The notes under the pieces: generated by a model
What the model was told of the DNA's origin: nothing
Seen by the model: only the letters and a program-made list of their open reading frames with translations
Database searches by the model: none
Source of the DNA: Acidimicrobiia bacterium
GTDB lineage: Bacteria; Actinomycetota; Acidimicrobiia; Spongiisociales; CAZKJJ01
NCBI GenBank assembly: GCA_046759765.1
Contig: JBHICV010000006.1
Location: 1 to 37,729 of the forward strand
Direction of reading: 5' to 3'
Length of the DNA stretch: 37,729 nucleotides
Part shown: positions 1-37,729 of the stretch, piece after piece
Position numbering within the stretch: the stretch's first letter is position 1
How the letters are laid out: the number at the start of each line of letters is the position of its first letter
Position numbers and translations under genes: made by a program

Positions 1-252
1 GGCGTCCCGGGAGAGAGCCAGGATTGCCGTCGCCGGTAGTTCCGCCGCAAAGCCGTTGACCGCGTGCTCATAGACCGCGATCTGTCTCCCCGACGTGCCG
101 AGGAACTGGCTCAGCACGTCGCCTGGTGAATCCACATCCTCGTGGAGCTGGACGATGACCCGCATAAAGGGCCCCGGGGGTATTGCCTGCGCGGGTAGTG
201 CCGTGACTCCCGCCACGGCCAGCGCAACAAAAATAGCAAACGGGCGGCGCAC
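1..252 (-). CDS. Secreted S8 (subtilisin-like) peptidase, N-terminal part (signal peptide plus I9 propeptide); runs off the window
   Basis: Not in the ORF track. Manual translation from GTG at 252 gives MRRPFAIFVALAVAGVTALPAQA-IPPGPFMRVIVQL...YEHAVNGFAAELP...LSRD. It has an AQA signal cleavage site, an I9-like YxxxxxGFAAxL motif and a GAGGTG RBS upstream. The catalytic domain is not visible. Confidence 0.7.
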   Translation of the reverse strand, partial: MRRPFAIFVALAVAGVTALPAQAIPPGPFMRVIVQLHEDVDSPGDVLSQFLGTSGRQIAVYEHAVNGFAAELPATAILALSRDA

Positions 253-335
253 CAAATCACCTCACCCAACCGCCAAAAGTGATGGTAACTCGCGAAAAGT
301 GAGGGCGAAAGCGCGAATTTATTTCGCGTTCTAGA

Positions 336-382
336 TTTTGGTGACGCTCATCCACCGCATAGGTGAGTAGGCGTCACAGAAA
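336..382 (-). repeat. 47-bp imperfect palindromic (REP-like) element, copy 1
   Basis: Its reverse complement matches 17166-17212 at 42/47 positions. GTGACGC...GCGTCAC stem. Confidence 0.85.
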
Positions 383-390
383 CCGAGGGG

Positions 391-2465
391 TCAGGCGGCG
401 ACGAGCTCCCGTATCGCGTGAAGCACCCGTCGGTCGTCGATGAGAGCGTGCTGCTCGATTGCGAACTGCGGCCAAGGCGCGTCGGTGGCGGCGATTCTCC
501 GCACCGGTGCCTCGAGGGAGTAGCCCGCCTTCTCCGCAACGTATGCAGACACCTCTGCACCTACCCGCCGGTCTGCTGCGGCTCCTGGGCAAAGAGAAAG
601 CGGCCCGTCTTCTGCACGCTTCCGAGCACCGCCTCGGTGTCCCAGGGATAGACGGTCCTCAGGTCGATGACTTCGACCGAGATCCCTTCCGCAGCCGCCT
701 GCTCTGCCGCTCGGAAGGAAACGGGAACCATGCCGCCGTAGGTGACCAGCGTTACGTCGGTTCCGTCGCGACGTACCCGGGCCTTCCCGAAGGGGATGGT
801 GTAGTGCTCAACGGGCACGTCCTCCCGCTCGGCCCGGTAGAGGACTTTGGGCTCACAGAAGATCACCGGGTCCGAGCTCTCGAGGGCGGCCGCCAGCATT
901 CCCTTGGCGTCGTAGGGGGTGGAGGGCACTACGACGACGAGTCCAGGAGCATGTGTGAAGTAGGCCTCGGGACTGTCACAGTGATGTTCGTGGGCGCCGA
1001 TGCCGGGGCCGTTAGGGAACCGGACCACCACGGGCAGCTCCATGTGGCCACGCGTCCGAAATCGCATCCGCCCGAGATGGCTGACGATCTGGTCGAACGC
1101 CGGATAAACGAAGCCGTCGAACTGGATCTCCGCGATCGGCCTCCCACCGGCGGCTGCCATTCCGATGGCGGCGCCGACGATCCCCGATTCGTTTAGAGGG
1201 GTATCGATCACACGCTCGGCTCCGAACTCATCGAGGAGTCCCTCGGAGATGCGAAAGACTCCGCCCGCGATACCCACGTCCTCGCCGAGCAGCACGACAC
1301 TCGAGTCGCGCTCCATCGCTTGCCGAAGAGCGGCGTTGAGGGCCTCGGCCATCGTCCAAGACTTCGTCGGTCCGGTTGGGGTCTGCTCCTCGGCGATGGC
1401 CCACGTCTCGTCAGGCTGGAACTCAGTTTCTTCCTCGCCGAGGGCACGTTGAGCGTCGTGTAGCTGGTCGATCAGAAGTTGTGGGATTCGGTGGTAGGAG
1501 TGGCGGACGATGTCATCTCTGGTAGGCAGCGGGCGGCCCTCGATGTTGGTTATGGCCCGCTCGACCGTTTCGACTGCCTCGGCGGCTGTTTCCTCGTCCA
1601 GGCCGTCGGACCATAGAGCCTTGCTCTCTAGATAGGTGCGAAAGCGGCTGATGGGATCCTTCTCGCGCCACTCGTCCTCCTCTTCGGCAGTGCGATAGAG
1701 GCGGGCGTCGTCAGCGGTTCCGTGGGCTCCGTAGCGGTAGGTCATGAGCTCGACGAGCGTCGGTCCGCCGCCGCTCCTTGCCTTCTCGACTGCGTCGGCG
1801 GTGGCCTGATAGGTGGCCAGCACGTCCATACCATCAACCTGAATTCCTTCGAAGCCATAGGCGCCGGCCTTCTCGGCGATGGTCTCCGAGGCAGTCTGCA
1901 GCTCGTAGGGCACCGAGATCGCGTAGAGGTTGTTCTGACAGACGAAGACAGTGGGCGCTTTCCACACCCCGGCGAGGTTCATGGCCGAGTGGAAGTCGTT
2001 CTCTGAGGTGGCGCCGTCCCCGAAGTAGCTGAGCGTCACGGTGTCCTTTCCCTGGAGGCGGTCGGTGTAGGCGTGGCCCACGGCGTGAGGCAGATGGGTT
2101 GCGATCGGGACGGCGATGATCTGACAGCCGTATTCGTACGGATCCCAGGTGGCGTTGGGCAGCCCCCGCCAATAGGACAGAATCACCTCGGCCGGCATCC
2201 CGCGAGTTAGCTGGACCCCGTGCTCCCGGTATGAGGGGTAGATGAAATCCTGGGGCGCGGTGGCATAGGCCGATCCGACCTGGGCCGCCTCCTGGCCTTC
2301 CAGCATGGCGTAGGTGCCGAGGCGCCCCTGCCGCTGAAGAGCAAGCGCTCGCCGGTCGAAATGACGCGAAAGGACCATCAGCCGGTAGAGCTCGATCAGC
2401 TCCTTGGGGCTGAGGTCAGGCTCGGGTCCGACGACGTCGCCCTGCGGGTCGATGATCTGGAACAG
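391..2465 (-). CDS. Fused 2-oxoacid (pyruvate/branched-chain) dehydrogenase E1 alpha+beta, with a 1-nt frameshift at about 564-566
   Basis: Alpha motifs: GQEAAQVG, YREHG, the TPP motif GDGATSENDF..MN and YRYGAHGTADD. Beta motifs: GEDVGIAGGVFR, DTPLNESGIVG and EIQFDGF. The C-terminus VGAEVSA..LEAPVRRI..ELVAA* continues in another frame to the TGA at 391. The N-terminus stays open to a CTG at 2465 preceded by AAGGAG. Confidence 0.88.
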
Positions 2466-2592
2466 ACCAGCTCCTTTGTGCCGGAGTCTGCCAGAGACAG
2501 ACGGGGACGGCCCAACCGCGAGCCGCTGGTGGCGCCTGGGAAGGCCTAGATCGAAAGAGAGCTGCTGAAATCCGCTTTAGTTTCCGACGGTC

Positions 2593-3255
2593 ATGATTGA
2601 GATTGGCTCGGCACGTGACGCCTATCGCGCCTTCGTAGAAGACGTGGGTCCGCGTCTGCGATTGGCCCTCATCTCGGCCTTCGGCCCGGACATGGGAGCC
2701 AAGGCGACGGCCGACGCACTCGTCTGGGGTTGGGAACACTGGGAGCGGTTAGCTGCGATGGATACTCCAGCCGCACAGCTCTACCAAGTGGGGGAGCGCA
2801 AGATCCCTCGAATGCGGCGGCCACAGCTACCAGCGCCGCTCGTGAGTGCTCAGTCGATTCGACCGGCGCTTCCCCGGGCCCTGGAGCGGCTGACTGCTCA
2901 GCAGCGAGCCCTAGTGCTGTTGATGCACGGGTATGGGTGGACTCGGCGAGATGCTTCCGACACCTTGGGAATCAATCGGTCCCTCGCTCGGCGCTACCTA
3001 GACCAGGCCCTAGCTGACCTGCGAGAGGAGCTAGACCCAGGTCTAGACGTTGATCTTCTGCCCCAGATTCGGGCGTACGCCTCCGAGCTTGACGAGGCGG
3101 CAGCTCCGTTTGAGGAGCTACGCCCGCGCCTTCCGGTCCTGGTCGAGGCTCGCCGGCCGGCCGGACCGTCCGGCCGGTGGGCGCTTGCGATTACCGCCGT
3201 CGTCATCGTCCTTGGAGTGGTTGCCGCCGTCGCCTTGATGCTCGAGTTCCAATAG
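2593..3255 (+). CDS. ECF-type sigma-70 factor with a C-terminal extension ending in a transmembrane helix
   Basis: Region 2-like segment (AYRAFV..RLRLAL..ALVWGWEHW), region 4 HTH (ALERLTAQQRALVLLMHGYGWT..ASDTLGI) and a hydrophobic tail WALAITAVVIVLGVVAAVALM. Confidence 0.75.
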   Translation: MIEIGSARDAYRAFVEDVGPRLRLALISAFGPDMGAKATADALVWGWEHWERLAAMDTPAAQLYQVGERKIPRMRRPQLPAPLVSAQSIRPALPRALERLTAQQRALVLLMHGYGWTRRDASDTLGINRSLARRYLDQALADLREELDPGLDVDLLPQIRAYASELDEAAAPFEELRPRLPVLVEARRPAGPSGRWALAITAVVIVLGVVAAVALMLEFQ

Positions 3256-3317
3256 CCGAGCACATCGATCACGAGACGACGCTGGCCTTATTGTGAGCTG
3301 TGACGAGGGGAGTCCGA

Positions 3318-3837
3318 ATGCATAACGTAGACACGTCTGCGATCGCCGCGTCGGCTGAAGCGGCACCCTCTGATCCGAGCGAAGCCGAGCTAGCCGTTCA
3401 TCTGGAAGGCACCTGGAACGTGGATGCGAGCGAGGTTCAGTTCCAAGGAGACATCGACTTTCCGGAAGGACAAGTCACGCTCACCGCCGACTTTCCTCCT
3501 TTTCTTGGTGGCCGGGGCCGAGCACCGACACCGTTGGCCTATTGCTTCTACGGCGCCATGTGCTGCTACGGATCCACCTTCGCCACCCAGGCGGCTATGG
3601 CCGGGGTCCCCATCGAGGCGGACAATCGCGCTAGATCTCGGAGTCGATTTCCGTGCCGCGCTCGCTGTCGAGCAGGTCACCCCGCTATCCGAGTTTCGAT
3701 TCGAAGTCGAGATCCGTACCTCCGCCTCAGACGAGCAGGTTGCCGAAGTGAAGCGCCTGACCGACGAGCGATGCCCCGCTATCTGGGCGATGGACAACCC
3801 GGTGCCCTATTCGACGGTGGCGCGGAAGGTTGACTGA
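3318..3837 (+). CDS. OsmC/Ohr-family protein, frameshifted at about 3621
   Basis: ADFPPFLGGRGRAPTPLAY..G...CC lies in one frame. TIALDLGVDFR...ERCP, carrying the second Cys, lies in the adjacent frame. ATG at 3318 follows GGGGAG. Confidence 0.8.
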
Positions 3838-3841
3838 TCCA

Positions 3842-4234
3842 ATGGTGAGTCCCGCTAGACCAACGCTCCTTTACTCCGGGGGGTGAAAGTTCTGTCGAGG
3901 GGCGGCAAGGTTTGCAGCCCGCTTGGACACCGGCGAGGGGCTCGCCTTCGTCCCACTCGCCGATGACTTGGTACGGGACCTCCTGCCCGATATGACCGAG
4001 GAGAAGGCGCGCCAACATTGGCACCTGGTCATGCCTGATGGCTCGGATCTGGTCAAGGGCGAGGCCGGGATCACGCTGCTGGAGCTGCTGCCGCTGACGC
4101 GGTGGCTCGGCCATGTTCTCCGAGCGCTGAAGCTCCATCCGATCGTGGATGCCATCGACTGGTCGCTGGGTAAAGCTCGAACCAAGCTGGGCTGGTCGGC
4201 TGCGGATCTCCCTGGCCCCGAGCGGTATCCGTGA
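3842..4234 (+). CDS. DCC1/DUF393 thiol-disulfide oxidoreductase with in-frame TGA (candidate selenocysteine, UxxC)
   Basis: ATG at 3842 gives MVSPARPTLLYSGG-TGA-KFCRGAARFAARLDTGEGLAFVPL...WHLVMPDG..KGEAGITLLELLPLTRWLG. This matches the DUF393 pattern (L.YDG.C..C ... F.PL ... h.DG....G..A). The TGA is at 3884-3886. Confidence 0.8.
3900..3920 (+). promoter_or_regulatory. Candidate bacterial SECIS hairpin
   Basis: GGGCGGCAA-GGT-TTGCAGCCC has 8 of 9 stem positions paired. The G-initiated apical loop starts 22 nt after the TGA. Confidence 0.6.
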
Positions 4235-4242
4235 CGGGGCGG

Positions 4243-4271
4243 TTGCACTAACGAACGTTCGTTCGTAACAT
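4243..4271 (+). promoter_or_regulatory. SigA-type promoter of the paa operon with a TetR (PaaR-like) operator in the spacer
   Basis: TTGCAC (4243-4248), 17 nt, TAACAT (4266-4271). A perfect 14-bp palindrome AACGAACGTTCGTT lies at 4250-4263. Confidence 0.8.
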
Positions 4272-4278
4272 GTCTTCT

Positions 4279-5202
4279 ATGCAGACATGGCCCTCTCTCG
4301 CGGACTTCGAGGCGTTTCTCGACGCCGGGGGGATCGTGGAACCCGTCGACGAGATGCCGGATGAGTACCGGGATGAAGTGTTCCGGTTCATGGAGATGCA
4401 CGCCAACTCGGAGCTCATGGGCGGGCTCACTGAGCGGGACTTCATCCCGCGGGCTCCCGGCCTGCACCGCAAGCTGGCCACCCTCTCCAAGACCCAGGAC
4501 GAGATCGGTCATGCTCACCTCATCTACATGGTGGCGGCCGACCTCGGTATCAAGACCCGGGACGAGATGCTGGAAGATCTATACGAAGGGCGAACTCGCT
4601 TTCACAACGTCTTTCACTATCGCTGTGAGACCTGGGCCGACCAGGTCGCCATCGCTTACCTGGTCGACGCCGCCGCGCTGACCACCCAGCAGGCCGTTTT
4701 CAAGAAGTGTTCCTACGGCCCCTACAAGAGGATCCTTCGCCGGGTGATCGCCGAAGAGGGTTTCCATATGCGCCACGGCGAGGAGATGCTCCTCAGCCTG
4801 GCCTACGGCACCGCCCGCCAGCACCGGATGTTCCAGGAGGCGCTCGACCGCTGGTGGGAGCCGGTCATGCATTTCTTCGGGCCGCCGACCGCGAAAGACG
4901 ACAAGCTGCTCCGGTGGCACATCAAGTCAGAGCCCGCCGAGTCACTCCGCCATCGCTACGTACAGAAGTTCGTCCCGCTCTTGCTTGAGTACGGCTTCGA
5001 GGTTCCCGATCCCGATCTTCACTATGACGAGGCCGAACGCAGGTGGGTCATCGGCGAGATCGACTGGACCGCACTCAAGAAAACTCAGCAGAATGTCGGA
5101 CCCGACAGCGCCCGACGCATCGCTACCGCCCGGTCCGGGTGGGTCGACGCGGCCTGGGCCCGCCAGGCGCTCGACGCCGCCGCCGAGAGGCTGGCCGCAT
5201 GA
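4279..5202 (+). CDS. paaA: 1,2-phenylacetyl-CoA epoxidase subunit A
   Basis: HANSELMG, RAPGL.RK, KTQDEIGH, CSYGPY.R and EEGFHMRHG (di-iron EXXH motifs), then QEALDRWW. The start is set at ATG 4279 because ATG 4270 overlaps the -10 box. Confidence 0.93.
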   Translation: MQTWPSLADFEAFLDAGGIVEPVDEMPDEYRDEVFRFMEMHANSELMGGLTERDFIPRAPGLHRKLATLSKTQDEIGHAHLIYMVAADLGIKTRDEMLEDLYEGRTRFHNVFHYRCETWADQVAIAYLVDAAALTTQQAVFKKCSYGPYKRILRRVIAEEGFHMRHGEEMLLSLAYGTARQHRMFQEALDRWWEPVMHFFGPPTAKDDKLLRWHIKSEPAESLRHRYVQKFVPLLLEYGFEVPDPDLHYDEAERRWVIGEIDWTALKKTQQNVGPDSARRIATARSGWVDAAWARQALDAAAERLAA

Positions 5203-5669
5203 CAGTTGCAGCACCGACGCTGCTCGATCGGGTTCACACTGCGGTCGCCTCCGTTTGCGATCCCGAGTTTCCCAACGTCACCATCTCCCAGCTCGGAATC
5301 CTGGAGGACGTGAGTGCCTCAGACGACGGCCGGGTCGTGGTCGAACTTGTTCCCACCTTCCTAGGTTGCCCGGCCCTGGACATCATCGAGGCCGATGTTC
5401 GTAACGCAGCCGAGTCGGTTACGGGTGTTTCCGATGTCGAGGTGCGTTTCATGTCGGATCATGTGTGGACTCCCGATCGCATCTTGCCCGAGGGCCGCCG
5501 CAACCTGGCTGAGCTGACCATCGCGGTTCGCGACGACTCCCACGTCGCACTCTGCCCGGTATGCGGATCGAAGCATGTGGTGGAGAGATCCCCGTTCGGG
5601 CCAACGGCCTGCCGGGCCATTGCCTTTTGCGAGAACTGCCGGAACGCGGTGGAGGTGATCCGGCAGTGA
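5199..5669 (+). CDS. paaD: Phenylacetyl-CoA epoxidase subunit D (DUF59 plus Zn ribbon)
   Basis: V.DPEFP..I..LGI, PTFLGCPA, WTPDRI, CPVCGS, S.FGPTACRA..C..C. ATGA overlap with paaA. Confidence 0.92.
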   Translation: MTVAAPTLLDRVHTAVASVCDPEFPNVTISQLGILEDVSASDDGRVVVELVPTFLGCPALDIIEADVRNAAESVTGVSDVEVRFMSDHVWTPDRILPEGRRNLAELTIAVRDDSHVALCPVCGSKHVVERSPFGPTACRAIAFCENCRNAVEVIRQ

Positions 5670-6244
5670 CGACGAACGCACGCACTCGCAAAGAAGACGT
5701 CGTCCGTGCCGCCGGCCGGCTCTTCGCCGAGCGCGGCTTCCACGGCACTTCCATGCGGGATCTCGGCACCGAGCTGGGCCTGGAGGGATCTTCGCTCTAC
5801 TCACACATAGACGGCAAGAACGAGCTGCTGGTCGAGGTGATAACGCGCGGCGCGGCGATGTTTCAGGGCCTTGCCGACGCGGTTCTGGCGACAGACGACT
5901 CTCCCGAGCGCCAGTTGCGAGCCCTCATCGTCGGCCACGTACAGATCGTCGTTGACCACCTCGACGAGGCCCGGACGTTTCTGAACGAGGCCCGCTTCTT
6001 ACCGGAGCCCGAGCACTCGTCCGTGGTCGAGATGCGGCGCCGCTACCAGGGCGCATTCACCCAGGTCATCCAGGAAGGCTCCCGCGGGGGCATCTGGCGG
6101 CAAGGTCTCGATCCGCAGCTGGCGGCGATCTTTGTCCTCTCGGTACTCAACGCCCTTGACCGCTGGTATCGGCCGACGGGACGGCGCTCCCCGTCCGAGA
6201 TCGCGGCAGACATCTTCGACTTCGTTACGACCGGGTTGGCATGA
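5666..6244 (+). CDS. paaR: TetR-family regulator (PaaR/KstR2-like)
   Basis: AAGRLFAERGFHGTSMRDLG..LG...SLYSH..GK HTH and WYRP near the C-terminus. It is embedded in the paa operon by a GTGA overlap. Confidence 0.8.
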   Translation: MTTNARTRKEDVVRAAGRLFAERGFHGTSMRDLGTELGLEGSSLYSHIDGKNELLVEVITRGAAMFQGLADAVLATDDSPERQLRALIVGHVQIVVDHLDEARTFLNEARFLPEPEHSSVVEMRRRYQGAFTQVIQEGSRGGIWRQGLDPQLAAIFVLSVLNALDRWYRPTGRRSPSEIAADIFDFVTTGLA

Positions 6245-6519
6245 AGACGTATGAGGTCTTCCTGAAGAAGCCGGGCAAGTCGCCGTTCGAACACGCAGGC
6301 AGCTTCAAGGCCCCGGACCGTGAGATGGCGATGGTGCTGGCCCGCGAGACCTACACCCGCCGCGCGGAAGGGGAGCAGATGTGGCTGGTGGCCAGAGACG
6401 ACATCGTCGAGGTCGAATGGGAGTTCATCGAGCCGAACGCCGACAAACCTCACCGCACCAATGACGGGTCGATCGTGGCCGCGCTCCGTAAGCAGAGGCG
6501 CGAGGGGACCGACGAGTGA
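6241..6519 (+). CDS. paaB: Phenylacetyl-CoA epoxidase subunit B
   Basis: YEVF..HAGS..APD.EMA...ARETYTRR.EG..WLV...DK.HR. Confidence 0.92.
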   Translation: MKTYEVFLKKPGKSPFEHAGSFKAPDREMAMVLARETYTRRAEGEQMWLVARDDIVEVEWEFIEPNADKPHRTNDGSIVAALRKQRREGTDE

Positions 6520-7253
6520 CCGTCACTGCGGCGGCGTGGGAGCTCATCCTCGCTTTCGCCGACGACGAGCTGATCATGGGTCATCGCCATTCCGAGTGGC
6601 TCGGTGTCGCTCCCTACATGGAGGAGGACCTGGCCTTCGCCTCCATCGCCCAGGACGAGCTCGGACATGCCCGCGCTCTGTACGGCTTGTTGACCGACGA
6701 CCTCGATGCGCTGGCGTTCGGACGGCCGTCATCCGAGTATCGATCCTGTTGGCTGGTCGAGCTGCCGACGACGCTTTGGGAGGATGCTCTGGTTCGCCAC
6801 GTCCTGTACGACACGGCCGAGCGAATCCGGTGGGACGCGCTCCGCGAGTCGAGTGTCGAGGGCCTGTCTGGCGTCGCCGCCAAAGCCCTCCGAGAGGAGA
6901 GGTACCACCGACGCCACGCCTACTCAGTTCTCGAGCGGATGCTGGCCGGCACAAAAGAATCGAGAGAGCGAATCGAGGCTGCCCTAGCACGGGTGGTGCC
7001 GTTCGCCCGAGGCCTGTTCGAGCCGACGAAGGGTGAGCCCGAGGCGCTGGCTGAGGGCGTGATCTCTGATCCGGCTGAGGAGCTCGGGCGGCGATGGCGT
7101 GAGGAGGTCGAGCCGCTCTTCGGGCAGATGCAGGTCGATTGGTCGGCGGCATCCGGATCCGGCGGCCGCCAGGGCGTTCGCTCCGAGCACTTCCAGGGGC
7201 TCTTCGCCGTCATGACGGATGTTCTGGCTGCCGATCCCAGTGCCACCTGGTAG
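6516..7253 (+). CDS. paaC: Phenylacetyl-CoA epoxidase subunit C
   Basis: ADDELIMGHR.SEW...AP..EEDLA..SIAQDELGHAR, K...EE.YH, GGRQG..SEH and a C-terminal P.ATW. Confidence 0.92.
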   Translation: MTVTAAAWELILAFADDELIMGHRHSEWLGVAPYMEEDLAFASIAQDELGHARALYGLLTDDLDALAFGRPSSEYRSCWLVELPTTLWEDALVRHVLYDTAERIRWDALRESSVEGLSGVAAKALREERYHRRHAYSVLERMLAGTKESRERIEAALARVVPFARGLFEPTKGEPEALAEGVISDPAEELGRRWREEVEPLFGQMQVDWSAASGSGGRQGVRSEHFQGLFAVMTDVLAADPSATW

Positions 7254-7279
7254 CGCCCGGGACACCCCGACCGGGCGCT
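7252..7279 (+). terminator. GC-rich hairpin after paaC (terminator or stability element)
   Basis: AGCGCCCGG-N10-CCGGGCGCT forms a 9-bp stem with no U-tract. Confidence 0.4.
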
Positions 7280-7323
7280 CAGGGGACTGACTAGCTTCGT
7301 CAGCATCGGCGACAAGGAGCGTC

Positions 7324-7731
7324 ATGCCCAGCCTCGAGGAGTTTTGCCAGATCAAGGGATCACTGGGATTAAACGTGATCGGTAACGGCCCGGCAGGAAT
7401 GCGGATCGACTTTCCCTTCGAAGGGACCGCTACCTCATCTCACTGGGAAGGGGAGCTACCGGTAGTGGGCACCGATTACGCCACCGTTCGAGGCGACGGA
7501 AACATGAATCTCGACATCCACGGCGTAATTGGTGAGGGCCGCGAGAAGATCGGTTACAAGGCGACGGGAGTGAGCATCGCGGTGGACAAGGACACCGCCC
7601 ATCCCCAGGAGCTCATGTTGTTCGAAACCCAGCGCGAGGACCTGGCTTTCCTGAACACGTCGCTCGGTGTGGCCCTCGGCACTGGCGGCGGTGGGAACCT
7701 CGAGATCACCGTCTATCTGGTCAAACCCTGA
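7324..7731 (+). CDS. Hypothetical beta-rich protein, DUF3237-like
   Basis: AAGGAG RBS. The pattern IG.GP.G.R..F..G...G.DY..VR.DG...LD....FET....LA.LN resembles DUF3237. Confidence 0.6.
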   Translation: MPSLEEFCQIKGSLGLNVIGNGPAGMRIDFPFEGTATSSHWEGELPVVGTDYATVRGDGNMNLDIHGVIGEGREKIGYKATGVSIAVDKDTAHPQELMLFETQREDLAFLNTSLGVALGTGGGGNLEITVYLVKP

Positions 7732-8609
7732 CTGCGTTCCCGGACGGACGGCGCCTCGACGTCGGCGAGGTCTCGCTCCACGTCTACGAGGCTGGTGAGG
7801 GTCCCGGCGTCGTGTTCGTGCACGGCTTCCCGGAGCTGGCCTACTCATGGCGTCACCAGCTCCCGGCCCTGGCCGAGGCGGGGCGGCGGGCGATCGCCTT
7901 CGATCTGCGAGGTTACGGCCGATCGTCGAAACCCGAAGCGGTGGAGGCCTACTCGCTCGAGAGCCTCGTCGGCGACGTGATAGGCCTCCTCGACTCTCTC
8001 GGCCTCGACCGTGTCGCCCTAGTGGGACACGACTGGGGAAGCATCGTCCTGTGGAGCACCGTCGTCCTCCACCCCGATCGGGTTGCGTCCGCCGTGAGCC
8101 TCAACGTCCCGTATCGCGGCTGGTGCTGTGGTTTTCCCAATACCCAGATCATCGAGAAGCAACTCGCTGACCGGTTCTCCTATGTCCTGTCCTTTCAGGA
8201 GGCGGGCCGCCCCGAGAAGTCGTTCGAGAAAGACCCCGCCGGCTGGCTCGGACGTATCTACCGCGGCGTCGCCCGGGAGCCTGACTTCATGACCGACGAC
8301 GAGTTCGCGGTCTACCTCGATGCGTTCGCGGAAGGCGGAATCTCGGGACCGATCAACTACTACCGCAACATCGATGCCAATTGGGCCGCCACGGCCTACC
8401 TGGCTGACCGGTCCATCGAAGCACCGACCTTGGTCATCGCAGCCGACTCGGATCCGATCCTCCCGGTGACTCTGACCGAGGGCATGGACCGCTGGGTGAA
8501 GGATCTCCGAGTGGAGGTCGTGGAGTACTGCGGCCACTGGACCCAGCAGGAGCAGCCCGAACGGGTCAACGAGCTGCTGGTGGAGTTCTTCGGATCAATT
8601 GGCTCGTAG
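7728..8609 (+). CDS. Alpha/beta hydrolase, epoxide hydrolase-like
   Basis: HGFPE..YSWRHQ, DLRGYG, GHDWG (Asp nucleophile), NYYR and GHWTQQE. The typical N-terminal LHVYEAGEGP lies upstream of GTG 7812, and the likely start is CTG 7728 overlapping the upstream TGA. Confidence 0.88.
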   Translation: MTAFPDGRRLDVGEVSLHVYEAGEGPGVVFVHGFPELAYSWRHQLPALAEAGRRAIAFDLRGYGRSSKPEAVEAYSLESLVGDVIGLLDSLGLDRVALVGHDWGSIVLWSTVVLHPDRVASAVSLNVPYRGWCCGFPNTQIIEKQLADRFSYVLSFQEAGRPEKSFEKDPAGWLGRIYRGVAREPDFMTDDEFAVYLDAFAEGGISGPINYYRNIDANWAATAYLADRSIEAPTLVIAADSDPILPVTLTEGMDRWVKDLRVEVVEYCGHWTQQEQPERVNELLVEFFGSIGS

Positions 8610-8658
8610 CCCGTCAGTCGGTCGGCGCCGAGCGGCGTCTCAACCGCAGTATCCGGAG

Positions 8659-9444
8659 CTAGCCCTCCTCGACGCTCCGGAAGTCTGGCTTCCGCTTCTC
8701 GGCAAAAGCGGTCACGCCCTCCATGTTCTCGGGCGATCCGCCCAGCCGACCCTGCATATCGGCCTCGGCGGCAAAGGCCGTGGCAAAGTCCGAGCCGGTT
8801 GCATCGCGTAGCAGCTTGCGCGTGGCGACTAGGGCAGTGGTGGGTCCGTCCGCGAGCTCTGCCGCCCACTCCTGTGCCCGGCCGGCCAGCTCATCAGCTG
8901 CCGAGAGACGGTGAGCGAGCCCGATCTCGACCGCTTCTGTTGCCGAGACCCGACGGTTGGACATCGTGATTTCAGTTGCCCGCGCCAGGCCGACCACCTG
9001 GGGAAGCAGCCAGGTCGAGCCGGAGTCCGGTACCAGGCCGATGCCAATGAAGGCCGATACAAAATAGGCGTCATCGGACATGATCCGGAGGTCGGTGGCG
9101 AGAGCGATACCCATCCCCGCTCCGGCCACCACGCCGTTGAGCGCCGCGATAGTCGGGACCTGCGCATCGAGTATCGCTTCGATTACGGGGTGAAACACAC
9201 CCACCAGCTCCCGCGCGAGGTCGAGATTCTGTTGGTCTAGAGCGTCCTTGAACATGGCGAGGTCGGCGCCCGCGCAGAACGCTTTGCCTGATCCTGTGAT
9301 TACAGCCGCCCGTGCTTCGTTGCCCGCTCGCTCGATGCCTTGAATCAACTCGGTTGCCAGTTCGTTGTTGATCGCGTTGAAAACGTCGGGGCGGTCGAGC
9401 GTTATCCATGCCACGTCGCCGCGCTGGGTATAGGAAACGGCCAT
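8659..9444 (-). CDS. paaG: Enoyl-CoA hydratase/isomerase, PaaG-like (epoxyphenylacetyl-CoA isomerase)
   Basis: FCAGADL, NGVVAGAG..IALATD, F..IGLVPDSG.TW.LP and EGV.AF.EKRKP. It sits next to the paa genes. Confidence 0.78.
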   Translation of the reverse strand: MAVSYTQRGDVAWITLDRPDVFNAINNELATELIQGIERAGNEARAAVITGSGKAFCAGADLAMFKDALDQQNLDLARELVGVFHPVIEAILDAQVPTIAALNGVVAGAGMGIALATDLRIMSDDAYFVSAFIGIGLVPDSGSTWLLPQVVGLARATEITMSNRRVSATEAVEIGLAHRLSAADELAGRAQEWAAELADGPTTALVATRKLLRDATGSDFATAFAAEADMQGRLGGSPENMEGVTAFAEKRKPDFRSVEEG

Positions 9445-9483
9445 CGCTCTCCTGGTCGGTCGAGGTGAGGCTACGCTGCCCGC

Positions 9484-10398
9484 GTGTCGATCGTCGACCC
9501 TGACTGGCCGCGTGCCGACGAGTGGCTGGCCTCGACCTCGGAGGAACCGGCACTGGCGGTCGTCGGGGTTCCGTCGTCTTCATCCTCGCTGGTGCCGTCG
9601 CATGCGTTCGAGACGCCTACAACCTTCCGAAAAGCCCTGACCGGCTTCTCCACCTATCACAGTGAGCTCGATCTGGACGTTGGCGCACTGCCGGTTACCG
9701 ATCTCGGCGACTGGGACGTCGCCGGCCTCGATCCTGACTCGGCCCGCGACGCCATAGGGTCGTTGGCCGCAGCCCTCCCCCGAGGACCTGTTTACGCTTT
9801 CCTCGGCGGAGACAACGCCATCACGCTGCCTCTGGTTACGGGCCTGGCCGGCGACCGGCTCGACCGAGTCAGCGTCCTGACGCTTGATGCGCATCACGAT
9901 GTCAGAACCACGCTCAGTGGTCCGAGCAACGGCTCGCCTATCAGAGGACTGATCGAGGCCGGGCTTCCCGGCCAGCACGTAGCGCAAGTGGGTATACATT
10001 CGTTCGCCAATTCCGCTGAGTACCGTGCCTTCTGCGAGGACCAGGGGTTCTTCATAGTGACAATGGACACGATCTCGGATTGGGGAGTCCCTGACGCAGT
10101 CGAAGTCGCACTCGATCACCTCAGCCAACGAAGCGACTGGATCTACGTCGACATCGATCTCGACGTGTTGGATCGGGCATACGCTCCCGCCTGCCCGGGA
10201 TCGCGGCCGGGGGGTCTGACCCCACGCCAGCTCGCCGAGGCGGCCCGTATTTGCGGCCGTCACCCAAAGGTCCAGGCGGCTGATCTGGTCGAGGTAGATA
10301 GTCCCGCGGATCGGGACGGGATCACGGTGATGGCGATGGCACACACTTTCCTCTCCTTCTCGGCCGGGCTTGCCGACCGAGCCGGGAGCCAAGAGTGA
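9484..10398 (+). CDS. hutG: Formimidoylglutamase (arginase/ureohydrolase family)
   Basis: GGDNAIT, DAHHD, NGSP, DIDLDVLD and PGG motifs. First gene of the hut operon. Confidence 0.85.
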   Translation: MSIVDPDWPRADEWLASTSEEPALAVVGVPSSSSSLVPSHAFETPTTFRKALTGFSTYHSELDLDVGALPVTDLGDWDVAGLDPDSARDAIGSLAAALPRGPVYAFLGGDNAITLPLVTGLAGDRLDRVSVLTLDAHHDVRTTLSGPSNGSPIRGLIEAGLPGQHVAQVGIHSFANSAEYRAFCEDQGFFIVTMDTISDWGVPDAVEVALDHLSQRSDWIYVDIDLDVLDRAYAPACPGSRPGGLTPRQLAEAARICGRHPKVQAADLVEVDSPADRDGITVMAMAHTFLSFSAGLADRAGSQE

Positions 10399-11921
10399 CG
10401 ACCGTCACGCTCGACGGTGGGCCCCTGACAAGATCGGAAGTAGTCGAGGTTGCCTATGGGCGAGCGGATGTCGTTCCGGACGCCAAGCTAACCGACCGAA
10501 TGAGCGCCTCGCGTTCCGTGGTCGAAAACGCCGTAGAAGCCGGCCAGATCATCTATGGCATCACTACGGGCTTCGGCGCTCTCTCCAATACCGCGGTCGA
10601 TCCGGATCAGGCCGAAGCGCTGCAAGTGTCGCTGCTGCGGAGCCATGCTGGAGGCGTCGGCGACCCGCTCCCGGACGAACTCGTACGTGGAATGCTTCTC
10701 CTTCGGGCCCGGACGTTGGCACAGGGGTACTCAGGCGTGCGGCCGGCGCTGGTGGAGCGCTACCTCGACCTCTTGCAGTTTGGGTTGCTCCCCGTCGTCC
10801 CATCGCAGGGTTCAGTCGGTGCATCGGGCGATCTGGCGCCATTCGCCCACTTGGCCTTGCCTCTCATCGGCGAGGGTTTTCTCAAGAGTGCCGGGAAGGC
10901 GAGGCCTTCGTCCGAGGTCCTACAGGATCACGGCCTGGATCCCCTGGTTCTAGGAGCCAAAGAGGGTCTTGCTCTTCTCAACGGCACCGAAGGGATGCTG
11001 ACTTTCGGGGTGCTCGGGTTGCATCGGGCCGAACTCCTCGCGCAGGCCGCCGATGCCGCGGCCGCGTGCTCCGTCGACGCACTGCAGGCCAGTAGCCGTC
11101 CCTTCCGAGCTGAAGTCCATCAGCTCCGCCCTCATCCGGGTCAAGGGGCCTCCGCGGCTCTGATCGCGGCCTTGCTTGTCGGCTCGGAGATAGAAGCCGC
11201 GCATCGCGACGATTTCGTCCATGCCGTGCAGGACGCCTACAGCCTGCGTTGTGCGCCTCAAGTGCATGGCGCTGTCCGCGACACCAATGACTTCGCGGCG
11301 ACGGTCTTCGACCGCGAGCTGGGATCTGTGGTCGACAACCCCGTCGTGCTTCCAGAAACGGCCGAGATCATCTCGGCCGGCAACTTTCATGGGCAGCCAC
11401 TGGCATTTGCGCTCGACTTCCTGGCCATCGCAGTCACGGAGCTCTCGTCGATCTCGGAGCGCCGAACCGACCGGCTCTTAGACCCCGAGCGCTCGGATGG
11501 CCTGCCGCCTTTTCTGGCCGCCTCTCCGGGAGTCGAGTCCGGCTACATGCTGGCGCAGTACACAGCCGCCGCTCTCGTGGCCGAGAACCGGGTCCTTTCA
11601 CATCCTGCCTCCGTCGAATCGATACCGACCTCGGGAAGTCAGGAAGACCATGTCTCCATGGGATGGGGGGCCGGCCGGAAACTATGGGATGTGTTGGAAA
11701 ACGCGGAGAGGGTCGTAGCCATCGAGCTCCTGTGCGCGGCGCAGGGACTCGATTACCGGGCACCGCGGAAACCGGGAGAAGGGGTGAGCAGAGTTCATGC
11801 CGCGGTTCGGGCCCAGGTCCCCACGCTGAGCAGCGATCGGATTATCGCTCCCGAGATCGAGACGGTGGCGGAAATGATCCGGACCGGGGAAATAGCAACC
11901 GCGGCGGTGCCGGCCAAATGA
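10395..11921 (+). CDS. hutH: Histidine ammonia-lyase
   Basis: [19 protein letters not shown] (MIO-forming ASG), [17 protein letters not shown] and QEDHVSMG. Confidence 0.96.
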
Positions 11922-13573
11922 CCCCTCGCACCGTCCGGGCTCCCCGGGGTTCTGAGCTAAGTACGAAGGGATGGCTACAGGAGGCTGCGCTCCGCTGTCT
12001 CATGAACAACCTCGATCCTGATGTGGCCGAGAACCCCGATGACCTGGTCGTTTATGGCGGGAAGGGTAAGGCGGCTCGAGACTGGACCGCGTTTGAGGCC
12101 ATCGTCAGAAGCTTGGAACAGCTCGAAGCTGATGAGACGCTCCTGGTGCAGTCGGGCAAGCCGGTCGGCGTGTTTCGCACTCACGACATGGCCCCGAGGG
12201 TGCTCATTGCCAACAGCCTGCTAGTCCCTGAGTGGGCGACCCTCGAGCACTTCTGGGAGCTGGAAGCGGCGGGCCTGATCATGTACGGGCAGATGACCGC
12301 CGGCTCCTGGATCTACATCGGTACCCAGGGAATCCTGCAGGGCACCTACCAGACGTTCGCCGCTATTGCCGACCTTCGCTTCGGTGGAACACTCCGCGGG
12401 ACGCTGACTTTGACGGCGGGCCTGGGCGGCATGGGCGGAGCGCAGCCCTTGGCTGTGACGATGAACGAAGGAGTAGCTCTGGTGGTCGAGGTCGATCCGG
12501 AGCGGATCCGGCGCCGAATCGAAACCGGCTATCTCGATGCCCGAGCGGACTCACTCGAAGAAGCCGTGCGGCGCGCGATGGCCGCCAAGAAGAAGGCGGA
12601 ATCTCTGTCGATCGGGCTGGAAGGCAATGCCGCGGCTGTCTTCCCGGAGCTTCTCCGACGCGGCCTCGAGGTGGACATCGTCACCGATCAGACGTCCGCC
12701 CACGACCCGCTCAACGGCTACGTGCCGGATGGCTACACGCCCGACGACGCGGTCGAGCTCCGGGAGAAGAAACCTCAGCAACATGTGGAGGAAGCGCGGA
12801 CCTCGATGGCGCGTCACTGCGAGGCCATGGTCGGTTTTCTCGACGCCGGCGCCGAGGTGTTCGACTACGGCAACAACCTGCGAGGCGAAGCCACGCTGGG
12901 CGGATTTGACCGGGCGTTTGCCTACCCGGGATTCGTGCCCGCCTACATCCGGCCTCTCTTCTGTGAGGGCATGGGACCGTTTCGATGGATTGCGCTGTCG
13001 GGAGACCCCGCCGACCTAGCCGCGACAGACCGCGCCGTCGCGGACCTCTTTCCTGAGAACCGAACTCTTCACCGCTGGCTCGAAATGGCAGCCGATCGCG
13101 TCCAGCTACAAGGTCTCCCCGCCCGAATCTGCTGGCTCGGCTACGGTGAACGACACCTGGCCGGCCTCGCCTTCAACGACCTCGTCGCAGGCGGGGAGGT
13201 GTCAGCGCCGATCGTGATCGGGCGAGATCACCTCGACAGCGGCTCGGTCGCTTCCCCGTATCGAGAGACGGAGTCGATGCTCGATGGAAGTGACGCCATC
13301 GCCGACTGGCCGATTCTCAACGCCCTCTTGAACACGGCGTCGGGCGCGGCGTGGGTGGCTGTCCATCACGGCGGTGGGGTGGGGATCGGCAAGTCAATTC
13401 ACGCCGGCGCGCAGGTGGTGGCGGATGGAACCGACCAAGGCTCGGTGAGGCTGGAGCGCGTGCTGACCAACGATCCGGGTACGGGCGTTATGAGACACGT
13501 CGACGCCGGTTACGAACGGGCGATCGAAGTGGCTAGAGCCCGAGGCGTTCGCATTCCAATGCTCGAGAGCTAG
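11918..13573 (+). CDS. hutU: Urocanate hydratase
   Basis: [41 protein letters not shown] and HHGGGVG. The real start is ATG 11918 (ATGA overlap). Confidence 0.97.
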
Positions 13574-13575
13574 CC

Positions 13576-14931
13576 GTGGCACGGCTGGTTTGTTCCTTCT
13601 GCGGCAAGAGCGAGGCTGAGGTCCGCAGCCTCGTCGCCGGTCCCAAAGGCGTGGCCATCTGCAACGAGTGCGTCGGGGTGGTATCCGAGATCAACGCGGC
13701 CGATCTCACGTACGGCGGAGACATACTCCTGACCGGGATCTCGAGCCTCGTAACCAATGACACACGCGTCCCAGGACTGGTCGGGGAGATCCCTGATGCG
13801 TCGGTAGCCGTACGAGGCGGAAAGGTTCGATGGGCCGGACCCGAGAGCACCTTGCCGCATCGCTACCGAGAGGAGCTACCCCCGCTTGATTGTGGCGGCC
13901 GGGCGGTGATCCCAGGTTTCGTGGACTCGCACACCCACCTGGCGTTCGCGGGCGATCGCGCCGATGAGTTCTCGGAGCGTATGGCGGGCGAGGACTACGA
14001 GGCGATCCTGGCGGCGGGCGGCGGGATTCTCTCGACCGTCCGTGCCACCAGGGAGTCCGCCTTCTCGGACCTGGTCGCGGAGGTTGCCGGCCGAGCCCGA
14101 AGAATGCTCCAGCACGGGACGACGACCGTAGAGATCAAATCGGGTTATGGACTCGAGCTGACCTCCGAGCAGAAGCAGCTCCGGGCGGCGGCTGAAGTCC
14201 AGGAAGAAGTGCCGATAGACGTCGTCACCACGTTCTTGGGCGCTCACGTGGTCCCACCCGAGTACGAGACCGACCGGAGCGGTTACTTGAGGCTGCTCAC
14301 CGAAGAGCTGATACCAGCGTGCGCGCCTCTCGCTGTTTATTGCGACGTGTTCTGCGACCGCGGTGCCTTTTCGGTCGCCGAGGCACGTCGGGTCCTGGCC
14401 GCGGCAACGCGTCACGGCATGCGACTGCGGATGCACGCCAATCAGCTCGGGCCAACCGGCGGAGTCGGGCTGGCGGCCGAGCTAAAAGCGGTATCTGCGG
14501 ACCACCTCGACCATATAACGCCGACGGAGGCAGCGGCTCTGGCCGATTCCGGCACCGTGGCGGTCTTGCTCCCGGCGGTGTCAATGTCGATGCGGACCCC
14601 GGCACCTCCCGGGCCGATGCTGCTCGATGCCGGAGTAACCGTGGCGCTTGCCACCGACTGCAATCCCGGAACCGCGTACGTGGAGTCGATGCAGCTGGTG
14701 GTGTCCTTGGCCGTGCTCGAGGGCGCCTTCACTCCCGATCAGGCGCTCTGGTCGGCCACACGCGGAGGGGCGCTCTCGCTCGAGGAGGGCGATAAAGGTT
14801 GGATCGGCAAGGGGTCCGTGGCAGACCTCGTTGTCCTCGACGCTCCGTCCCATGTCCATCTCGCCTACCGGCCGGGCGGCAACCTCGCTTGGAAGGTTCT
14901 GAAGGAAGGGACGGTGGTTTCAGAACAGTGA
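13576..14931 (+). CDS. hutI: Imidazolonepropionase with an N-terminal ClpX-type C4 zinc finger
   Basis: PGFVDSHTH, GGGI.STV, EIKSGYG, SADHL and ATDCNPG. The N-terminus reads CSFCGK...LVAGP..VAICNECV. Confidence 0.93.
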   Translation: MARLVCSFCGKSEAEVRSLVAGPKGVAICNECVGVVSEINAADLTYGGDILLTGISSLVTNDTRVPGLVGEIPDASVAVRGGKVRWAGPESTLPHRYREELPPLDCGGRAVIPGFVDSHTHLAFAGDRADEFSERMAGEDYEAILAAGGGILSTVRATRESAFSDLVAEVAGRARRMLQHGTTTVEIKSGYGLELTSEQKQLRAAAEVQEEVPIDVVTTFLGAHVVPPEYETDRSGYLRLLTEELIPACAPLAVYCDVFCDRGAFSVAEARRVLAAATRHGMRLRMHANQLGPTGGVGLAAELKAVSADHLDHITPTEAAALADSGTVAVLLPAVSMSMRTPAPPGPMLLDAGVTVALATDCNPGTAYVESMQLVVSLAVLEGAFTPDQALWSATRGGALSLEEGDKGWIGKGSVADLVVLDAPSHVHLAYRPGGNLAWKVLKEGTVVSEQ

Positions 14932-14957
14932 ATCCGGTACCGAACGCAAACGTGCCG

Positions 14958-15016
14958 GACCCGGCCCTCCCCCCGGCTAGGTGGGGGGAGGTGGCCCGAA
15001 GGGCCAGAGGGGGGTC
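14958..15016. repeat. Double-hairpin GC-rich intergenic element
   Basis: CCTCCCCCC-N8-GGGGGGAGG (14966-14991) is followed directly by TGGCCC-GAA-GGGCCA (14992-15006) and a G-tract. Confidence 0.55.
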
Positions 15017-15751
15017 TTGACCGCCACCGCCTTCATCGCCGGCGTCGCTCCCGCCGTTGCGTGGATGGGGCTCTTCTGGTGGTGGGATCGCCACGACCGC
15101 GAGCCGCTGCGGCTGATTCTCGTCTTGTTTCTGGTGGGCGCGATCCCCGTTGGCTTTCTGGCCGGGTTCGTTAACTCGCGGCTAGCGGCCGCCGGTCTCA
15201 GCCTGTTCGTGATGGCCGTGATCGTCGCCCCGATTGGGGAGGAGAGCCTCAAGTACCTCGGCGCCAAGATAACCGTGCGCAAGTCGCGCGCCTTTGACGA
15301 GCCGGTTGATGGGATGGTTTACGGCACGGCCGTGGGACTCGGCTTCGCGGCGGCGGAGAACATCGGCTACCTCGTTTGGACGGCGATGCAGGTCACCGGG
15401 AGAGTGGACCTGATCCCCGAGTGCGTGGGACGAACACCCGAAGAGTGCGCCTTGATCCTCGTGCTTCCGATTCGGGCGATAGGAACGACGTTGGTCCATG
15501 GACTGGCCTCCGGACTCGCCGGCTTCACGCTCAGCAAACGCCGATTCGTCGGAGTGATATCCCTGCCCTACGCCCGACTTCCAGGTCTGCTAGCTGCAAT
15601 CGTGTTGCACTCCGCCTGGAACCTCACCTCCGGGCTCGGTCAGCCGTCGCCCCTTCTCATTGCGGCGCTGGGAGCGACTGCCTACGCAACGGTGTTCAAG
15701 GCCTGCCTGCGAATCTCGCCCCACGCGGTCGCCCGCCTGAAGTCGCGATGA
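15017..15751 (+). CDS. PrsW-family intramembrane protease
   Basis: DR..REP, AP..EESLK, DEPVDGMVYG..VGLGFA..EN, then H and HSAWN motifs. TTG 15017 is preferred as start because 14981 lies inside the hairpin element. Confidence 0.88.
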   Translation: MTATAFIAGVAPAVAWMGLFWWWDRHDREPLRLILVLFLVGAIPVGFLAGFVNSRLAAAGLSLFVMAVIVAPIGEESLKYLGAKITVRKSRAFDEPVDGMVYGTAVGLGFAAAENIGYLVWTAMQVTGRVDLIPECVGRTPEECALILVLPIRAIGTTLVHGLASGLAGFTLSKRRFVGVISLPYARLPGLLAAIVLHSAWNLTSGLGQPSPLLIAALGATAYATVFKACLRISPHAVARLKSR

Positions 15752-15809
15752 CTGGCACAGCACATCCTGGCTGAGGTGAGCCCGTAATCCGCTGCCAGTA
15801 TTGAGTCTT

Positions 15810-16607
15810 ATGCGACCTTTCTTTTCACAGGAGCACCCGATTGCCATGTCGCATCGGGGCGGTGCCCAGGTATGGCCTGAGAACACGATGCAGGCCTTCG
15901 GGCAGTCCCATGACCTGGGCTATCGCTTCTTCGAGACCGACCTTCATCTATCGCGTGATGGGGTAGTGGTCCTGATGCACGACCACACCCTCGAGCGGAC
16001 CACAGACGGTGGCGGCAACGTCTGGGATCGCACTGTCTCCGAGCTGCGGGAACTCGATGCGGGCTATTGGTTCCGGCCCGAGGACGGCTACCCGTTCCGC
16101 GGCAACGGCATGAAGATTCCAACCCTCGAGGAGCTGCTCACCACCCTGACGGACTCCTTCTTCACGCTGGAAATGAAGCTGAGCCTGGCCGAGCCGGTCG
16201 ATGCCCTGCTTCGACGGCTGGACGTCTGGGATCGCGTGGTTGTAGCCGGATACCAAGATCGGTGGATACGCGGGTTTCGCCGCGGCACCGGAGGCCGCGT
16301 TCCCACCTCTGCCGCTCGCAGTGAAATCGCCGTTTTCTGGGCCGCCTCACGTCTCGGCAGGGGTCTCCGCCTGGCCGCGGCCGCCCTGCAGGTGCCTCCG
16401 ACGCATCGGGGACTGAGGATCCTCGATAGCGGCTTCGTTGCCGCCGCACACGCGGTTGGTAAACAGGTTCACGCCTGGACCATCGATGATCCGACGGAGA
16501 TGGATTACCTTCTCGACCTTGGGATAGATGGAATCATGACCGATCGACCCGACCTCCTCAAAGAGGTGCTGATGAAGCGGGGCAAGGGAGGCCCGTGGAA
16601 TGGCTGA
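15810..16607 (+). CDS. Glycerophosphodiester phosphodiesterase
   Basis: SHRGG...PENT, ETD..LSRDG..V.MHD.TL.RTT, IPTLEE, HAWTID and GIDGIMTDRP. Confidence 0.92.
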   Translation: MRPFFSQEHPIAMSHRGGAQVWPENTMQAFGQSHDLGYRFFETDLHLSRDGVVVLMHDHTLERTTDGGGNVWDRTVSELRELDAGYWFRPEDGYPFRGNGMKIPTLEELLTTLTDSFFTLEMKLSLAEPVDALLRRLDVWDRVVVAGYQDRWIRGFRRGTGGRVPTSAARSEIAVFWAASRLGRGLRLAAAALQVPPTHRGLRILDSGFVAAAHAVGKQVHAWTIDDPTEMDYLLDLGIDGIMTDRPDLLKEVLMKRGKGGPWNG

Positions 16608-17160
16608 GCTCGGACGGATCGTGAAGCTGCAGATCCAGACGGATTTGCTGGCTCGCGACCACTACGACCCCGCGCCTCTGTATGAGACGGAGCGCCTTCT
16701 GCTGACCCCGTCCGGGGCTTTGGCGTGGTGTGACGGAGGCTGGACCGTCGACTCTCACCATCGGGACTTTCCGGGTCGGCGCTACTGGAACCAGGACCGT
16801 GCTCTCTCGGTCGGGTTCACGTCCCACTATGAGGCCATGGCCGCCCACTTCGGCCGGGCGCCGCTCGGCTGCGCGGGAGAGAACGTGACCATCGAAGCCG
16901 ACCACCAGATTTCCCCCGAGGAGCTCTTGAATGGGCTGGTGATCGAGGCCGACGGGAGGCGGGTCGAGCTCGGGGGCCTGAGAATCGCTCAGCCTTGCGT
17001 CCCCTTCACCGAGTTCATGCTCGGCGCGCCGACCGACAACGCGCAGGTCGAGGTCCACCGCGACTTCCTCCGGGGCGGAATGCGGGGCTTCGTCACCGGG
17101 CTCGACCACCTATCGGAGCCGACCGAGATCCGGGAGGGGGACAGGGTCTCGACGCGGTGA
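16600..17160 (+). CDS. MOSC-domain protein
   Basis: RALS, G.AGENVTI, PC motif, G.RGF and IREGD.V. Confidence 0.75.
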   Translation: MAELGRIVKLQIQTDLLARDHYDPAPLYETERLLLTPSGALAWCDGGWTVDSHHRDFPGRRYWNQDRALSVGFTSHYEAMAAHFGRAPLGCAGENVTIEADHQISPEELLNGLVIEADGRRVELGGLRIAQPCVPFTEFMLGAPTDNAQVEVHRDFLRGGMRGFVTGLDHLSEPTEIREGDRVSTR

Positions 17161-17165
17161 GTCGG

Positions 17166-17272
17166 TTTTGGTGACGCCTACTCACATATGGGGTGGATAA
17201 GCGTCACCAAAACTGACAGCCCTTGTTTTGGTGACGCCTACGCACATATACGGTGGATTGCCGTCACCAAAA
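17166..17272 (+). repeat. Two tandem copies (17166-17212 and 17226-17272) of the 47-bp palindromic element
   Basis: TTTTGGTGACG...CGTCACCAAAA. The copies are 41/47 identical with a 60-bp period and lie between convergent genes. Confidence 0.9.
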
Positions 17273-17291
17273 CGGTGTTGGCCCGGGGGAG

Positions 17292-17855
17292 TCAGCCCGA
17301 GTCGGCCGCCGCTTTCTCCAGGCCGGCGGCGAAATCCTCAGCTGTCTCGGGGTCGTAGCCGACCAAGAGGACCTCACTGAGGGCGTCGGGGTGATCACTG
17401 CACCACGTCGCGATCTCGGAACAGATGACGGCAGTGGCCTCCGGCCGGGGGTATCCGAAGATGCCGGCCGATATGGCAGGAAAGGCCATCGAACGCGCTC
17501 CGTGTAATACCGCGGCATCCAGGGCCGCGGACACAGCCGAGCGAAGCTCGCCCTCGTTGTCCTGCCCATCGCGATATCGGGGTCCGACTGTGTGCACCAC
17601 CCAACGGGCCGGAAGGTCGCCCCCGGACGTGACCACCGAGGTACCGATGCTGATGGGGCCGCACGCTTCCACGTAGGCGTCCGACTCCTCCTGCAAGATC
17701 GGACCCGCCGCCTGCGAGAGAGCTCCCGCGACGCCCCCACCGTGGTGCAGCCATTCGTTGGCGGCATTTACAACCGCGTCGACCGGCTGCTTGCTCAGAT
17801 CGCCTTGAACCACCCGGACGGAGGTATTTCCTGCCTGAATGGACTCTGGAGCCAT
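17292..17855 (-). CDS. Macro-domain protein (MacroD/YmdB-like ADP-ribose hydrolase)
   Basis: GDL...VDAVVNAAN..L.HGGGVAGA, VVHTVGP and FPAISAGIFGYP. Confidence 0.92.
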   Translation of the reverse strand: MAPESIQAGNTSVRVVQGDLSKQPVDAVVNAANEWLHHGGGVAGALSQAAGPILQEESDAYVEACGPISIGTSVVTSGGDLPARWVVHTVGPRYRDGQDNEGELRSAVSAALDAAVLHGARSMAFPAISAGIFGYPRPEATAVICSEIATWCSDHPDALSEVLLVGYDPETAEDFAAGLEKAAADSG

Positions 17856-17881
17856 ACCGGCATGGTAGGTACAGTGAGAGC

Positions 17882-18436
17882 ATGTCAGCACTGCTGCTGG
17901 CGGCGCTCTTGTTCATCGACCTAGGCGCGACGTTCCAGAATGCAAGCGCCTTCGGAGACGCCCGGGGCGATGCCCAGCTGTTCATCGATATCCAGGTGGA
18001 GGTGCGAGAAGACTTCACGACCGTGGTTGCCCATTTCGTCGACCCGGGTGACGACCAGCAGACGGTGTCGCTGGCCCGAAGGGGGGAGGGAGCCTTCTAC
18101 GGCGGCCAGGCAGTCGTCGAGCGGGCAAACCTCATAGTGGTGTTCGAAGGTATTCGCGCCGACCGGACCAGCGAGTTGTCGGAGCCAACCGATCTTATCG
18201 CGCTTGGAGTCGATCCGGACCTCCTAGGGACTGCCGAAGCTCGGCCGATCCCTGAGGATGAGCGAGGGACGCCTGCCTGGGTGTGGCTGGCACTGGCGGT
18301 CGTGGCCGCGGTCCTATCCGGTCTCGCTCTTTGGGCCATGAAGGACTACACGGCCGAAGAGAAGACCCTGGCAGAGGAGGAGGCGGCTGTGGATGAAGCG
18401 GGTGAGCCGGCGGTTACCGAGCCTCCTCCGGACTAG
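17882..18436 (+). CDS. Hypothetical exported protein with a C-terminal membrane anchor
   Basis: Hydrophobic N-terminus, a TM helix WVWLALAVVAAVLSGLALW and an acidic tail. A TACAGT -10 box lies 6 nt upstream. Confidence 0.7.
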   Translation: MSALLLAALLFIDLGATFQNASAFGDARGDAQLFIDIQVEVREDFTTVVAHFVDPGDDQQTVSLARRGEGAFYGGQAVVERANLIVVFEGIRADRTSELSEPTDLIALGVDPDLLGTAEARPIPEDERGTPAWVWLALAVVAAVLSGLALWAMKDYTAEEKTLAEEEAAVDEAGEPAVTEPPPD

Positions 18437-19763
18437 CGCCCTCTCGGACCTGTGCCTCGGCCTTGGAATCTTCAATTCGCGCGGTCGTCAGCCTTCCTAG
18501 GGCGATTACGAACAGCACGAGGTAAACACCGGCGCTGACGAAGAAGGGCATCCGGATGGCGATCTTGCGGGTGGCCACCACCTCGGTGACCGAGACGATC
18601 ACGCCTCCCAGCAGGCCTCCAATGGGCATCATGCCCCATCCGAAGAACCGGTAAACGCTGTTGACCCTGCCCAGGAGGTGGTCGGGGATGATCGTCTGCC
18701 GGAGAGAGACTGTTATGACGTTCCACAGGACCGCCAGGAACGAACCGATCGCCATCGCCGCCCACACGACCGCGGCGCTCGAAGTCAGTCCGACGATCAG
18801 GCCGATGACGACGACGCCTCCGAGTGTGGTCAGCAGCGACGCTCCACTGCCAAGCCTGTGACTTATGCGGGCCGCCGCCAGGCTTCCCAGAACACCGCCG
18901 GCGGCCATAGCCGTCATCAAGATCCCGAATCCAGGGGCGTTGAGGTCGAGGATCTCCTGTGCGAAGAGCACGAAAGTAGCGAAGGCCAGCATCGTCATTG
19001 CGTTCATCACGCCGAGGAAGATGGCAAGCGTGCGCAGAAGGCTGTGTTTCCAGAGCCAACGAACTCCCTCCTTGATCTGGGCGAGCATCGAGCCCGGATC
19101 GGATTCCCGTCCCTCGGCAATGAAGGTTCCGGCTAGGAGTGCCATCAGCCCGGCGGCGATGGCGAAGGTCCCGGCGTCCACGAAGAAGGGGAGCGCGAAG
19201 GCGATCCCAATGAGGAAACCTCCTGCCGGCGTCCCGACGAAGGACTGCATCACCATCTCGGTGCCCCAGAGCCTCCCATTGGCCTTCTCCAGTAGCCGCG
19301 AGTCGACGATGGCCGGCATGAGCGTCTGCGAAGCATTGTCTCTGAGCACCTCGGCACATCCGAAGATCAGTGCCGTCGTGTACAAAAGCGCCAAATACCA
19401 GCCCGCGCTATCAGGTGGGCTTGCAGTTCCCGCGGCTATTTCCTCAGGGCCGGCGAAGTCGGACTGGCCGGCGAGCACGGCCAGAGCCACCAGCAGCGTG
19501 ATCAGGAGCTGGAGGATGTTCATCCATACGATCAGCCTCTGGCGATCGACACGATCCGTGATGGCCCCCGCCGGCAACGTGAAGAGGAACCAGGGCAGCC
19601 GAGTGGCAACCGCGATCAGCGCGATATGCAGAGGATCGCGCGTAATAGCCGACGCCAGCCACGGGTAGGCGACTGCGGTTAAGCCATCGCCGAAGTTGGA
19701 GATCGTCTGGGCCGAGAAGAGCCTCCAGTAGTTGGATCCGAGCCGGGGTTTAGTCGTGGTCAA
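18414..19763 (-). CDS. MFS transporter (MFS_3/DHA3-like)
   Basis: GAITDRVDRQR motif A, QT..P..LLGRVNS and about 12 hydrophobic segments. The start is TTG 19763 or ATG 19784. Confidence 0.9.
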   Translation of the reverse strand: MTTTKPRLGSNYWRLFSAQTISNFGDGLTAVAYPWLASAITRDPLHIALIAVATRLPWFLFTLPAGAITDRVDRQRLIVWMNILQLLITLLVALAVLAGQSDFAGPEEIAAGTASPPDSAGWYLALLYTTALIFGCAEVLRDNASQTLMPAIVDSRLLEKANGRLWGTEMVMQSFVGTPAGGFLIGIAFALPFFVDAGTFAIAAGLMALLAGTFIAEGRESDPGSMLAQIKEGVRWLWKHSLLRTLAIFLGVMNAMTMLAFATFVLFAQEILDLNAPGFGILMTAMAAGGVLGSLAAARISHRLGSGASLLTTLGGVVVIGLIVGLTSSAAVVWAAMAIGSFLAVLWNVITVSLRQTIIPDHLLGRVNSVYRFFGWGMMPIGGLLGGVIVSVTEVVATRKIAIRMPFFVSAGVYLVLFVIALGRLTTARIEDSKAEAQVREGASPEEAR

Positions 19764-19782
19764 GACCGGTAGCGTATCGCTC

Positions 19783-20310
19783 ATGCCCGAAGTCCGGCGA
19801 GCCGCGAAGGAAGACGCAGCCGCCATTTCCCAGGTCCATGTCCGGGCCTGGCAGGTCGCCTACCGAGGCTTCTTTCCGGATGAGTTCCTCGACGGGCTGA
19901 GCGACTCGGTCTCGGATCGCGTCTCCTGGCGACAGGGGAATCTTGGCCGGCCCGCCGATCGGTCGGCAACGCTCGTCGTTTCGGACACCGGCGGTCAAGT
20001 TGTCGGGTTTGTCGACACGTCCCCCACTCGCGATGACGACCTCGATTCGGCGGCGGTGGGTGAGGTCCTGGCGATATATGTGAGCCCTCGCCATTGGGGG
20101 CAGGGCTTTGGCAAGCTATTGCTCGAGGGAGCAGAAATCCAACTCCGAAAGGACGGATTTACGGAGGCAATGCTATGGGTGCTCACCGACAACCGCCGAG
20201 CCCGCCGGTTTTATGAAGCATTGGGCTGGCTCCACGACGGCGCGACCAAAGAGGACGAGTTCGGGGGGAATCCGATCACGGAAGTGCGCTACTTGAAGAA
20301 CCTCTCGTAA
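19783..20310 (+). CDS. GNAT-family N-acetyltransferase
   Basis: VHVRAWQ.AY.G, AIYV.P.HWGQGFGK.L and LWVL..N.RARRFYE..GW. Confidence 0.9.
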   Translation: MPEVRRAAKEDAAAISQVHVRAWQVAYRGFFPDEFLDGLSDSVSDRVSWRQGNLGRPADRSATLVVSDTGGQVVGFVDTSPTRDDDLDSAAVGEVLAIYVSPRHWGQGFGKLLLEGAEIQLRKDGFTEAMLWVLTDNRRARRFYEALGWLHDGATKEDEFGGNPITEVRYLKNLS

Positions 20311-21152
20311 AGACCAACTTTCGTCTGGCGGTTCCTGAGCAGAAGTACAAGCACGACTGCTCCTGCCGCCGCAGCTAGCGCCGCTCCGGAGACAATCGGA
20401 ACCGGTGTGGGCAGGGTCGCGAGGCGAGTTCTGAGAGTGACGGGCCGCTCGAATTCCATCGTCTGCCATTCGCGTTCCTGTGCCAGCTGCCGGAGTTCCC
20501 GGTCGGGGTTCACGGCCACCGGGTGACCGACCGCCTCCAGCATTGGGAGGTCGGTAGCCGAATCGGAGTACGCGTAGGAGTCGGCCAGCGGAATGTTGTG
20601 GCGCGCCGCGTACTCGATTACCGCCTGCGCCTTCTGTGGCCCGTAGGCGTAAAAGTCGATCTCGCCCGTATAGCGACCGTCGACGTCGACCTTCGAGCGG
20701 GTCGCAATCACCTCGTGCAGGCCAATGTGTCGAGCAAGCGGGCGTACCACCTCCTCAGGAGAGGAGGACACGATCACGACTCGATGGCCGGCCCGCCGGT
20801 GGTCGTCGATCACCGCCAGAGCCTCCGCGAAAACATGAGGAGCGATGACTTCATCGATGGTCTCCCGCACGAGCCGCTCGATCTCCAACCGATCCCAACC
20901 GCGCGTCAGCTCCTGCAGCTGCTCACGGAGACGCTCTATCTGCTCGTGGTCGGCGCCCACCATCATGAACACGACCTGACCGATCGCGGCGCGGAGAAGT
21001 GCACGACGATTCAGAAACCCCGCCCTGTACAAGGGTCGGCTGAAGGCGAGGGTCGACGACTTGGCGATGACGGTCTTGTCCAGATCGAAGAACGCCGCGG
21101 GCCTTCCCTGCTCGGGGCGGATGGAAGTGACAGTGGCTGTGGGAGTGGTCAC
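20289..21152 (-). CDS. HAD-IB hydrolase (Rv3661-like)
   Basis: AAFFDLDKTVIAKSS, IVSSS, K, YAYSDS.TDLPML and NPD. It is divergent from the ssd/tad locus, as in other actinobacteria. Confidence 0.9.
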   Translation of the reverse strand: MTTPTATVTSIRPEQGRPAAFFDLDKTVIAKSSTLAFSRPLYRAGFLNRRALLRAAIGQVVFMMVGADHEQIERLREQLQELTRGWDRLEIERLVRETIDEVIAPHVFAEALAVIDDHRRAGHRVVIVSSSPEEVVRPLARHIGLHEVIATRSKVDVDGRYTGEIDFYAYGPQKAQAVIEYAARHNIPLADSYAYSDSATDLPMLEAVGHPVAVNPDRELRQLAQEREWQTMEFERPVTLRTRLATLPTPVPIVSGAALAAAAGAVVLVLLLRNRQTKVGLYERFFK

Positions 21153-21238
21153 AAGCCGAGTCTATTGGTGACGGGCGCTTCTGAATAGAAGGGCTCGAAC
21201 CCCTCTTCATGCCACAACCACGACCCCGAAACAAGGGG

Positions 21239-21279
21239 TTGTAGCCGCGGCTGCGGGCACATACGTTCCGACCTGGAGG
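21239..21279 (+). promoter_or_regulatory. Putative promoter and RBS of the tad operon
   Basis: TTGTAG (21239-21244), 17 nt, TACGTT (21262-21267), then GGAGG before ATG 21284. Confidence 0.5.
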
Positions 21280-21283
21280 TGGA

Positions 21284-21826
21284 ATGCCCGCCCTTTCGAT
21301 CTCAGCGCCGGGCGATGCTCTTCTCGGAGTAGTGGCTCCCCTGGGACTCGCATGTGCAGCTGGAACCGCTCTCATGGTCGACGTCGATCAGTTCGGACCC
21401 CGGTTTCCCGGATCGGCTTCGTTGGCTGATCTCGTCGAAGCCGGTCCAAGGAAGGCTGACCTTGTGCCGCAGAGGCGAGGCGTAGCGATCCTTCGCAACG
21501 GCGGGATCGGGACTGACGAGGCGGGGCCGGTGCTGGAAGCGTTGATCGCAGGCTGGCCGGCCGTCGTGCTGCGGCTCGGTGAGAGGGCGGTCTCGTTCGG
21601 GAAGGTTCGGAACGTGGCCGTCCATCCGCTCCTACCGGGCCTTCTTCTTCCGCCCCTGGGCGATCCTGTCGTCTATCAGCGAACCTCTTGGCCAGTTGGC
21701 CCTCCGGGTCCCGGCAAGGTACTGCCACGGCCTTCGAGACAGGCCGTGGGACGCCTTCTGACAGGGCGGGAACCTGGGCCGTCGCGCTGGGTGTCGGCTT
21801 GGCGGGAGGTTTGGGAATGGGCGTGA
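21284..21826 (+). CDS. Degenerate Ssd/CpaE(TadZ)-like protein, first gene of the tad operon
   Basis: Occupies the ssd position. ALMVDVD..G and ..SLADL resemble MinD/ParA folds, but there is no Walker A motif. Confidence 0.55.
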   Translation: MPALSISAPGDALLGVVAPLGLACAAGTALMVDVDQFGPRFPGSASLADLVEAGPRKADLVPQRRGVAILRNGGIGTDEAGPVLEALIAGWPAVVLRLGERAVSFGKVRNVAVHPLLPGLLLPPLGDPVVYQRTSWPVGPPGPGKVLPRPSRQAVGRLLTGREPGPSRWVSAWREVWEWA

Positions 21827-22887
21827 CCTTGATCGAGCGTCTCGCTCAGCGAGTCGTGGAGTCCGATACTCCGCTCACTCGCGCGGATGTCGCCGCGGCC
21901 GTCGAACTGCTGCTGCCCATCGAAGCTCCACTGGCCCCGGACGGGATCGTCACCGATGTAGTCGATCGACTCGTCGGGCTCGGCCCGTTGGAATCGCTTC
22001 TCAGGGACGCCTGTGTCACCGACGTCCTCGTCAACAGCCCTGACGAGGTCTGGATCGAGCGGGATGGCCTCCTGGAGCCCACGGACGTCAGCTTTACAAA
22101 CTCTGGAGCGGTGGTGGCTGCCGTCGAACGGGCCATAGCTCCGTTAGGTCTGAGGCTCGATCTGGCGTCGCCTGCCGTCGACGCCCGACTCCCCGATGGA
22201 AGCCGACTTCATGCCTCGATCCCTCCGATATCGGTCGATGGGCCGGTGGTCGCCATTCGTAGGTTCACGCAGCAGGTCGCCAGCCTCGAGGAGTTCGTGA
22301 CCGCCGGGTCAGTGAGCCCGGAGGGAGCTCGCCTGCTGGCGGCGGCCGTCGAGGAGCGCCGCAACATTGTGGTCTCCGGCGCCACGGGTGCGGGTAAGAC
22401 CACCTTGCTCAACCTGTTGTCCACAGAAATACCGTCGACGGAACGTGTCGTGACCGTCGAGGATGCCGCCGAGCTACAGCTGACCGGGCACGTCGTGCGG
22501 CTCGAGGCTCGGCCACCGAATGTCGAAGGACGCGGAGAGATACCCCTTAGAGATCTGGTACGGCACGCGCTGAGACTGCGACCCGACCGCATCATCGTCG
22601 GTGAAGTTCGAGGACCAGAAGCTCTGGACATGATCGCTGGGCTATCAACGGGACATGCGGGCTCGATGAGCACCGTCCACGCCAGCAGCCCACCGGATGT
22701 CCTCTGGAGGCTCGAGACCCTGGCACTGTCCGGGACCGAGTCTCTACCGACCAAGGCAGTGCGCCGAATGCTTCGCTCGGCGATCGACCTCGTGGTCCAT
22801 CTAGAGAGAACCTCGGATGGGCGCCGGGTAGTCGGGGCGGTCGCGGAGATTGACGACCGCAGCGTTCGCGAGGTCTACCGGTGTTGA
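21817..22887 (+). CDS. tadA: Tad pilus assembly ATPase CpaF/TadA
   Basis: GLGPLE.LL.D..VTDVLVN, DARLPDGSR, SGATGAGKTT, EDAAEL, LRLRPDRIIVGEVRG and TGH. The start is 21817 or 21823. Confidence 0.93.
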   Translation: MGVTLIERLAQRVVESDTPLTRADVAAAVELLLPIEAPLAPDGIVTDVVDRLVGLGPLESLLRDACVTDVLVNSPDEVWIERDGLLEPTDVSFTNSGAVVAAVERAIAPLGLRLDLASPAVDARLPDGSRLHASIPPISVDGPVVAIRRFTQQVASLEEFVTAGSVSPEGARLLAAAVEERRNIVVSGATGAGKTTLLNLLSTEIPSTERVVTVEDAAELQLTGHVVRLEARPPNVEGRGEIPLRDLVRHALRLRPDRIIVGEVRGPEALDMIAGLSTGHAGSMSTVHASSPPDVLWRLETLALSGTESLPTKAVRRMLRSAIDLVVHLERTSDGRRVVGAVAEIDDRSVREVYRC

Positions 22888-24014
22888 CGGCTGCTCTCGT
22901 ATCAGCGGGCCTCGTGGTCGGCATGCCGGTTCTGCTGGCAGGGGCAATGGGAGCGGCGATCCTCGAGCCCAGAATCGCCTTAGCGCTGGGTGCCGCCGCC
23001 TATGTCGCCTCCCGTCACCGAGGCGAGCGCCAGCTCTCGAACGTTGAGGGGACGTTTCATCAGGCAGTAACGGCCGAGCTCCGATCCGGGGCTTCGCTCC
23101 GCTCGGCTCTTGCTCGCGCCACGGGGACGGTTCCCGCCCTCCGCCTCCAACGCCTGGAGCGAGCAGCCAACAGCGGCTTGCCGATCAACTACTTGCAGCA
23201 GGTCCTGTTGGCGCGCCTGCCGAACACAGGCCGAGCAACAGCCGCGGCGCTGGCGGTTCTCGAAGAGACGGGAGGTCATGCGATCCCAACCTTTGAAGGT
23301 TTGGCTCTGATCGCTCAGGACGTAACGAGTATCGAGCGTGATCGAAGAGTCTCCACGGCGCAGGTTCGAATGAGTGCAATGGTGATCGCGGGCCTTCCGC
23401 TCGGGTTCCTCACTTACTTGGTCCTTTCCGGCCGGTTCGGCCAAGTGGCCGAGCGGGCGCCGGTGATGCTGATGGCCGGCGGGGCGATGCTGGCGATCGG
23501 GGTTGCTTGGATGGGCTGGATGCTCAGGCCCTGGCGGCCGCGGACCTCGTCAGTACTTCAGTTCGGTGGTGGGCAGACGCCCGAAGCCGATCTCCTCCTT
23601 CCTCAGCTGGTGTTGGTAGGCCTGACCGCCGGCCTCTCCCTCGAGGCCGCCCTCCTTCACGCCGAAGAACGCTTGCCGTCCGCCGCGGCCCAAGAAGTCG
23701 ATCAGCTTCTGCGCCGGGCACGCCACTCCGGTATGGCGTCAGCCTTGAGTTCGAGCGGCGGCCCCTCGCAGTCTTTCCTGAGAGTTCTGGCCCGCTCCTA
23801 TGTGACCGGTGCCCCCATGGCAGCTGCGGTGGCCGTGTTCCTGAGCGAGAGCCAAGAGACCTATCGGACCGAAGCGCTGACCCGGGCTCGAAGGCTGTCC
23901 GTCAAGCTTCTCGTGCCACTCGCGCTTTTCATGCTTCCCGGTTTCGTCTTCCTGACCGTCGGGCCCGCATTCGTCGAATCAGCAACCAGGGTCCTCGGTC
24001 CTCTCTTCCCCTGA
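22881..24014 (+). CDS. Fused TadB-TadC (two T2SSF-like domains)
   Basis: The first half has ELRSGASLRSAL...TAQVRMSA.VIAGLP (TadB-like). The second half has GLTAGLSLEAAL...G.P....ARRLSVKLLVPL.LF.LPGF (TadC-like). Confidence 0.75.
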   Translation: MLTAALVSAGLVVGMPVLLAGAMGAAILEPRIALALGAAAYVASRHRGERQLSNVEGTFHQAVTAELRSGASLRSALARATGTVPALRLQRLERAANSGLPINYLQQVLLARLPNTGRATAAALAVLEETGGHAIPTFEGLALIAQDVTSIERDRRVSTAQVRMSAMVIAGLPLGFLTYLVLSGRFGQVAERAPVMLMAGGAMLAIGVAWMGWMLRPWRPRTSSVLQFGGGQTPEADLLLPQLVLVGLTAGLSLEAALLHAEERLPSAAAQEVDQLLRRARHSGMASALSSSGGPSQSFLRVLARSYVTGAPMAAAVAVFLSESQETYRTEALTRARRLSVKLLVPLALFMLPGFVFLTVGPAFVESATRVLGPLFP

Positions 24015-24063
24015 GGCGCTCCCCCCGCCGCCGGCCGGCCGCCGGCAGAGAGAAGGAGCTCTA

Positions 24064-24222
24064 ATGCACCAAGACGAAGGTCAGGGGACGGTCGAGTACG
24101 TCCTCGTGATTCTGGCTGCCACGGCCATCGCTCTACTGCTCGTCAACTGGATCAGCGGAACGGACCTCTTCGGGTCGCTGTTCAGCGGGATCCTCGGCAA
24201 GGTCATCGAGTTCATCAAGTGA
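24064..24222 (+). CDS. Flp/type IVc major pilin, 52 aa (DUF4244-like)
   Basis: Below the ORF-track cutoff. It reads MHQDEG/QGTVEYVLVILAATAIALLLVNW..., with a G-cleavage site, E+5/Y+6 and an AAGGAG RBS. Confidence 0.88.
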   Translation: MHQDEGQGTVEYVLVILAATAIALLLVNWISGTDLFGSLFSGILGKVIEFIK

Positions 24223-24617
24223 CCATCGCGGTTCTTAGGGGAAGCGGTTCGGCGGAGGGACAGAACGGATCCGCGGTGGTGGAGTTCGTTCTGGTCCTCC
24301 CCGTCCTCTTCCTAATCCTGCTCGCGCTCGTGGAAATCGCAGTCGTGGCCAGGACCCAGCTGGACCTGATTCACGCCTCCCGCGTGGCGGCGCGAGAGGC
24401 GGCTGCCACGCCGGAGGTAGCTCGTGCCGTCGAAGCCGCCGTGGCATCGCTGGGCAGGACTCTTTCCGAGAATGCTCGTATCAGTGTCCGCCGCCCCTCA
24501 GTCGTCGGCCGTCGTGCCGAGGTCGAGATAACCCTTCCGTATCGAGCCTTCTCCCCGCTGTTGGGAGGCATCTCCGTCGAGTTGAAGGCGAGGTCGGTGA
24601 TGCGCGTAGAGCGATGA
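24219..24617 (+). CDS. tadE: TadE-family minor pilin
   Basis: G/SAVVEFVLVLP and ASR.AAREAA. Confidence 0.85.
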   Translation: MTIAVLRGSGSAEGQNGSAVVEFVLVLPVLFLILLALVEIAVVARTQLDLIHASRVAAREAAATPEVARAVEAAVASLGRTLSENARISVRRPSVVGRRAEVEITLPYRAFSPLLGGISVELKARSVMRVER

Positions 24618-24988
24618 GCGACCAAGGATCCGTATCGGTCGCCGCGGCCGCAGCTGTCGGACTGGCGGTCGTGCTCGCGACGGGATTGGGAGTCGCCGGT
24701 CAGGTCCTGGCGGCATGGTCACAGGCGGCTGCTGCCGCCGATGCTGCCGCCCTTGCCGCGGCTCCGATCACCTTCCTGGGTGGCTCCCCAGAGAGGGAGG
24801 CCGCTCGCTTCGCGGCTGCCAACGGTGCCCGTCTACAAATGTGTACTTGTCCGGTGAATACGACCTTCGATCCGAGGACGGTCGAAGTGCTGGTCACAGT
24901 CCGCACGGTGCTTCCCGTGCTCGGTCCGATCGCGCTTCCCGCGAAGGGGAGAGCCGAGTTCGATCCCATGGGGGTCGTCATGGACTGA
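24614..24988 (+). CDS. TadE/TadG-like pilin (Rv3654c-like)
   Basis: DQGS followed by a hydrophobic helix, AAADAAALAAA and A..FAAANGA.L..C. Confidence 0.78.
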   Translation: MSDQGSVSVAAAAAVGLAVVLATGLGVAGQVLAAWSQAAAAADAAALAAAPITFLGGSPEREAARFAAANGARLQMCTCPVNTTFDPRTVEVLVTVRTVLPVLGPIALPAKGRAEFDPMGVVMD

Positions 24989-25079
24989 ACCAAACGGCGT
25001 AGTCTGCCGAAGGTACTTAGGAATGCGGCTCAGGCCTTTCTACGTATACATATAGGCAACGGCAAGCTACGGTTCACAT

Positions 25080-25745
25080 ATGAACGCCCAACGCGATGGG
25101 CGATCTCGCCTCTCCATTCGGATAGTCGCCGCAGTTGCGACTCTGGCCTTGGTATCCGCCGCCTGCTCGTCCAGTGAATCGGGGTCGATCACTTACCAGG
25201 ACCCGGACCGCCGGTCTCTCTTCGAATTGCCCGCCAGCTGGAACCTCTACGAGGGCGATCACCTCGCCGGCGTTACTGTGCCTTTCATCACCCAAGGCGC
25301 GGACTTTCAGCTCCCGGTTCTCTCGCAGGTGGCCTTCGACGGCGCGCCCAGCCGTGACTCCGACAACCTGACCGGATCGATCTCCACCGCTCAATTCCCC
25401 GTCGGCTCGGTCACGGTGAGAGAGATCGGCGTTGACGAGCGGGACTTCATATCCCGGTTCCTCTTGGCCGAGCTGGTGGTTCCCTACCACAGCCAGTTGG
25501 GATCGCAGGAGCTGCTCAAGCAAGACTTCTCCTTCGATGACGATTTCCGAGGAGTCCAGTTGGCGGTCGCCTACACCGACGCCGTCACCGAGCAGGAAGC
25601 TGCTGTCTACCTGATCTCGGTGACCGATCCGGGAGTAACCAAGATGTACTCCATCGCAGTCGGATGCTCACTTGACTGCTTCGGCAGGAATCAGACAGAG
25701 ATACTCGCCATAGTCGACTCCTACCTGGTGAACACTCGTGGCTGA
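25080..25745 (+). CDS. Hypothetical lipoprotein
   Basis: Lipobox LVSAA-C and a C-terminal CxxxC. It overlaps the next gene by 8 nt. Confidence 0.72.
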   Translation: MNAQRDGRSRLSIRIVAAVATLALVSAACSSSESGSITYQDPDRRSLFELPASWNLYEGDHLAGVTVPFITQGADFQLPVLSQVAFDGAPSRDSDNLTGSISTAQFPVGSVTVREIGVDERDFISRFLLAELVVPYHSQLGSQELLKQDFSFDDDFRGVQLAVAYTDAVTEQEAAVYLISVTDPGVTKMYSIAVGCSLDCFGRNQTEILAIVDSYLVNTRG

Positions 25746-28071
25746 CCTCAAGAAGGAAAGACGCCCGCACGTCTCAGTGTGGGAGCGGATAAGGATCCTG
25801 CTCTTCCTCGGCGTAGTCCTGCTGTTCTTCGTAGCGAAGGACGTCAATCCCCCGTTCGTCACGTGGGGTGACTCCTTCTCCGACTTCGCCTCGTCAGCGT
25901 TCGGAGTGTTCTGGCTGGCGCTCATAGGGCTCGAGGTGCTGCGCCAGATTCACTATCTCGTCTCCGAGTTCTCGGCCGGCTACCACTACTTCTGGCAACA
26001 CAAGGTGTTCGGCGGAGCCGAACGCAAGGTCCAGAGCAACACCAGCGAATGGTTCCGCTATCGCATGCGCCGCTTGGTGAAGATCGCCGTACTGATCGGC
26101 GTCTACGTCGTGGTCGTGATGATCATGCGAGACGACATATCCGGTCCTGCCGAGGCGATCGTCAGGTTCCCCGAGATCTTCCTCGACACGGCCCCGGTCG
26201 TCCTCCGGTTCCTGATGTTCGGCATGATCATCGTGTTCCAGTTCGTGATGATCTTCTGGTTCCTGTCCCGGGGTGGCATCGACGTCGCTTATCCCCAGGA
26301 CATCGATACGCGGTTCGACGATGTCAAGGGTCAGGACAACGTCCTCGACCTGGTCAAGGAGAACATCGCCTTCCTCGAGAAGCCGGACGAGATCGAAGCC
26401 AAGGGCGGTTACATCCCGGGCGGAATCCTCTTGTGGGGTCCTCCCGGCACTGGCAAGACCTTGATGGCCGAGGCCATCGCCGGCGAGATCGGGAAGCCCT
26501 ATGTGTTCGTGGATCCGGGAGCCTTCATCCAGATGTTCTTCGGAGTGGGCATCCTCAAGGTCAAGCGCCTGTTCCGCAAGCTTCGAAAGCTCTCCCTCCA
26601 GCACGGCGGCGTGATCGTGTTCTTCGACGAGGCCGACTCGCTCGGTAGTCGAGGCTCCGTCAGCCAACAGGGCCAGGGTCCGTTCCAGCCGTTCGAGGTC
26701 CCGCCCCACCTCGCTTGCAACGGCATGGCGTACATGTCCGAAGGTACGCAGGCCATGATCGCCGAGATGTACCGGCAGGCCTCCATCGACGACGGTGGTG
26801 ACCAACACGAGCAACGCTGGCCGCGGATCGTCATGGGCGCCGGCATGGGCGGAGGCGGCATGGGCACCCTCCAGGCCCTGCTGACCGAGATGTCCGGCCT
26901 GAAGAAGCCGCGCGGCCTCTCCAACCGGTTGCGCCGCATCCTCGGTATGCGTCCCAAGCCGCCGCCGAAGTACCGCATCCTGATCATGATGGCCACGAAC
27001 ATGCCCAACTCGCTCGATGAGGCGCTGTTGCGGCCCGGGCGGATCGACAGGATCTACAAAGTCGGGTACCCCTCGAAGGAAGGGCGCAAGGCCACGTTCG
27101 ACCTCTATCTATCCAAGATCAAGCACAACCTCACCGAAGAGGATGTCTACAAGCTGTCGACTGTTACTCCGTACTACAGCGGCGCCAAGATTAAGGATGT
27201 CGTCAACGAGGCGCTCATACTCGCCATTCGCGACGACCGCGACACTGCCACTTGGGAGGACGTCTGGCGGGCCAAGTCGCTTAAAGAGCTGGGACCGCCT
27301 GACGACTCAGAGTACGTGGAGCGAGAGCGTCACGCCGTGGCTATTCACGAGGCGGCTCATGCCGTTGCCGCCCACCTGATCATGCGCCACAAGTCGATCG
27401 ATCTCGCCACGATCGAAAGACGAGGCACTACCGGCGGCATGGTCAAGCCGATCAATCTCGAAGACCGCTTCGTGCTCTGGAAGACGGAGTACGAGACCGA
27501 GATAAAGACCTTCCTCGCCTCCTTGGCCGGAGAAAGGATGTTCTTCGAGGATGACAGCTCGGCGGGTGTCTCCGCCGACTTGCGCAATGCCACCCAGATC
27601 GTCGCGCTCATGGAGGGCGTCTACGGCATGGGCGAAGGGATCACCTCGATGATGGGCCTCCCTCAAACCGCTATCTGGCAGACGCCCGACCCCACGGAGC
27701 GAGTAGTCGGCAAGATGGCTGATCGGGTAGAGCAGAGGCTCAGGGGAATGTACGACGAGGTATGGGAGCTGCTGGACGAGAATCGTGACAAGGTTCTGGC
27801 CGTCGCTGCCGCGCTGGAGGAACATCGCACGATATCCGGTGACATGATCACGGAGATCATGGGCTCGGATCCCGGCTCCCTCGACGCGCATTTACCCATC
27901 GGTTTTCACACGGTCGAGCACGGCGAAGAAGAACTTGCGGAAGACAGCGGCGACGGCAAAGTGGACGGGAAGCGAAGCTCCGACGGTAAGAAAGACCGCA
28001 AAAAGGACAAGGACCCGGAGCCCGCCGTGCTTCCTGCCAAGTCCGAGTCCGAGGAAGTCGAGGAAGACTGA
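25738..28071 (+). CDS. Atypical FtsH-like AAA+ M41 metalloprotease
   Basis: About 4 N-terminal TM segments, GPPGTGKT, FIQMFFGVG pore loop, FFDEADSLG, ALLRPGRIDR, HEAAH and GVSADL. Confidence 0.87.
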   Translation: MADLKKERRPHVSVWERIRILLFLGVVLLFFVAKDVNPPFVTWGDSFSDFASSAFGVFWLALIGLEVLRQIHYLVSEFSAGYHYFWQHKVFGGAERKVQSNTSEWFRYRMRRLVKIAVLIGVYVVVVMIMRDDISGPAEAIVRFPEIFLDTAPVVLRFLMFGMIIVFQFVMIFWFLSRGGIDVAYPQDIDTRFDDVKGQDNVLDLVKENIAFLEKPDEIEAKGGYIPGGILLWGPPGTGKTLMAEAIAGEIGKPYVFVDPGAFIQMFFGVGILKVKRLFRKLRKLSLQHGGVIVFFDEADSLGSRGSVSQQGQGPFQPFEVPPHLACNGMAYMSEGTQAMIAEMYRQASIDDGGDQHEQRWPRIVMGAGMGGGGMGTLQALLTEMSGLKKPRGLSNRLRRILGMRPKPPPKYRILIMMATNMPNSLDEALLRPGRIDRIYKVGYPSKEGRKATFDLYLSKIKHNLTEEDVYKLSTVTPYYSGAKIKDVVNEALILAIRDDRDTATWEDVWRAKSLKELGPPDDSEYVERERHAVAIHEAAHAVAAHLIMRHKSIDLATIERRGTTGGMVKPINLEDRFVLWKTEYETEIKTFLASLAGERMFFEDDSSAGVSADLRNATQIVALMEGVYGMGEGITSMMGLPQTAIWQTPDPTERVVGKMADRVEQRLRGMYDEVWELLDENRDKVLAVAAALEEHRTISGDMITEIMGSDPGSLDAHLPIGFHTVEHGEEELAEDSGDGKVDGKRSSDGKKDRKKDKDPEPAVLPAKSESEEVEED

Positions 28072-28093
28072 GTTCGGCCTGAGTGTCTCCAAC

Positions 28094-29389
28094 TCAGCCG
28101 GTTAACGCTCCCGCGTCGCCTACCGCAGCCACCGCACATCCCGTCGCCAGTGGCCTTGTCTCCCCGCCGAGCGTGTCGAGGAGCAGAAGACCATCGGTGG
28201 ACAAAACGATCAGATGCCTTCCGTCGCCGGTGGCCCATAGGACTGAGCCGGAGGCGACATCGCCCGGAACTGTCACGGGGAGGGACTCTCTAGTGGTCAG
28301 ATCGAAGGCAAACACACCAGCACCAGGTGGGACGGCATATAGCAACGAATCTTGGTCGAACCAGCCGACCACGAGCGCGCCGGGAGGCAGAAACGCGCCT
28401 TGATCGGGCCAGCCGGTGAGTTCCTGACCATCCGGTCCCAGGACCACATGTGCCGATGCTTCTTGTGTGCTCGGTGAACCGAGCAGTACGACCACCCGAT
28501 CATGGGCGGGGCTCGCATAGGCGAACAGAGGCACCTGGTCGGGATCGGGCTCTTCCGGGGCCCAGATCCAAGCGATCTCGCCCGTTCCCGGGTCGATGGC
28601 GAGGATGACCGACTCTGATGATTCGGTTGTTTCCAGGCCGAGCGCCTCTCGGGCGATCGAGATGCCGAGACCCCCTACCGAGCTCACCAGGATTGGCACG
28701 TCCCAGCCTTCTCCCTGGAACGGCCGCTCGAAGTCCGTGCCGACGAGCTCGATCACAGCTCCGTGCGTCTCGTCGGGCCGGATGGAGTAGATGCCGTTGC
28801 TGATCGCGGCCCAAGCTCGGTTGGGCGCATCAGAGTACGGCTGCCAAGTCCCTGGAACCGGGTCGAGCAAGTAGATGATCCCTTCAACGGCGACACCACG
28901 GACGAAGGGACCGAGCACCGGGTCGGGCGGGCTGGGTAGATTCTCCGGACTGAAAGTCGCAATCGGTGTTGCGACCTCAACACCCATCAAGGCGGTGTCC
29001 GGAAGGTCAGGGTGCTCGCCCAGAACGAACTCGATGACTATCGGCTCACCTTGTCGAACCAACGCCAGCGCCACCTGGTCGCCCGGTAAGTACGACTGGA
29101 TGACGGCTACGAGATCGGCGGAAGTCGTTATGCGAAACCCGTCGAGCGCAGTGATCACATCACCGGCCTCGAGCACCCCTTCAGCTGCGGTACCAGCCCG
29201 AACGGTGACAACCTCCGCCCCGCGCCCGGCAATGGCCAGCTGGCAGTCGAGCGGGGGAGGCCCGATCGTGGTCTCGGCCCGCGGAATGGAAGAGGGAAGC
29301 GGCGGCAACACGGTCTGGCGTTCGGAGCGACCTGAGCAAGCGGTCAGGACCAGCACCATGGCCGAAATGGCGACAAGGGCCCGGCGCAT
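28094..29389 (-). CDS. PDZ-domain lipoprotein
   Basis: Lipobox LTA-C and a PDZ segment (GAEVV.V..GTAA.G.LEAGDVITALDG...PGD.V.L...R.G). The C-terminus is beta-rich. Confidence 0.75.
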   Translation of the reverse strand: MRRALVAISAMVLVLTACSGRSERQTVLPPLPSSIPRAETTIGPPPLDCQLAIAGRGAEVVTVRAGTAAEGVLEAGDVITALDGFRITTSADLVAVIQSYLPGDQVALALVRQGEPIVIEFVLGEHPDLPDTALMGVEVATPIATFSPENLPSPPDPVLGPFVRGVAVEGIIYLLDPVPGTWQPYSDAPNRAWAAISNGIYSIRPDETHGAVIELVGTDFERPFQGEGWDVPILVSSVGGLGISIAREALGLETTESSESVILAIDPGTGEIAWIWAPEEPDPDQVPLFAYASPAHDRVVVLLGSPSTQEASAHVVLGPDGQELTGWPDQGAFLPPGALVVGWFDQDSLLYAVPPGAGVFAFDLTTRESLPVTVPGDVASGSVLWATGDGRHLIVLSTDGLLLLDTLGGETRPLATGCAVAAVGDAGALTG

Positions 29390-29431
29390 GACTGCCAGGG
29401 TAACGGCGTGCCGAGCCTGCGCCGGCTCCTG

Positions 29432-31693
29432 TCAGGCTCTGTGCGCTGCCTCCAGCATCGCCAACGCCCCATGCTTGGACAGGGGCTCGTTGAAGTTGCC
29501 GCACTTGGGCGACTGGACGCAGGAGGGGCAGCCTGCCACGCACGAGCAGGTCCGAAGCGCCTCCGCCGTGGCCGCCAGGTGCTCGTCTGCCATCGAAAAG
29601 GCAACCGGCGAGATTCCGGCCCCGCCCGGGTACGCCTCGTATATGAAAACCGAGGCCCCGCCAGTAGCAGGATGGAAGTTGGTGGACAGGCCTCCCAGAT
29701 CCCAGCGGTCACAGACCGCGAAGAGAGGCAGCATGGCTATTCCGGTGTGTTCGGCCGCGTGAAGTGTGCCGAGGAGGTCTCCCTCGGACACGCCGGCCGA
29801 GGACAGCACGTCGGGCGGTACGCCGTACCAGACTCCCTGCGTCTCGAAGCGTGACGGCGGCAGATCGAGCGGCTCCAGTCCCAGCACCTTTCTGGTACCG
29901 ACCTGTCTGCGCTGGAAGCCAACCACGTGTCGCTCGACGCGTAGGCGGCCGATCACGTAGGGAAGCTGTCCTACCTGACGCTGATCCAGCTCCTCCAGCG
30001 CGTCCAGGGTCTGTTCGACCCTGGGCAGCGTGTAGTAGTTGGCGTCAGATCGAGAAACGCGGACTTCCAACAAGCTGTGATCGAGATCGTCCACCAGGTA
30101 GGTCTCCCCTCGATGCAAGTAGATGGCGCCCGGATGGGTCTGCGACATGGCTCGTTCCTGCTCGACGGTGCCGAGCATCTCGCCGGTATCCCCGTCGAAG
30201 ATCCGGTAGGTGGGCCCTCCGGAGGTTCGGATGTCGATGAGTGGCGCCGGCCTTTCCGTGCCGAGCCAGTACAGCTCGCCTTCACGAAGCTCGGCGCGAT
30301 CCTTTTGGACCAGGCGATTGGCGGCTTCCTCGGCGGCCTCCGGCAAGAACTCGCGATCGGCTAAAGACATCGGCTTCTCGAAAAGCGCGCACCCAGTCTG
30401 GGCTTCAGCTATATGAGGATTGTCCGGATTGACCACGACTGCCTCGGGTGTTCGGTAAAAAAGCTCCGAGGGATGGCTCATGAAGTACTGATCGAGCGCG
30501 TCCTCACCCGCTACGAGCACTGCGAGAGCTTCGTCCCGGGCGCGACCGGCCCTGCCTGCCTGTTGTCGGAAAGAGGCGATCGTCCCGGGGAAGCTGTTCA
30601 AGACCGCCGCGTCGAGACTGCCGACGTCCACCCCTAGCTCGAGCGCGTTGGTAGCAACGACTCCTACCAGGTCGCCCTCGAAGAGGCGTTGCTCGATCCG
30701 GCGCCGGTCCGCGGCCAGGTAGCCCCCTCGATACGGAGCACTCCGGTCCCGAAGGCCGTTCCCCAGCCGGCCGGAGGCCCACCGATAGACCAGTTCGGTG
30801 GCTTTGCGGCTTCGCGTGAAGACGATGGTGTTCGCACCGGCCTCGACCAGCTCAACGAACAGATCCGTGACCTCCGAGAGGCTGCTGCGGCGCCGATCAG
30901 GGTTATGGGGATCCCGAGGCGGGTTCCACAAGAGGACGAGCTTGCGACCTGTGGGCGAGTCGTCCTCCGCAACAACCTCTACCGTCAATCCGCTCAGACG
31001 GGAGGCAAGCTCTCCGGGGTTGCCGATGGTCGCAGACGTGAAGACGAAGGTCGGCGACGATCCGTAGTGGGCCGCGAGTCGGCGGAGTCGACGAAGTACA
31101 TGCGCCACGTGGCTGCCGAAGATTCCCCGCAGAACATGTATCTCGTCGACTACCACGTAGCGAAGCCGGAGGAAGAAGTCGGCCCAGCGGCTGTGGTTGG
31201 GCAGGATCCCCACGTGCAGCATGTCGGGGTTGGTCAGGATGGCGTTGGCGTGGCGTCGCGCCCATCGCCTTCCGTCAGGATCGGTATCGCCGTCGTAGGT
31301 GACGGCGTTGAGACCAGGAAGCCGGAGCCCTGCCAGGGAGCGAAGCTGGTCCTGAGCTAGGGCCTTGGTCGGGAAGATCAGGAAGCTGGTCGTCTTCGGA
31401 TCCGAAAGAGCGGCCTCGGCGATCGGGACCTGGTAGCAGAGGGTCTTGCCGGAGGCGGTCCCGGAGACAATCACCGTGTGGCGCTTCTCCCGCACCAGCC
31501 GAATCGCGCGAACCTGGTGCCGGTAGAGCTCGGTAATTCCCCTTGCTGCTAGCCGTTCCACCAGGGCCCCCGGCAGGGGCGGATCCAGCTTCGAGTTGAT
31601 GGCGGTGCGAGCCGGAGTGTCTTCGAGATGGACGAACTCGCCCTCGAGGTCCTCGCGGTCCCGCCATTGCTCGACCAGGCTCTGAAGATCCAT
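29432..31693 (-). CDS. DEAD/DEAH helicase with DUF1998 (SftH/MrfA/Hrq1-like)
   Basis: TASGKT, PTKALAQDQ, DEIH, SAT, TNALELGVD, QQAGRAGR and a C-terminal CD..D...C.C..GCPSC. Confidence 0.93.
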   Translation of the reverse strand: MDLQSLVEQWRDREDLEGEFVHLEDTPARTAINSKLDPPLPGALVERLAARGITELYRHQVRAIRLVREKRHTVIVSGTASGKTLCYQVPIAEAALSDPKTTSFLIFPTKALAQDQLRSLAGLRLPGLNAVTYDGDTDPDGRRWARRHANAILTNPDMLHVGILPNHSRWADFFLRLRYVVVDEIHVLRGIFGSHVAHVLRRLRRLAAHYGSSPTFVFTSATIGNPGELASRLSGLTVEVVAEDDSPTGRKLVLLWNPPRDPHNPDRRRSSLSEVTDLFVELVEAGANTIVFTRSRKATELVYRWASGRLGNGLRDRSAPYRGGYLAADRRRIEQRLFEGDLVGVVATNALELGVDVGSLDAAVLNSFPGTIASFRQQAGRAGRARDEALAVLVAGEDALDQYFMSHPSELFYRTPEAVVVNPDNPHIAEAQTGCALFEKPMSLADREFLPEAAEEAANRLVQKDRAELREGELYWLGTERPAPLIDIRTSGGPTYRIFDGDTGEMLGTVEQERAMSQTHPGAIYLHRGETYLVDDLDHSLLEVRVSRSDANYYTLPRVEQTLDALEELDQRQVGQLPYVIGRLRVERHVVGFQRRQVGTRKVLGLEPLDLPPSRFETQGVWYGVPPDVLSSAGVSEGDLLGTLHAAEHTGIAMLPLFAVCDRWDLGGLSTNFHPATGGASVFIYEAYPGGAGISPVAFSMADEHLAATAEALRTCSCVAGCPSCVQSPKCGNFNEPLSKHGALAMLEAAHRA

Positions 31694-31740
31694 AGTGCTG
31701 AGTATGGTGCCCGGAGCCGATAGGGACAGAGGTCTGCGTC

Positions 31741-34404
31741 TTGATCACTGAACAGCAACCCGCCGACCGTCTCTGGCACTCGATGGAAGCCGCCGAGGCG
31801 ATTGAGCTACTTCAGACGGATCCGAAACGTGGCCTAGACCCTGACGAGGCCGACCGGCGCCTCGAGTCTTACGGCCAGAACGTCATCGAGGCCGAGCACC
31901 GACGCGGGAAGCTGTCGCTGTTTTTGTCCCAATTCAGCAATGTCCTCATCTGGGTCCTCCTCGTGGCCGCAGGAATCAGCGGAATCGTTCTGTCGGAGTG
32001 GATCGACACGTTCGTCATCCTGGCGATCGTCGTCCTCAATGCCATCCTCGGGTATTGGCAGGAATCCCGCGCCGAGGATGCCCTGGCCCGTCTGAAGGAG
32101 ATGGCCGCGCCGGAAGCCAAGGTTGTCCGAGACGGCCAGGAGGTGCGGATCCCATCGGCGGATGTGGTCCCTGGTGATGTCGTGCTACTCGAGACGGGCG
32201 ATCGGGTTCCCGCCGACGCACGTCTGATCGACCTAGTCCATCTCGAGACCGATGAGTCGGCTCTCACGGGCGAATCCCTGCCGGTGACCAAAAGCGTGGC
32301 ACCCGTGGTCGGTGACGTGCAGCTGGGTGACCAGAAGGACGTCGTCTTCGCGGGAACAGTTGTTTCGACCGGGCGGGCACGAGCCGCCGCGGTCCGGACC
32401 GGTCGCGCCACCGAGATGGGAAAGCTGGCTGCCTATCTAGAGGCCGAAGATCCGCCCACGCCTCTCCAGATAGAGCTCGATCGGGTTGGCAAGCGGATCG
32501 CTTTGCTGGCGTTCGCCATCGCGCTGGTGATCTTTCTCTTGGGCATCGTACGAGAGCAGCCGGTCGAGTTGATGTTCTTGACCGCCGTGGCGCTGGCGGT
32601 GGCGGCCATTCCAGAAGGGCTACCGGCGGTAGTAACGATCACGCTTTCGCGCGGCGTCTCCGCGATGGCCCGCGATAACGCCATCGTTCGGCGGCTCCCC
32701 GCCGTCGAGGCCCTAGGGGCCGCCTCCGTCATCTGCACTGATAAGACGGGCACTCTCACACGCAACGTGATCCGCGTGCAGGAGCTGGCGTTCGCCGACA
32801 TGCGAACGACCGTAGATGAGGTATCGAGTGGTGACGGACGCGTGCGGAGATACGCTCAGATCGCTTCGCTGTGCAACGACGCCCGTGCGACCGAGGACGG
32901 GATAGTGGGCGATCCGACGGAGGCGGCGCTGATCCGATCCGTTGATCCGGTTCTCGTTCACACTGATCGGCTGCGTGCAGATCATCCGCGAGTCGACGAG
33001 CTCAGTTTCGACTCGCAGCGAAAACGAATGAGCACCCTGACCCGGTGGGGGGATGGCTATCTGATGGCCGTCAAGGGCGCCCCCGAGGTAGTCATCGGAC
33101 TCAGCTCCAGGATGGAGGGACCGTCGGGACCGGCGCCCCTCTCCAAGGAACGCGCCGGTCGGGCCTTGCTCGAGGCCTCGGAGTTCGCGGCTCAGGGCCT
33201 CCGCACGCTCGCATTCGCCTACCGGGAGCTCGACGAGCAGCCGGAGGACCTGGCCGAGGCAGAGGAGGAGCTGATTCTCGTGGCCATCGCGGCGATGAGT
33301 GATGAGGCAAGGCCGGAGGCGCTTCCGGCGGTCCGTGAGGCGCATCAGGCCGGCATCGAAGTGGTGATGGTGACTGGTGATCATCAAGTCACGGCCGAGG
33401 TGATCGCAGCCGAGCTCGAAATCGAGCGTGAGGGCGAACGGGCGATGGGGGGCGCCGAGCTGCGGGCGATCGAAACAGAGGAGCTGGCGCGCGACGTCAG
33501 GTCCTACACCGTCTACGCCCGTGTCGATCCCACGGACAAGGTGAAGATCGTCAGGGCGTGGCAGTCCCAGCGGGACATCGTTGCCATGACCGGCGACGGT
33601 GTTAACGACGCGCCGGCGCTAAAGATCGCCGACATCGGAGTGGCGATGGGTTCGGGGACGGACGTCGCCAAGGACGCCTCCGACATGGTCCTGGCGGACG
33701 ACAACTTCGCCACGATCTTGGCGGCAGTGAGAGAGGGTCGGGGCATCTTCGCCAACCTCCGGAAAGTCGTCTACTTCCTGCTGTCGGCGAACGTGAGCGA
33801 GGTGATGGTCATGTTTGCCGGCTTCCTGCTCTTCGGGAGCTTCGGCCCATTGCTAATTGCCACCCAGCTGTTGTGGATCAACCTGGTGACGGACGGGCTG
33901 CCGGCCATCGCGTTGGGAATGGACTCTTCCCCGCCCGGATTGATGACGCGACCCCCGGACCGCCAAAGGGACATCCTGGGGCCGCCTCACCAGGCGCGTC
34001 TTCTGTGGCAGGGGTCCTTGTTGGCGCTGGGAGTGCTGGGCGCTTTCGCCTTTTCGGATTATGTGCGGGAGCTTTCGCCGCTTCACGTCCAGACGGTTAC
34101 GTTCACGGCGCTGGTCGTCACTCAGCTGACCCATGTCTACAACGTGCGTGCCCAAGGGACATCGGTCATATGGACCGGCTTGGGGGACAATCGTTTCCTT
34201 CACCTGGGCGTGATCGCCTCGCTGCTACTTCAGATAGCCGTCATCTATCTCCCGCTCGGTAACACCCTGTTCAATACGGTGGCACTCGACCCGTTGGATT
34301 GGGTGGTGATCGCTTTGGCGGCGCTGGTGCCGTTTCTGCTGATCGATGCGATCAAGCGCTGGGGGATCCGGCGGCACCCTGAGCGCGTCTGGATAAGCGA
34401 CTGA
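31741..34404 (+). CDS. P-type ATPase, P2A (Ca2+/cation) type
   Basis: LTGES, AIPEGLP, DKTGT, KGAPE, TGD, GDGVND, LSANVSE and QLLWINLVTD. Confidence 0.93.
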   Translation: MITEQQPADRLWHSMEAAEAIELLQTDPKRGLDPDEADRRLESYGQNVIEAEHRRGKLSLFLSQFSNVLIWVLLVAAGISGIVLSEWIDTFVILAIVVLNAILGYWQESRAEDALARLKEMAAPEAKVVRDGQEVRIPSADVVPGDVVLLETGDRVPADARLIDLVHLETDESALTGESLPVTKSVAPVVGDVQLGDQKDVVFAGTVVSTGRARAAAVRTGRATEMGKLAAYLEAEDPPTPLQIELDRVGKRIALLAFAIALVIFLLGIVREQPVELMFLTAVALAVAAIPEGLPAVVTITLSRGVSAMARDNAIVRRLPAVEALGAASVICTDKTGTLTRNVIRVQELAFADMRTTVDEVSSGDGRVRRYAQIASLCNDARATEDGIVGDPTEAALIRSVDPVLVHTDRLRADHPRVDELSFDSQRKRMSTLTRWGDGYLMAVKGAPEVVIGLSSRMEGPSGPAPLSKERAGRALLEASEFAAQGLRTLAFAYRELDEQPEDLAEAEEELILVAIAAMSDEARPEALPAVREAHQAGIEVVMVTGDHQVTAEVIAAELEIEREGERAMGGAELRAIETEELARDVRSYTVYARVDPTDKVKIVRAWQSQRDIVAMTGDGVNDAPALKIADIGVAMGSGTDVAKDASDMVLADDNFATILAAVREGRGIFANLRKVVYFLLSANVSEVMVMFAGFLLFGSFGPLLIATQLLWINLVTDGLPAIALGMDSSPPGLMTRPPDRQRDILGPPHQARLLWQGSLLALGVLGAFAFSDYVRELSPLHVQTVTFTALVVTQLTHVYNVRAQGTSVIWTGLGDNRFLHLGVIASLLLQIAVIYLPLGNTLFNTVALDPLDWVVIALAALVPFLLIDAIKRWGIRRHPERVWISD

Positions 34405-34407
34405 GCC

Positions 34408-35748
34408 CTACTGGCCCGGTTGCTGCACCGAGAAGAGCTGCCACTCGCCCTCAATGCCCTTCAGCGTGTGGGTGCCGCGGTCCTCGAAGGAGATGTCGGA
34501 CCCGACGACCAAGTCGCGTACCGTGCGGGACACGAGGATCTCGTCGGCACCCGCCTCCGCCATGATCCGCGCCGCCAGATGGACGGCAATTCCCCCTACG
34601 TCGTTGTCCCGGATCTCGACCTCGCCGGCGTGAATCCCGGTCCGGATGTGGAGGTCGGCTCTGGCGAGCTCATCCTGGAGGAGCGTGGCGCCACGTATTG
34701 CTCTCCCCGGCCCGTCGAAAGTAGCCAGGATGCCGTCGCCCGTTGTCTTGACCAACTGGCCGGCGTGATCCTCCACGAGGCCCTTCGCAGTGTCGTCATG
34801 CAGATCGAGCATCGCTCGCCAGCGCCGATCGCCCAATGCCTCAGCCCTCTTAGTGGAGTCGACGATGTCGGTGAAGAGCACAGTGGCGAGCTGCCGATCC
34901 GTGGGTGCTTCCCGGCGGACGCCGGTAAGAAACTCCTCCACCGCGTCGAGGGTGAGCTCCGGGCGGTCCCAGTAGGGAGCGACGTCCGCGCCTGGCAGCT
35001 CCACCAGCTGAGCACCATCGATGTGGTCGGCCATGTACTGCCCCAAGGCCAGGGGCGAGAAGGGGCTGTCGGTGCGGTGGATCACGAGGGTCGGAACCGT
35101 GATCGAAGGCAGGAGAAACCGGGCGTCCGTTTCCTGCTCGGCCTCCATGTACTTCTGAATCGCTCCCGGACTGGTGATCGACCGCTCGAGCTTCCCGTAC
35201 CACTGCTGGAAGCGCTCGTCGCCGGCCCGGCTGGGAAACAACAGGTCGAGAATCTCACCGGTGCCCCAGCTCTCCCGGAACCTCTCCTGGTGCTGCTCCA
35301 GCTCTTGCCTTGGGCGTCCAATGGTGTAGTCGTCATCCTGGAGGTATCGAACCGCGGTCTGATAGAGAATCAAAGCCCTCACCCGCTCCGGGTGGGTAGC
35401 CGCGAAGAGCAGCCCCACCGGCCCCGCATTCGCCGCCACGATCAGTGCCGCCTCGTCTGATCCCACCGCATCCATAACGGCCTCGATCTCGTCGGCGTAT
35501 GACTCCCACGGGGGCAGCGCATCCAACGGGATCGGATCGGATGCTCCTGATCCCCGTCGATCGAACCGGATCACCCGGGCCAAACCCGCCATCTGCTGAT
35601 AGAAAAGCCGGATTCCGGGGTCTTCCCATTCGACGTCGAAGGAGCCCCAGAAGCCGGTCGTCAGGACGATGTCGATGGGCCCGTCACCGATCACCTGATA
35701 GGCGATTCGCTGATCGTCGAGCTGGGCGTAGCCGGTGGTCGGCTCCAT
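34408..35748 (-). CDS. Alpha/beta-hydrolase-fold plus class III adenylate cyclase (Rv1900c/LipJ-like)
   Basis: FDRRGSG.SD in the N-terminal domain. The cyclase domain has TVLFTDIVDST, KTTGDG, RTGIHAGE and DVGGIAVHLAAR. Confidence 0.9.
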   Translation of the reverse strand: MEPTTGYAQLDDQRIAYQVIGDGPIDIVLTTGFWGSFDVEWEDPGIRLFYQQMAGLARVIRFDRRGSGASDPIPLDALPPWESYADEIEAVMDAVGSDEAALIVAANAGPVGLLFAATHPERVRALILYQTAVRYLQDDDYTIGRPRQELEQHQERFRESWGTGEILDLLFPSRAGDERFQQWYGKLERSITSPGAIQKYMEAEQETDARFLLPSITVPTLVIHRTDSPFSPLALGQYMADHIDGAQLVELPGADVAPYWDRPELTLDAVEEFLTGVRREAPTDRQLATVLFTDIVDSTKRAEALGDRRWRAMLDLHDDTAKGLVEDHAGQLVKTTGDGILATFDGPGRAIRGATLLQDELARADLHIRTGIHAGEVEIRDNDVGGIAVHLAARIMAEAGADEILVSRTVRDLVVGSDISFEDRGTHTLKGIEGEWQLFSVQQPGQ

Positions 35749-35773
35749 CCGGATCAGGCTATCGCCTTCACGC

Positions 35774-37009
35774 TCAGGGAAACGGCTCGTAGGTGCCGTC
35801 GAGGACGCCGTCGGCTATGTCCTCGAACATCTCGAAAGCGACCTCATCCAGGAAGACGACACTGCGGCCGACGGCCCTCCCGATCATGCCTGGGGCTACC
35901 AGGTTGTCGATCTCCGGTGGGTCCAGTTCGACCACCGCCGCGGCCATCGTCAACAGTTCTTCAGGGGTCAGATCAGTTGCTACGAAGCGCGTGAATATCT
36001 CGAGCATCGCCGGCACGTCCAGCAGCATCATGCCGCCCTCCCGGGCCTCGATCAGCATGGCAATGAGAAGCTCTCCTCCGTTGAGCTGGCGCTGGAAGTC
36101 GCCACCTTTGATCTTTCGGATCCTCGACCAGGCGAGCGCCTCGGCTCCATTCAGATGCTGCACGCCCCGGCGGAAATCCGCCTCTGCCTTCTCGTCCGTG
36201 ATCCCGAACGGTATGTCGAAGGTGAACCCACCAAACGCATTGACGACGTCGATGAACCCCTTGAAGCCGGTCACGATGTAGCCATCAAAATCCAGTCCGG
36301 TGAGGTTCTCGGCCGTCTGGGTCAGAACCTCGGGTCCGACAGAGGCCATTGCATGAGTGAGTTTGTCCTCAGTTCCGTCGAGCTTGGTAACGAGGGTGTC
36401 CCGGGGTATCCCCAGCAATGAACCCCGGCTGCGCGCCGGGTCGATGCCCAGGATGTGGAGGCTGTCGGCCCGAAAGATGAGCGGGTTCTGTCCGGGGCGG
36501 GCATCGGAACCGATCATGAGCAGCAGGCGGGGCGGGTCCCCGTACCAGGCCGGAGCATCGAAGCGCGTGAGATGTGCTCCGACTACCCGCCAGCCGGGAC
36601 CGTCGTCGACAGCTAGGACGACGTCGTCAGCGGCTTGGACCACTGCGAGCTGACTTCCTTGCACCTCGGCGGTGGTCGTTTGCCCTTCGATATGGAGCAC
36701 CCGCGGCCCCGGCGGCTTCGCGAACGCGGCGATCAGTCCGGCAGGTAGGTTCGGCGGCTCCAGAGCTGGATCGAGGACCCAGGCGTAGAACTCCGCCACC
36801 GTGTCCGCCAGCCCTTGAGGCGTGTCGTCGATCGCGGCCGTCACCACGGGCGGGGGTAGGGTCGTAGTTGGGGCGGTCTCGATCACGGTCAAGGTGGTAG
36901 TCGGCGGCCGCGTAGTCGAGGTTGTTGTCGTCGCGATTGTCGGCTCGGCCGATGGCGTGCATGCGGTCAGCAGGATTGCAGCCACCATCAGCGCCACGGA
37001 TCGCGTCAT
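35774..37009 (-). CDS. LytR-CpsA-Psr (LCP) family lipoprotein
   Basis: Lipobox LLTA-C, a Thr/Pro linker, GSDAR...RADS, IPRDT and AL..SR.R....DF.RQ. Confidence 0.87.
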   Translation of the reverse strand: MTRSVALMVAAILLTACTPSAEPTIATTTTSTTRPPTTTLTVIETAPTTTLPPPVVTAAIDDTPQGLADTVAEFYAWVLDPALEPPNLPAGLIAAFAKPPGPRVLHIEGQTTTAEVQGSQLAVVQAADDVVLAVDDGPGWRVVGAHLTRFDAPAWYGDPPRLLLMIGSDARPGQNPLIFRADSLHILGIDPARSRGSLLGIPRDTLVTKLDGTEDKLTHAMASVGPEVLTQTAENLTGLDFDGYIVTGFKGFIDVVNAFGGFTFDIPFGITDEKAEADFRRGVQHLNGAEALAWSRIRKIKGGDFQRQLNGGELLIAMLIEAREGGMMLLDVPAMLEIFTRFVATDLTPEELLTMAAAVVELDPPEIDNLVAPGMIGRAVGRSVVFLDEVAFEMFEDIADGVLDGTYEPFP

Positions 37010-37105
37010 GCCTGCGGGACAATAGGAAGAGGTGGAGGCAATCAAGCATCACAATGGGTGGTGCCAGCGATCCACGTATACTCCGCCGGTTTTGGGAGAT
37101 CCCTC

Positions 37106-37729
37106 TTGACCGCCGAACTGGCCATTGCCGCCGCGCTCGGAGCGGCACTCCTCGGCCTGTTACTGGCTGGGTTCTACGCCTCGCGGGTCCTTGGCGCGGA
37201 TCGAGGCAACGCGGAGATGGTCCGGATCTCGGACCGCATCCGGGAAGGCGCCGACACATTCATGAGACGCGAGTACACCTGGGTGGCCGTCTTTGTGGTG
37301 ATTCTGGCGATCCTCATCGCGGTCCTGGTCCCATGGGGAGCACCCTGGGGTGCCCCTGCCTACATCTTCGGGGCGTTGCTATCCGGCACCGCCGGGTTCA
37401 TCGGGATGCGAATCGCAACGGCGGCCAATAGTCGCACGACCGAGGCGGCGCGGGCGGGCGGGGTCGCGCGGGCGCTGCCGGTGGCCTTTCGCGGCGGAGC
37501 CGTCATGGGATTCACGGTCGCGGGTCTGGGACTAGTGGGCGTCGGGGTCGGATTTCTTCTATTCAACCTCCTGCTCGAGCTGGATCAATGGGATGAGGTG
37601 ATCACTGCGATTGCCCTCGGCGGCTCATCGATCGCTCTGTTTGCCCGCGTCGGGGGTGGCATCTACACGAAGGCAGCCGACGTCGGTGCCGACCTCGTCG
37701 GCAAGGTCGAAGCTGGGATTCCCGAGGAC
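37106..37729 (+). CDS. hppA: Membrane-integral H+/Na+-translocating pyrophosphatase, N-terminal part; runs off the window
   Basis: Not in the ORF track. From TTG 37106 (GGAG RBS; TATACT at 37077-37082) it reads M..IS..IREGA..F..REY, GM..AT.AN.RT, AFRGGAVMG and FARVGGGIYTKAADVGADLVGKVEAGIPED. Confidence 0.95.
   Translation, partial: MTAELAIAAALGAALLGLLLAGFYASRVLGADRGNAEMVRISDRIREGADTFMRREYTWVAVFVVILAILIAVLVPWGAPWGAPAYIFGALLSGTAGFIGMRIATAANSRTTEAARAGGVARALPVAFRGGAVMGFTVAGLGLVGVGVGFLLFNLLLELDQWDEVITAIALGGSSIALFARVGGGIYTKAADVGADLVGKVEAGIPED

What the first reader, a model, noticed from the sequence alone, without database searches (positions are those of the whole stretch)
3842..4234. Hidden selenoprotein candidate: DCC1/DUF393 oxidoreductase with UxxC and a SECIS-like hairpin
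Seen: ATG 3842 reads PTLLYSGG-TGA-KFC in the same frame as the rest of the DUF393-like domain, and the TGA (3884-3886) falls on the first Cys of the family YDGxCxxC motif. The ORF track starts at 3923 and loses the whole active site. A hairpin GGGCGGCAA-GGT-TTGCAGCCC (3900-3920) follows, with a G-first loop 22 nt after the UGA. Established: bacterial Sec insertion uses a hairpin just 3' of UGA with a G early in the apical loop (E. coli fdhF upper stem GCA-GGUC-UGC), and Sec typically replaces the attacking Cys of CxxC. Inference: this is a Sec-containing DCC1-family enzyme. I do not recall DUF393 as a classical selenoprotein family, but its novelty needs a search.
Basis: partly seen in the sequence, partly recalled or inferred. 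Interest (0 to 1): 0.92.

Follow-up and report, generated by a model that had tools for sequence, protein, structure and literature searches.

The report
Selenocysteine form of DCC1-like oxidoreductase
The "stop" codon near the start of this small redox-protein gene is very probably read as selenocysteine, which makes it a selenium-containing member of the little-studied DCC1/DUF393 family that gene callers truncate and that the selenoprotein catalogues I searched do not list.

Summary
Window 3842-4234 (+) encodes a 130-residue DCC1-like (PF04134) thioredoxin-fold protein. Its first CxxC cysteine is TGA 3884-3886, giving a UKFC motif.

- **Conservation:** the same TGA column is kept in four Acidimicrobiia lineages at 35-47% identity, with conserved protein on both sides. 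Close relatives have Cys there.
- **Wider sample:** in 401 genomes of the phylum, 9 of 98 DCC1-like matches carry in-frame stops, and all are TGA. In the 7 I read (6 fetched plus the window's own), the TGA lies at the first Cys column or at both Cys columns.
- **Sec machinery:** the genome has selA, selB, a Sec-type selD and a Sec-type formate-dehydrogenase-like gene. TGA is also its commonest ordinary stop.
- **Assembly support:** contigs from four samples of one study agree on the TGA.

Weak points: tRNA-Sec is not in this 92%-complete MAG. The hairpin at 3900-3920 is conserved in place, but it is no more stable than shuffles, shows one compensatory change, and is partly present in Cys forms.

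I found no paper or catalogue that lists this family as a selenoprotein. This scan has already flagged Sec-type DCC1 genes on other genomes. I rate it a new member of a known kind, of moderate interest.

The parts
3842..4234 (+). Full coding sequence of the Sec-type DCC1-like oxidoreductase: 130 residues plus the stop TGA at 4232-4234, start ATG 3842.
   Evidence: Translation. PF04134 at 44.6 bits over residues 9-105. The start is supported by the G001 orthologue, which begins with TTG at the aligned position and has the same N-terminus xSPARPxL.
3884..3886 (+). In-frame TGA, codon 15, read as selenocysteine. It sits at the first (attacking) position of the family CxxC motif.
   Evidence: Same column is TGA in G042, L021, L022, G423, G001, G403 and G548, and Cys in G252, L023-L025 and 115 of 119 representatives that cover the motif. 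It is the only invariant column of alignment A3. Contigs of 4 samples agree.
3893..3895 (+). TGT, Cys18: the second (resolving) residue of the UxxC motif and the only cysteine in the protein.
   Evidence: This column is at least 90% conserved in A3. It is Phe in G001 and TGA in G403.
3893..3929 (+). Candidate bacterial SECIS hairpin. Upper stem 3900-3920 with apical loop GGU at 3909-3911, 22 nt after the UGA; lower stem TGTC/GACA.
   Evidence: MFE structures. In 6 orthologues 84.8% of cells are paired, against 30-48% when the partners are slid. There is one compensatory pair (AU to GC in G548), and 39 of 500 shuffles reach the covariation score. Stability is not above shuffles, and Cys forms keep 4-9 of the 11 pairs. 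Function as a SECIS is inferred.
3923..4234 (+). The truncated ORF (TTG start, 103 aa) that ORF finders and public gene calls report instead of the full gene.
   Evidence: ORF list. P0002, 103 aa, 99% identical, from 2 contigs.
3824..3829 (+). GGAAGG, a possible Shine-Dalgarno sequence 12 nt before ATG 3842.
   Evidence: Read. This is inference only and the spacing is rather long. The gene starts 4 nt after the stop of the upstream OsmC-like frame (3835-3837), which suggests co-transcription.

Best explanation
Window 3842-4234 is an intact selenoprotein gene. It encodes a DCC1-like (DUF393, PF04134) thioredoxin-fold thiol-disulfide oxidoreductase in which UGA 3884-3886 is decoded as selenocysteine, giving the active-site motif U15-K-F-C18.

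Inferred mechanism of decoding: while the ribosome approaches the UGA, SelB with GTP and Sec-tRNA(Sec) binds the hairpin just downstream (3893-3929, apical loop GGU 22 nt after the UGA) and delivers Sec instead of release factor 2.

Inferred mechanism of the protein: Sec15 sits at the N-terminal cap of helix alpha-1 of a beta1-alpha1-beta2 thioredoxin-like core. It acts as the attacking nucleophile on a disulfide, sulfenate or peroxide substrate. Cys18 then resolves the intermediate through a selenenylsulfide. The physiological substrate is unknown.

Shown here: the position and conservation of the TGA, Cys in relatives, Sec machinery and other Sec genes in the genome, and the predicted fold. 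Inferred: SECIS function, Sec insertion itself and the chemistry.
For: **Family and position**
- PF04134 hit above the cut-off spans the TGA.
- TGA aligns with the only invariant column of 70 homologues.

**Orthologues**
- At 35-47% identity the orthologues keep TGA at this column: G042 UKFC, seen in 3 separate assemblies (L017/L026, L021, L022); G423 URFC; G001 URFF.
- G403 has TGA at both Cys columns (UKFU).
- The 14 residues upstream of the TGA are conserved (xSPARPxL...), so the upstream part is coding.
- Relatives in the same starred clade are Cys forms (P0007-P0009, CxxC).

**Phylum sample, PF04134 in 401 genomes**
- 98 matches were found and 9 have in-frame stops.
- All 11 stops are TGA, none TAA or TAG. 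Two of the nine, G424 and G633, are unpublished genomes; I used only their table rows.
- Of the 7 I read (6 fetched plus G000), the TGA is at the first Cys column in 5 and at both Cys columns in 2.

**Sec trait**
- G000 has selA at 351 bits, selB at 338 bits and selD at 390 bits.
- selD reads SHGAG-TGA-ACK and a formate-dehydrogenase-like gene reads SCNRT-TGA-HAPS.
- selB scores over its cut-off in 10 of 10 TGA-form genomes given a dedicated search.
- All 9 TGA-form genomes of the phylum sample have selB at E <= 1e-65, while none of the 30 DCC1-bearing genomes without selB has a TGA form (my reading of the tables; base rate 262 of 401).
- The one Cys-form sister genome tested, G252 (96% complete), has no selB over the cut-off.

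**Assembly and code**
- Contigs of 4 samples show the TGA unchanged.
- TGA is a normal stop in this genome: 909 of 1573 long open frames end in it, and this gene itself ends in TGA.

**Structure and hairpin**
- AF2 model with pLDDT 95.4: beta1 8-11, helix 16-28, so residue 15 caps helix 1.
- All best structural neighbours are thioredoxin-fold proteins (GST N-domains, Trx, Grx, NrdH), at weak scores.
- The hairpin is conserved in place in 6 orthologues, and all six apical loops start with G.
- The selD UGA in the same genome is followed by a 7-bp stem with a GUC triloop.
Against: - **tRNA-Sec:** no tRNA-Sec was found in G000. RF01852's best hit, 46.6 bits, is a tRNA-Leu by ARAGORN. ARAGORN finds 47 tRNAs and none is SeC. 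blastn with the tRNA-Sec genes of G001, G423 and G403 finds nothing full-length. The MAG is 92% complete in 308 contigs, so this is weak evidence.
- **Hairpin stability:** the hairpin is not more stable than chance (z -0.69; z -1.7 to +1.1 across Sec forms).
- **Hairpin covariation:** it shows only one compensatory change in 6 sequences, and 39 of 500 shuffles reach the score.
- **Hairpin in Cys forms:** it is partly present there (4-9 of 11 pairs, against 8-11 in the 6 Sec-form sequences aligned), so it may come from the conserved Ala-Ala...Val-Ala codons.
- **Rfam:** no Rfam family matches.
- **Direct evidence:** there is no expression, ribosome-profiling or peptide evidence.
- **Neighbouring gene:** the OsmC-like gene directly upstream is split between two frames in the same DNA, so local gene decay cannot be dismissed outright.
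- **G001 variant:** its orthologue lacks the second Cys (URFF), known from a single assembly.
- **selB base rate:** it is high in this phylum (about 64%), so the link with selB is only modest support (roughly p 0.02, and relatives are not independent).
Confidence: 0.9

Rival explanations
1. Pseudogene: a nonsense mutation (TGC or TGT to TGA) has inactivated a Cys-type DCC1-like gene, in a locus that is decaying.
For: The neighbouring OsmC-like gene is split across two frames in the same DNA. TGT/TGC to TGA is a single-base change. tRNA-Sec was not found in the MAG.
Against: The same TGA is kept in lineages only 35-47% identical, with the frame intact and conserved on both sides and no other stop. 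All 11 in-frame stops in 9 DCC1-like matches of the phylum sample are TGA, and those I read lie only at the Cys columns. TGA forms occur only in genomes with selB.
Confidence: 0.05
2. The TGA is a true stop. The functional product is the 103-aa protein started at TTG 3923 (or a later start), a DCC1-like domain without its redox motif. Codons 1-14 would be a short upstream ORF.
For: Gene callers give exactly this product. Of the 150 closest cluster representatives, 30 start inside the profile after the motif.
Against: The stretch between the TGA and 3923 (KFCRGAARFAARL) and the 14 residues before the TGA are conserved as protein. The AF2 model needs beta1 and helix 1, which the short form lacks. 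No Shine-Dalgarno-like sequence precedes 3923 (my reading). The truncated representatives are better explained as the same miscall.
Confidence: 0.03
3. Sequencing or assembly error, or UGA decoded by something other than Sec (a reassigned code, or near-cognate Trp or Cys read-through).
For: The window is from a short-read MAG at about 4-9x word depth. Two of 119 representatives that cover the motif show W at this column, which could mean TGG or a TGA=W gene call.
Against: Contigs assembled separately from 4 samples agree, with no variant at 3884-3886. Independent assemblies of the G042 type also carry TGA. TGA ends 909 of 1573 long open frames in this genome, and ends this gene too. The genome has dedicated Sec machinery and two classical Sec genes.
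Confidence: 0.02

Closest known systems
Cys-type DCC1-like / DUF393 thiol-disulfide oxidoreductases (Pfam PF04134). From memory, not from a call: Arabidopsis DCC1 and Bacillus YuxK / COG3011.
   Same: Same domain. Same N-terminal (Y/F)DGxCxxC-type motif position. Same predicted beta1-alpha1 thioredoxin-like core with C-terminal helices. The closest relatives (up to 49% identity, P0007) are Cys forms.
   Different: The first motif residue is UGA-encoded Sec instead of Cys. A hairpin follows the UGA. Public gene calls are truncated. No NCBIfam model matches this subfamily.
Sec-containing thioredoxin-fold UxxC selenoproteins: thioredoxin PF00085, glutaredoxin PF00462, DsbA-like PF01323, thiol:disulfide interchange protein PF13098, and Prx-like thiol:disulfide oxidoreductase with UxxC/UxxU. 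All are listed in Table 1 of PMC13188914 (section 7, part 1).
   Same: Sec replaces the N-terminal attacking Cys of a CxxC motif at the start of helix 1 of a thioredoxin-like fold. Cys-form homologues coexist. UxxU variants exist (G403, G698, G615).
   Different: It is a different Pfam family (PF04134) with extra C-terminal helices. PF04134, DCC and DUF393 do not occur anywhere in the main text of that review. They also do not occur in the deep-Sep or BSepDB papers or in their held supplements.
Bacterial SECIS elements as in E. coli fdhF (recalled, not from a call), and the hairpin after the selD UGA of this same genome.
   Same: A stem-loop lies inside the coding sequence shortly after the UGA. 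It has a small apical loop that starts with G (GGU here; GUC after the selD UGA). The distance of 22 nt falls in the range I recall for bSECIS models.
   Different: There is no sequence similarity and no Rfam match. Statistical support for the structure is weak. The UxxU form in G403 has a different 14-bp hairpin that encloses the second UGA.

Membership tests
DCC1-like / DUF393 (Pfam PF04134) | Match to the family HMM above the gathering score | tested here: met
   44.6 bits against a cut-off of 27.8; residues 9-105 on profile 1-99 of 113. The six-frame genome search gives 34.4 bits, over the cut-off.
DCC1-like / DUF393 (Pfam PF04134) | N-terminal CxxC redox motif after the first beta strand | tested here: met
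   The motif is present as U15-K-F-C18. 115 of 119 motif-covering representatives have CxxC. Both columns are conserved in A3.
DCC1-like / DUF393 (Pfam PF04134) | Thioredoxin-like fold | tested here: inconclusive
   The AF2 model (pLDDT 95.4) has beta-alpha-beta ... beta-beta-alpha topology. The best solved neighbours are all thioredoxin-fold, but only at Foldseek E 0.03 and VIA Z 5.6. No solved close relative was found.
Bacterial selenoprotein | In-frame UGA aligned with Cys in homologues, with conserved coding sequence on both sides | tested here: met
Bacterial selenoprotein | Genome encodes SelA, SelB and SelD | tested here: met
   selA 351 bits, selB 338 bits, selD 390 bits, all over their cut-offs.
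Bacterial selenoprotein | Genome encodes tRNA-Sec (selC) | tested here: inconclusive
   Not found in G000, which is 92% complete in 308 contigs. Found with a UCA anticodon in G001, G403 and G423, which carry the TGA form.
Bacterial selenoprotein | bSECIS stem-loop immediately 3' of the UGA | tested here: inconclusive
   The hairpin is present and conserved in position (84.8% paired against 30-48% when slid; all six loops start with G). There is only one compensatory change, stability equals that of shuffles, and Cys forms partly share it.
Bacterial selenoprotein | Other selenoprotein genes in the same genome, so the trait is in use | tested here: met
   selD has TGA at SHGAG-U-ACK. A formate-dehydrogenase-like gene has TGA at NRT-U-HAPS.
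Bacterial selenoprotein | Selenium incorporated into the protein | not testable with these tools
   This needs 75Se labelling or mass spectrometry.

The most novel reading that the evidence does not exclude
DCC1-like proteins form a widespread selenoprotein family that is missing from the catalogues I searched. In it, Cys and Sec have been exchanged several times: at least 3 changes are forced by well-supported branches among 11 Sec rows of a 62-row tree. The exchange may be easy because the conserved Ala-Ala...Val-Ala codons after the motif already encode a hairpin in Cys forms, a pre-adapted SECIS. The family also includes two-Sec UxxU forms and a UxxF form without a resolving cysteine (G001), which would have to work with an external thiol.
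Probability: 0.3. Interest if true: 0.65.

Novelty: new member of a known kind. Interest (0 to 1): 0.55.

Why it matters
Selenoprotein genes are routinely mis-annotated. Here the public gene call is a 103-aa fragment without its active site.

If the reading is right, a family of unknown biochemical function (DCC1/DUF393) gains a strong functional hint: Sec at the attacking position marks a real catalytic redox centre. The prokaryotic selenoprotein inventory (119 families or subfamilies in the 2026 review) would gain another thioredoxin-fold entry. The family offers natural UxxC, UxxU, UxxF and CxxC variants for comparing Sec and Cys chemistry.

It would also improve selenoproteome counts for Acidimicrobiia and other Actinomycetota in metagenomes. 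It is not a new kind of mechanism.

Tried and rejected
- **Word-indexed protein search:** only 2 hits, both truncated forms. Uninformative about relatives.
- **Cluster look-up:** no names or accessions. It showed only that some truncated forms sit on contigs of 2.6-46 kb.
- **Neighbourhood comparison of 5 loci:** no conserved operon. Neighbours were FAD amine oxidase and Fer4, ECF sigma and MMPL, ArsR-rhodanese, and methyltransferase and MFS. Context therefore gives no substrate.
- **NCBIfam:** no family.
- **Rfam:** nothing on 3780-4020 at E <= 10, and no tRNA-Sec at the selA, selB and selD loci.
- **Foldseek against PDB:** no match at E <= 0.001.
- **VIA wide:** best Z 5.6.
- **Fold-energy tests of the hairpin:** not significant.
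- **Sequencing runs:** no RNA holder listed, so nothing can be said on expression. Only Logan contigs were available, not raw reads.
- **Genetic-code reassignment of TGA:** rejected.
- **Tree:** quick method only, with 25 of 59 inner branches weak. I use only the minimum number of changes forced by starred branches.
- **Not used:** Complex prediction, the protein-atlas search and viral collections. They do not bear on the question.
- a mis-framed translation, my slip, corrected.

Full report
**Observation.** ATG 3842 opens a frame reading MVSPARPTLLYSGG, then TGA at 3884-3886, then KFCRGAARF..., and it ends at TGA 4232-4234. The mechanical ORF list contains only the 103-aa TTG-started ORF 3923..4234. 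The public protein collection holds exactly that truncated product (P0002). With the TGA read through, the protein matches Pfam PF04134 (DCC1-like thiol-disulfide oxidoreductase) at 44.6 bits against a cut-off of 27.8, over residues 9-105, so the TGA lies inside the domain. The hairpin GGGCGGCAA-GGT-TTGCAGCCC is at 3900-3920, with its loop 22 nt after the UGA. RNAfold extends it to 3893-3929.

**Is the TGA a conserved feature?** Yes.
- A six-frame search of 61 related genomes found the protein in 5. Three have one TGA at the same column: G000 LLYSGG*KFC, G042 LIYAGD*KFC (47% identity) and G001 LIFADG*RFF (35%). Two distant ones have Cys: G040 YDASCPLC and G056 FDGDCGLC.
- Scans of metagenome and genome collections added two further assemblies of the G042 type with TGA (L021, L022) and a fourth lineage, G423 LIYAGG*RFC. 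They also added three Cys forms (L023 CPFC; L024 and L025 CRFC).
- A class-level sample gave the subfamily in 3 of 401 genomes at E <= 1e-5. It added G252 with CKFC and G403 with TGA at both Cys columns (L*KF*).
- The 14 residues before the TGA are conserved (xSPARPxL(L/I)(Y/F)), and G001 starts with TTG at the aligned position.
- In a 70-sequence alignment the only invariant column is the one aligned with the TGA.

**Wider family.** PF04134 searched in 401 genomes of the phylum gave 98 matches in 88 genomes.
- Nine matches have in-frame stops: seven with one TGA and two with two TGAs. None has TAA or TAG. Two of the nine (G424, G633) are unpublished genomes. I used only their table rows; without them the count is 7 of 96.
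- I fetched six of the nine. The TGA is at the first Cys column in G490, G110, G548 and G079, and at both Cys columns in G698 and G615.
- HMMER over 1.84 billion cluster representatives gave 570 hits at E <= 1e-3. Of the best 150, 119 cover the motif: 115 have CxxC, 2 have W and 1 has Y at the first column, and 1 lacks the motif.
- The other 30 hits start inside the profile after the motif, many with M or V where full-length forms have the L of RLD. I infer that most of these are the same miscall, but without DNA this is not shown.
- A quick maximum-likelihood tree of 62 rows (motif stops treated as gaps) places G000 in a starred clade of 4 Sec and 3 Cys forms. It needs 5 Sec/Cys changes, at least 3 of them forced by starred branches.

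**Does the organism decode Sec?**
- G000 is a 2.73-Mb MAG in 308 contigs, 92% complete. It has selA (351 bits), selB (338 bits) and selD (390 bits), all over their cut-offs.
- Its selD has TGA at the known Sec/Cys site (SHGAG*ACK). A formate-dehydrogenase-like gene has TGA in NRT*HAPS, which fits the UHxP motif listed for FdhA in PMC13188914 Table 1.
- TGA is nevertheless the commonest stop: 909 of 1573 long open frames end in it.
- tRNA-Sec was not found. The best RF01852 hit (46.6 bits against a cut-off of 47) is a tRNA-Leu. ARAGORN finds 47 tRNAs and none is SeC. blastn with the tRNA-Sec genes of relatives finds no full-length match, and none lies at the selA, selB or selD loci.
- In sister genomes with the TGA form, tRNA-Sec (anticodon UCA) is present in G001, G403 and G423, but was not over the cut-off in G042, which is 84% complete.
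- selB is over its cut-off in all 10 TGA-form genomes given a dedicated search, and not in the Cys-form genome G252.
- In the phylum sample selB is common: 262 of 401 genomes at E <= 1e-65, a count that includes unpublished genomes. By my reading of the two tables, all 9 TGA-form genomes have selB, and none of the 30 DCC1-bearing genomes without selB has a TGA form. This is modest support (about p 0.02, and relatives are not independent).

**Is the DNA right?** Logan contigs of four samples from one study of hydrothermal-vent metagenomes cover 3884-3886 without any difference or indel. Two of the samples may be the source of this assembly. These are contigs, not raw reads. Three separate assemblies of the G042 type also carry the TGA.

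**The hairpin.** In six orthologues (G000, G042, L022, G423, G001, G548) the 11 proposed pairs are formed in 84.8% of cells, against 30-48% when the partners are slid by 1-3 columns. All six apical loops start with G: GGU, GUU, GUU, GUC, GUC, GGU. The support stops there.
- There is one compensatory change (AU to GC in G548), and 39 of 500 shuffles reach the covariation score.
- Folding energy is ordinary for this composition: z -0.69 with dinucleotide shuffles, and -1.7 to +1.1 across Sec forms.
- Cys forms keep 4-9 of the 11 pairs, against 8-11 in these six sequences.

The hairpin is therefore compatible with a bSECIS but not demonstrated. It may arise partly from the conserved Ala-Ala...Val-Ala codons. 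The selD UGA of the same genome is followed by a 7-bp stem with a GUC triloop 33 nt downstream. G403 (UxxU) has a different 14-bp hairpin that encloses the second UGA. Rfam has no match.

**What the protein is.** AlphaFold2 on the 70-sequence alignment gives a confident model (pLDDT 95.4, pTM 0.88). It has beta1 8-11, helix 16-28, beta2 35-38, beta3 61-63, beta4 69-71 and helix 72-82, plus further helices from 84 to 119. Residue 15 thus caps helix 1, as the attacking Cys does in thioredoxin-fold CxxC proteins. Solved-structure neighbours are all thioredoxin-fold (GST N-domains, Trx, Grx, NrdH, PDI) but weak: Foldseek best E 0.03, VIA best Z 5.6. Gene neighbourhoods differ between lineages, so the substrate remains unknown. 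In G000 the gene starts 4 nt after an OsmC-like frame and lies downstream of a sigma-70 region-4 protein gene.

**Known or new?**
- Full-text searches for selenoprotein with DUF393, selenoprotein with 'DCC family', and selenocysteine with DCC1 found nothing relevant. A search for DUF393 alone gave 7 papers; none of the 5 listed titles concerns selenium.
- The 2026 review PMC13188914 presents itself as the most comprehensive inventory, with 119 families or subfamilies. I read its abstract and part 1 of 3 of section 7, including the first part of Table 1, and ran a term search over the whole main text. It has no DCC, DUF393 or PF04134.
- The same terms are absent from deep-Sep PMC12013277 (main text and 4 held supplements), from BSepDB PMC13326102 (main text and one supplement table that was cut when stored, so later rows were not seen), and from the GOS paper PMC2398784 (main text).
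- NCBIfam has no model for it.
- This scan has flagged Sec-type DCC1/DUF393 genes (UxxC and UxxU) before. Ten earlier findings on other genomes hold the search words, and 8 were shown. These are unchecked AI notes that agree with my reading, which I had reached before I saw them. They are not independent evidence.

**Verdict.** This is a real, intact gene for a Sec-containing DCC1-like oxidoreductase (confidence about 0.9). It is a new member of a known kind, the thioredoxin-fold UxxC selenoproteins, and is not listed in the catalogues I could search. The main gaps are the missing tRNA-Sec in this MAG, the weak statistical support for the SECIS, and the absence of any expression or peptide evidence.

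Noticed in passing
window 3300-3837 (+): The OsmC-like gene directly upstream is split between two frames. Frame 3300.. carries an N-terminal half (…GGRGRAPTPLAYCFYGAMCCYG…AGVPIE). Frame 3424..3837 carries the C-terminal half, which matches PF02566 positions 40-97 (E 0.002-0.003). The switch lies near 3625-3635. Contigs of 3 samples show no indel there, so it is in the DNA: a pseudogene or a programmed frameshift. G000 has four other intact OsmC genes.
   Followed up: partly
L018 (G001) 1337-1438 (-): The orthologue in the same-family genome reads U-R-F-F. The resolving cysteine is replaced by Phe (TTT), which gives a Sec-only active site. It is known from one assembly only.
   Followed up: no
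L030 (G403), L041 (G698), L042 (G615): These are DCC1-like genes with TGA at both CxxC columns (UxxU). In G403 a 14-bp hairpin with loop CUG encloses the second TGA.
   Followed up: partly
G000:C108:6375-7298 (-) and G000:C35:139-708 (+): Two other likely selenoprotein genes lie in the same genome. selD has TGA at SHGAG*ACK. A formate-dehydrogenase-like molybdopterin enzyme has TGA at SCNRT*HAPS. A further weak FdhA-family match with one TGA lies at C35:4588-4785 (E 1e-4) and was not examined.
   Followed up: partly
G423 (genome of L027): C480:616-706 and C41:6040-6130: This MAG has two different tRNA-Sec genes over the Rfam cut-off (76.5 and 60.4 bits), both with a UCA anticodon by ARAGORN. 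Either there are two selC copies or the bin is mixed.
   Followed up: no
Proteins P0022 and one other representative: Two cluster representatives have W exactly at the Sec/Cys column (GGWPFC, GTWRFC). They may be TGG, or TGA translated as Trp by a gene caller that used another code.
   Followed up: no
G000:C177:831-1136 (+): The same genome has a second DCC1-like gene of another subfamily, which is a Cys form (FDDECGFC).
   Followed up: partly
window 4270-5669 (+): Downstream lies a PaaA/PaaC-family gene (PF05138, E 4e-69). I did not search the following ORFs (5043-5669 and 5561-6244) against any library. This looks like an ordinary neighbourhood.
   Followed up: no
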